This document shows, piece after piece, positions 1 to 64,000 of a stretch of DNA of 64,000 bases (position 1 is the first letter of the stretch; the number at the start of each line of letters is the position of its first letter). The stretch comes from Narcine bancroftii. Lineage: Eukaryota. The notes beneath the pieces are model-generated. The model searched no databases. It had not been told where the DNA came from and saw only the letters and a program-made list of their open reading frames with translations. The stretch covers positions 58,962,001-59,026,000 of the forward strand of contig NC_091476.1 in assembly GCF_036971445.1 (NCBI RefSeq), written 5' to 3'. The translations under genes were made by a program, and so were the position numbers.

Positions 1-3000
1 CTTTCCCGGCCTCCCCGGTGCTCCTGGCCCGGTCTCCCCTGTGCTCCTGGCCCGGCCTCCCTGGTGCTCCTGGCCCTGCCTCCCCGGTGCTCCTGGCCCT
101 GCCTCCCCGGTGCTCCTGGCCCTGCCTCCCCAGTGCTCCTGGCCTTGCCTCCCCGATGGTCCTGGCCCGGCCTCCCCGGTGCTCCTGGCCCGGTCTCCCC
201 TGTGCTCCTGGCCCGGCCTCCCTGGTGCTCCTGGCCCTGCCTCCCCGGTGCTCCTGGCCCTGCCTCCCCGGTGCTCGTGGCCCGGCCTCCCCAGTGCTCC
301 TGGCCTTGCCTCCCCGATGGTCCTGGCCCGGCCTCCCCGGTGCTCCTGGCCCGGCCTCCCAGGTGCTCCTGGACCAGCCTCCACGCCGGTCCTGTCCAGG
401 CCTTCCCAGCACTGAAGGCCCGGTCTCCCCAGTACTGCTGGACAGGCCACCCCAGCACTCCAGGCCCGGCATCCCCAGCTCATCAGGTCCAGCCTCTCCA
501 GTACTCCAGGCCCAGCCTCACCAGTACTCCAGGCACAGCCTCACCAGTACTCCAGGCCCAGCGTCACCAGTACTCCTGACCCAGCCTCACCAGTACTCCT
601 GGCCCAGCCTCACCAGTACTCCTGGTACAGCCTCATCAGTACTCCAGGCCCAGCCTCACAAGTACTCAAGGCCAAGGTCCACTAGTACTTCAGGCCAGGC
701 TTCACCAGTACTCTAGTCCCAGCTCCCCTCGTACTTCAGGCCAGCTACACTAATTCTCCAGGACCAGCCACAGCAGTTTTCTAGACCCACTCTCATTAGT
801 ACTCCAGTATCAGCCTAAGCAGACCTCCAAGCCTTGCCCCTCTCGTCAACCAGGCTCAAGCTCACCTGATCTCCAGTCCCAGCCTCACCAGTACACCAGG
901 ACCAGCCTCAGCAGTGCTCCAGGCCTGGCCCCTCCAATACTATACGTCCAGCCTGACCAGTACTCCAGGCCAAGCATTACTAATACTCCGCAACAAACAT
1001 CACAAGTATACCAGGCATAGATTCAATAGAACTTCAGGCGCGGCGTCAGCAGTAGTCCAGGCTCTGCATCAGTAGTACACCAAGCCCAGTCCCAGCAGTA
1101 CTTCTGGCGGGGCCTCCCCGGTGCTCCTGGCGGTGCTTCCCCGATGCTCCTGGCCCGGCCTCCCCGATGCTCCTGGCCCGGCCTCGCCGGTGCTCCTGGG
1201 CCGGCCTCGCCGCTGCTCCTGGCCCGGCCTCGCCGCTGCTCCTCGCCCGGCCTCACCGGTGCTCCTGCCCGGCGTACCTGGTGGTCCTGGCCCGGACTCC
1301 CCGGTGCTCCTGGCCCGGCCTCCCCGGTGCTCCTGGCCCGGCCTCCCCGGTGCTCCTGGACCGGCCTCCCCGGTGCTCCTGGCTCGGCCTCCCCAGCGCT
1401 CCAGGCCAGGCCTCCCCGTTGCTCCTGGCACGGCCTCCCCAGCACACCAGGTCCCACCTCCCCTGTACTCCAGTCCCAGCCTCCCCAGTTCTCCAGGCCC
1501 AGCCACACCAGTACTCCAAGCCCAGCCTCCCCAGTACTCCAGGCACTGCGTCCCCAGTTCTCCAGGCCCAGCCTCACCAGCACTCCAGGCCAAACTCCCC
1601 TCGTACTTCAGGCCAGTTACACTAATTCTCGAGGACCAGCCACACCAGTTTTCTAGAACCAGTCTCATTAGTACTCCAGTATCAGCCTCAGCAGACCTCC
1701 AGGCCTTGCGCCTCTAGTCATCCAGGCTCACGCTCACCTGATCTCCAGTCCAGGCCTCACCAGTACACCAGGACCAGCCGCAGCAGTGCTCCAGGCCTGG
1801 CCCCTCTAGTACTATATATCCAGCCTGACCAGTACTCCAAGCCAAGCATTACTAATACTCAGGAACAAACATCACAAGTACACCAGGCATAGATTCATTA
1901 GAACTTCAGGCACGACGTCAGCAGTCGTTCAGGCTCTGCATCAGTAGTACACCAAGCCCAGTCCCAGCAGTACTCCTGGCGGGGCCTCCCCGGTGCTCCT
2001 GGCCCAGTCTCCCCTGTGCTTCTGGCCCGGCCTCCCCGGTGCTCCTGGCCCGGCCTCCCTGGTGCTCCTTTCCCGGCCTCCCCGGTGCTCCTGGCCCGGT
2101 CTCCCCTGTGCTCCTGGCCCGGCCTCCCTGGTGCTCCTGGCCCTGCCTCCCCGGTGCTCCTGGCCCTGCCTCCCCGGTGCTCGTGGCCCGGCCTCCCCAG
2201 TGCTCCTGGCCTTGCCTCCCCGATAGTCCTGGCCCGGCCTCCCCGGTGCTCCTGGCCCGGCCTCCCAGGTGCTCCTGGACCAGCCTCCAGCCGGTCCTGT
2301 CCAGGCCTTCCCAGCACTGCAGGCCCGGTCTCCCCAGTACTGCTGGACAGGCCACCCCAGCACTCCAGGCCCGGCCTCCCCAGCACATCAGGTCCAGCCT
2401 CTCCAGTAATCCAGGCCCAGCCTCACCAGTACACCAGGCACAGCCTCACCAGTACTCCAGGCCCAGCGTCACCAGTACTCCTGACCCAGCCTCACCAGTA
2501 CTCCTGGCCCAGCCTCACCAGTACTCCTGGTACAGCCTCACAAGTACTCCAGGCCCAGCCTCACAAGTACTCAAGGCCAAGGTCCACTAGTACTTCAGGC
2601 CAGGCTTCACCAGTACTCTAGTCCCAGCTCCCCTCGTACTTCAGGCCAGCTACACTAATTCTCCAGGACCAGCCACAGCAGTTTTCTAGACCCACTCTCA
2701 TTAGTACTCCAGTATCAGCCTAAGCAGACCTCCAAGCCTTGCCCCTCTAGTCATCCGGGCTCACGCTCACCTGATCTCCAGTCCAGGCCTCACCAGTACA
2801 CCAGGACCAGCCTCAGCAGTGCTCCAGGCCTGGCCCCTCCAATACTATACGTCCAGCCTGACCAGTACTCCAGGCCAAGCATTACTAATACTCCGGAACA
2901 AACATCACAAGTATACCAGGCATAGATTCAATAGAACTTCAGGCGCGGCGTCAGCAGTAGTCCAGGCTCTGCATCAGTAGTACACCAAGCCCCGTCCCAG

Positions 3001-6000
3001 CAGTACTTCTGGCGGGGCCTCCCCGGTGCTCCTGGCGGTGCTTCCCCGATGCTCCTGGCCCGGCCTCCCCGATGCTCCTGGCCCGGACTCGCCGGTGCTC
3101 CTGGGCCGGCCTCGCCGCTGCTCCTGGCCCGGACTCGCAGCTGCTGCTGGCCCGGCCTCACCGGTGCTCCTGCCCGGCGTACCTGGTGGTCCTGGCCCGG
3201 ACTCCCCGGTGCTCCTGGCCCGGCCTCCCCGGTGCTCCTGCCCCGGCCTCCCCGGTGCTCCTGGACCGGCCTCCCCGGTGCTCCTGGCTCGGCCTCCCCA
3301 GCGCTCCAGGCCAGGCCTCCCCGTTGCTCCTGGCACGGCCTCCCCAGCACACCAGGTCCCGCCTCCCCTGTACTCCAGGCCCAGCCTCCCCAGTACTCCA
3401 GGCACTGCGTCCCCAGTTCTCCAGGCCCAGCCTCACCAGCACTCCTGGCCAAACTCCCCTCGTACTTCAGGCCAGTTACACTAATTCTCGAGGACCAGCC
3501 ACACCAGTTTTCTAGATCCAGTCTCATTAGTACTCCAGTATCAGCCTCAGCAGACCTCCAGGCCTTGCGCCTCTAGTCATCCAGGCTCACGCTCACCTTA
3601 TCTCCAGTCCAGGCCTCACCAGTACACCAGGACCAGCCGCAGCAGTGCTCCAGGCCTGGCCCCTCTAGTACTATATATCCAGCCTGAACAGTACTCCAAG
3701 CCAAGCATTACTAATACTCAGGAACAAACATCACAAGTACACCAGGCATAGATTCATTAGAACTTCAGGCACGACGTCAGCAGTCGTTCAGGCTCTGCAT
3801 CAGTAGTACACCAAGCCCAGTCCCAGCAGTACTCCTGGCGGGGCCTCCCCGGTGCTCCTGGCCCAGTCTCCACTGTGCTTCTGGCCCGGCCTCCCCGGTG
3901 CTCCAGGCCCAGCCTCCCCAGCGTGGCAGGCCCGGCCTCCCCAGCACTGCAGCCCACTCATCCCAGCACTCCAGGCCCAGCCGCCCCAGTACTCCAGGCC
4001 CGGCCACCCAAGCACTCCAGCCCCAGCCTCCCCAGTACTCCAGGCCCAGCCTCCCCAGAACTCCAGACCTAGCCTCACCAGTTCTCCAGGCCCAGCCTCC
4101 CCAGTACTCCAGGCTCAGCCTCCCCAGTCCACCAGGCCCATGCTCACCAGTACTCTAGGCCCAGCATCACCAGTACTCCAGGCCCAGCCTCACGATTACT
4201 CCAGGCCCAGCCTCGCCAGTACTCCAGGCCCAGCCTCACCAGTACTCCAGGGCCAGCCTCACCAGTTCTCTAGGGCCAGCCTCACAAGTACTCCAGGCCC
4301 AGCCTCACCAGTACTCCAGGCCCAGCCTCACCAGTACTCCAGGACCAGCCTCACCAGTTCTCCAGGCCGAACCTCACCAGTACTCCAGGCCTATTTAACT
4401 CGCACTCCATGTGAAGCCTCCCAAGCACTCCAGTCCCAGCCTCCCCAGCACTCCAGTCCCAGCCACCTCAGGACTCCAGGCCCAGCCTCCCCAGCACTCC
4501 AGGCCCAGCCTCCCCAGCACTCCAGGTCCCGACTACCCAGTACTCCAGGCCCAGCCTATCCAGTACTCCAGGTACAGCTTCCCCGGTACTCTTGGCACAG
4601 CCTCACCAGTAATCCAGTCCCAGCCTCACCAGTACTCCAGGCCCAGCCTCCCCTGTACTCCAGGCCCAGCCTCACCAGTACTCCAGGCCCGGCCTCACAT
4701 GAACTCATGGCCCGGCATCCCCAGTGCTCCTAGCGTGGCCTCGTCGGTGCTCCTGGCCCGGCCTCGCCGGTGCCCCTGGCCCGACCTCCCCGCTGCTCCT
4801 GGCCCGGCCTCGCCGGTGTTCCTGGCCCGGCCTCGCCGGTGCTCCTGGCCCGGCCTCGCGGGTGGTCCTGGCCCGTCCTCGCGGGTGCTCCTGGCCCGGC
4901 CTCCCCTGTGCTCCTGGCCCTGCCTCCCCGGTGCTCCTGGCCCGGCCTCCCCGGTGCTCCTGGCTCGGCCTCCCCAGCGCTCCAGGCCAGGCCTCCCCGG
5001 TGCTCCTGGCACGGCCTCCCCAGCACTCCAGGTCCCGCCTCCCCTGTACTCCAGGCCCAGCCTCCCCAGTTCTCCAGGCCCAGCCACACCAGTACTCCAA
5101 GCCCAGCCTCCCCAGTACTCCAGGCCCTGCGTCCCCAGTTCTCCAGGCCCAGCCTCACCAGCACTCCAGGCCAAACTCCCCTCGTACTTCAGGCCAGTTA
5201 CACTAATTCTCGAGGACCAGCCACACCAGTTTTCTAGATCCAGTCTCATTAGTACTCCAGTATCAGCCTCAGCAGACCTCCAGGCCTTGCGCCTCTAGTC
5301 ATCCAGGCTCACGCTCACCTGATCTCCAGTCCAGGCCTCACCAGTACACCAGGACCAGCCTCAGCAGTGTTCCAGGCCAGGCCCCTCTAGTACTATATAT
5401 CCAGCCTGACCAGAACTCCAGGCCAAGCATTACTAATACTCAGGAACAAACATCACAAGTACACCAGGCATAGATTCATTAGAACTTCAGGCACGACGTC
5501 AGCAGTCGTTCAGGCTCTGCATCAGTAGTACACCAAGCCCAGTCCCAGCAGTACTCCTGGCGGGGCCTCCCCGGTGCTCCTGGCCCAGTCTCCCCTGTGC
5601 TTCTGGCCCGGCCTCCCCGGTGCTCCAGGCCCGGCCTCCCCAGCGTGAAAGGCCCGGCCTCCCCAGCACTGCAGCCCACTCATCCCAGCACTCCAGGCCC
5701 AGCCTCCCCAGCACTTCAGGTCCAGCCTCCCCAGTACTCCAGGCCCGGCCACCCCAGCACTCCAGGCCCAGCCTCCCCAGTGCTCCAGGCCCAGCCTCCC
5801 CAGAACTCCAGACCTAGCCTCCCCAGTCCACCAGGCCAATGCTCACCAGTACTCTAGGCCCAGCATCACCAGTACTCCAGGCCCAGCCTCACCAGTACTC
5901 CAGGCCCAGCCTCGCCAGTACTCCAGGCCCAGCCTCACCAGCACTCCAGGCCCGGCCTCCCCAGCACATCAGGTCCAGCCTCTCCAGTACTCCAGGCCCA

Positions 6001-9000
6001 GCCTCACCAGTACTCCAGGCACAGCCTCACCAGTACTCCAGGCCCAGCGTCACCAGTACTCCTGACCCAGCCTCACCAGTACTCCAGGCCCAGCCTCACA
6101 AGTACTCAAGGCCAAGGTCCACTAGTACTTCAGGCCAGGCTTCACCAGTACTCTAGTCCCAGCTCCCCTCGTACTTCAGGCCAGCTACACTAATTCTCCA
6201 GGACCAGCAACAGCAGTTTTCTAGACCCACTCTCATTAGTACTCCAGTATCAGCCTAAGCAGACCTCCAAGCCTTGCCCCTCTCGTCATCCAGGCTCACG
6301 CTCACCTGATCTCCAGTCCCAGCCTCACCAGTACACCAGGACCAGCCTCAGCAGTGCTCCAGGCCTGGCCCCTCCAATACTATACGTCCAGCCTGACTAG
6401 TACTCCAGGCCAAGCATTACTAATACTCCGGAACAAACATCACAAGTATACCAGGCATAGATTCAATAGAACTTCAGGCGCGGCGTCAGCAGTAGTCCAG
6501 GCTCTGCATCAGTAGAACACCAAGCCCAGTCCCAGCAGTACTTCTGGCGGGGCCTCCCCGGTGCTCCTGGCGGTGCTTCCCCGATGCTCCTGGCCCGGCC
6601 TCCCTGGTGCTCCTGGACCGGCCTCCCCGGTGCTCCTGGCTCGGCCTCCCCAGCGCTCCAGGCCAGGCCTCCCCGTTGCTCCTGGCACGGCCTCCCCAGC
6701 ACACCAGGTCCCGCCTCCCCTGTACTCCAGGCCCAGCCTCCCCAGTTCTCCAGGCCCAGCCACACCAGTACTCCAAGCCCAGCCTCCCCAGTACTCCAGG
6801 CACTGCGTCCCCAGTTCTCCAGGCCCAGCCTCACCAGCACTCCAGGCCAAACTCCCCTCGTACTTCAGGCCAGTTACACTAATTCTCGAGGACCAGCCAC
6901 ACCAGTTTTCTAGAACCAGTCTCATTAGTACTCCAGTATCAGCCTCAGCAGACCTCCAGGCCTTGCGCCTCTAGTCATCCAGGCTCACGCTCACCTGATC
7001 TCCAGTCCAGGCCTCACCAGTACACCAGGACCAGCCGCAGCAGTGCTCCAGGCCTGGCCCCTCTAGTACTATATATCCAGCCTGACCAGTACTCCAAGCC
7101 AAGCATTACTAATACTCAGGAACAAACATCACAAGTACACCAGGCATAGATTCATTAGAACTTCAGGCACGACGTCAGCAGTCGTTCAGGCTCTGCATCA
7201 GTAGTACACCAAGCCCAGTCCCAGCAGTACTCCTGGCGGGGCCTCCCCGGTGCTCCTGGCCCAGTCTCCCCTGTGCTTCTGGCCCGGCCTCCCCGGTGCT
7301 CCTGGCCCGGCCTCCCTGGTGCTCCTTTCCCGGCCTCCCCGGTGCTCCTGGCCCGGTCTCCCCTGTGCTCCTGGCCAGGCCTCCCCGGTGCTCCTGGCCC
7401 GGCCTGCCCGGTTCTCCTGGCCCTGCCTCCCCGGTGCTCCTGGCACGGCCTCCCTGGTGCACCTGGCCCGGACTCCCCGATGCTCCTGTCCAGGCCTCGC
7501 CGTTACTCCTGGCCCGGCCTCGCCTGTGCTCCTGGCCCGGCCTCACCGGTGCTCCTGGCCCGGCCTCCCCGGTGCTCGTGGCCCGGCCTCCCAGATGTTC
7601 CTGGCCCGGGCTGCCTGGTGCTCGTTGCCCTGCCTCCTCGGTGCTCCAGGCCTCGGCTCCCAGGTGCTCCTGGCCAGGCCTCCCCGGTGCTCCTTTCCCG
7701 GCCTCCCCAGCACTGCAGGCCCGGCCGCCCCAGTACTGCAGGCCCGGCCACCCCAGCACTCCAGGCCCTGCCTCGCCAGCACTTCAGGTCCAGCCTCCCC
7801 ACTACTCCAGGCCCAGCCTCCCCAGTACCCCAGGCCCAGCTTCATCAGTACCCCTGGCCCAGCCTCACCATTACACTAGGCCCATCTCCCCAGTACTCAA
7901 GGCCCAGCCTCACCAGTACTCCAGGCCCAGCCTCAACAGTACTCCTGGCCCAGCCTCACCAATACTCCTGGCCCATCCTCACCAGTACTCCAGGCCCAGC
8001 CTCGCAAGTACTCGAGGCCAAGCTCCACTAGTACTTCAGGCCAGGCTTCACCAGTACTCTAGTCCCAGCTCCCCTCGTACTTCAGGCCAGATACACTAAT
8101 TCTCCAGGTCCAGCCACACCAGTTTTCTAGACCCAGTCTCATTAGTACTCCAGTATCAGCATCAGCAGACCTCCAGGCCTTGCCCCTCTAGTCATCCATG
8201 CTCACGCTCACTTGATCTCCAGTCCTAGCCTCACCAGTACACGAGGCCCAGCCTCAGCAGTGCTCGAGGCCTGGCCACTCTAGTACTATAGGTCCAGCCT
8301 GACCAGTACTCCAGGCCCAGCATTACTAATACTCCAGAAAAAAAATCACCAGTACACCAGGCATAGATTTATTAGAACTTCAGGCACGGCGTCAGCAGTA
8401 GTCCAGGCTCTGCATCAGTAGTACACCAAGCCCAGTCCCACCAGTGCTCCTGGCCCGGCCTCCCTGGTGCTCCTTTCCCGGCCTCCCCGGTGCTCCTGGC
8501 CCGGTCTCCCCTGTGCTCCTGGCCCGGCCTCCCTGGTGCTCCTGGCCCTGCCTCCCCGGTGCTCCTGGCCCTGCCTCCCCGGTGCTCGTGGCCCGGCCTC
8601 CCCAGTGCTCCTGGCCTTGCCTCCCCGATGGTCCTGGCCCGGCCTCCCCAGTGCTCCTGGCCTTGCCTCCCCGATGGTCCTGGCCCGGCCTCCCCGGTGC
8701 TCCTGGCCCGGCCTCCCAGGTGCTCCTGGACCAGCCTCCACGCCGGTCCTGTCCAGGCCTTCCCAGCACTGAAGGCCCGGTCTCCCCAGTACTGCTGGAC
8801 AGGCCACCCCAGCACTCCAGGCCCGGCATCCCCAGCTCATCAGGTCCAGCCTCTCCAGTACTCCAGGCCCAGCCTCACCAGTACTCCAGGCACAGCCTCA
8901 CCAGTACTCCAGGCCCAGCGTCACCAGTACTCCTGACCCAGCCTCACCAGTACTCCTGGCCCAGCCTCACCAGTACTCCTGGTACAGCCTCATCAATACT

Positions 9001-12000
9001 CCAGGCCCAGCCTCACAAGTACTCAAGGCCAAGGTCCACTAGTACTTCAGGCCAGGCTTCACCAGTACTCTAGTCCCAGCTCCCCTCGTACTTCAGGCCA
9101 GCTACACTAATTCTCCAGGACCAGCCACAGCAGTTTTCTAGACCCACTCTCATTAGTACTCCAGTATCAGCCTAAGCAGACCTCCAAGCCTTGCCCCTCT
9201 CGTCAACCAGGCTCACGCTCACCTGATCTCCAGTCCCAGCCTCACCAGTACACCAGGACCAGCCTCAGCAGTGCTCCAGGCCTGGCCCCTCCAATACTAT
9301 ACGTCCAGCCTGACCAGTACTCCAGGCCAAGCATTACTAATACTCCGGAACAAACATCACAAGTATACCAGGCATAGATTCAATAGAACTTCAGGCGTGG
9401 CGTCAGCAGTAGTCCAGGCTCTGCATCAGTAGTACACCAAGCCCAGTCCCAGCAGTACTTCTGGAGGGGCCTCCCCGGTGCTCCTGGCGGTGCTTCCCCG
9501 ATGCTCCTGGCCCGCCCTCCCCGATGCTCCTGGCCCGGCCTCGCCGGTGCTCCTGGGCCGGCCTCGCCGCTGCTCCTGGCCCGGCCTCGCTGCTGCTCCT
9601 GGCCCGGCCTCACCGGTGCTCCTGCCCGGCGTACCTGGTGGTCCTGGCCCGGACTCCCCGGTGCTCCTGGCCCGGCCTCCCCGGTGCTCCTGGCCCGGCC
9701 TCCCCGGTGCTCCTGGACCGGCATCCCCGGTGCTCCTGGCTCGGCCTCCCTGGTGCTCCTGGCTCGGCCTCCCTGGTGCTCCTGGCCCGGCCTCGCCGGT
9801 GCTCCTGGGCCGGCCTCGCCGCTGCTCCTGGCCCGGCCTCGCCGCTGCTCCTGGCCCGGCCTCGCCGCTGCTCCTGGCCCGGCCTCACCGGTGCTCCTGC
9901 CCGGCGTACCTGATGGTACTGGCCCGGACTCACCGGTGCTCCTGGCCCGGCCTCCCCGGTGCTCCTGGCCCGGCCTCCCCGGTGCTCCAAGCCCAGCCTC
10001 CCCAGTACTCCAGGCACTGCGTCCCCAGTTCTCCAGGCCCAGCCTCACCAGCACTCAAGGCCAAACTCCCCTCGTACTTCAGGCCAGTTACACTAATTCT
10101 CGAGGACCAGCCACACCAGTTTTCTAGAACCAGTCTCATTAGTACTCCAGTATCAGCCTCAGCAGACCTCGAGGCCTTGCGCCTCTAGTCATCCAGGCTC
10201 ACGCTCACCTGATCTCCAGTCCAGGCCTCACCAGTACACCAGGACCAGCCGCAGCAGTGCTCCAGGCCTGGCCCCTCTAGTACTATATATCCAGCCTGAC
10301 CAGTACTCCAAGCCAAGCATTACTAATACTCAGGAACAAACATCACAAGTACACCAGGCATAGATTCATTAGAACTTCAGGCACGACGTCAGCAGTCGTT
10401 CAGGCTCTGCATCAGTAGTACACCAAGCCCAGTCCCAGCAGTACTCCTGGCGGGGCCTCCCCGGTGCTCCTGGCCCAGTCTCCCCTGTGCTTCTGGCCCG
10501 GCCTCCCCGGTGCTCCTGGCCCGGCCTCCCTGGTGCTCCTTTCCCGGCCTCCCCGGTGCTCCTGGCCCGGTCTCCCCTGTGCTCCTGGCCCGGCCTCCCT
10601 GGTGCTCCTGGCCCTGCCTCCCCGGTGCTCCTGGCCCTGCCTCCCCGGTGCTCGTGGCCCGGCCTCCCCAGTGCTCCTGGCCTTGCCTCCCCGATAGTCC
10701 TGGCCCGGCCTCCCCGGTGCTCCTGGCCCGGCCTCCCAGGTGCTCCTGGACCAGCCTCCAGCCGGTCCTGTCCAGGCCTTCCCAGCACTGCAGGCCCGGT
10801 CTCCCCAGTACTGCTGGACAGGCCACCCCAGCACTCCAGGCCCGGCCTCCCCAGCACATCAGGTCCAGCCTCTCCAGTAATCCAGGCCCAGCCTCACCAG
10901 TACTCCAGGCACAGCCTCACCAGTACTCCAGGCCCAGCGTCACCAGTACTCCTGACCCAGCCTCACCAGTACTCCTGGCCCAGCCTCACCAGTACTCCTG
11001 GTACAGCCTCACAAGTACTCCAGGCCCAGCCTCACAAGTACTCAAGGCCAAGGTCCACTAGTACTTCAGGCCAGGCTTCACCAGTACTCTAGTCCCAGCT
11101 CCCCTCGTACTTCAGGCCAGCTACACTAATTCTCCAGGACCAGCCACAGCAGTTTTCTAGACCCACTCTCATTAGTACTCCAGTATCAGCCTAAGCAGAC
11201 CTCCAAGCCTTGCCCCTCTAGTCATCCGGGCTCACGCTCACCTGATCTCCAGTCCAGGCCTCACCAGTACACCAGGACCAGCCTCAGCAGTGCTCCAGGC
11301 CTGGCCCCTCCAATACTATACGTCCAGCCTGACCAGTACTCCAGACCAAGCATTACTAATACTCCGGAACAAACATCACAAGTATACCAGGCATAGATTC
11401 AATAGAACTTCAGGCGCGGCGTCAGCAGTAGTCCAGGCTCTGCATCAGTAGTACACCAAGCCCCGTCCCAGCAGTACTTCTGGCGGGGCCTCCCCGGTGC
11501 TCCTGGCGGTGCTTCCCCGATGCTCCTGGCCCGGCCTCCCCGATGCTCCTGGCCCGGACTCGCCGGTGCTCCTGGGCCGGCCTCGCCGCTGCTCCTGGCC
11601 CGGCCTCGCAGCTGCTGCTGGCCCGGCCTCACCGGTGCTCCTGCCCGGCCTCCCCGGTGCTCCTGGCCCGGCCTCCCCGGTGCTCCTGGCCCGGCCTCCC
11701 CGGTGCTCCTGGACCGGCCTCCCCGGTGCTCCTGGACCGGCCTCCCCGGTGCTCCTGCCTCGGCCTCCCCAGCGCTCCAGGCCAGGCCTCCCCGTTGCAC
11801 CTGGCACGGCCTCCCCAGCACACCAGGTCCTGCCTCCCCTGTACTCCAGGCCCAGCCTCCCCAGTACTCCAGGCACTGCGTCCCCAGTTCTCCAGGCCCA
11901 GCCTCACCAGCACTCCAGGCCAAACTCCCCTCGTACTTCAGGCCAGTTACACTAATTCTCGAGGACCAGCCACACCAGTTTTCTAGAACCAGTCTCATTA

Positions 12001-14350
12001 GTACTCCAGTATCAGCCTCAGCAGACCTCGAGGCCTTGCGCCTCTAGTCATCCAGGCTCACGCTCACCTGATCTCCAGTCCAGGCCTCACCAGTACACCA
12101 GGACCAGCCGCAGCAGTGCTCCAGGCCTGGCCCCTCTAGTACTATATATCCAGCCTGAACAGTACTCCAAGCCAAGCATTACTAATACTCAGGAACAAAC
12201 ATCACAAGTACACCAGGCATAGATTCATTAGAACTTCAGGCACGACGTCAGCAGTCGTTCAGGCTCTGCATCAGTAGTACACCAAGCCCAGTCCCAGCAG
12301 TACTCCTGGCGGGGCCTCCCCGGTGCTCCTGGCCCAGTCTCCACTGTGCTTCTGGCCCGGCCTCCCCGGTGCTCCAGGCCCAGCCTCCCCAGCGTGGCAG
12401 GCCCGGCCTCCCCAGCACTGCAGCCCACTCATCCCAGCACTCCAGGCCCAGCCTCCCCAGCACTTCAGGTCCAGCCTCCCCAGTACTCCAGGCCCGGCCA
12501 CCCAAGCACTCCAGGCCCAGCCTCCCCAGTACTCCAGGCCCAGCCTCCCCAGAACTCCAGACCTAGCCTCACCAGTACTCCAGGCCCAGCCTCCCCAGTA
12601 CTCCAGGCTCAGCCTCCCCAGTCCACCAGGCCCATGCTCACCAGTACTCTAGGCCCAGCATCACCAGTACTCCAGGCCCAGCCTCACGATTACTCCAGGC
12701 CCAGCCTCACAAGTACTCCAGGCCCAGCCTCACCAGTACTCCAGGCCGAGCCTCACCAGTACTCCAGGACCAGCCTCACCAGTTCTCCAGGCCGAGCCTC
12801 ACCAGTACTCCAGGCCTATTTAACTCGCACTCCATGTGAAGCCTCCCAAGCACTCCAGTCCCAGCCTCCCCAGCACTCCAGTCCCAGCCACCCCAGGACT
12901 CCAGGCCCAGCCTCCCCAGCACTCCAGGCCCAGCCTCCCCAGCACTCCAGGTCCCGACTACCCAGTACTCCAGGCCCAGCCTATCCAGTACTCCAGGTAC
13001 AGCTTCCCCGGTACTCTTGGCACAGCCTCACCAGTAATCCAGTCCCAGCCTCACCAGTACTCCAGGCCCAGCCTCCCCTGTACTCCAGGCCCAGCCTCAC
13101 CAGTACTCCAGGCCCGGCCTCACATGAACTCATGGCCCGGCATCCCCAGTGCTCCTAGCGTGGCCTCGTCGGTGCTCCTGGCCCGGCCTCGCCGGTGCCC
13201 CTGGCCCGACCTCCCCGCTGCTCCTGGCCCGGCCTAGCTGGTGTTCCTGGCCCGGCCTCGCCGGTGCTCCTGGCCCGGCCTCGCGGGTGGTCCTGGCCCG
13301 TCCTCGCGGGTGCTCCTGGCCCGGCCTCCCCTGTGCTCCTGGCCCTGCCTCCCCGGTGCTCCTGGCCCGGCCTCCCCGGTGCTCCTGGCTCGGCCTCCCC
13401 AGCGCTCCAGGCCAGGCCTCCCCGGTGATCCTGGCACGGCCTCCCCAGCACTCCAGGTCCCGCCTCCCCTGTACTCCAGGCCCAGCCTCCCCAGTTCTCC
13501 AGGCCCAGCCACACCAGTACTCCAAGCCCAGCCTCCACAGTACTCCAGGCCCTGCGTCCCCAGTTCTCCAGGCCCAGCCTCACCAGCACTCCAGGCCAAA
13601 CTCCCCTCGTACTTCAGGCCAGTTACACTAATTCTCGAGGACCAGCCACACCAGTTTTCTAGAACCAGTCTCATTAGTACTCCAGTATCAGCCTCAGCAG
13701 ACCTCCAGGCCTTGCGCCTCTAGTCATCCAGGCTCACGCTCACCTGATCTCCAGTCCAGGCCTCACCAGTACACCAGGACCAGCCTCAGCAGTGCTCCAG
13801 GCCAGGCCCCTCTAGTACTATATATCCAGCCTGACCAGAACTCCAGGCCAAGCATTACTAATACTCAGGAACAAACATCACAAGTACACCAGGCATAGAT
13901 TCATTAGAACTTCAGGCACGACGTCAGCAGTCGTTCAGGCTCTGCATCAGTAGTACACCAAGCCCAGTCCCAGCAGTACTCCTGGCGGGGCCTCCCCGGT
14001 GCTCCTGGCCCAGTCTCCCCTGTGCTTCTGGCCCGGCCTCCCCGGTGCTCCAGGCCCGGCCTCCCCAGCGTGAAAGGCCCGGCCTCCCCAGCACTGCAGC
14101 CCACTCATCCCAGCACTCCAGGCCCAGCCTCCCCAGCACTTCAGGTCCAGCCTCCCCAGTACTCCAGGCCCGGCCACCCCAGCACTCCAGGCCCAGCCTC
14201 CCCAGTGCTCCAGGCCCAGCCTCCCCAGAACTCCAGACCTAGCCTCCCCAGTCCACCAGGCCAATGCTCACCAGTACTCTAGGCCCAGCATCACCAGTAC
14301 TCCAGGCCCAGCCTGACCAGTACTCCAGGCCCAGCCTCGCCAGTACTCCA
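1..14350. repeat. ~8.4-kb higher-order tandem duplication of satellite modules (copy 1 from window start, copy 2 from ~8473)
   Basis: The window start CTTTCCCGGCC recurs at 8473. Near-identical ORF translations recur at offsets of 8357-8471 (1898/10369, 2928/11399, 3757/12228, 5479/13904), and offsets differ by roughly whole 23-bp units. Confidence 0.85.
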
Positions 14351-17300
14351 GGCCCAGCCTCACCAGTACTCCAGGGCCAGCCTCACCAGTTCTCTAGGGC
14401 CAGCCTCACAAGTACTCCAGGTCCAGCCTCACCAGTACTCCAGGCCCAGCCTCACCAGTACTCCAGGGCCATCCTCACCAGTACTCCAGGCCCAGCCTCA
14501 CCAGTACTCCAGGACCAGCCTCACCAGTTCTCCAGGCCGAGCCTCCCCAGTACCCCTGGCCCAGCCTCCCCAGTACTCCAGGCTCAGCCTCACCAGTACA
14601 CCAGGCCCAGCCTTACCAGTACTCCAGGCCCAGCCTCAGCAGTACTCCAGGCCCAGCCTCACCAGTACTCCAGGCCTACTTAACGCGCACTCCATGTGAA
14701 GCCTCCCAAGCACTCCAGGCCCAGCCTCCCCAGCACTCCAGTCCCAGCCTCCCCAGGACTCCAGGCCCAGCCTCCCCAGCACTCCAGGCCCAGCCTCCCC
14801 AGCACTCCAGGTCCCACCTACCCAGTACTCCAGGCCCAGCCTATCCAGTACTCCAGGTCCAGCTTCCCCGGTACTCTTGGCACAGCCTCACCAGTAATCC
14901 AGTCCCAGCCTCACCAGTACTCCAGGCCCAGCCTCCCCTGTACTCCAGGCCCAGCCTCACCAGTACTCCAGGCCCGGCCTCACATGAACTCATGGCCCGG
15001 CATCCCCTGTGCTCCTAGCACGGCCTCGTCGGTGCTCCTGGCTCGGCCTCGCCGGTGCTCCTGGCCCGACCTCCCCGCTGCTCCTGGCCCAGCCTCGCCG
15101 GTGCTCCTGGCCCGGCCTCCCCACTGCTCCTGACCCGGCCTCGCGGGTGCTCCTGGCCCGTCCTCGCGGGTGCTCCTGGCCCGGCCTCCCCAGTACTCCA
15201 GGCCCAGCCTCACCAGTAAACCAGGCCCAGCCTCCCCAGTTCACCAGGCCCTGCGTCCCCAGTTCTCCAGGCCCAGCCTCCACGTTTCTCCTGGCCCGGC
15301 CTCTCCGGTGCTCCTGGCCCAGCCTCCCCGGTGCTCCTGGCCCGGCCTCCCTGGTGCTCCTGGCCCGGCCTCCCAGGTGCTCCTGGCCCGGCCTCACCAG
15401 TACTCCTGGCACAGCCTCACCAGTACTCCAGGCCCAGCCTCACAAGTACTCAAGGCCAAGGTCCACTAGTACTTCAGGCCAGGCTTCACCAGTACTCTAG
15501 TCCCAGCTCCCCTCGTACTTCAGGCCAGCTACACTAATTCTCCAGGACCAGCCACACCAGTTTTCTAGACCCACTCTCATTAGTACTCCAGTATCAGCCT
15601 CAGCAGACCTCCAAGCCTTCCCCCTCTAGTCATCCAGGCTCACGCTCACCTGATCTCCAGTCCCAGCCTCACCAGTACACCAGGACCAGCCTCAGCAGTG
15701 CTCAAGGACTGGCCCCGCTAATACTATGCATCCAGCCTGACCAGTACTCCAGGCCAAGCATTACTAATACTCCGGAACAAACATCACAAGTATACCAGGC
15801 ATAGATTCAATAGAACTTGAGGCGCGGCGTCAGCTGTAGTCCAGGCTCTGCATCAGTAGTACACCAAGCCCAGTCCCAGCAGTACTTCTGGCGGGGCCTC
15901 CCCGGTGCTCCTGGCGGTGCTTCCCTGATGCTCCTGGCGTGGCCGCCCCGATGCTCCTGGCCCGGCCTCGCCGGTGCTCATGGCCCAGCCTCGCCTGTGC
16001 TCCTGGCCCGGCCTTGACGCTGCTCATGGCCCGGCCTCGCCTGTGCTCCTGGCCTGGCCTCGCCGCTGCTCCTGGCCCGGCCTCACCGGTGCTCCTGCCC
16101 GGCGTTCCCAGTGGTCCTGGCCCGGACTCCCCGGTGCTCCTGGCCCGGCCTCCCCGGTGCTCCTGGACCGGCCTCCCCGGTGCTCCTGGCCCGACCTCCC
16201 CGGTGCTCCCGGCTCGGCCTCCCCAGCGCTCCACGCCAGGCCTCCCCGGTGCTCCTGGCTCGGCCTCCCCAGCACTCCAGGTCCCGCCTCCCCTGTACTC
16301 CAGGCCCAGCCTCCCCAGTACTCCAGGCCCAGCCACACCAGTACTCCAGGCCCAGCCTCACCAGTACTCCAAGCCCAGCCTCCCCAGTATTCCAGGCCCT
16401 GCATCCCCAGTTCTCCAGGCCCAGCCTCACCAGCACTCCAGGACAAACTCCCCTCGTACTTCAGGCCAGTTACACTAATTCTCCAGGACCAGCCACATTA
16501 GTTTTCTAGAACCAGTCTCATTAGTACTCCAGTATCAGCCTCAGCAGACCTCCAGGCCTTGCGCCTCTAGTCATCCAGGCTCACACTCACCTGATCTCCA
16601 GTCCAGGCCTCACCAGTACACCAGGACCAGCCTCAGCAGTGCTCCAGGCCTGGCCCCTCTAGGACTATATATCAAGCCTGACCAGTACTCCAGGCCAAGC
16701 ATTACTAATACTCAGGAACAAATATCACAAGTACACCAGGCATAGATTCATTAGAACTTCAGGAACGACGTCAGCAGTCGTTCAGGCTCTGCATCAGTAG
16801 TACACCAAGCCCAGTCCCAGCAGTACTCCTGGCGGGGCCTCCCCAGTGCTCCTGGCCCAGTCTGCCCTGTGCTTCTGGCCCGGCCTCCCCGCTGCTCCTG
16901 GCCCGTCCTCGCGGGTGCTCCTGGCCCGGCCACCCCGGTGCTCCTGGCCCGGCCTCCCTGGTGCTCCTGGCCTGGCCTCCCCAGTACTCCAGGCCTAGCC
17001 TCACCAGTACTCCAGGCCCAGCCTCTCCAGTACACCAGGCCCTGCGTCCCCTGTTCTCCAGGCCCAGCCTCACCAGTACTCCAGGCTAAACTCCACTAGT
17101 ACTTCAGGCCCGGCGTCACTAGTGCTCCTGGACCAGCCTCACGAGTTCCCTAGGCCAAGCCACATTGGTACTCCAGTATCAGCCTCACAAGAACTCCAGA
17201 CCTTGCCCTTCTAGATATCCTGACTCACCCTCACCTGATCTCCAGTCCCAAATTCACCAGTACACCAGGCCCAGCCTTACCAGTACTCCAGGCCCAGCCT

Positions 17301-20300
17301 CAGCAAAACTCCACGCCCAGCCTCCCAGGACTCCAGGCCCAGCCTCCCCAGCACTCCAGGTCCCGCCTACCCAGTACTCCAGGCCCAGCCTATCCAGTAC
17401 TCCAGGTCCAGCTTCCCCAGTACTCTTGGCACAGCCTCACCAGTAATCCAGTCCCAGCCTCACCAGTACTCCAGGCCCGGCCTCACATGAACTCATGGCC
17501 CAGCATCCACTGTGCTCCTAGCGCGCCCTCGTCGGTGCTCCTGGCCCGGCCTCCCCGCTGCTCCTGGCCCATCCTCGCGGGTGCTCCTGGCCCGGCCTCC
17601 CCGGTGCTCCTGGCCCGGCCTCCCCGGTGCTCCTGCCCCGGCCTCCCCAGTACTCCAGGCCCAGCCTCACCAGTACTCCAGGCCCAGCCTCCCCAGTACA
17701 CCAGGCCCTGCGTCCCCAGTTCTCCAGGCCCAGCCTCACCAGTACTCCAGGCTAAACTCCACTAGTACTTCAGGCCCGGTGTCACTAGTGCTCCTGGACC
17801 AGCCTCACGAGTTCCCTAGGCCAAGCCACATTGGTACTCCAGTATCAGCCTCACCAGAACTCCAGACCTTGCCCTTCTAGTCATCCTGACTCACCCTCAC
17901 CTGATCTCCAGTCCCAGATTCACCAGTACTCCAGGCCCAGCCTCACCAGCACTCCAGGCCCAGCCTCAATAGTACTCCAGACCGTTTCAATAGTACTCCA
18001 GGCCCAGTCTCACTAGTACTCCAGGTCTATTTCACTCGCACTACTTGTGAAGCCTCACCAGAACTCCAGGCCCAGCTTCACTAGTACTTCATACCCAGCA
18101 TCAAGAGCAATCCAGGCCATTCTCACTAGTTCCCCAGGCCCAGCCTCACCAGTACTCCAGGCCAAGCTCCACTGTCCTTCAGGCTAGGCTTCAACAGTAC
18201 TCTAGTCCCAGCTCCCCTCATACTTCTGGCCAGCTACACTAAAATTCCAGGACTCGCCACACCAGTATTCTAGACCCAGCTTCATTAGTACTCCAGTATC
18301 AACCTCAGCAGAACTCCAGGCCTTGCCCCTCTAGTCATCCAGGCTCACGCTCACCTGATCTCCATTCCCAGCTTTACCAGTACACGTGGCCCAGCCTCAT
18401 TAGTGCTCCAGGCCTGGCCACTCTAGTACTATACGTCCAGCCTGACCAGTACTCAAGGCGCAGCATTACAAACCCTGCAGAACAAACATCACAAGTACAC
18501 TAGGCATAGATTCATTAGAACTTCAGGCACGGCGTCAGCAGTAGTCCAGGCTCTGCATCAGTAGTACACCAAGCCCAGTCCCACGAGTACTCCTGGCGAG
18601 GCCTCCCCGGTGCTCCTGGCATGGCCTCGCCGGTGCTCCTGTCACGGCCTCCCCGGTGCCCCTGGCCCGGCCTCCCCGGTGCTCCTGGCCCGGCCTCCCC
18701 AGCGTGGCAGGCCCGGCCTCCCCAGCACTGCATCCCAATCATCCCAGCACTTCAGGTCCAGCCTCCCCAGTACTCCAGGCCCGGCCACCCCAGCACTCCA
18801 GGCCCAGCCACCCCAGTGCTCCAGGCCCAGCCTCCCCAGAACTCCAGACCTAGGATCACCAGTACACCAGGCCCAGCTTCCCCAGTACTCCAGGCTCAGC
18901 CTCCCCAGTCCACAGGGCCCATGCTCACCAGTACTCTAGGCCCAGCATCACCAGTACTCCAGGCCCAGCCTCACCAGTACTCCAGGCCCAGCCTCGCCAG
19001 TACTCCAGGCCCAGCCTCACCAGTACTCCAGGGCCAGCCTCACCAGTTCTCTAGGGCCAGCCTCACAAGTACTCCAGACCCAGCCTCACCAGTACTCCAG
19101 GCCCAGCCTCACCAGTACTCCAGGGCCATCCTCACCAGTACTCCAGGCCCAGCCTCACTTTTACTCCAGGACCAGCCTCACCAGTTCTCCAGGCCGAGCA
19201 TCCCCAGTACCCCAGGCCCAGCCTCCCCAGTACTCCAGGCTCAGCCTCACCAGTACACCAGGCCCAGCCTTACCAGTACTCCAGGCCCAGCCTCAGCAGT
19301 ACTCCAGGGCCAGCCTCACCAGTACTCCAGGCCTATTTAACTCGCACTCCATGTGAAGCCTCCCAAGCACTCCAGGCCCAGCCTCCCCAGGACACCAGGC
19401 CCAGCCTCTCCAGCACTCCAGGCACAGCCTCCCCAGCACCTCAGGTCCCGCCTACCCAGTACTCCAGGCCCAGCCTATCCAGTACTCCAGGCCCAGCTTC
19501 CACGGTACTCTTGGCACAGCCTCACCAGTAATCCAGTCCCAGCCTCACCAGTACTCCAGGCCCAGCCTCCCCTGTACTCCAGGCCCAGCCTCACCAGTAC
19601 TCCAGGCCCGGCCTCACATGAACTCATGGCCCGGCATCCCCCGTGCTCCTAGCGCGGCCTCGTCGGTGATCCTGGCACGGCCTCGCCGGTGCTCCTGGCC
19701 CGACCTCCCCGCTGCTCCTGGCCCGGCCTCGCCGGTGCTCCTGGCCCGGCCTCCCCGCTGCTCCTGGCCCGGCCTCGCGGGTGCTTCTGGCCCGTCCTCG
19801 CGGGTGCGCCTGGCCCATCCTCGCGGGTGCTCCTGGCTCATCCTCGCGGGTGCTCCTGGCCCGGCCTCCCCGGTGCTCCTGGCCCGGCCTCCCCGGTGCT
19901 CCTGGCCCAGCCTCCCCAGTACACCAGGCCCTGCGTCCCCAGTTCTCCAGGCCCAGCCTCACCAGTACTCCAGGCTAAACTCCACTAGTACTTCAGGCCC
20001 GGCGTCACTAGTGCTCCTGGACCAGCCTCACGAGTTCCCTAGGCAAAGCCACATTGGTACTCCAGTATCAGCCTCACCAGAACTCCAGACCTTGCCCTTC
20101 TAGTCATCCTGACTCACCCTCACCTGATCTCCAGTCCCAGATTCTCCAGTACTCCAGGCCCAGCCTCACCAGCACTCCAGTCCCAGCCTCAATAGTACTC
20201 CAGATCGTCTCACTAGTACTCCAGGCCCAGTCTCACTAGTACTCCAGGCCTATTTCACTCGCACTACATGTGAAGCCTCACCAGAACTCCAGGCCCAGCT

Positions 20301-23300
20301 TCACTAGTACTTCATACCCAGCATCAAGAGCAATCCAGGCCATTCTCACTAGTTCCCCAGGCTCAGCCTCACCAGTACTCCAGGCCAAGCTCCACTGTCC
20401 TTCAGGCCAGGCTTCACCAGTACTCTAGTCCCAGCTCCCCTCATACTTCTGGCCAGCTACACTAAAATTCCAGGACTCGCCACACTAGTTTTCTAGACCC
20501 AGCTTCATTAGTACTCCAGTATCAGCCTCAGCAGAACTCCAGGGCTTGCCCCTCTAGTCATCCAGGCTCACGCTCACCTGATCTCCAGTCCCAGCTTCAC
20601 CAGTACACGTGGCCCAGCCTCATTAGTGCTCCAGGCCTGGCCACTCTAGTACTATACGTCCAGCCTGACAAGTACTCAAGGCGCAGCATTACAAACCCTC
20701 CAGAACAAACATCACAAGTACACTAGGGATAGATTCATTAGAACTTCAGGCACGGCGTCAGCAGTAGTCCAGGCTCTGCATCAGTAGTACACCAAGCCCA
20801 GTCCCACGAGTACTCCTGGCGAGGCCTCCCCGGTGCTCCTGGCATGGCCTCGCCGGTGCTCCTGTCACGGCCTCCCCGGTGCCCCTGGCCCGGCCTCCCC
20901 GGTGCTCCTGGCCCGGCCTCCACGTTTCTCCTGGCCCGGCCTCTCCGGTGCTCCTGGCCCAGCCTCCCCGGTGCTCCTGGCCCGGCCTCCCCGGTGCTCC
21001 TGGCCCGGCCTCCCCGGTGCTCCTGGCCCGGCCTCCCCGGAGCTCCTGGCACAGCCTCACCAGTACTCCAGGCCCAGCCTCACAAGTACTCAAGGCCAAG
21101 GTCCACTAGTATTTCAGGCCAGGCTTCACCAGTACTCTAGTCCCAGCTCCCCTCGTACTTCAGGCCAGCTACACTAATTCTCCAGGACTAGCCACACCAG
21201 TTTTCTGGACCCACTCTCATTAGTACTCCAGTATCAGCCTCAGCAGACCTCCAAGCCTTCCCCCTCTAGTCATCCAGGCTCACGCTCACCTGATCTCCAA
21301 TCCCAGCCTCACCAGTACACCAGGACCAGCCTCAGCAGTGCTCAAGGACTGGCCCCGCTAATACTATACGTCCAGCCTGACCAGTACTCCAGGCCAAGCA
21401 TTACTAATACTCCGGAACAAACATCACAAGTATACCAGGCATAGATTCAATAGAACTTCAGGCGCGGCGTCAGCTGTAGTCCAGGCTCTGCATCAGTAGT
21501 ACACCAAGCCCAGTCCCAGCAGTACTTCTGGCGGGGCCTCCCCGGTGCTCCTGGCGGTGCTTCCCCGATGCTCCTGGCCTGGCCACCCCGATACTCCTGG
21601 CCCGGCCTCGCTGGTGCTCATGGCCCAGCCTCGCCTGTGCTCCTGGCCCGGCCTTGCCGCTGCTCCTGGCCCGGCCTCGCCTGTGCTCCTGGCCTGGCCT
21701 CGCCGCTGCTCCTGGCCCGGCCTCGCCTGTGCTCCTGGCCCGGCCTCACCGGTGCTCCTGCCCGGCGTACCCAGTGGTCCTGGCCCGGACTCCCCGGTGC
21801 TCCTGGCCCGGCCTCCCCGGTGCTCATGGCCCGGCCTCCCCGGTGCTCCTGGCCTGGCCTCCCCGGTGCTCCTGGCTCGGCCTCCCCAGCGCTCCAGGCC
21901 AGGCCTCCCCGGTGCTCCTAGCTCGGCATCCCCAGCACTCCAGGTCCCGCCTCCCCTGTACTCCAGGCCCAGACTCCCCAGTACTCCAGGCCCAGCCTCA
22001 CCAGTACTCCAAGCCCAGCCTCCCCAGTATTCCAGGCCCTGCGTCCCCAGTTCTCCAGGCCCAGCCTCACCAGCACTCCAGGCCAAACTCCCCTCGTACT
22101 TCAGGCCAGTTACACTAAATCTCCAGGACCAGCCACACTAGTTTTCTAGAACCAGTCTCATTAGTAATCCAGTATCAGCCTCAGCAGACCTCCAGGCCTT
22201 GCGCCTCTAGTCATCCAGGCTCATGCTCACCTGATCTCCAGTCCAGGCCTCACCAGTACACCAGGACCAGCCTCAGCAGTGCTCCAGGCCTGGCCCCTCT
22301 AGTACTATATATCAAGCCTGACCAGTACTCCAGGCCAAGCATTACTAATACTCAGGAACAACCATCACAACTACACCAGGCATAGATTCATTAGAACTTC
22401 AGGCACGACGTCAGCAGTCGTTCAGGCTCTGCATCAGTAGTACACCAAGCCCAGTCCCAGCAGTACTCCTGGCGGGGCCTCCCCGGTGCTCCTGGCCCAG
22501 TCTCCCCTGTGCTTCTGGCCCGGCCTCCCCGGTGCTCCTGGCCCGGCCTCCCCGCTGCTCCTGGCCCGTCCTCGCGGGTGCTCCTGGCCCGGCCTCCCCG
22601 GTGCTCCTGGCCCGGCCTCCCCGGTGCTCCTGGCCCGGCCTCCCCAGTACTCCAGGCCCAGCCTCACCAGGCCCAGCCTCCCCAGTACACCAGGTCCTGC
22701 GTCACCAGTTCTCCAGGCCCAGCCTCACCAGTACTCCAGGCTAAACTCCACTGTCCTTCAGGCCAGGCTTCACCAGTACTCTAGTCCCAGCTCCCCTCAT
22801 ACTTCTGGCCAGCTACACTAAAATTCCAGGACTGGCCACACCAGTTTTCTAGACCCAGCTTCATTAGTACTCCAGTATCAGCCTCAGCAGAACTCCAGGC
22901 CTTGCCCCTCTAGTCATCCAGGCTCACGCTCACCTGATCTCCAGTCCCAGCTTCACCAGTACACGTGGCCCAGCCTAATTAGTGCTCCAGGCCTGGCCAC
23001 TCTAGTACTATACGTCCAGCCTGACCAGTACTCAAGGCGCAGCATTACAAACCCTCCAGAACAAACATCACAAGTACACTAGGCATAGATTCATTAGAAC
23101 TTCAGGCACGGCGTCAGCAGTAGTCCAGGCTCTGCATCAGTAGTACACCAAGCCCAGTCCCACGAGTACTCCTGGCGAGGCCTCCCCGGTGCTCCTGGCA
23201 TGGCCTCGCCGGTGCTCCTGGCACGGCCTCCCCGGTACCCCTGGCCCGGCCTCCCCGGTGCTCCTGGCCCGGCCTCCACGTTTCTCCTGGCCCGGCCTCT

Positions 23301-26300
23301 CCGGTGCTCCTGGCCCAGCCTCCCCGGTGCTCCTGGCCCGGCCTCCCCGGTGCTCCTGGCTCGGCCTCCCCGGTGCTCCTGGCCTGGCCTCACCAGTACT
23401 CCTGGCACAGCCTCACCAGTACTCCAGGCCCAGCCTCACAAGTACTCAAGGCCAAGGTCCACTAGTACTTCAGGCCAGGCTTCACCAGTACTCTAGTCCC
23501 AGCTCCCCTCATACTTCAGGCCAGCTACACTAATTCTCCAGGACCAGCCACACCAGTTTTCTAGACCCACTCTCATTAGTACTCCAGTATCAGCCTCAGC
23601 AGACCTCCAGGCCTTGCGCCTCTATTCATCCAGGCTCACGCTCACCTGATCTTCAGTCCAGGCCTCACCAGTACACCAGGACCAGCCTCAGCAGTGCTCC
23701 AGGCCTGGCCCCTCGAGTACTATATATCCAGCCTGACCAGTACTCCAGGCCAAGCATTACTAATACTCAGGAACAAACATCACAAGTACACCAGGCATAG
23801 ATTCATTAGAACTTCAGGCACGACGTCAGCAGTCGTTCAGGCTCTGCATCAGTAGTACAACAAGCCCAGTCCCAGCAGTACTCCTGGCGGGGCCTCCCCG
23901 GTGCTCCTGGCCCTGTCTCCCCTGTGCTTCTGGCCCGGCCTCCCCGGTGCTCCAGGCCCGGCCTCCCCAGCGTGGCAGGCCCGGCCTCCCCAGCACTGCA
24001 GCCCACTCATCCCAGCACTCCAGGCCCAGCCTCCCCAGCACTTCAGGTCCAGCCTCCACAGTACTCCATGCCCAGCCTCGCCAGTACTCCAGGGTCAGCC
24101 TCACCAGTTCTCTAGGGCCAGCGTCACAAGTACTCCAGGCCCAGCCTCACCAGTACTCCAGGCCCAGCCTCACCAGTACTCCAGGGCCATCCTCACCAGT
24201 ACTCCAGGCCCAGCCTCACCAGTACTCCAGGACCAGCCTCACCAGTACTCCAGGCCCAGCCTCCCCAGTACCCCAGGCCCAGCCTCCGCAGTACTCCAGG
24301 GTCAGCCTCACCAGTCCACCAGGCCCAGCCTTACCATTACTCCAGTCCCAGCCTCCCCAGTACCACAGGCCCAGCCTCTGCAGTACTCCAGGGTCAGCCT
24401 CACCAGTACACCAGGCCCAGCCTCCCCAGCACTCCAGTCCCAGCCTCCCCAGGACTCCAGGCCCAGCCTCCCCAGGACTCCAGGCCCAGCCTCCCCAGCA
24501 CTCCAGGCCCAGCCTCCCCAGCACTCCAGGTCCCGCCTACCCAGTACTCCAGGCCCAGCCTATCCAGTACCCCAGGTCCAGCTTCCCCGGTACTCTTGCA
24601 ACAGCCTCACCAGTAATCCAGTCCCAGCCTCACCAGTAATCCAGGCCCAGCCTCCCCTGTACTCCAGGCCCAGCCTCACCAGTACACCAGGCCCGGCCTC
24701 ACATGAACTCATGGCCCGGCATCCCCTGTGCTCCTAGCGCGGCCTCGTCGGTGCTCCTGGCCCGGCCTCGCCGGTGTTCCTGGCCCGGCCTCCCCGCTGC
24801 TCCTGGCCCGGCATCGCCGGTGCTCCTGGCCCGGCTTCCCTGCTGCTCCTGGCCCATCCTCGCGGGTGCACCTGGCCCGGCCTCCCCGGTGCTCCTGGCC
24901 CGGCCTCCCCGGTGCTACTGGCCCAGCCTCCACAGTACACCAGGCCCTGCGTTCCCAGTTCTCCAGGCCCAGCCTCACCAGTACTCCAGGCTAAACTCCA
25001 CTAGTATTTCAGGCCCGGCGTCACTAGTGCTCCTGGACCAGCCTCACGAGTTCCCTAGGCCAAGCCACATTGGTACTCCAGTAGTAGCCTCACCAGAACT
25101 CCAAACCTTGCCCTTCTAGTCACCCTGACTCACCCTCACCTGATCTCCAGTCCCAGATTCACAAGTACTCCACGCCCAGCCTCACCAGCATTCCAGGCCC
25201 AGCCTCAATAGTACTCCAGACCGTCTCACTAGTACTCCAGGCCCAGTCTCACTAGTATTCCAGGCCTATTTCACTCGCACTACATGTGAAGCCTCACCAG
25301 AACTCCAGGCCCAGCTTCACTAGTACTTCATACCCAGCATCAAGAGCAATCCAGGCCATTCTCACTAGTTCCCCAGGCCCAGCCTCACCAGTACTCCAGG
25401 CCAAGCTCCACTGTCGTTCAGGCCAGGCTTCACCAGTACTCTAGTCCCAGCTCCCCTCATACTTCTGGCCAGCTACACTAAAATTCCAGGACTCGCCACA
25501 CCAGTTTTCTAGACCCAGCTTCATTAATACTCCAGTATCAGCCTCATCAGAACTCCAGGCCTTGCCCCTCTCGTCATCCAGGCTCACGCTCACCTGATCT
25601 CCAGTCCCAGCTTCACCAGTACACGTGGCCCAGCCTCATTAGTGCTCCAGGCCTGGCCACTCTAGTATTATACGTCCAGCCTGACCAGGACTCAAGGCGC
25701 AGCATTACAAATCCTCCAGAACAAACATCACAAGTACACTAGGCATAGATTCATTAGAACTTCAGGCATGGCGTCAGCAGTAGTCCAGGCTCTGCATCAG
25801 TAGTACACCAAGCCCAGTCCCACGAGTACTCCTGGCGAGGCCTCCCCGGTGCTCTTGGCATGGCCTCGCCGGTGCTCCTGGCACGGCCTCCCCGGTGCCC
25901 CTGGCCCGGCCTCCCCGGTGCTCCTGGCCCGGCCTCCACGTTTCTCCTGGCCCGGCCTCCCCGGTGCTCCTGGCCCGGCCTCCCCGGTGCGCCTGGCCCG
26001 GCCTCCACGGTGCTCCTGGCCCGGCCTCCCCGGTGCTCCTGGCCCGGCCTCCCTGGTACTCCTGGTCCAGCCTCCCCAGCACTTCAGGACCAGTCTCCCC
26101 AGTACTCCAGGCCCAGCCACCTCAGTATTCCAGGCCCAGCCTCACCAGTACTACAGGCCCAGCCTTCCAAGTACTCCAGGTCCAGCCTCACCAGAACTCC
26201 TGGCCCAGCTTCACCAGTACTCCAGTACTCCAGGCCCAGCCTCACCAGTAATCCAAGCCCAGACTCACCAGAACTCCCGCGCGAGCCTCACCAGTACTCC

Positions 26301-29300
26301 AGGCCCAGCCTCACCAGTACTTCAGGTCCAGCCTCACCAGTAATCCAGGACCAGCCTCACCAGTACTCCAGGACAAGCCTCACCAGTACTCCAGGCCCAG
26401 CCTCACCAATGCTCAAGGCCCAGCCTCCCCAGTATTCCAGACGCAGCCTCACAAGTACTCCAGTCCCAGCCTCACCAGTACTCCTGGCCCAGCATCACCA
26501 GAAGTCCAGGCCCAGCGTCACCAGCACTCCAGGCCCAGCCTCCCCACTATTCCAGGCCCCGCCTCACCAGTACTCCAGGCCCAGCCTCACCAGTACTCCT
26601 GGCCCAGCCTCACCAGTTCACTAGGGCCAGCCTCACAAGTACTCCAGGCCCAGCCTCACCAGCATTCCAGGCCCAGCCTCAATAGTACTCCAGACCGTCT
26701 CACTAGTACTCCAGGCCCAGTCTCACTAGTATTCCAGGCCTATTTCACTCGCACTACATGTGAAGCCTCACCAGAACTCCAGGCCCAGCTTCACTAGTAC
26801 TTCATACCCAGCATCAAGAGCAATCCAGGCCATTCTCACTAGTTCCCAGGCCCAGCCTCACCAGTACTCCAGGCCAAGCTCCACTGTCCTTCAGGCCACG
26901 CTTCACCAGTACTCTAGTCCCAGCTCCCCTCATACTTCTGGCCAGCTACACTAAAATTCCAGGACTCGCCACACCAGTTTTCTAGACCCAGCTTCATTAG
27001 TACTCCAGTATCAGCCTCAGCAGAACTCCAGGCCTTGCCCCTCTAGTCATCCAGGCTCACGCTCACCTGATCTCCAGTCCCAGCTTCACCAGTACACGTG
27101 GCCCAGCCTCATTAGTGCTCCAGGCCTGGCCACTCTAGTACTATACGTCCAGCCTGACCAGTACTCAAGGCGCAGCATTACAAACCCTCCAGAACAAACA
27201 TCACAAGTACACTCGGGATAGATTCATTAGAACATCAGGCACGGCGTCAGCAGTAGTCCAGGCTCTGCATCAGTAGTACACCAAGCCCAGTCCCACGAGT
27301 ACTCCTGGCGAGGCCTCCCCGGTGCTCCTGGCATGGCCTCGCCGGTGCTCCTGGCACGGCCTCCCCGGTACCCATGGCCCGGCCTCCCCGGTGCTACTGG
27401 CCCGGCCTCCACGTTTCTCCTGGCCCGGCCTCTCCGGTGCTCCTGGCCCATCCTCGCGGGTGCTCCTGGCCCGGCCTCCCCGGTGGTCCTGGCCCGGCCT
27501 CCCCGGTGCTCCTGGCCCAGCCTCCCCATTACACCAGGCCCTGCGTCCCCAGTTCTCCAGGCCCAGCCTCACCAGTACTCCAGGCTAAACTCCACTAGTA
27601 CTTCAGGCCCGGCGTCACTAGTGCTCCTGGACCAGCCTCACGAGTTCCCTAGGCCAAGCCACATTGGTACTCCAGTATCAGCCTCACCAGAACTCCAGAC
27701 CTTGCCCTTCTAGTCATCCTGACTCACCCTCACCTGATCTCCAGTCCCAGATACACCAGTACTCCACGCCCAGCCTCACCAGCATTCCAGGCCCAGCCTC
27801 AATAGTACTCCAGACCGTCTCACTAGTACTCCAGGCCCAGTCTCACTAGTATTCCAGGCCTATTTCACTCGCACTACATGTGAAGCCTCACCAGAACTCC
27901 AGGCCCAGCTTCACTAGTACTTCATACCCAGCATCAAGAGCAATCCAGGCCATTCTCACTAGTTCCCAGGCCCAGCCTCACCAGTACTCCAGGCCAAGCT
28001 CCACTGTCCTTCAGGCCACGCTTCACCAGTACTCTAGTCCCAGCTCCCCTCATACTTCTGGCCAGCTACACTAAAATTCCAGGACTCGCCACACCAGTTT
28101 TCTAGACCCAGCTTCATTAGTACTCCAGTATCAGCCTCAGCAGAACTCCAGGCCTTGCCCCTCTAGTCATCCAGGCTCACGCTCACCTGATCTCCAGTCC
28201 CAGCTTCACCAGTACACGTGACCCAGCCTCATTAGTGCTCCAGGCCTGGCCACTCTAGTACTATAAGTCCAGCCTGACCAGTACTCAAGGCGCAGCATTA
28301 CAAATCCTCCAGAACAAACATCAAAAGTACACTAGGCATAGATTCATTAGATCTTCAGGCACGGCGTCAGCAGTAGTCCAGGCTCTGCATAAGTAGTACA
28401 CCAAGCCCAGTCCCACGAGTACTCCCCTCGCCGGTGCTCCTGGCACGGCCTCCCCGGTGCTCCTGGCCCGGGCTCTCCGGTGCTCCTGGCCCGGCCTCCC
28501 CGGTGCTCCTGGCCCGGCCTCCCTGGTACTCCTGGCCCAGCCTCCCCAGCACTTCAGGACCAGCCTCCCCAGTACTCCAGGCCCAGCCACCCCAGTATTC
28601 CAGGCACAGCCTCACCAGTACTACAGGCCCAGCCTTCCCAGTACTCCAGGCCCAGCCTCACCAGAACTCCTGGCCCAGCTTCAGCAGTACTCCAGTATTC
28701 CAGGCCCAGCCTCACCAGTAATCCAGGCCAAGACTTACCAGAACTCCCGCGCGAGCCTCACCAGTACTCCACGCCCAGCCTCACCCGTACTTCAGGTCCA
28801 GCTTCACCAGTACTCCAGGAGCAGCCTCACCAGTACTCCAGGACAGGCCACACCAGTACTCCAGGCCCAGCCTCACCAGTACTCCAGGCCCAGCCTCACC
28901 AGTACTCCAGGCCCAGCCTCCCCAGTATTCCAGACGCAGCCTCACAGGTACTCCAGTCCCAGCCTCACCAGTACTCCTGGCCCAGCCTCACCAGTAGTCC
29001 AGGCGCAGCCTCCACAGTACTCAAGGCCCAGCGTCACCAGCACTCCAGGCCCAGCCTCCCCACTATTCCAGGCCCCGCCTCAACAGTACTCTAGGCCCAG
29101 CCCCACCAGTACTCCTGGCGCAGCCTCACCAGTACTCCAGGCCCAGCCTTACCAGAACCCCAGCGCCAGCCTCACCAGTACTCCAGGCCCAGTCTCACCA
29201 GTACTCCAGGTCCAGCCTCACCAGTACACCAGGACCAGCATCACCAGTACTCCAGGCCCAGCCTCACCAGTACACCAGGCCCAGCCTCCCCAGTACTCCA

Positions 29301-32300
29301 GGCCCAGCCTCCCCAGTACTCCAGGCCCAGCCTCCCCAGTACTCCAGGCCCAGCCTCACCAGTACTCCAGGCCCAGCCTCCCCAGTACCCCAGGCCCAGC
29401 CTCCGCAGTACTCCAGGGTCAGCCTCACCAGTACACCAGGCCCAGCCTCCCCAGCACTCCAGTCCCAGCCTCCCCAGGACTCCAGGCCCAGCCTCCCCAG
29501 CACTCCAGGCCCAGCCTCTCCAGCACTCCAGGTCCCGCCTACCCAGTACTCCAGGCCCAGCCTATCCAGTACTCCAAGTCCAGCTTCCCCGGTACTCTTG
29601 GCACAGCCTCACCAGTAATCCAGTCCCAGCCTCACCAGTACTCCAGGCCCAGCCTCCCCTGTACTCCAGGCCCAGCCTCACCAGTACTCCAGGCCCGGCC
29701 TCACATGAACTCATGGCCCGGCATCACCTGTGCTCCTAGCGCGGCCTCGTCGGTGCTCCTGGCCCGGCCTCGCCGGTGCTCCTGGCCCGGCCTCCCCGCT
29801 GCTCCTGGCCCGGCCTCGCCGGTGCTCCTGGCCCGGCCTCCCTGCTGCTCCTGGCCCGGCCTCGCGGGTGCTCCTGGCCCATCATCGCGGGTGCTCCTGG
29901 CCCGGCCTCCCCGGTGCTCCTGGCCCGGCCTCCCCGGTGCTCCTGGCCCAGCCTCCACAGTACACCAGGCCCTGCGTCCCCAGTTCTCCAGGACCAGCCT
30001 CACCAGTACTCCAGGCTAAACTCCACTAGTACTTCAGGCCCGGCGTCACTAGTGCTCCTGGACCAGCCTCACGAGTTCCCTAGGCCAAGCCACATTGGTA
30101 CTCCAGTAGCAGCCTCACCAGAACTGCAGACCTTGCCCTTCTAGTCATCCTGACTCACCCTCACCTGATCTCCAGTCCCAGATTCACCAGTACTCCACGC
30201 CCAGCCTCACCAGCATTCCAGGCCCAGCCTCACTAGTACTCCAGACTCTCACTAGTACTCCAGGCCCAGTCTCACTAGTATTCCAGGCCTATTTCACTCG
30301 CACTACATGTGAAGCCTCACCAGAACTCCAGGCCCAGCTTCACTAGTACTTCATACCCAGCATCAAGAGCAATCCAGGCCATTCTCACGTGTTCCCCAGG
30401 CCCAGCCTCACCAGTACTCCACTGTCGTTCAGGCCAGGCTTCACCAATACTCTAGTCCCAGCTCCCCTCATACTTCTGGCCAGCTACACTAAAATTCCAG
30501 GACTCGCCACACCAGTTTTCTAGACCCAGCTTCATTAATACTCCAGTATCAGCCTCATCAGAACTCCAGGCCTTGCCCCTCTCGTCATCCAGGCTCACGC
30601 TCACCTGATCTCCAGTCCCAGCTTCACCAGTACACGTGGCCCAGCCTCATTAGTGCTCCAGGCCTGGCCACTCTAGTACTATACGTCCAGCCTGACCAGG
30701 ACTCAAGGAGCAGCATTACAAATCCTCCAGAACAAACATCACAAGTACACTAGGCATAGATTCATTAGAACTTCAGGCACGGCGTCAGCAGTAGTCCAGG
30801 CTCTGCATCAGTAGTACACCAAGCCCAGTCCCACGAGTACTCCTGGTGAGGCCACCCCGGTGCTCCTGGCATGGCCTCGCCGGTGCTCCTGGCACGGCCT
30901 CCCCGGTGCCCCTGGCCCGGCCTCCCCGGTGCCCCTGGCCCGGCCTTTACGGTGCTACTGGCCCGGCCTCCCCGGTGCTCCTGGCCCGGCCTCCACGGTG
31001 CTCCTGGCCCGGCCTCCCCGGTGCTCCTGGTTCGGCCTCCCTGGTACTCCTGGCCCAACCTCCCCAGCACTTCAGGACCAGTCTCCCCAGTACTCCAGGC
31101 CCAGCCACCCCAGTATTCCAGGCCCAGCCTCACCAGTACTACAGGCCCAGCCTTCCCAGTACTCCAGGTCCAGCCTCACCAGAACTCCTGGCCCAGCTTC
31201 ACCAGTACTCCAGTACTCCAGGCCCAGCCTCAACAATAATCCAAGCCCAGCCTCACCAGAACTCCCGCGCGAGCCTCACCAGTACTCCAGGCCCAGCCAT
31301 CACCAGTACTTCAGGTCCAGCCTCACCAGTAATCCAGGACCAGCCTCAGCAGTACTCCAGGACAAACCTCACCAGTACTCCAGGCCCAGCCTCACCAATA
31401 CTCAAGGCCCAGCCTCCCCAGTATTCCAGACGCAGCCTCACAAGTACTCCAGTCCCAGCCTCACCAGTAGTCCTGGCCCAGCCTCACCAGTAGTCCAGGC
31501 GCAGCCTCCACAGGACTCCAGGCCCAGCGTCACCAGCACTCCAGGCCCAGCCTCCCCACTATTCCAGGCCCCGCCTCACCAGTACTCCAGGCCCAGCCTC
31601 ACCAGTACTCCTGGCCATGCCTCACCAGTTCTCTAGGGCCAGCCTCACAAGTACTCCAGGCCCAGCCTCACCAGTACTCCAGGCCCAGCCTCACCAGTAC
31701 TCCAGGGCCATCCTCACCAGTACTCCAGGCCCAGCCTCACCAGTACTCCAGGACCAGCCTCACCAGTACTCCAGGCCCAGCCTCCCCAGTACCCCAGGCC
31801 CAGCCTCCGCAGTACTCCAGGGTCAGCCTCACCAGTACACCAGGCCCAGCCTTACCAGTACTCCAGGCCCAGCCTCCCCAGTACCCCAGGCCCAGCCTCT
31901 GCAGTACTCCAGGGTCAGCCTCACCAGTACACCAGGCCCAGCCTCCCCAGCACTCCAATCCCAGCCTCCCCAGGACTCCAGGTCCGGCCTCCCCAGCACT
32001 CCAGGCCCAGCCTCCCCAGCACTCCAGGTCCCGCCTACCCACTACTCCAGGCCCAGCCTATCCAGTACTCCAGGTCCAGCTTCCCCGGTACTCTTGGCAC
32101 AGCCTCACCAGTAATCCAGTCCCAGCCTCACCAGTACTCCAGGCCCAGCCTCCCCTGTACTCCAGGCCCAGCCTCACCAGTACTCCAGGCCCGGCCTCAC
32201 ATGAACTCATGGCCCGGCATCCCCTGTACTCCTAGCGCGGCCTCGTCGGTGCTCCTGTCCCGGCCTCGCCGGTGCTCCTGGCCCTGCCTCCCCGCTGCTC

Positions 32301-32737
32301 CTGGCCCGGCCTTGCCGGTGCTCCTGGCCTGGCCTCCCTGCTGCTCCTGGCCCGGCCTCGCGGGTGCTCCTGGCCCATCCTCGCGGGTGCTCCTGGCTCA
32401 TCCTCGCGGGTGCTCCTGGCCCGGCCTCCCCGGTGCTCCTGGCCCGGCCTCCCCGGTGCTCCTGGCCCAGCCTCCCTAGTACACCAGGCCCTGCGTCCCC
32501 AGTTCTCCAGGCCCAGCCTCACCAGTACTCCAGGCTAAACTCCACTAGTACTTCAGGCCCGGCGTCACTAGTGCTCCTGGACCAGCCTCACGAGTTCCCT
32601 AGGCCAAGCCACATTGGTACTCCAGTATCAGCCGCACCAGAACTCCAGACCTTGTCCTTCTAGTCATCCTGACTCACCCTCACCTGATCTCCAGTCCCAG
32701 ATACACCAGTACTCCACGCCCAGCCTCACCAGCATTC

Positions 32738-32742
32738 CAGGC
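32738..32742 (+). other. ERV target-site duplication, left copy (CAGGC; right copy 38308-38312)
   Basis: Uninterrupted paralogous sites (e.g. 27781) read AGCATTC-CAGGC-CCAGC. Here CAGGC occurs on both sides of the TG...CA element. Confidence 0.9.
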
Positions 32743-33077
32743 TGTGAGAGATGGGAAAATTGACCTAAAATTATGAACATGGAAGAAACTAAAGTTCATC
32801 AGTAAAATGGCTGAAACCAGTTCAAACAGGATAAGTTTGGGGCTTAGGATGCAGGAAAGCAGAGTCAGCACGATTAACATAAGAATCTTCTATCCTTTGT
32901 GACAAGACCATAGGACTAAGATAAGGAATGGTAAGGTACAATAGAATGTAGGAAGTTGAGGTAGTCTGGATCAGATAAGGGTCTCCTAGCCCTGGACAGA
33001 AGTACCAAGTCATACATTTCTAATTAGCTAACCATACACAGATTTATACATATGAAATTAGCCAACCCTAGATAGAA

Positions 33078-33084
33078 TGAGTCA
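33078..33084 (+). promoter_or_regulatory. AP-1 consensus site in U3 (also a YY1-like AAAATGGC at 32804 and several GATAAG motifs)
   Basis: Exact TGAGTCA about 200 bp upstream of the TATA box. Motif match only. Confidence 0.4.
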
Positions 33085-33286
33085 ACTCTGCATATCAAGA
33101 GACTGTAGCCCAGAGAATCAGGAAGGTGTGAATAAGGACAATGACATGATGGGGCACCCACAGGATACCCCCTGGTCCTCCAAGTGTACTGAAACTGCAC
33201 GTAGGCAGGAAGAATTACCTATGCCAAACCCATCCAGGGGGCAGAAGAATGTAAGGGGGAGGGCATTCTGATACTGAAATTGACTG

Positions 33287-33293
33287 TATAAAA
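33287..33293 (+). promoter_or_regulatory. LTR TATA box (3' LTR copy 38163-38169)
   Basis: TATAAAA at the expected U3 position, ~80 bp upstream of AATAAA. Confidence 0.8.
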
Positions 33294-33433
33294 GTTGGGT
33301 GAGCCCCAGTATGTGTGTGTATTCCCAGGGTAAGGGGAAGCACCCAACTTTGCATTGTTGTAGTAATAAATGTTCTTTGTTCTCAATTTTTGTCTCGAGC
33401 AATTTCTTTAAAGGTACTTTAATTCCTAACAAA

Positions 33434-33451
33434 TGGGGGCTCGTCCGGGAT
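33434..33451 (+). other. Primer-binding site for tRNA-Pro
   Basis: TGGGGGCTCGTCCGGGAT, an 18/18 match to the canonical MLV tRNA-Pro PBS, 2 nt after the LTR terminal CA. Confidence 0.95.
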
Positions 33452-33626
33452 CACACTCCCTCCACTGACAGAGTACCCCGACGACGAGAGTAGGTGCACC
33501 CCGGCTGATTCAGCTGGACTCACGGGCGACGGGTGGCTGGTCAGTGGAAGAAGCGAGTGATATCCGAGAAGAGGCATTGAGAACAAACGGCGGAAGGACG
33601 CGCGCTAGAGCAGTACTGCCAGAACT

Positions 33627-33635
33627 CGGTAAGAG
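33627..33635 (+). promoter_or_regulatory. Putative major splice donor in the ERV leader
   Basis: CG|GTAAGA about 27 nt upstream of the gag ATG, the usual retroviral position. Confidence 0.6.
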
Positions 33636-33655
33636 TATTTTACTTGTTCCTAAGT

Positions 33656-34753
33656 ATGGGAATAGCGGACAGTAGAGATGAGAGTCCTGACACAGGACGT
33701 GACCACCAGATAGCTACGTACAGCCCGCTTGGGATGATGTTATCTGAGTGGGGCACAGGAAAGACCCGCGGTAAAGACAAACTGACGACGGTCAGGTATT
33801 GTTGTAATGAATGGGTGGGATACCCGGTTAAAGGGAGCTCCGTGTACTGGCCAAAATTCGGATCCGAGGATGAATGGATGTGTGAAGCTTTGAACTTATG
33901 GCTCTATCAAAACCAGCCAATGTTGAGAGCAGGGAACATGCAGCCTGCTGGCTCAAGGGATCCATTGAACAGCTGGTTTTGAATGAGAAAGAATCCAGGG
34001 ATAAGAGAGAGGAGGAACCTCTTGTCCCTGAATCACAGGGTTGGGATGTGTTACATTCCCTCCCTCCACCCTATGTTCCTCCTATGCCGGCTCCTATCTT
34101 TCCTTCCCCTCCTATGACCTACCCTTCTGCACCTTCCCCACCTCCCCCACCACTAGAGAAGAGAGAAGAGAGCAGGAGTGGTATGATAACTTGCTCACAA
34201 AGCACTCGATTACCACCTCTGTTGGCAGGAGAGAGAGGTAACTTTAATTCAGAACAGCGTGAGACTCTTCAGGAAGAAAGGGCAGAACCCTTTGATTCAT
34301 TTCCCAGGGAGCAGGAACCCAGACCTAATAAGCTAGAAACCAATTGGATGAGACCACTGTGGGAAGTTCCCATGGGAGAGGGTCTCGGTTTCGTAAATGT
34401 GCCCCTGACCAGTACTGAAGTGTGTAACTTTAAGAAAGAACTGACCTCCCTGATAGAAGATCCCCAGGGATGTGCTGAACAGTTAGACCAATTTTTGGGA
34501 CCAAATATATATACAATATGGGGGTCTCGACATAGAATCCCCAGCAGGGGAACAATTGGTACTAACAGGTTTTGTTACCAACTCAGCCCCAGACATTAAG
34601 AGAAAATTACAAAAGACAGAAAATTGGCATGAGCAGGGAATAACCCAGCTTCTACAGATCACACAAAAAGCATTTGTCCAGACATCTGAGGATAAGCAGA
34701 AAGCAAAGGCTAACATTTTGATGCAAGCAGTTAAAGTAATAGTAGATGAGTAA
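33656..34753 (+). pseudogene. gag: Degenerate gag (MA, late domains, partial CA) in three frame segments
   Basis: MGIADS myristoylation motif. MA-like SPLG..W..YC..W...WPKFGS, then a frameshift at ~33915. PPPY (34063-34074) and PSAP (34123-34134) late domains. CA N-terminus PLWEVPMG..GFVNVPLTSTEV.NFKKEL..L.EDP..AEQLDQFLGP, then an out-of-frame deletion at ~34514. CA C-terminus FVTNSAPDIKRKLQK. No NC zinc knuckle. Confidence 0.9.
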
Positions 34754-34829
34754 CATGGAAAAGGCAGGGACTGTGTGCCAGCTCCTGAATGTTGGGAGAA
34801 GTGCAGGGAGTGGGAGAGTAGAGACCAGA

Positions 34830-36560
34830 GATAATTTCATAAATCACGACTTCCCACTTCAGTCACTGACCAATATTGATTAAAATTCATGCTAAAATTT
34901 AAATGTCATAAAGGATCATTTTTCAATACTGAAGAATTAGCGAATTTAACTACCAGTTAATTCCAATTTATGAAATAAATTGTATTCAAATGTGATTTTG
35001 CACAGGGACTACCTGAGAATAGTGATGTTATAACATTTGCAGGGAGAAATGTTTGCGCAAATAGGGTGAGTTCTATACATCTTAACTTTAAGTGTATGTG
35101 AGATAAAGAAAGGATCTGATGTGTAAAGTGGCTGGATCAGCCAGTTGAAGGGGGAGTGTGCATGTCCCTTTAAGTGCACTGTGGCACTTGAAATTGAGGC
35201 TTCAGGCTCTTGTCTTGCAGTTAGAGGTATGGAGCCCTATCAACACATTTAATACATTTCTTCTACACATTCAGCAGTCAAGGTCCGTGAGTTTAAAGAT
35301 CACCCACCTCTGGAGAATAAAGATACCTCTGGGGATTCCTATGGGGATTCCTATAAGTTTAATCATTCATTTCTCTGGTGCATTTTCCTCCGGAGTGAAA
35401 TTAATGCCTCAGCACAATTTCTCTGTATTGCCGCTGTTATTTAATTCATGATAACTTTCCCCCATTCATCAGGTTTATATTTAAATCCGGTAGTGCGGAA
35501 GTTACATTGTAAATAATCACGGAGGTAAATCCTGCGCAACTGGATTCAGCTTAATGGAGAAATAAACCTGCGAACTGGTCTATGGTGGTGTGTGAGTACT
35601 GCAATAGGTGGAATATGATTTAAATTGGTGGCATAGTTCAGAACAATTGGGTGCATAAGAATAATAATATCATTAAGAACTCACAGATCTTGTACCAGAT
35701 GCTATTCAGTACATCTTGACTTAAGGACTGGAGAAATTGGCATGTTAGAATGAGATTGGCATGGTACCAATATTTCTTGATTCAATAATGACTCCACAAG
35801 CTCCAGGATTCATGCAGCAGAACTTTTAAGTGGAATATAATAGAAACTAGCCTGTACTTAAATTATTGTGTGTGCAATCTTCATAAGAACATCTTTTAAC
35901 TTTTTTTGGTGCCTGTTTTACAGACTGTTTTAAATAAGGCCAGCTCCTGTGAGCTGTGGCACAAGGCATTTTACTTAAGGCAGAACTAAAGGTTGAATAT
36001 GTTTCAAGTTCTCTTGCAGGGGCTCTTGTGCTGCAATGTCTGTTATGTACTCACTCTAACAAATTGGAGGGTTGTGCCCCATACAGACAAGCAGCTCCAA
36101 CTGCATTTTAATAAGGTCTAACATATTCAAAACCCATGCAAATATGGTTTGTGTTTCATTTTACAATTTTTACACTAACACAAAGGAAAGTCACAGATTG
36201 TTACAAAGTGCCGTAATTTAACATTTTTTTTCGTTTCTTTAATGGTTTATTCAGTTATTGTTGTATTTTACTTGTCTTTTGATTATTCAGTTATTGTTGT
36301 ATTTTATTGCAGTTTTCAATGAGCTTTACATTTATTGTGTTTTATTCAGTTCTTATTGTATTTTATTGCAGTTTTCAATGAGCTTTACATTTATTGTGTT
36401 TTATTCAGTTCTTATTGTATTTTATTGCAGTTTTCAATGAGCTTTACATTTATTGTGCTTTATTCAGTTCTTATTGTATTTTAATGCTGTTTTTAATGAG
36501 CTTTACATGTATTGTTCATTGTTGTTTACTAATTTCTTTGGAATATTGTTCGTTAATGTT
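34830..36560. other. AT-rich internal sequence with no recognisable retroviral similarity (possible captured host DNA)
   Basis: Abrupt change from gag-like to AT-rich sequence. No ORF over 100 aa and no pro/RT/IN motifs seen. Confidence 0.55.
36247..36515. repeat. T-rich 59-bp minisatellite (~3.7 copies plus a degenerate lead-in) inside the ERV
   Basis: Unit TTGTATTTTATTGCAGTTTTCAATGAGCTTTACATTTATTGTGTTTTATTCAGTTCTTA with a 59-bp period. Confidence 0.9.
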
Positions 36561-36842
36561 TTAAGCCCCCCTGGAATAGGGGCAGCAGAGGTTACAATTC
36601 AGCTCCTTTAGAATGTAGACAGGGCATAGATTTAATGTATAATCATAATGGGATATAAGGGATCCCAATACGGACCAGGGGAATTAAACAGCTTTAGTGG
36701 AGTACATCTAATTTGTATCATAGCCTACACAGGTATTAAAGACAGGAGTTTTGAAGCGATAGCACAAAGGACATGGTGGGACAAAGACAGACAGAATGGT
36801 AGTCAGCATTGTACATGTAACAGAGAGAGAGAGAGTTAATAC

Positions 36843-36928
36843 ATATGCTAATGTACACAGACAGGCTGCAACTCACAAGTTCAATGATATATATGCTAAT
36901 GTTAGCAGACAAGCTGCAACACACAGTT
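36843..36928. repeat. Imperfect ~38-bp direct repeat (48-bp spacing) starting ATATGCTAATGT
   Basis: ATATGCTAATGTACACAGACAGGCTGCAACTCACA versus ATATGCTAATGTTAGCAGACAAGCTGCAACACACA. Confidence 0.75.
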
Positions 36929-37124
36929 AAATCACAAGAAACAATCCCCCCCCTGCTTGGTCACTTTTCATCACCCCATGAAAGGGAGCACCAGTTTCCA
37001 ACAACGTGAGCTGCTTGACACTTTAATATCAGGCTCCAAACAGCCTTCGGAGATCGGTGGCCCTAGGGTTCGGGGCTGAAGAGGACATCAGATACGAGCC
37101 ACAATCAAACGGAACCGCCTGACT

Positions 37125-37247
37125 ACTGCTACTCGTTCGCTGCTGAAGGCAGCGCTTCTCATAGACTGCTACTCGTTCGCTGCTGAAGGCAGCGCTTCTC
37201 ATAGACTGCTACTTGTTCGCTGCTGAAGGCAGCGCCTCTCACAGACT
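37125..37247 (+). repeat. 3 x 40-bp tandem repeat, each copy with a CGCTGC-TGAAG-GCAGCG stem-loop
   Basis: Unit ACTGCTACTCGTTCGCTGCTGAAGGCAGCGCTTCTCATAG with a 40-bp period. Confidence 0.92.
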
Positions 37248-37601
37248 TCGTCGGGACAACACTTACAAAGGTCGTGTGCTTCAAAGACACTGCTTCAATA
37301 TTTCAACGTATGGGATGGACTAGACTCTTTACTGAGAACTGGAGCCTGATACTCCAAACCCTAATAAGCAGCTGGACTCACTCCCCTGACCTTCATGGTG
37401 CTCCCCTACCTAAAGACTTTACACAGACATTACAATTCGGTTATTGACCAGCTGGGTAAAACTACACCTTACACTTGAAAGATCAGTGTTACTGATCTAA
37501 AAGAAAAGTGAGGAGAGGGGGGGGGGGGGATCAGTCACACTGACACTAGTAACCAAAGATCAGTAACACTGATCATGGTGAAAGATCAGTATTACTGATC
37601 T

Positions 37602-37617
37602 AAAAGAAAAGTGAGGA
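37602..37617 (+). other. Polypurine tract (plus-strand primer); second copy at 37499-37514
   Basis: AAAAGAAAAGTGAGGA immediately upstream of the 3' LTR. Confidence 0.85.
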
Positions 37618-37618
37618 T

Positions 37619-38307
37619 TGTGAGAGATGGGAAAATTGACCTAAAATTATGAACATGGAAGAAACTAAAGTTCATCAGTAAAATGGCTGAAACCAGTTCA
37701 AACAGGATAAGTTTGGGGCTTAGGATGCAGGAAAGCAGAGTCAGCACGATTAACATAAGAATCTTCTATCCTTTGTGACAAGACCATAGGACTAAGATAA
37801 GGAATGGTAAGGTACAATAGAATGTAGGAAGTTGAGGTAGTCTGGATCAGATAAGGGTCTCCTAGCCCTGGACAGAAGTACCAAGTCATACATTTCTAAT
37901 TAGCTAACCATACACAGATTTATACATATGAAATTAGCCAACCCTAGATAGAATGAGTCAACTCTGCATATCAAGAGACTGTAGCCCAGAGAATCAGGAA
38001 GGTGTGAATAAGGACAATGACATGATGGGGCACCCACAGGATACCCCCTGGTCCTCCAAGTGTACTGAAACTGCACGTAGGCAGGAAGAATTACCTATGC
38101 CAAACCCATCCAGGGGGCAGAAGAATGTAAGGGGGAGGGCATTCTGATACTGAAATTGACTGTATAAAAGTTGGGTGAGCCCCAGTATGTGTGTGTATTC
38201 CCAGGGTAAGGGGAAGCACCCAACTTTGCATTGTTGTAGTAATAAATGTTCTTTGTTCTCAATTTTTGTCTCGAGCAATTTCTTTAAAGGTACTTTAATT
38301 CCTAACA
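37619..38307 (+). repeat. 3' LTR (689 bp)
   Basis: Same sequence as 32743-33431. Spurious ORFs inside the two LTRs translate identically at offset 4876. Confidence 0.97.
38241..38246 (+). terminator. LTR polyadenylation signal (5' LTR copy 33365-33370)
   Basis: AATAAA followed by T/GT-rich downstream sequence. Confidence 0.75.
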
Positions 38308-39689
38308 CAGGCCCAGCATCAATAGTACTCCAGACCGTCTCACTAGTACTCCAGGCCCAGTCTCACTAGTATTCCAGGCCTATTTCACTCGCACTACATA
38401 TGAAGCCTCACCAGAACTCCAGGCCCAGCTTCACTAGTACTTCATACCCAGCATCAAGAGCAATCCAGGCCATTCTCACTAGTTCCCAGGCCCAGCCTCA
38501 CCAGTACTCCAGGCCAAGCTCCACTGTCCTTCAGGCCACGCTTCACCAGTACTCTAGTCCCAGCTCCCCTCATACTTCTGGCCAGCTACACTAAAATTCC
38601 AGGACTCGCCACACCAGTTTTCTAGACCCAGCTTCATTAGTACTCCAGTATCAGCCTCAGCAGAACTCCAGGCCTTTCCCCTCTAGTCATCCAGGCTCAC
38701 GCTCACCTGATCTCCAGTCCCAGCTTCACCAGTACACGTGACCCAGCCTCATTAGTGCTCCAGGCCTGGCCACTCTAGTACTATACGTCCAGCCTGACCA
38801 GTACTCAAGGCGCAGCATTACAAATCCTCCAGAACAAACATCAAAAGTACACTAGGCATAGATTCATTAGATCTTCAGGCACGGCGTCAGCAGTAGTCCA
38901 GGCTCTGCATAAGTAGTACACCAAGCCCAGTCCCACGAGTACTCCTGGTGAGGCCTCCCCGGTGCTCCTGGCATGGCCTCGCCGGTGCTCCTGGCCCGGC
39001 CTCCCCGGTGCCCCTGGCCCGGCCTCCCCGGTGCCCCTGGCCCGGCCTCCCCGGTGCTCCTGGCCCGGCCTCCACGTTTCTCCTGGCCCGGCCTCTACGG
39101 TGCTACTGGCCCGGCCTCCCCGGTGCTCCTGGCCCGGCCTCCACGGTGCTCCTGGCCCGGCCTCCCCGGTGCTCCTGGTTCGGCCTCCCTGGTACTCCTG
39201 GCCCAACCTCCCCAGCACTTCAGGACCAGTCTCCCCAGTACTCCAGGCCCAGCCACCCCAGTATTCCAGGCCCAGCCTCACCAGTACTACAGGCCCAGCC
39301 TTCCCAGTACTCCAGGTCCAGCCTCACCAGAACTCCTGGCCCAGCTTCACCAGTACTCCAGTACTCCAGGCCCAGCCTCAACAATAATCCAAGCCCAGCC
39401 TCACCAGAACTCCCGCGCGAGCCTCACCAGTACTCCAGGCCCAGCCATCACCAGTACTTCAGGTCCAGCCTCACCAGTAATCCAGGACCAGCCTCAGCAG
39501 TACTCCAGGACAAACCTCACCAGTACTCCAGGCCCAGCCTCACCAATACTCAAGGCCCAGCCTCCCCAGTATTACAGACGCAGCCTCACAAGTACTCCAG
39601 TCCCAGCCTCACCAGTAGTCCTGGCCCAGCCTCACCAGTAGTCCAGGCGCAGCCTCCACAGGACTCCAGGCCCAGGGTCACCAGCACTC

Positions 39690-42600
39690 CAGACCCAGCC
39701 TTCCCAGTACTCCAGGCCCAGCCGCCCCAGTAGTCCAGACCTAGCCTCACCAGTACTCCTGGTCGAGCCTCACCAGTGCTCCAGGCCCAGCCTCGCCAGT
39801 ACTCAAGGCTCAGCCTACCTTGTCCACCAGGCCCATCTTCACCAGTACTCCAGGCCCAGCCTCACCAGAACTCCAGGCCCAGCCTCACCAGTACTCCAGG
39901 CCCAGCCTTGCCAGTAATCCAGGCCCAGCCTCACCGGTACTCCTAGGCCTGCCTCTCCAGTTCTCTAGGGCCAGCTTCACAAGTACTCCAGGCCCAGCCT
40001 CCCCAGTACTCCAGGCTCAGCCTCCCTTGTCCACCAGGCCAATCTTCACCAGTACTCCAGGCCCAGCCTCACCAGTACACCAGGCCCAGCCTCAACAGTA
40101 CTCCAGACCTAGCCTCACCAGTACTCCTGGTCCATCCTCACCAGTACTCCAGGCCCATCCTCCCCAGTACTCCAGGCTCAGCCTCCCTTGTCCACCAGGC
40201 CCATCTATACCAGTACTCCAGTGCGAGCCTCACCAGTACTCCAGGCCCAGCCTCACCAGTACTCCAGGCCCAGCCTTGCCAGTAATCCAGGCCCAGCCTC
40301 ACCAGTACTCCAGGGCCAGCCTCACGAATTCTCTAGGGCCAGCTTCACAAGTACTCCAGGTCCAGCCTCACCAGTACTCCAGGTCAAGCCTCACCAGTAA
40401 TCCAGGCCCAGCCTCACCAGTACTCCATGTCCAGCCTCACCAGTACTCCAGGTCAAGCCTCACCAATACTCCAGGCCCAGCCTCACCAGTACTCCAGGCC
40501 CAGACTCACCAGTACTTCAGGCCCAGCCTCACCAGTACTCCAGGCCCAGGCTCCCCAGTATTCCAGGTGCAGCCTCACCAGTACTCCAGGCCCAGACTCA
40601 CCAGTACTCCTGGCCCAGCCTCACCAGTACTCCAGGCCCAGCCTCCCCAGTACTCCAGGACCAGCGTCACCAGCGCTCCAGGCCCAGCCTCCCCAGTATT
40701 CCAGGCCCAGCTTCACCAGTACTCCAGGCCCAGCCTCACCAGTACTCCAGGCCCAGCCTCACCAGTACACCAGGCCCAGCCTCACCATTACTCCAGGCCT
40801 ATTTCACTCGCTCTCCATGTGAAGCCTCCCCAGCACTCCAGGCCCAGCCTCCCCAGCACTCCTGTGCCAGCCTCCACAGGACTCCAGGCCCAGCCTTCCC
40901 AGCACTCCAGGCCCAGCCTCCCCAGCACTCCAGGTCCCGCCTACCCAGTAATCCAGGCCCAGCCTCACCAGTACTCCAAACCCAGCCTCCCCTGTACTCC
41001 AGGCCCAACCTCACCAGGCCCGGCCTCACATGAACTCATGGCCCGGCCTCCCCTGTGCTCCTAGCGCGGCCTCGCCGGTGCTCCTGGCCTGGCCTCCCCG
41101 GTTCTCCTGTCCCGGCCTCCCCGATGCTCCTGGCCCGTTCTCCCCAGTGCTCCTGGCCCGGCCTCGCCGGTGCTCCTGGACCGCCCTCCCCAGTGCTCCT
41201 GGCCCGGCCTACCCGGTGCTCCTGGCCCGGCCTCTTCGGTACTCCTGGCCCAGCATCACCAGTACTCCAGGCCCAGCCTCACCAGTACTCCTGGCCCAGC
41301 CTCACAAGTACTCCAGGCCCAGCCTCACCAGTACTCCAGGCCCAGCATCACCAGTACTCCAGGCCCCGCCTCACCAGAACTCCAGCGCCAGCCTCCCCAG
41401 TACTCCAGGCCCAGCGTCACCAGCGCTCAAGGCCTATCCTCCCCAGTCTTCCAGGCCCAGCCTCACCAGTACTCCAGGCCCAGCCTCACCAGTACTCCTG
41501 GCCCAGCCTCACCAGTACTCCAGGCCCAGCCTCACCAGTACTCCTGGTCCAGCCTCGCCAGTGCTCCTGGCCCGGCCTCCCCGCTGCTCCTAGCGCGGCC
41601 TTGCCGTTGCTCCTGGCCCAGACTCGCCGGTGCTCCTTGCCCGGCCTCCCCGCTGCTCCTGACCCGGCCTCGCCGGTCCTGCAGGCGTGGCCTCCCCGGT
41701 GCACCTGGCCCGGCCTCCCCGGTGCTCCTGGCCCGGCCTCTTCGGTACTCCTGGCCCAGCATCACCAGTACTCCAGGCCCAGCCTCACCAGTACTCCTGG
41801 CCCAGCCTCACAAGTACTCCAGGCCCAGCCTCACCAGTACTCCAGGCCCAGCATCACCAGTACTCCAGGCCCCGCCTCACCAGAACTCCAGCGCCAGCCT
41901 CCCCAGTCTTCCAGGCCCAGCCTCACCAGTACTCCAGGCCCAGCCTCACCAGTACTCCTGGCCCAGCCTCACCAGTACTCCAGGCCCAGCCTCACCAGTA
42001 CTCCAGGCCCAGCCTCACCAGTTCTCCAGGCCCGGCCTCACATGAACTCATGGCCCGGCCTCCTCGGTGCTCCTAGCACGGCCTCGCCGGTGCTCCTGGC
42101 CCAGCCTCTCCGGTATTCCTGGCCCGGACTCCCCGCTGCTCCTGGCCCGGCCTCGCCGGTGCTCCTGGCCTGGCCCCCCCCGGTGCTCCTGTCCCGGCCT
42201 CGCCGGTGCTCCTGGCCCAGCCTCTCCAGTACTCCAGGCTCAGCCTCCCTTGTCCACCAGGCCCATCCTCACCAGTACTCCAGGCCCAGCCTCACCAGTA
42301 CTCCAGGCCCAGCCTCCCCAGTACTCCAGGCTTAGCCTCCCCAGTACTCCAGGCTCAGCCTACCTTGTACACCAGGCCCATCTTCACCAGTACTCCAGGC
42401 CCAGCCTCACCAGTACTCCAAGCCCAGCCTCACCAGTACTCCAGGCCCAGCCTTGCCAGTAATCCAGGCCCAGCCTCACCAGTAATCCAGGCCCAGCCTC
42501 ACCAGTACTCCTGGGCCAGCCTCACCAGTTCTCTAGGGCCAGCTTCACAAGTACTCCAGGCCCAGCCTCCCCAGTACTCCAGGCTCAGCCTCCCTTGTCC

Positions 42601-45600
42601 ACCAGGCCCATCTTCAACAGTACTCCAGGCCCAGCCTCACCAGTACTCCAGGCCCAGCCTCACCAGTACTCCAGACCTAGCCTCACCAGTACTCCTGGTC
42701 CAGCCTCACCAGTACTCCATGCCCAGCCTCCCAAATACTCCAGGCTCAGCCTCCCTTGTCCACCAGGCCCATATATTACCAGTACTTCAGGCCCAGCCTC
42801 ACCAGTACTCCAGGCCCAGCCTCACCAGTACTCCAGGCCCAGCCTCCCCAGTATTCCAGGCGCAGCCTCACCAGTACTCCAGGCCCAGACTCACCAATAC
42901 TCCTGGCCCAGCCTCACCAGTACTCCAGGCCCAGCCTCCACAGTATTCCACGCCCAGCCTCACCCGTACTCCAGGCCCAGCCTCACCCGTACTCCTGGCC
43001 CAGCCTCACCAGTACTCCAGGCCCAGCCTCACCAGCACTCCAGGCACAGCATTACCAGTACTCCAGGCCCCGCCTCACCAGAACTCCAGCGCCAGCCTCA
43101 CCAGTACTCCAGGCCCAGCCTCACCAGTACATTAGGTCCAGCCTCACCAGTACTCCAGGACTATTTCACTCGTACCATGTGAAGCCTCCCCAGCACTCCA
43201 GGCCCAGCCTCCCCAGCACTCCAGGCCCAGCCTCCCCTGCACTCCAGTCCCAGCCTCCCCAGGACTCCAGGCCCAGCCTCCCCAGCACTCCAAACCCAGC
43301 CGCCCCAGCACTCCAGGTCCCGCGTACCCAGTACTCAAGGCCCAGCCTTCCTAGTACTCCAGGTCCAGCTTCACCAGTACTCCTGGCACATCCTCACCAG
43401 TTATCCAGGCCCAGCCTCACCAGTACTCCAGGCCCCGTCACCCCTGTACTCCAGTCCCAGCCACCCCAGGATTCCAGGCCCAGCCTTCCCAGTACTCCAG
43501 TTCCAGCTTCCCCAGTACTCCTGGCACTGCGTCACAAGTACTCCAGGCCCAGCCTCACCAGTACTCCAGGCCCAGCCTCCCCTGTACACCAGACCCAGCC
43601 TCACCAGTACTCCAGGCCCGGCCTCACATGAACTAATGGCCCGGCCTCCCCGGTGCAGATAGCGCGGCCTCGCCGTTGCTCCTGGCGCAGCCTCGCCGGT
43701 GCTCCTGGCCCGGCCTCCCCGCTTCTCCTGGACAGGCCTCGCCGGTCCTTCTGGCCTGGTCTCCCCGGTGCACCTGCCCAGCCTCCACAGTGCTCCTTGC
43801 CCGGCCTCTCCGGTGCTCCTGGCGGGTTCTCTACGGTGCTTCTGGCCCGGCCTCCCCGGTGCTCCTGGCCCTGCCTCGCCGGTGCTCCTGGCCCGGCCTC
43901 GCCTGTGCTCCTGGCCATGCCTCGGCGGTGCTCCTGGTGCGGCCTTCCCGTTGCTCCTGGCACGACCTCCCCAGCGCTGCAGGCCCGGCCTCCCCAGCAC
44001 TGCAGCCCACTCATCCCAGCACTCCAGGCCTAGCCTCCCCAGCACTACAGGTCCAGCCTCCCTAGTACTCCAGGCCCGGCCACCCCAGCACTCCAGACCC
44101 AGCCTTCCCAGTACTCCAGGCCCAGCCGCCCCAGTAGTCCAGACCTGGCCTCACCAGTACTCCTGGTCGAGCCTCACCAGTGCTCCAGGCCCAGCCTCCC
44201 CAGTACTCAGGGCTCAGCCTACCTTGTCCACCAGGCCCATCTTCACCAGTACTCCAGGCCCAGCCTCACCAGTACTCCAGGCCCAGCCTCACCAGGCCCA
44301 GCCTTGCCAGTAATCCAGGCCCAGCCTCACCAGTACTCCTGGTCCTGCCTCACCAGTTCTCTAGGGCCAGCTTCACAAGTACTCCAGGCCCAGCCTCCCC
44401 AGTACTCCAGGCTCAGCCTCCCTTGTCCACCAGGCCCATCTTCACCAGTACTCCAGGCCCAGCCTCACCAGTACTCCAGGCCCAGCCTCACCAGTACTCC
44501 AGACCTAGCCTCACCGGTACTCCTGGTCCAGCCTCACCAGTGCTCCAGACCTAGCCTCACCAGTACTCCAGGCCCAGCCTCACCAGTACTCCAGGCCCAG
44601 CCTCCCCAGTACTCCAGGCTCAGCCTCCCTTGTCCACCAGGCCCATCTATACCAGTACACCAGGCCGAGCATCACCAGTACTCCAGGCCCAGCCTCACCA
44701 GTACTCCAGGCCCAGCCTTGCCAGTAATCCAGGCCCAGCCTCACCAGTACTCCAGGGCCAGCCTCACGAATTCTCTAGGGCCAGCTTCACAAGTACTCCA
44801 GGTCCAGCCTCAGCAGTACTCCAGGTCAAGCCTCACCAGTACTCCAGGCCCAGCCTTACCAGTACTCCAGGCCCCGCCTCACCAGAACTCCAGCGCCAGC
44901 CTCACCAGTAATCGAGGCCAAGCCTCACCAGTACATTAGGTCCAGCGTCACCAGTACTCCAGGACTATTTCACTCGCACTCCATGTGAAGCCTCCCCAGC
45001 ACTCCAGGCCCAGCCTCCCCTGCACTCCAGTCCCAGCCTCCCCAGGACTCCAGGCCCAGCCTCCCCAGCACTCTAGGCCCAGCCTTCCCAGCACTCCAGT
45101 CCCAGCCACCACAGGATTCCAGGCCCAGCCTTCCCAGTACTCCAGTTCCAGCTTCCCCAGTAATCCTGGCACAGCGTCACCAGTACTCCAGGCCCAGCCT
45201 CACCAGTACTCCAGGCCCAGCCTCCCCTGTACTCCAGACCCAGCCTCACCAGTATTCCAGGCCAGGCCTCACATGAACTAATGGCCCAGCCTCCCCGGTG
45301 CAGATAGTGCGTCCTCGCCGTTGCTCCTGGTCCAGCCTCGCCAGTGCTCCTGGCCCGGCCTCCCCGCTGCTCCTGGCCCGGCCTCGCCGGTCCTTCTGGC
45401 CTGGTCTCCCCGGTGCACCTGGCCCCGCCTCCCCGGTGCTCCTTGCCCGGCCTCCCCGGTGCTCCTGGCCCGGCCTCCCCGGTGCTCCTGGCACGACCTC
45501 CCCAGCGCTGCAGGCCCGGACTCCCCAGCACTGCAGCCCACTCATCCCAGCACTCCAGACCCAGCCTTCCCAGTACTCCAGGCCCAGCCGCCCCAGTAGT

Positions 45601-48600
45601 CCAGACCTAGCCTCACCAGTACTCCTGGTCGAGCCTCACCAGTGCTCCAGGCCCAGCCTCGCCAGTACTCAAGGCTCAGCCTACCTTGTCCACCAGGCCC
45701 ATCTTCACCAGTACTCCAGGCCCAGCCTCACCAGAACTCCAGGCCCAGCCTCACCAGTACTCCAGGCCCAGCCTTGCCAGTAATCCAGGCCCAGCCTCAC
45801 CGGTACTCCTAGGCCTGCCTCTCCAGTTCTCTAGGGCCAGCTTCACAAGTACTCCAGGCCCAGCCTCCCCAGTACTCCAGGCTCAGCCTCCCTTGTCCAC
45901 CAGGCCCATCTTCACCAGTACTCCAGGCCCAGCCTCACCAGTACACCAGGCCCAGCCTCAACAGTACTCCAGACCTAGCCTCACCAGTACTCCTGGTCCA
46001 TCCTCACCAGTACTCCAGGCCCAGCCTCCCCAGTACTCCAGGCTCAGCCTCCCTTGTCCACCAGGCCCATCTATACCAGTACTCCAGTGCGAGCCTCACC
46101 AGAACTCCAGGCCCAGCCTCACCAGTACTCCAGGCCCAGCCTTGCCAGTAATCCAGGCCCAGCCTCACCAGTACTCCAGGGCCAGCCTCACGAATTCTCT
46201 AGGGCCAGCTTCACAAGTACTCCAGGTCCAGCCTCACCAGTACTCCAGGTCAAGCCTCACCAGTAATCCAGGCCCAGCCTCACCAGTACTCCATGTCCAG
46301 CCTCACCAGTACTCCAGGTCAAGCCTCACCAATACTCCAGGCCCAGCCTCACCAGTACTCCAGGCCCAGACTCACCAGTACTTCAGGCCCAGCCTCACCA
46401 GTACTCCAGGCCCAGGCTCCCCAGTATTCCAGGTGCAGCCTCAACAGTACTCCAGGCCCAGACTCACCAGTACTCCTGGCCCAGCCTCACCAGTACTCCA
46501 GGCCCAGCCTCCCCAGTACTCCAGGACCAGCGTCACCAGCGCTCCAGGCCCAGCCTCCCCAGTATTCCAGGCCCAGCTTCACCAGTACTCCAGGCCCAGC
46601 CTCACCAGTACTCCAGGCCCAGCCTCACCAGTACACCAGGCCCAGCCTCACCATTACTCCAGGCCTATTTCACTCGCTCTCCATGTGAAGCCTCCCCAGC
46701 ACTCCAGGCCCAGCCTCCCCAGCACTCCTGTGCCAGCCTCCCCAGGACTCCAGGCCCAGCCTTCCCAGCACTCCAGGCCCAGCCTCCCCAGCACTCCAGG
46801 TCCCGCCTACCCAGTAATCCAGGCCCAGCCTCACCAGTACTCCAAACCCAGCCTCCCCTGTACTCCAGGCACAACCTCACCAGGCCCGGCCTCACATGAA
46901 CTCATGGCCCGGCCTCCCCTGTGCTCCTAGCGCGGCCTCGCCGGTGCTCCTGGCCCAGCCTCGCAGGTATTCCTGGCCAGGACTCCCCGCTGCTCCTGGC
47001 CCGGCCTCGCCGTTGCTCCTGGCCTGGCCTCCCCGGTTCTCCTGTCCCGGCCTCCCCGATGCTCCTGGCCCGTTCTCCCCAGTGCTCCTGGCCCGGCCTC
47101 GCCGGTGCTCCTGGACCGCCCTCCCCAGTGCTCCTGGCCCGGCCTACCCGGTGCTCCTGGCCCGGCCTCTTCGGTACTCCTGGCCCAGCATCACCAGTAC
47201 TCCAGGCCCAGCCTCACCAGTACTCCTGGCCCAGCCTCACAAGTACTCCAGGCCCAGCCTCACCAGTACTCCAGGCCCAGCATCACCAGTACTCCAGGCC
47301 CCGCCTCACCAGAACTCCAGCGCCAGCCTCCCCAGTACTCCAGGCCCAGCGTCACCAGCGCTCAAGGCCTATCCTCCCCAGTCTTCCAGGCCCAGCCTCA
47401 CCAGTACTCCAGGCCCAGCCTCACCAGTACTCCTGGCCCAGCCTCACCAGTACTCCAGGCCCAGCCTCACCAGTACTCCTGGTCCAGCCTCGCCAGTGCT
47501 CCTGGCCCGGCCTCCCCGCTGCTCCTAGCGCGGCCTTGCCGTTGCTCCTGGCCCAGACTCGCCGGTGCTCCTTGCCCGGCCTCCCCGCTGCTCCTGACCC
47601 GGCCTCGCCGGTCCTGCAGGCGTGGCCTCCCCGGTACACCTGGCCCGGCCTCCCCGGTGCTCCTGGCCCGGCCTCTTCGGTACTCCTGGCCCAGCATCAC
47701 CAGTACTCCAGGCCCAGCCTCACCAGTACTCCTGGCCCAGCCTCACAAGTACTCCAGGCCCAGCCTCACCAGTACTCCAGGCCCAGCATCACCAGTACTC
47801 CAGGCCCCGCCTCACCAGAACTCCAGCGCCAGCCTCCCCAGTCTTCCAGGCCCAGCCTCACCAGTACTCCAGGCCCAGCCTCACCAGTACTCCTGGCCCA
47901 GCCTCACCAGTACTCCAGGCCCAGCCTCACCAGTACTCCAGGCCCAGCCTCACCAGTTCTCCAGGCCCGGCCTCACATGAACTCATGGCCCGGCCTCCTC
48001 GGTGCTCCTAGCACGGCCTCGCCGGTGCTCCTGGCCCAGCCTCTCCGGTATTCCTGGCCCGGACTCCCCGCTGCTCCTGGCCCGGCCTCGCCGGTGCTCC
48101 TGGCCTGGCCCCCCCCGGTGCTCCTGTCCCGGCCTCGCCGGTGCTCCTGGCCCAGCCTCTCCAGTACTCCAGGCTCAGCCTCCCTTGTCCACCAGGCCCA
48201 TCCTCACCAGTACTCCAGGCCCAGCCTCACCAGTACTCCAGGCCCAGCCTCCCCAGTACTCCAGGCTTAGCCTCCCCAGTACTCCAGGCTCAGCCTACCT
48301 TGTACACCAGGCCCATCTTCACCAGTACTCCAGGCCCAGCCTCACCAGTACTCCAAGCCCAGCCTCACCAGTACTCCAGGCCCAGCCTTGCCAGTAATCC
48401 AGGCCCAGCCTCACCAGTAATCCAGGCCCAGCCTCACCAGTACTCCTGGGCCAGCCTCACCAGTTCTCTAGGGCCAGCTTCACAAGTACTCCAGGCCCAG
48501 CCTCCCCAGTACTCCAGGCTCAGCCTCCCTTGTCCACCAGGCCCATCTTCAACAGTACTCCAGGCCCAGTCTCACCAGTACTCCAGGCCCAGCCTCACCA

Positions 48601-50790
48601 GTACTCCAGACCTAGCCTCACCAGTACTCCTGGTCCAGCCTCACCAGTACTCCATGCCCAGCCTCCCAAATACTCCAGGCTCAGCCTCCCTTGTCCACCA
48701 GGCCCATATATTACCAGTACTTCAGGCCCAGCCTCACCAGTACTCCAGGCCCAGCCTCACCAGTACTCCAGGCCCAGCCTCCCCAGTATTCCAGGCGCAG
48801 CCTCACCAGTACTCCAGGCCCAGACTCACCAATACTCCTGGCCCAGCCTCACCAGTACTCCAGGCCCAGCCTCCACAGTATTCCAGGCCCAGCCTCACCC
48901 GTACTCCAGGCCCAGCCTCACCCGTACTCCTGGCCCAGCCTCACCAGTACTCCAGGCCCAGCCTCACCAGCACTCCAGGCACAGCATTACCAGTACTCCA
49001 GGCCCCGCCTCACCAGAACTCCAGCGCCAGCCTCACCAGTACTCCAGGCCCAGCCTCACCAGTACATTAGGTCCAGCCTCACCAGTACTCCAGGACTATT
49101 TCACTCGTACCATGTGAAGCCTCCCCAGCACTCCAGGCCCAGCCTCCCCAGCACTCCAGGCCCAGCCTCCCCTGCACTCCAGTCCCAGCCTCCCCAGGAC
49201 TCCAGGCCCAGCCTCCCCAGCACTCCAAACCCAGCCGCCCCAGCACTCCAGGTCCCGCGTACCCAGTACTCAAGGCCCAGCCTTCCTAGTACTCCAGGTC
49301 CAGCTTCACCAGTACTCCTGGCACATCCTCACCAGTTATCCAGGCCCAGCCTCACCAGTACTCCAGGCCCCGTCACCCCTGTACTCCAGTCCCAGCCACC
49401 CCAGGATTCCAGGCCCAGCCTTCCCAGTACTCCAGTTCCAGCTTCCCCAGTACTCCTGGCACTGCGTCACAAGTACTCCAGGCCCAGCCTCACCAGTACT
49501 CCAGGCCCAGCCTCCCCTGTACACCAGACCCAGCCTCACCAGTACTCCAGGCCCGGCCTCACATGAACTAATGGCCCGGCCTCCCCGGTGCAGATAGCGC
49601 GGCCTCGCCGTTGCTCCTGGCGCAGCCTCGCCGGTGCTCCTGGCCCGGCCTCCCCGCTTCTCCTGGACAGGCCTCGCCGGTCCTTCTGGCCTGGTCTCCC
49701 CGGTGCACCTGCCCAGCCTCCCCAGTGCTCCTTGCCCGGCCTCTCCGGTGCTCCTGGCGGGTTCTCTACGGTGCTTCTGGCCCGGCCTCCCCGGTGCTCC
49801 TGGCCCTGCCTCGCCGGTGCTCCTGGCCCGGCCTCGCCTGTGCTCCTGGCCATGCCTCGGCGGTGCTCCTGGTGCGGCCTTCCCGTTGCTCCTGGCACGA
49901 CCTCCCCAGCGCTGCAGGCCCGGCCTCCCCAGCACTGCAGCCCACTCATCCCAGCACTCCAGGCCTAGCCTCCCCAGCACTACAGGTCCAGCCTCCCTAG
50001 TACTCCAGGCCCGGCCACCCCAGCACTCCAGACCCAGCCTTCCCAGTACTCCAGGCCCAGCCGCCCCAGTAGTCCAGACCTGGACTCACCAGTACTCCTG
50101 GTCGAGCCTCACCAGTGCTCCAGGCCCAGCCTCCCCAGTACTCAGGGCTCAGCCTACCTTGTCCACCAGGCCCATCTTCACCAGTACTCCAGGCCCAGCC
50201 TCACCAGTACTCCAGGCCCAGCCTCACCAGGCCCAGCCTTGCCAGTAATCCAGGCCCAGCCTCACCAGTACTCCTGGTCCTGCCTCACCAGTTCTCTAGG
50301 GCCAGCTTCACAAGTACTCCAGGCCCAGCCTCCCCAGTACTCCAGGCTCAGCCTCCCTTGTCCACCAGGCCCATCTTCACCAGTACTCCAGGCCCAGCCT
50401 CACCAGTACTCCAGGCCCAGCCTCACCAGTACTCCAGACCTAGCCTCACCGGTACTCCTGGTCCAGCCTCACCAGTGCTCCAGACCTAGCCTCACCAGTA
50501 CTCCAGGCCCAGCCTCACCAGTACTCCAGGCCCAGCCTCCCCAGTACTCCAGGCTCAGCCTCCCTTGTCCACCAGGCCCATCTATACCAGTACTCCAGGC
50601 CGAGCATCACCAGTACTCCAGGCCCAGCCTCACCAGTACTCCAGGCCCAGCCTTGCCTGTAATCCAGGCCCAGCCTCACCAGTACTCCAGGGCCAGCCTC
50701 ACGAATTCTCTAGGGCCAGCTTCACAAGTACTCCAGGTCCAGCCTCAGCAGTACTCCAGGTCAAGCCTCACCAGTACTCCAGGCCCAGCC
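39690..50790. repeat. ~5.9-kb higher-order tandem duplication
   Basis: Near-identical ORF translations at offset 5866 (39820/45686, 41030/46896), then 5935, i.e. 3 extra monomers (41170/47105, 43401/49336, 44630/50565). Confidence 0.9.
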
Positions 50791-51131
50791 TCACCAGTAC
50801 TCCAGGTCCAGCCTCACCAGTACTCAAGGTCAAGCCTCACCAATACTCCAGGCCCAGCCTCAACAGTACTTCAGGCCCAGTCTCACCAGTACTCCAGGCC
50901 CAGGCTCCCCAGTATTCCAGGTGCAGCCTCACCAGTACTCCAGGCCCAGACTCACCAGTACTCCTGGCCCAGCCTCACCAGTACTCCAGGCCCAGCCTCC
51001 CCAGTATTCCAGGACCAGCGTCACCAGCGCTCCAGGCCCAGCCTCCCCAGTATTCCAGGCCCAGCTTCACCAGTACTCCAGGCCCAGCCTCACCAGTACT
51101 CCAGGCCCAGCCTCACCAGTACACCAGGCCC

Positions 51132-51143
51132 AGCCTCACCATT
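51132..51143 (+). other. LINE target-site duplication AGCCTCACCATT, left copy (right copy 52919-52930)
   Basis: Identical 12-mer on both flanks. Empty paralogous sites read AGCCTCACCATTACTCC (e.g. ~40780, ~55440). Confidence 0.9.
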
Positions 51144-52918
51144 TTTTTCTTTGGCTTGGCTTCGCGGACGAAGATTTATGGAGGGGGTAAAAAGTCCACG
51201 TCAGCTGCAGGCTCGTTTGTGGCTGACCAGTCCGATGCGGGACAGGCAGACACGATTGCAGCGGTTGCAAGGGAAAATTGGTTGGTTGGGGTTGGGTGTT
51301 GGGTTTTTCCTCCTTTGCCTTTTGTCAGTGAGGTGGGCTCTGCGGTCTTCTTCAAAGGAGGCTGCTGCCTGCCAAACTGTGAGGCGCCAAGATGCACGGT
51401 TTGAGGCGTTATCAGCCCACTGGCGGTGGTCAATGTGGCAGGCACCAAGAGATTTCTTTAGGCAGTCCTTGTACCTTTTCTTTGGTGCACCTCTGTCACG
51501 GTGGCCAGTGGAGAGCTCGCCATATAATACGATCTTGGGAAGGCGATGGTCCTCCATTCTGGAGACGTGACCCATCCAGCGCAGCTGGATCTTCAGCAGC
51601 GTTGACGCGATGCTGTCGACCTCTGCCATCTCGAGTACCTCGACGTTAGGGGTGTGAGCGCTCCAATGGATGTTGAGGATGGAGCGGAGACAACGCTGGT
51701 GGAAGCGTTCTAGGAGCCGTAGGTGGTGCCGGTAGAGGACCCATGATTCGGAGCCGAACAGGAGTGTGGGTATGACAACGGCTCTGTATACGCTTATCTT
51801 TGTGAGGTTTTTCAGTTGGTTGTTTTTCCAGACTCTTTTGTGTAGTCTTCCAAAGGCGCTATTTGCCTTGGCGAGTCTGTTGTCTATCTCATTGTTGATC
51901 CTTGCATCTGATGAAATGGTGCAGCCGAGATAGGTAAACTGGTTGACCGTTTTGAGTTTTGTGTGCCCGATGGAGATGTGGGGGGGCTGGTAGTCATGGT
52001 GGGGAGCTGGCTGATGGAGGACCTCAGTTTTCTTCAGGCTGACTTCCAGGCCAAACATTTTGGCAGTTTCCGCAAAGCAGGACGTCAAGCGCTGAAGAGC
52101 TGGCTCTGAATGGGCAACTAAAGCGGCATCATCTGCAAAGAGTAGTTCACGGACAAGTTTCTCTTGTGTCTTGGTGTGAGCTTGCAGGCGCCTCAGATTG
52201 AAGAGACTGCCATCCGTGCGGTACCGGATGTAAACAGCGTCTTCATTGTTGGGGTCTTTCATGGCTTGGTTCAGCATCATGCTGAAGAAGATTGAAAAGA
52301 GGGTTGGTGCGAGAACACAGCCTTGCTTCACGCCATTGTTAATGGAGAAGGGTTCAGAGAGCTCATTGCTGTATCTGACCCGACCTTGTTGGTTTTCGTG
52401 CAGTTGGATAATCATGTTGAGGAACTTTGGGGGACATCCGATGCGCCCTAGTATTTGCCAAAGCCCTTTCCTGCTCACGGTGTCGAAGGCTTTGGTGAGG
52501 TCAACAAAGGTGATGTAGAGTCCTTTGTTTTGTTCTCTGCACTTTTCTTGGAGCTGTCTGAGGGCAAAGACCATGTCAGTGGTTCCTCTGTTTGCGCGAA
52601 AGCCGCACTGTGATTCTGGGAGAATATTCTCAGCGACACTAGGTATTATTCTATTTAGTAGAATCCTAGCGAAGATTTTGCCTGCAATGGAGAGCAACGT
52701 GATTCCCCTGTAGTTTGAGCAGTCTGATTTCTCGCCTTTGTTTTTGTACAGGGTGATGATGGTGGCATCACGAAGATCCTGAGGCAGTTTACCTTGGTCC
52801 CAACAAAGCTTGAAAAACTCATGCAGTTTGGCATGCAGAGTTTTGCCGCCAGCCTCCCAGACTTCTGGGGGGGATTCCATCCATACCTGCTGCTTTGCCA
52901 CTTTTCAGTTGTTCGATT
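51144..52918 (-). mobile_element. 5'-truncated RTE-clade (BovB-like) non-LTR retrotransposon, 1.78 kb
   Basis: RT ORF, ~55-nt 3' UTR ending GCCAAGCCAAAGAAAAA, 12-bp TSD, and no endonuclease domain. Confidence 0.93.
51201..52917 (-). pseudogene. Truncated LINE ORF: reverse transcriptase plus C-terminal Cys/His motif
   Basis: Motifs YRGITLLS, QCGFR, FVDLTKAFD, GVKQGCVLAP, LFADD and YLG, with C-terminal CNRC..SHKRAC. Open for ~555 codons. The upstream IEQLKSGKAAGMDGIP segment is out of frame by one base at the G7 run 52867-52873. Confidence 0.92.
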
Positions 52919-55900
52919 AGCCTCACCATTACTCCAGGCCTATTTCACTTGCACTCCATGTGAAGCCTCCCCATCACTCCAGGCCCAGCCTCCCCAGCAC
53001 TCCTGTGCCAGCCTCCCGAGGACTCCAGGCCCAGCCTTCCCAGCACTCCAGGCCCAGCCTCTCCAGCACTCCAGGTCCCACCTACCCAGTAATCCAGGCC
53101 CAGCCTCACCAGTACTCCAAACCCAGCCTCCCCTGTACTCCAGGCACAACCTCACCAGGCCCGGCCTCCCCGGTGCTCCTAGCGCGGTATCGCCGGTGCT
53201 CCTGGCCCAGCCTCGTAGGTATTCCTGGCCAGGACTCCCCGCTGCTCCTGGCCCGGCCTCGCCATTGCTCCTGGCCTGGCCTCCCCGGTTCTCCTGTCCC
53301 GGCCTCCCCGATGCTCCTGGCCCGTTCTCCCCAGTGCTCCTGGCCCGGCCTCGCCGGTGCTCCTGGACCGGCCTCCCCGGTGCTCCTGGCCCGGCCTCGC
53401 CGGTGCTCCTGGCCCGGCCTCGCCGGTGCTAATGGCCCGGCCTCGCCGGTGATCCTAGCGCGGCCTTGCCGTTGCTCCTGGCCCAGACTCGCCAGTGCTC
53501 CTGGCCCGGCCTACCCGCTGCTCCTGGCCTGGCCTCGCCGGTCCTCCAGGCCTGGCCTCCCCGGTGCACCTGGCCCGGCCTCCCCGGTGCTCCTGGCCCG
53601 GCCTCTCCGGTTCTCCTGGCCCAGCGTCACCAGTACTCCAGGCCCAGCCTCACCAGTACTCCTGGCCCAGCCTCACAAGTACTCCAGGCCCAGCCTCACC
53701 AGTACTCCAGGCCCAGCCTCACCAGTACTCCAGGCCCAGCCTCCCCTGTACTCCAGACCCAGCCTCACCAGTACTCCAGGCCAGGCCTCACATGAACTAA
53801 TGGCCCAGCCTCCCCGGTGCAGATAGCGCGGCCTCGCCGTTGCTCCTGGCCCAGCCTCGCCAGTGCTCCTGGCCCGGCCTCCCCGCTGCTCCTGGCCTGG
53901 CCTCGCCTGTCCTTCTGGCCTGGTCTCCCCGGTGCACCTGGCCCGGCCTCCCCGGTGCTCCTTGCCCGGCCTCTCCGGTGCTCCTGGCCGGTTCTCTACG
54001 GTGCTCCTGGACCGGCCTCGCCGGTGCTCCTGAACCGGCCTCCCCGGTGCTCCTGGCCCGGCCTCCCCGATGCTGCTGGCCCTGCCTCGCCGGTGCTCCT
54101 GGCCCGGCCTCGCCTGTGCTCCTGGCCATGCCTCGGCGGTGCTCCTGGTGCGGCCTTCCCGATGCTCCTGGCCCGGCCTCCCCTGTGCTCCTGGCCCGGT
54201 CTCCGCTGTGCTTCTGGCCCGTCCTCCCCGGTCCTCCAGGCCCGGCCTCCCCGGTGCTCCTGGCACGACCTCCCCAGCGCTGCAGGCCCGGACTCCCCAG
54301 CACTGCAGCCCACTCATCCCAGCACTCCAGACCCAGCCTTCCCAGTACTCCAGGCCCAGCCGCCCCAGTAGTCCAGACCTAGCCTCACCAGTACTCCTGG
54401 TCGAGCCTCACCAGTGCTCCAGGCCCAGCCTCGCCAGTACTCAAGGCTCAGCCTACCTTGTCCACCAGGCCCATCTTCACCAGTACTCCAGGCCCAGCCT
54501 CACCAGAACTCCAGGACCAGCCTCACCAGTATTCCAGGCCCAGCCTTGCCAGTAATCTAGGCCCAGCCACACCAGTACTCCTGGGCCTGCCTCACCAGTT
54601 CTCTAGGGCCAGCTTCACAAGTACTCCAGGCCCAGCCTCCCCAGTACTCCAGGCTCAGCCTCCCTTGTCCACCAGGCCCATCTTCACCAGTACTCCAGGC
54701 CCAGCCTCACCAGTACTCCAGGCCCAGCCTCACCAGTACTCCAGACCTAGCCTCACCGGTACTCCTGGTCCAGCCTCACCAGTGCTCCAGACCTAGCCTC
54801 ACCAGTACTCCAGGCCCAGCCTCACCAGTACTCCAGGCCCAGCCTCCCCAGTACTCCAGGCTCAGCCTCCCTTGTCCACCAGGCCCATCTATACCAGTAC
54901 TCCAGGCCGAGCATCACCAGTACTCCAGGCCCAGCCTCACCAGTACTCCAGGCCCAGCCTTGCCAGTAATCCAGGCCCAGCCTCACCAGTACTCCAGGGC
55001 CAGCCTCACGAATTCTCTAGGGCCAGCTTCACAAGTACTCCAGGTCCAGCCTCAGCAGTACTCCAGGTCAAGCCTCACCAGTACTCCAGGCCCAGCCTCA
55101 CCAGTACTCCAGGTCCAGCCTCACCAGTACTCAAGGTCAAGCCTCACCAATACTCCAGGCCCAGCCTCAACAGTACTCCAGGCCCAGACTCACCAGTACT
55201 TCAGGCCCAGTCTCACCAGTACTCCAGGCCCAGGCTCCCCAGTATTCCAGGTGCAGCCTCACCAGTACTCCAGGCCCAGACTCACCAGTACTCCTGGCCC
55301 AGCCTCACCAGTACTCCAGGCCCAGCCTCCCCAGTACTCCAGGACCAGCGTCACCAGCGCTCCAGGCCCAGCCTCCCCAGCACTCCAGGCCCAGCCTCAC
55401 CAGTACTCCAGGCCCAGCCTCACCAGTACACCAGGCCCAGCCTCACCATTACTCCAGGCCTATTTCACTTGCACTCCATGTGAAGCCTCCCCATCACTCC
55501 AGGTCCAGCCTCCCCAGCACTCCTGTGCCAGCCTCCCGAGGACTCCAGGCCCAGCCTTCCCAGCACTCCAGGCCCAGCCTCTCCAGCACTCCAGGTCCCA
55601 CCTACCCAGTAATCCAGGCCCAGCCTCACCAGTACTCCAAACCCAGCCTCCCCTGTACTCCAGGCACAACATCACCAGGCCCGGCCTCCCCGGTGCTCCT
55701 AGCGCGGTATCGCCGGTGCTCCTGGCCCAGCCTCGTAGGTATTCCTGGCCAGGACTCCCCGCTGCTCCTGGCCCGGCCTCGCCGTTGCTCCTGGCCTGGC
55801 CTCCCCGGTTCTCCTGTCCCGGCCTCCCCGATGCTCCTGGCCCGTTCTCCCCAGTGCTCCTGGCCCGGCCTCGCCAGTGCTCCTGGACCGGCCTCCCCGG

Positions 55901-58900
55901 TGCTCCTGGCCCGGCCTCGCCGGTGCTAATGGCCCGGCCTCGCCGGTGATCCTAGCGCGGCCTTGCCGTTGCTCCTGGCCCAGACTCGCCAGTGCTCCTG
56001 GCCCGGCCTACCCGCTGCTCCTGGCCCGGCCTCGCCGGTCCTCCAGGCCTGGCCTCCCCGGTGCACCTGGCCCGGCCTCCCCGGTGCTCCTGGCCCGGCC
56101 TCTCCGGTTCTCCTAGCCCAGCGTCACCAGTACTCCAGGCCCAGCCTCACCAGTACTCCTGGCCCAGCCTCACAAGTACTCCAGGCCCAGCCTCACCAGT
56201 ACTCCAGGCCCAGCCTCACCAGTACTCCAGGCCCAGCCTCCCCTGTACTCCAGACCCAGCCTCACCAGTACTCCAGGCCAGGCCTCACATGAACTAATGG
56301 CCCAGCCTCCCCGGTGCAGATAGCGTGGCCTCGCCGTTGCTCCTGGCCCAGCCTCGCCAGTGCTCCTGGCCCGGCCTCCCCGCTGCTCCTGGCCCGGCCT
56401 CCCCGCTGCTCCTGGCCCAGCCTCGCCTGTTCTTCTGGCCTGGTCTCCCCGGTGCACCTGGCCCGGCCTCCCCGGTGCTCCTTGCCCGGCCTCTCCGGTG
56501 CTCCTGGCCGGTTCTCTACGGTGCTCCTGGCCCGGCCTCGCCGGTGCTCCTGAGCCGGCCTCCCCGGTGCTCCTGGCCCGGCCTCCCCGGTGCTGCTGGC
56601 CCTGCCTCGCCGGTCCTCCTGGCCCGGCCTCGCCTGTGCTCCTGGCCATGCCTCGGCGGTGCTCCTGGTGCGGCCTTCCCGATGCTCCTGGCCCGGCCTC
56701 CCCTGTGCTCCTGGCCCGGTCTCCGCTGTGCTTCTGGCCCGTCCTCCCCGGTCCTCCAGGCCCGGCCTCCCCGGTGCTCCTGGCACGACCTCCCCAGCGC
56801 TGCAGGACCGGACTCCCCAGCACTGCAGCCCACTCATCCCAGCACTCCAGACCCAGCCTTCCCAGTAGTCCAGGCCCAGCCGCCCCAGTAGTCCAGACCT
56901 AGCCTCACCAGTACTCCTGGTCGAGCCTCACCAGTGCTCCAGGCCCAGCCTCGCCAGTACTCAAGGCTCAGCCTACCTTGTCCACCAGGCCCATCTTCAC
57001 CAGTACTCCAGGCCCAGCCTCACCAGAACTCCAGGACCAGCCTAACCAGTACTCCAGGCCCAGCCTTGCCAGTAATCGAGGCCCAGCCTCACCAGTACTC
57101 CTGGGCCTGCCTCACCAGTTCTCTAGGGCCAGCTTCACAAGTACTCCAGGCCCAGCCTCCCCAGTACTCCAGGCTCAGCCTCCCTTGTCCACCAGGCCCA
57201 TCTTCACCAGTACTCCAGGCCCAGCCTCACCAGTACTCCAGGCCCAGCCTCAACAGTACTCCAGACCTAGCCTCACCAGTACTCCTGGTCCAGCCTCACC
57301 AGTACTCCAGGCCCAGCCTCCCCAGTACTCCAGGCTCAGCCTCCCTTGTCCACCAGGCCCATCTATACCAGTACTCCAGGGCGAGCCTCACCAGTACTCC
57401 AGGCCCAGCCTCACCAGTACTCCAGGCCCAGCCTTGCCAGTAATCCAGGCCCAGCCTCACCAGTACTCCAGGGCCAGCCTCACGAATTCTCTAGGGCCAG
57501 CTTCACAAGTACTCCAGGTCCAGCCTCACCAGTACTCCAGGTCAAGCCTCACCAGTAATCCAGGCCCAGCCTCACCAGTACTCCAGGTCCAGCCTCACCA
57601 GTACTCCAGGTCAAACCTCACCAATACTCCAGGCCCAGCCTCACCAGTACTCCAGGCCCAGACTCACCAGTACTTCAGGCCCAGCCTCACCAGTACTCCA
57701 GGCCCAGGCTCCCCAGTATTCCAGGTGCAGCCTCACCAGTACTCCAGGCCCAGACTCACCAGTACTCCTGGCCCAGCCTCACCAGTACTCCAGGCCCAGC
57801 CTCCCCAGTACTCCAGGACCAGCGTCACCAGCGCTCCAGGCCCAGCCTCCCCAGTATTCCAGGCCCAGCTTCACCAGTACTCCAGGCCCAGCCTCACCAG
57901 TACTCCACGCCCAGCCTCACCAGTACACCAGGCCCAGCCTCACCATTACTCCAGGCCTATTTCACTCGCTCTCCATGTGAAGCCTCCCCAGCACTCCAGG
58001 CCCAGCCTCCCCAGCACTCCTGTGCCAGCCTCCCCAGGACTCGAGGCCTAGCCTTCCCAGCACTCCAGGCCCAGCCTCCCCAGCACTCCAGGTCCCGCCT
58101 ACCCAGTAATCCAGGCCCAGCCTCACCAGTACTCCAAACCCAGCCTCCCCTGTACTCCAGGCCCAACCTCACCAGGCCCGGCCTCACATGAACTCATGGC
58201 CCGGCCTCCGCGGTGCTCCTGGCACGACCTCCCCAGCGCTGCAGGCCCGGACTCCCCAGCACTGCAGCCCACTCATCCCAGCACTCCAGACCCAGCCTTC
58301 CCAGTACTCCAGGCCCAGCCGCCCCAGTAGTCCAGACCTAGCCTCAACAGTACTCCTGGTCGAGCCTCACCAGTGCTCCAGGCCCAGCCTCGCCAGTACT
58401 CAAGGCTCAGCCTACCTTGTCCACCAGGCCCATCTTCACCAGTACTCCAGGCCCAGCCTCACCAGAACTCCAGGACCAGCCTCACCAGTACTCCAGGCCC
58501 AGCCTTGCCAGTAATCCAGGCCCAGCCTCACCAGTACTCCTGGGCCTGCCTCACCAGTTCTCTAGGGCCAGCTTCACAAGTACTCCAGGCCCAGCCTCCC
58601 CAGTACTCCAGGCTCAGCCTCCCTTGTCCACCAGGCCCATCTTCACCAGTACTCCAGGCCCAGCCTCACCAGTAATCCAGGCCCAGCCTCAACAGTACTC
58701 CAGACCTAGCCTCACCAGTACTCCTGGTCCAGCCTCACCAGTACTCCAGGCCCAGCCTCCCCAGTACTCCAGGCTCAGCCTCCCTTGTCCACCAGGCCCA
58801 TCTATACCAGTACTCCAGGGCGAGCCTCACCAGTACTCCAGGCCCAGCCTCACCAGTACTCCAGGCCCAGCCTTGCCAGTAATCCAGGCCCAGCCTCACC

Positions 58901-61900
58901 AGTACTCCAGGGCCAGCCTCACGAATTCTCTAGGGCCAGCTTCACAAGTACTCCAGGTCCAGCCTCACCAGTACTCCAGGTCAAGCCTCACCAGTAATCC
59001 AGGCCCAGCCTCACCAGTACTCCAGGTCCAGCCTCACCAGTACTCCAGGTCAAACCTCACCAATACTCCAGGCCCAGCCTCACCAGTACTCCAGGCCCAG
59101 ACTCACCAGTACTTCAGGCCCAGCCTCACCAGTACTCCAGGCCCAGGCTCCCCAGTATTCCAGGTGCAGCCTCACCAGTACTCCTGGCCCAGCCTCACCA
59201 GTACTCCAGGCCCAGCCTCCCCAGTACTCCAGGACCAGCGTCACCAGAGCTCCAGGCCCAGCCTCCCCAGTATTCCAGGCCCAGCTTCACCAGTACTCCA
59301 GGCCCAGCCTCACCAGTACTCCAGGCCCAGCCTCACCAGTACACCAGGCCCAGCCTCACCATTACTCCAGGCCTATTTCACTCGCTCTCCATGTGAAGCC
59401 TCCCCAGCACTCCAGGCCCAGCCTCCCCAGCACTCCTGTGCCAGCCTCCCCAGGACTCGAGGCCTAGCCTTCCCAGCACTCCAGGCCCAGCCTCCCCAGC
59501 ACTCCAGGTCCCGCCTACCCAGTAATCCAGGCCCAGCCTCACCAGTACTCCAAACCCAGCCTCCCCTGTACTCCAGTCCCAACCTCACCAGGCCCGGCCT
59601 CACATGAACTCATGGCCCGGCCTCCGCGGTGCTCCTGGCACGACCTCCCCAGCGCTGCAGGCCCGGACTCCCCAGCGCTGCAGGCCCGGACTCCCCAGCA
59701 CTGCAGCCCACTCATCCCAGCACTCCAGACCCAGCCTTCCCAGTACTCCAGGCCCAGCCGCCCCAGTAGTCCAGACCTAGCCTCACCAGTACTCCTGGTC
59801 GAGCCTCACCAGTGCTCCAGGCCCAGCCTCACCAGTACTCAAGGTCAAGCCTCACCAATACTCCAGGCCCAGCCTCAACAGTACTCCAGGCCCAGACTCA
59901 CCAGTACTTCAGGCCCAGTCTCACCAGTACTCCAGGCCCAGGCTCCCCAGTATTCCAGGTGCAGCCTCACCAGTACTCCAGGCCCAGACTCACCAGTACT
60001 CCTGGCCCAGCCTCACCAGTACTCCAGGCCCAGCCTCCCCAGTACTCCAGGACCAGCGTCACCAGCGCTCCAGGCCCAGCCTCCCCAGTATTCCAGGCCC
60101 AGCTTCACCAGTACTCCAGGCCCAGCCTCACCAGTACTCCAGGCCCAGCCTCACCAGTACACCAGGCCCAGCCTCACCATTACTCCAGGCCTATTTCACT
60201 TGCACTCCATGTGAAGCCTCCCCATCACTCCAGGCCCAGCCTCCCCAGCACTCCTGTGCCAGCCTCCCGAGGACTCCAGGCCCAGCCTTCCCAGCACTCC
60301 AGGCCCAGCCTCTCCAGCACTCCAGGTCCCACCTACCCAGTAATCCAGGCCCAGCCTCACCAGTACTCCAAACCCAGCCTCCCCTGTACTCCAGGCACAA
60401 CCTCACCAGGCCCGGCCTCCCCGGTGCTCCTAGCGCGGTATCGCCGGTGCTCCTGGCCCGGCCTCGCCGTTGCTCCTGGCCTGGCCTCCCCGGTTCTCCT
60501 GTCCCGGCCTCCCCGATGCTCCTGGCCCGTTCTCCCCAGTGCTCCTGGCCCGGCCTCGCCGGTGCTCCTGGACCGGCCTCCGCGGTGCTCCTGGCCCGGC
60601 CTCGCCGGTGCTAATGGCCCGGCCTCGCCGGTGATCCTAGCGCGGCCTTGCCGTTGCTCCTGGCCCAGACTCGCCAGTGCTCCTGGCCCGGCCTACCCGC
60701 TGCTCCTGGCCCGGCCTCGCCGGTCCTCCAGGCCTGGCCTCCCCGGTGCACCTGGCCCGGCCTCCCCGGTGCTCCTGGCCCGGCCTCTCCGGTTCTCCTG
60801 GCCCAGCGTCACCAGTACTCCAGGGCGAGCCTCACCAGTACTCCAGGCCCAGCCTCACCAGTACTCCAGGCCCAGCCTTGCCAGTAATCCAGGCCCAGCC
60901 TCACCAGTACTCCAGGGCCAGCCTCACGAATTCTCTAGGGCCAGCTTCACAAGTACTCCAGGTCCAGCCTCACCAGTACTCCAGGTCAAGCCTCACCAGT
61001 AATCCAGGCCCAGCCTCACCAGTACTCCAGGTCCAGCCTCACCAGTACTCCAGGTCAAACCTCACCAATACTCCAGGCCCAGCCTCACCAGTACTCCAGG
61101 CCCAGACTCACCAGTACTTCAGGCCCAGCCTCACCAGTACTCCAGGCCCAGGCTCCCCAGTATTCCAGGTGCAGCCTCACCAGTACTCCAGGCCCAGACT
61201 CACCAGTACTCCTGGCCCAGCCTCACCAGTACTCCAGGCCCAGCCTCCCCAGTACTCCAGGACCAGCGTCACCAGCGCTCCAGGCCCAGCCTCCCCAGTA
61301 TTCCAGGCCCAGCTTCACCAGTACTCCAGGCCCAGCCTCACCAGTACTCCAGGTCCAGCCTCACCAGTACACCAGGCCCAGACTCACCATTACTCCAGGC
61401 CTATTTCACTCGCTCTCCATGTGAAGCCTCCCCAGCACTCCAGGCCCAGCCTCCCCAGCACTCCTGTGCCAGCCTCCCCAGGACTCGAGGCCTAGCCTTC
61501 CCAGCACTCCAGGCCCAGCCTCCCCAGCACTCCAGGTCCCGCCTACCCAGTAATCCAGGCCCAGCCTCACCAGTACTCCAAACCCAGCCTCCCCTGTACT
61601 CCAGGCCCAACCTCACCAGGCCCGGCCTCACATGAACTCATGGCCCGACCTCCGCGGTGCTCCTGGCACGACCTCCCCAGCGCTGCAGGCCCGGACTCCC
61701 CAGCACTGCAGCCCACTCATCCCAGCACTCCAGACCCAGCCTTCCCAGTACTCCAGGCCCAGCCGCCCCAGTAGTCCAGACCTAGCCTCACCAGTACTCC
61801 TGGTCGAGCCTCACCAGTGCTCCAGGCCCAGCCTCGCCAGTACTCAAGGCTCAGCCTACCTTGTCCACCAGGCCCATCTTCACCAGTACTCCAGGCCCAG

Positions 61901-64000
61901 CCTCACCAGAACTCCAGGCCCAGCCTCACCAGTACTCCAGGTCCCGCCTACCCAGTAATCCAGGCCCAGCCTCACCAGTACTCGAAACCCAGCCTCCCCT
62001 GTACTCCAGGCCCAACCTCACCAGGCCCGGCCTCACATGAACTCATGGCCCGGCCTCCCCTGTGCTCCTAGCGCGGCCTCGCCGGTGCTCCTGGCCCAGC
62101 CTCGCAGGTATTCCTGGCCAGGACTCCCCGCTGCTCCTGGCCCGGCCTCGCCGTTGTTCCTGGCCTGGCCTCCCCGGTTCTCCTGTCCCGGCCTCCCCGA
62201 TGCTCCTGGCCCATTCTCCCCAGTGCTCCTGGCCCGGCCTCGCCGGTGCTCCTGGACCGCCCTCCCCAGTGCTCCTGGCCCGGCCTACCCGGTGCTCCTA
62301 GCCCGGCCTCGCCGGTGCTAATGGCCCGGCCTCGCCGGTGCTCCTAGCGCGGCCTTGCCGTTGCTCCTGGCCCAGACCCGCCGGTGCTCCTTGCCCGGCC
62401 TCCCCGCTGCTCCTGACCCGGCCTCGCCGGTCCTCCAGGCCTGGCCTCCCCGGTGCTCCTGGCCCGGCCTCTTCGGTACTCCTGGCCCAGCATCACCAGT
62501 ACTCCAGGCCCAGCCTCACCAGTACTCCTGGCCCAGCCTCACAAGTACTCCAGGCCCAGCCTCACCAGTACTCCAGGCCCAGCCTCACCAGTACTCCCGG
62601 CCCCGCCTCACCAGAACTCCAGCGCCAGCCTCCCCAGTACTCCAGGCCCAGCGTCACCAGCGCTCAAGGCCTATCCTGCCCAGTCTTCCAGGCCCAGCCT
62701 CACCAGTAATCCAGGCCCAGCCTCACCAGTACTCCTGGCCCAGCCTCACCAGTACTCCAGGCCCAGCCTCACCAGTACTCCAGGCCCAGCCTCACCAGTT
62801 CTCCAGGCCCGGCCTCACATGAACTCATGGCCTGGCCTCCTCGGTGCTCCTAGCACGGCCTCGCCGGTGCTCCTGGCCCAGCCTCGCCGGTATTCCTGGC
62901 CCGGACTCCCCGCTTTTCCTGGCCCGGCCTCGCCGGTGCTCCTGGCCTGGCACCCCCGGTGCTCCTGTCCCGGCCTCGCCGGTGCTCCTGGCCCAGCCTC
63001 TCCAGTACTCCAGGCTCAGCCTCCCTTGTCCACCAGGCCCATCCTCACCAGTACTCCAGGCCCAGCCTCACCAGTACTCCAGGCCCAGCCTCCCCAGTAC
63101 TCCAGGCCCAGCCTCCCCAGTACTCCAGTCTCAGCCTACCTTGTACACCAGGCCCATCTTCACCAGTACTCCAGGCCCAGCCTCACCAGTACTCCAGGCC
63201 CAGCCTCACCAGTACTCCAGGCCCAGCCTTGCCAGTAATCCAGGCCCAGCCTCACCAGTACTCCTGGGCCAGCCTCACCAGTTCTCTAGGGCCAGCTTCA
63301 CAAGTACTCCAGGCCCAGCCTCCCCAGTACTCCAGGCTCAGCCTCCCTTGTCCACCAGGCCCATCTTCAACAGTACTCCAGGCCCAGCCTCACCAGTACT
63401 CCAGGCCCAGCCTCACCAGTACTCCAGACCTAGCCTCACCAGTACTCCTGGTCCAGCCTCACCAGTACTCCAGGCCCAGCCTCCCCAGTACTCCAGGCTC
63501 AGCCTCCCTTGTCCACCAGGCCCATATATACCAGTACTTCAGGCCCAGCCTCACCAGTACTCCAGGCCCAGCCTCACCAGTACTCCAGGCCCAGCCTCCC
63601 CAGTATTCCAGGCGCAGCCTCACCAGTACTCCAGGCCCAGACTCACCAATACTCCTGGCCCAGCCTCACCAGTACTCCAGGCCCAGCCTACACAGTATTC
63701 CAGGCCCAGCCTCACCCGTACTCCAGGCCCAGCCTCACCCGTACTCCTGGCCCAGCCTCACCAGTACTCCAGGCCCAGCCTCACCAGCACTCCAGGCACA
63801 GCCTTACCAGTACTCCAGGCCCCGCCTCACCAGAACTCCAGCGCCAGCCTCACCAGTACTCCAGGCCCAGCCTCACCAGTAAATTAGGTCCAGCCTCACC
63901 AGTACTCCAGGACTATTTCACTCGCACCATGTGAAGCCTCCCCAGCACTCCAGGCCCAGCCTACCCAGCACTCCAGGCCCAGCCTCACCAGTGCTCCTGG
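52919..64000. repeat. 23-bp satellite array, right part, with ~2.5-kb and ~1.4-kb higher-order duplications
   Basis: ORF pairs at offsets 2497-2520 (52940/55460, 54458/56978), 1416-1439 (56978/58417, 57957/59373) and 3444 (57957/61401). Confidence 0.96.

Follow-up and report, generated by a model that had tools for sequence, protein, structure and literature searches.

The window, the whole stretch of 64,000 nucleotides analysed here, contains a provirus of about 5.6 kb located inside a satellite array. It is bounded by two forward-strand LTRs of 689 bp with TG...CA ends, at 32743-33431 (5' LTR, with TATAAA at 33287 and AATAAA at 33365) and 37619-38307 (3' LTR). A preliminary description had noticed no difference between them by eye, and our exact alignment indeed yielded 0 mismatches over 689 bp. 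The provirus is flanked by a 5-bp target site duplication (TSD), CAGGC, at 32738-32742 and 38308-38312 (forward strand). Of six paralogous satellite units in the window that match the left flank, one carries the insert; in the other five the right flank adjoins directly with a 5-base overlap, which confirms that the TSD is intact. Calling the insertion "very recent" in absolute terms, as was first done, is not warranted. The host is likely a slow-clock elasmobranch, a placement read from nearest relatives only, and at shark rates identical 689-bp LTRs are compatible with about 3 million generations.

Intact cis signals around a broken gag

Downstream of the 5' LTR lies a primer binding site (PBS) for tRNA-Pro (33434-33451, forward strand). 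It is the sole match within the window, with 0.01 expected by chance, and is identical to the MLV PBS-Pro, the letters being those of the probe printed in PMC4587795. The leader that follows (33452-33655, forward strand) is CpG-rich (observed/expected 0.96) and, by its position, is presumed to be the packaging region; its fold is no better than that of shuffles (z -0.62). The 3' end of the internal region (37476-37617, forward strand) comprises a 39-bp duplication (37476-37514 and 37579-37617), a stem of 18 bp that encloses a run of Gs (z -3.79) and a purine tract (37602-37616) that adjoins the 3' LTR. The PBS and the purine tract are intact, as originally noted.

Gag, by comparison with its relatives, is frameshifted, deleted and truncated, again as first described, and survives as three forward-strand pieces. 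The matrix piece (33656-33925) ends in a frameshift near 33915. The second piece (33913-34515), covering the proline-rich region and the N-terminal part of the capsid, terminates at 34515, where about 110 capsid codons are gone (from residue 279 to 391 of P0001, and from 276 to 387 of P0075). The third (34514-34753) holds the C-terminal part of the capsid, matches Pfam Gag_p30 at 28.3 bits against a cut-off of 27.4, and ends at a stop codon (34751-34753) upstream of the nucleocapsid. This three-lesion gag coexists with 0 of 689 LTR differences. With paired TG...CA LTRs and TSD, a tRNA primer site and purine tract, and a Gag_p30-type capsid, the element has the features of a class I (gamma/epsilon-like) ERV, an assignment that rests on gag and on the reverse transcriptase (RT) of gag relatives, no sense pol being left in the element.

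A filler with an antisense RT fossil

Where pro, pol and env would be expected, there is a filler of about 2.7 kb (34754-37475), AT-rich in part. Repeat analysis revealed a T-rich 59-bp tandem repeat of 3.9 copies (36283-36515), and a 40-bp tandem repeat of 3.1 copies (37125-37247) lies within a CpG-rich stretch (37001-37260, observed/expected 0.88). The GGGGATTCC repeat at 35322-35354 resembles the NF-kB site motif, and we claim no such site. Pol and env went undetected on the sense strand in Pfam, PDB, 74 retroviral proteins and two related loci, and the weak RNase H-like matches on that strand (37002-37163) did not rise above shuffles. Neither captured host coding sequence nor structured RNA, as a retrovirus transducing a host gene would carry, emerged from Pfam, PDB and Rfam, where the only match was an RT piece (Rfam itself gave 0 matches), and no tRNA genes were detected.

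The RT piece is a decayed fragment of the fingers region on the minus strand (35594-35833), with 3 stops in 80 aligned codons. It matches MLV RT with an E value of 8.5e-7 and reaches 69.7 bits against the 74 retroviral proteins, for which the best shuffled score was 22.3. The earlier statement that pol and env are absent thus holds for the sense strand and fails for the minus strand. Likewise, the cargo cannot be called non-viral at 35594-35833, which is antisense fossil pol, while the remaining ~2.5 kb of filler shows no protein homology that we could detect. Motifs noticed by eye that would have extended the antisense pol past this fragment failed controls. Downstream, none of five queries clearly beat 60 shuffles, the best being matched by 2 of 60; upstream, one of four did (P0018, 37 vs 26.8); three other filler regions gave nothing above shuffles.

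In an RT tree of 90 columns, in which the window's branch is long (1.23), the fragment groups with Mustelus, Amblyraja and Mobula proteins (support 98/92), placing it in an epsilon-like shark/ray ERV lineage. It scores 178 against P0016 and 88 against P0005, the sole RT there with a link to this type of gag. In this tree the fragment stands among ERVs of sharks and rays and separately from the RT of the element's gag type. The alternative, that the fragment descends from the pol of the element itself, which inverted where it stood and decayed with no foreign capture, would suit its location roughly at the pol position and draws some room from the short tree and long branch. We nevertheless regard it as very remote, since identity is 57% to an epsilon-like shark RT vs 37% to P0005, and the match to the RT behind the same-type gag in locus L002 lies within shuffles (24.4 bits vs a shuffled best of 27.2).

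Sibling copies and gag relatives

Close relatives of the element occur in sequencing data from other animals. We aligned contigs from four of the 11 sequencing runs containing the element's words, X1 (study P1), X4, X8 and X11 (study P5), to positions 32683-36280 (3.6 kb, 30 bins); X10 and six others stand outside this count. The four runs contributed 1517, 3905, 786 and 17 contigs, respectively, which extend over LTR, gag and filler and represent many alleles. All 30 bins were covered in X1, X4 and X8, and 23 in X11, where the depth of 2-5 is too shallow for the 7 uncovered bins to mean absence. There are 124 variable places, many at intermediate share (40 listed). Such coverage and variation support the view that the copy belongs to a family, although the contigs contain no whole sibling provirus and none of those listed spans 32683-36280.

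Word depth for single filler or gag contigs was 1107-1965 in X1, 4526-4714 in X4 and 265-629 in X8; contigs with rare variants in these runs had 11-23. While depth itself is no copy number, the family may comprise tens to hundreds of copies. Run types were guessed (X1 as RNA), and where a run is RNA its depth would mean expression; no RNA run is among those listed as containing the element's words, a result with no bearing on expression. That the high depth comes from a single locus or a small number of loci, strongly expressed or segmentally amplified, rather than from many separate integrations, we consider decidedly improbable. Library types are unrecorded. In addition, four further runs made from the X8 and X10 samples contain 0.00 of the words; this is unexpected if copies are numerous, and the argument that the family is present in organisms B and C loses strength. 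Against these points, up to 59 contigs carry a variant at one place, structural variants occur (a 175-base skip at 35447-35623 in X1, and sequence that continues differently past 36193 in X1 and X8), and the sequence behind the LTR ends varies among contigs. The insert's presence in only one of the six satellite units also means that it was not amplified with the array in the window.

Some of the lesions are shared. The passage from the gag stop into the filler is bridged by X1 record 4 (34627-34835) with 0 differences and by X11 record 14 (34623-34939) with 9. Because this join occurs in contigs of two studies, the truncation and the filler are older than the window's insertion. The matrix frameshift near 33915, on the other hand, was not seen in sibling contigs. 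At the capsid deletion, the share of contigs running on unlike the window is 0-1% in X1, X4 and X8, and any family-wide status of this lesion is read solely from that share, none of the listed contigs bridging the deletion. The proposal that the element was defective before integration is therefore supported; the idea that siblings share every lesion fails for the matrix frameshift.

The sibling contigs also bear on whether the LTR identity reflects a young insertion. An older insertion in a real, long-dead family, with LTRs equalised by gene conversion, assembly or polishing, is in our view rather improbable. The copy does sit in a satellite array, which offers many recombination substrates; the highest share of the element's words in any run is 0.73 (X10 0.58), equivalent to about 1% divergence if all are point changes; and the window has the decayed CpG form at 4 of 40 listed places, with the reverse at 1. 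Yet such a history needs complete homogenisation of 689 bp, where about 14 differences would be expected at 1% in place (P of none ~1e-6). Moreover, the assembly keeps neighbouring satellite units apart at 95-98.7% identity, and the window's rarer LTR letters are minority alleles in X1 and X4, which fits a subfamily.

As to a helper, seven X4 contigs part from the window sequence behind 34514, precisely where the capsid deletion lies, and X1 record 3 has 93 unaligned letters before 34514 (22 differences in 218). Contigs diverging there point to relatives without the deletion. Narcine bancroftii has an annotated gag of the same type in which this part of the capsid is complete (P0075), and over matrix and N-capsid the nearest gag shares 46-50% identity with the element. 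P0075 belongs with P0002 (Hemitrygon), P0004 (Alca) and P0005 (Hirundo) to a gag lineage of class I ERVs from rays and birds, similar to the element in matrix and capsid and likewise carrying Pfam Gag_p30. At 39-50% identity over longer matches, none of these four is the direct helper. Our gag and related-locus searches found no intact gag-pol-env with this LTR, and turned up two distant loci with no DNA similarity to the element. The proposed active or recently active helper thus did not materialise in intact form; the contigs that leave at the capsid deletion are indirect signs of gag relatives without that deletion, and no more. Mobilisation in trans, as had been suggested, follows from the fact that the element encodes no RT or integrase.

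Proposed mechanism and relation to known systems

We conclude that this provirus has kept its cis signals while its genes are dead: no gag, pol or env is intact, and the defective gag-end/filler join recurs in other copies (X1, X11). It is likely one of many copies of a non-autonomous class I ERV family of a ray or shark, and a related helper retrovirus likely supplied the proteins for its copying and integration, a reading in which we have good confidence. In kind, the family is probably VL30/recKoRV-like, from an elasmobranch host. RNA from the 5' LTR would be packaged via the leader by helper Gag, reverse transcription would be primed by tRNA-Pro, and integration would proceed with a 5-bp stagger. 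The filler may have been gained once, in an ancestor, via recombination with a host RNA running backwards across an old epsilon-like ERV. Later breaks would have arisen within sub-branches, at no cost because proteins come in trans. A bolder scenario has a gamma-like retrovirus still replicating in the ray germ line, parasitised by a large chimeric satellite family that is still inserting and was born by pickup of an antisense fossil from an unrelated epsilon-like ERV, a recKoRV-type process in cartilaginous fish; this we offer tentatively and think unlikely.

The mechanism itself is textbook, and the locus warns that LTR identity dates loosely in slow-clock hosts. Elephant shark ERV content is reported as very low, about 0.007% (PMC4977317). 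If as numerous as the contigs suggest, the family records large retroviral activity in a lineage with reportedly very low ERV content. Surveys of young ERVs require intact genes and homology to RT (PMC10435555), which leaves families of this sort uncounted. The same primer site, related LTR ends and 5-bp TSDs provide a handle for a helper search. Our literature searches brought up no account of a shark or ray family of this sort, which repeat libraries such as Repbase or Dfam may contain.

The system is not undescribed in kind, since the strategy is already known from VL30, recKoRV and the cattle D-type ERVK[2-1-LTR], the last of which is an ERVK clade, of class II. According to PMC4859993, mouse VL30 (4-6.3 kb) has intact LTR-PBS-PPT and no intact gag, pol or env, and is mobilised in trans, with identical LTRs in 42 of 86 copies and PBS-Pro in 17 of 86. 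The present element, likened to it by description, shares the intact LTR-PBS-PPT, PBS-Pro, identical LTRs and lack of intact genes. It differs from VL30 in its 5-bp TSD and its likely elasmobranch host, VL30 having a 4-bp TSD, mostly PBS-Gly and a known helper, MLV. Membership in the VL30 family itself, or in the gammaretroviruses proper, was rejected on the TSD, 5 bp here vs 4 bp in VL30 (PMC4859993) and KoRV (PMC5696478).

Koala recKoRV (PMC5696478) is comparable: a younger retrovirus contributes the LTR, the leader and a shortened gag, these are joined to sequence from an older endogenous retroelement, and the chimera has spread to many loci although it lacks RT and integrase. It retains a 3' env stub and 4.9 kb of PhER with its LTR, and has a 4-bp TSD and a known parent virus, whereas the filler here is recognisably retroviral over only 240 bp, in antisense, and its parent was not found. 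In the cattle D-type ERVK[2-1-LTR] (PMC10924933), non-autonomous copies similarly need the autonomous ones and can make up most new insertions, an activity measured in cattle, whereas our element is known from sequence. The elephant shark CmiERVs, set beside the element by description (PMC4422223), are old (LTR divergence 2.4-3.3%) and, unlike the present family, were defined by pol and env; they are chondrichthyan ERVs all the same, and two of their lineages share the epsilon-like character that the antisense RT seems to have.

Insertion into a satellite array

The window is throughout a GC-rich 23-bp satellite with two inserts, namely the 5.6-kb defective provirus at 32743-38307 (the element) and a 5'-truncated RTE-type LINE on the minus strand at 51141-52918. 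The satellite (1-64000) is strongly strand-skewed, and its higher-order units, ~1.9-2.5 kb long, are 92-96% identical. The LINE is flanked by a 9-bp target duplication and carries a 567-codon open RT frame free of stops. Identity is 90% to a Narcine protein and 73-79% to RTEs of marine invertebrates; judged from these values, the family may have been transferred horizontally.

Exact alignment of the two LTRs (32743-33431 and 37619-38307; TG...CA ends) gave 0 mismatches across 689 bp, and CAGGC lies on both sides of the element as a candidate target site duplication. Since the satellite could itself mimic such a duplication, we checked empty paralogous units. The left 150 bases of flank match six units, and in five of the six the right flank follows with a 5-base overlap; the nearest empty unit shows 2/150 differences per side. 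The element has therefore integrated cleanly, duplicating 5 bp of target, and sits in one satellite unit only. The 18-base primer site, the sole match in the window, starts two bases past the LTR and is identical to the MLV PBS-Pro probe as printed in PMC4587795, and a purine tract stands just before the 3' LTR. The 3' end that contains this tract is duplicated and folds strongly. The preliminary description, which had called target duplication, primer site and purine tract intact, is borne out. Two copies of the purine tract lie within 37476-37617: the upstream one leads into a long G tract within an 18-bp stem (z -3.79), while the downstream one abuts the LTR, a junction also found in one contig of the public sequencing run X8.

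A broken gag and a partly retroviral filler

The plus-strand gag survives as three pieces in two frames, whose matches are class I gag proteins from rays and birds. The matrix piece runs from 33656 to a frameshift near 33915, the capsid piece ends at 34515, where ~110 codons are missing, and the capsid end piece closes at a stop (34751-34753) before nucleocapsid, so that gag is indeed frameshifted, deleted and truncated as first described. For the last piece the best match comes from Narcine bancroftii, a protein 93% identical over 28 residues and 46-50% over the other pieces. Profile, structure-database and retroviral-protein searches and related loci detected no sense-strand pol or env in the element. 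The distant relative L001 (1-7025) carries a second gag preceded by pol and additional open frames, a layout suggestive of tandem proviruses.

The reported absence of pol and env holds for the sense strand, but in the ~2.7 kb filler (34754-37475) an antisense piece at 35594-35833, the RT fossil, matches MLV reverse transcriptase (E 8.5e-7). By sequence similarity the filler is therefore partly retroviral, which contradicts a wholly non-viral cargo. Searched against 1.84 billion proteins, the fossil had 50 matches, the best three from Mustelus, Amblyraja and Mobula (49-57% identical). To judge from the nearest relatives of gag end, fossil and LINE, the host would be an elasmobranch, likely a ray, although RTE elements can pass from one host to another. 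In a tree of 53 rows and 90 columns (53 of 58 segments left; 8 near-duplicate wrasse proteins listed for dropping), the fossil clusters with these three proteins and two unnamed rows (98/92), on a long branch and with the bootstrap not fully settled. It lies apart from the Hirundo protein P0005, the only row linked to window-type gag, and matches the RT behind window-type gag at the distant locus L002 no better than shuffles. In P0019, a relative of the fossil's best matches, protease and RT are separated by an insert that we take to be the phosphodiesterase-like domain found in epsilon-like ERVs of fish. A phosphodiesterase-like domain is mentioned in PMC4977317. With 3 stops in 80 aligned codons and no CpG, the fossil is far more decayed than gag. 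By-eye extensions of it failed controls, and no source was identified for the ~2.5 kb of filler outside it. The stretch 37001-37260 is CpG-rich with a 40-bp triplet repeat and resembles the leader in composition.

Family and age

We tested the family by protein searches and public sequencing contigs. The element minus its second LTR is present in 11 of 15 listed runs, from five studies and four coded organisms (best word share 0.73). Contigs of four of these 11 runs were aligned to 32683-36280, covering 30/30 bins in X1, X4 and X8 and 23/30 in X11, with 124 variable places (40 displayed), many of them at intermediate share. The gag stop is joined to the filler in contigs of two studies, with 0 differences in X1 record 4 and 9 in 317 in X11 record 14; truncation and filler are thus older than the window insertion, and, as the preliminary description inferred, the element was already defective when it integrated. 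Most copies probably share the capsid deletion, because only 0-1% of aligned contigs run on unlike there in X1, X4 and X8, although no contig among those listed bridges it. A minority leave the sequence exactly at the deletion (seven in X4; one in X1, depth 15.9, ~90% identity), which fits low-copy relatives without it. Siblings and window differ in length at the matrix frameshift, and the window letter at 33917 was not seen in X1, X4 or X8; this lesion is therefore not family-wide. The copy is nevertheless not unique, truncation and filler being shared. Within a run, main contigs are ~15 to 400x deeper than those of rare variants. Depth should not be read as copy number, but if the runs are DNA the difference suggests tens to hundreds of copies. 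None of the element's words occur in four runs from the same samples as X8 and X10, so mixed material or RNA may lie behind the organism labels B and C, a finding that counts against a simple cross-species reading. The element is real, and its family is probably sizeable.

Other departures were seen. The main X8 contig and one from X1 diverge from the window sequence at 36193-36203, so the window copy is structurally unlike many siblings just before the 59-bp repeat. At 33401-33429, X1, X8 and X11 contigs depart from the LTR close to its 3' end, some of them entering the primer site from another sequence; this indicates a related LTR subfamily whose U5 end differs, possibly on the helper side. 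One low-depth X4 contig links LTR end to LTR start (33431 to 32741) over few bases, as either tandem LTRs or a circle junction would.

At the epaulette shark rate given in PMC10587355 (7e-10 per base per generation), 0 differences in 689 bp put the age at no more than 3.1 million generations (95% bound; 1.5-15.5 million over that paper's rate interval); at 2.2e-10 per year, as assumed in PMC4422223, the bound is 9.9 million years. "Very recent" was therefore too firm. The element differs by up to ~1% from all runs containing it, an upper estimate, as structural differences also remove words. Accrued in place, ~1% would mean some 14 LTR differences against none seen, so the window copy is young relative to its family, either copied from an already diverged parent or coming from a population outside these runs. 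Gene conversion or polishing could possibly also have made the LTRs identical.

Probable mobilisation in trans and known systems

Cis signals are whole, genes are broken and the structure is shared with siblings; the mobilisation in trans proposed in the preliminary description is likely right. The LTR would drive transcription, a helper Gag would package the RNA, tRNA-Pro would prime reverse transcription, and integration would proceed with a 5-bp stagger. The filler may stem from a single recombination in an ancestor, with a host RNA that ran antisense through an old ERV.

In this the element works like VL30, recKoRV and cattle D-type ERVK, as described in PMC4859993, PMC5696478 and PMC10924933, respectively. 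Going by the published descriptions, it is not placed in any of them, having a 5-bp rather than a 4-bp target duplication. A literature search, not extending to repeat libraries, listed no comparable family in sharks or rays. PMC10435555 looked for intact young ERVs in 13 cartilaginous fishes by a screen whose criteria, as described there, the element would fail. The element represents a known strategy in a little-studied host.
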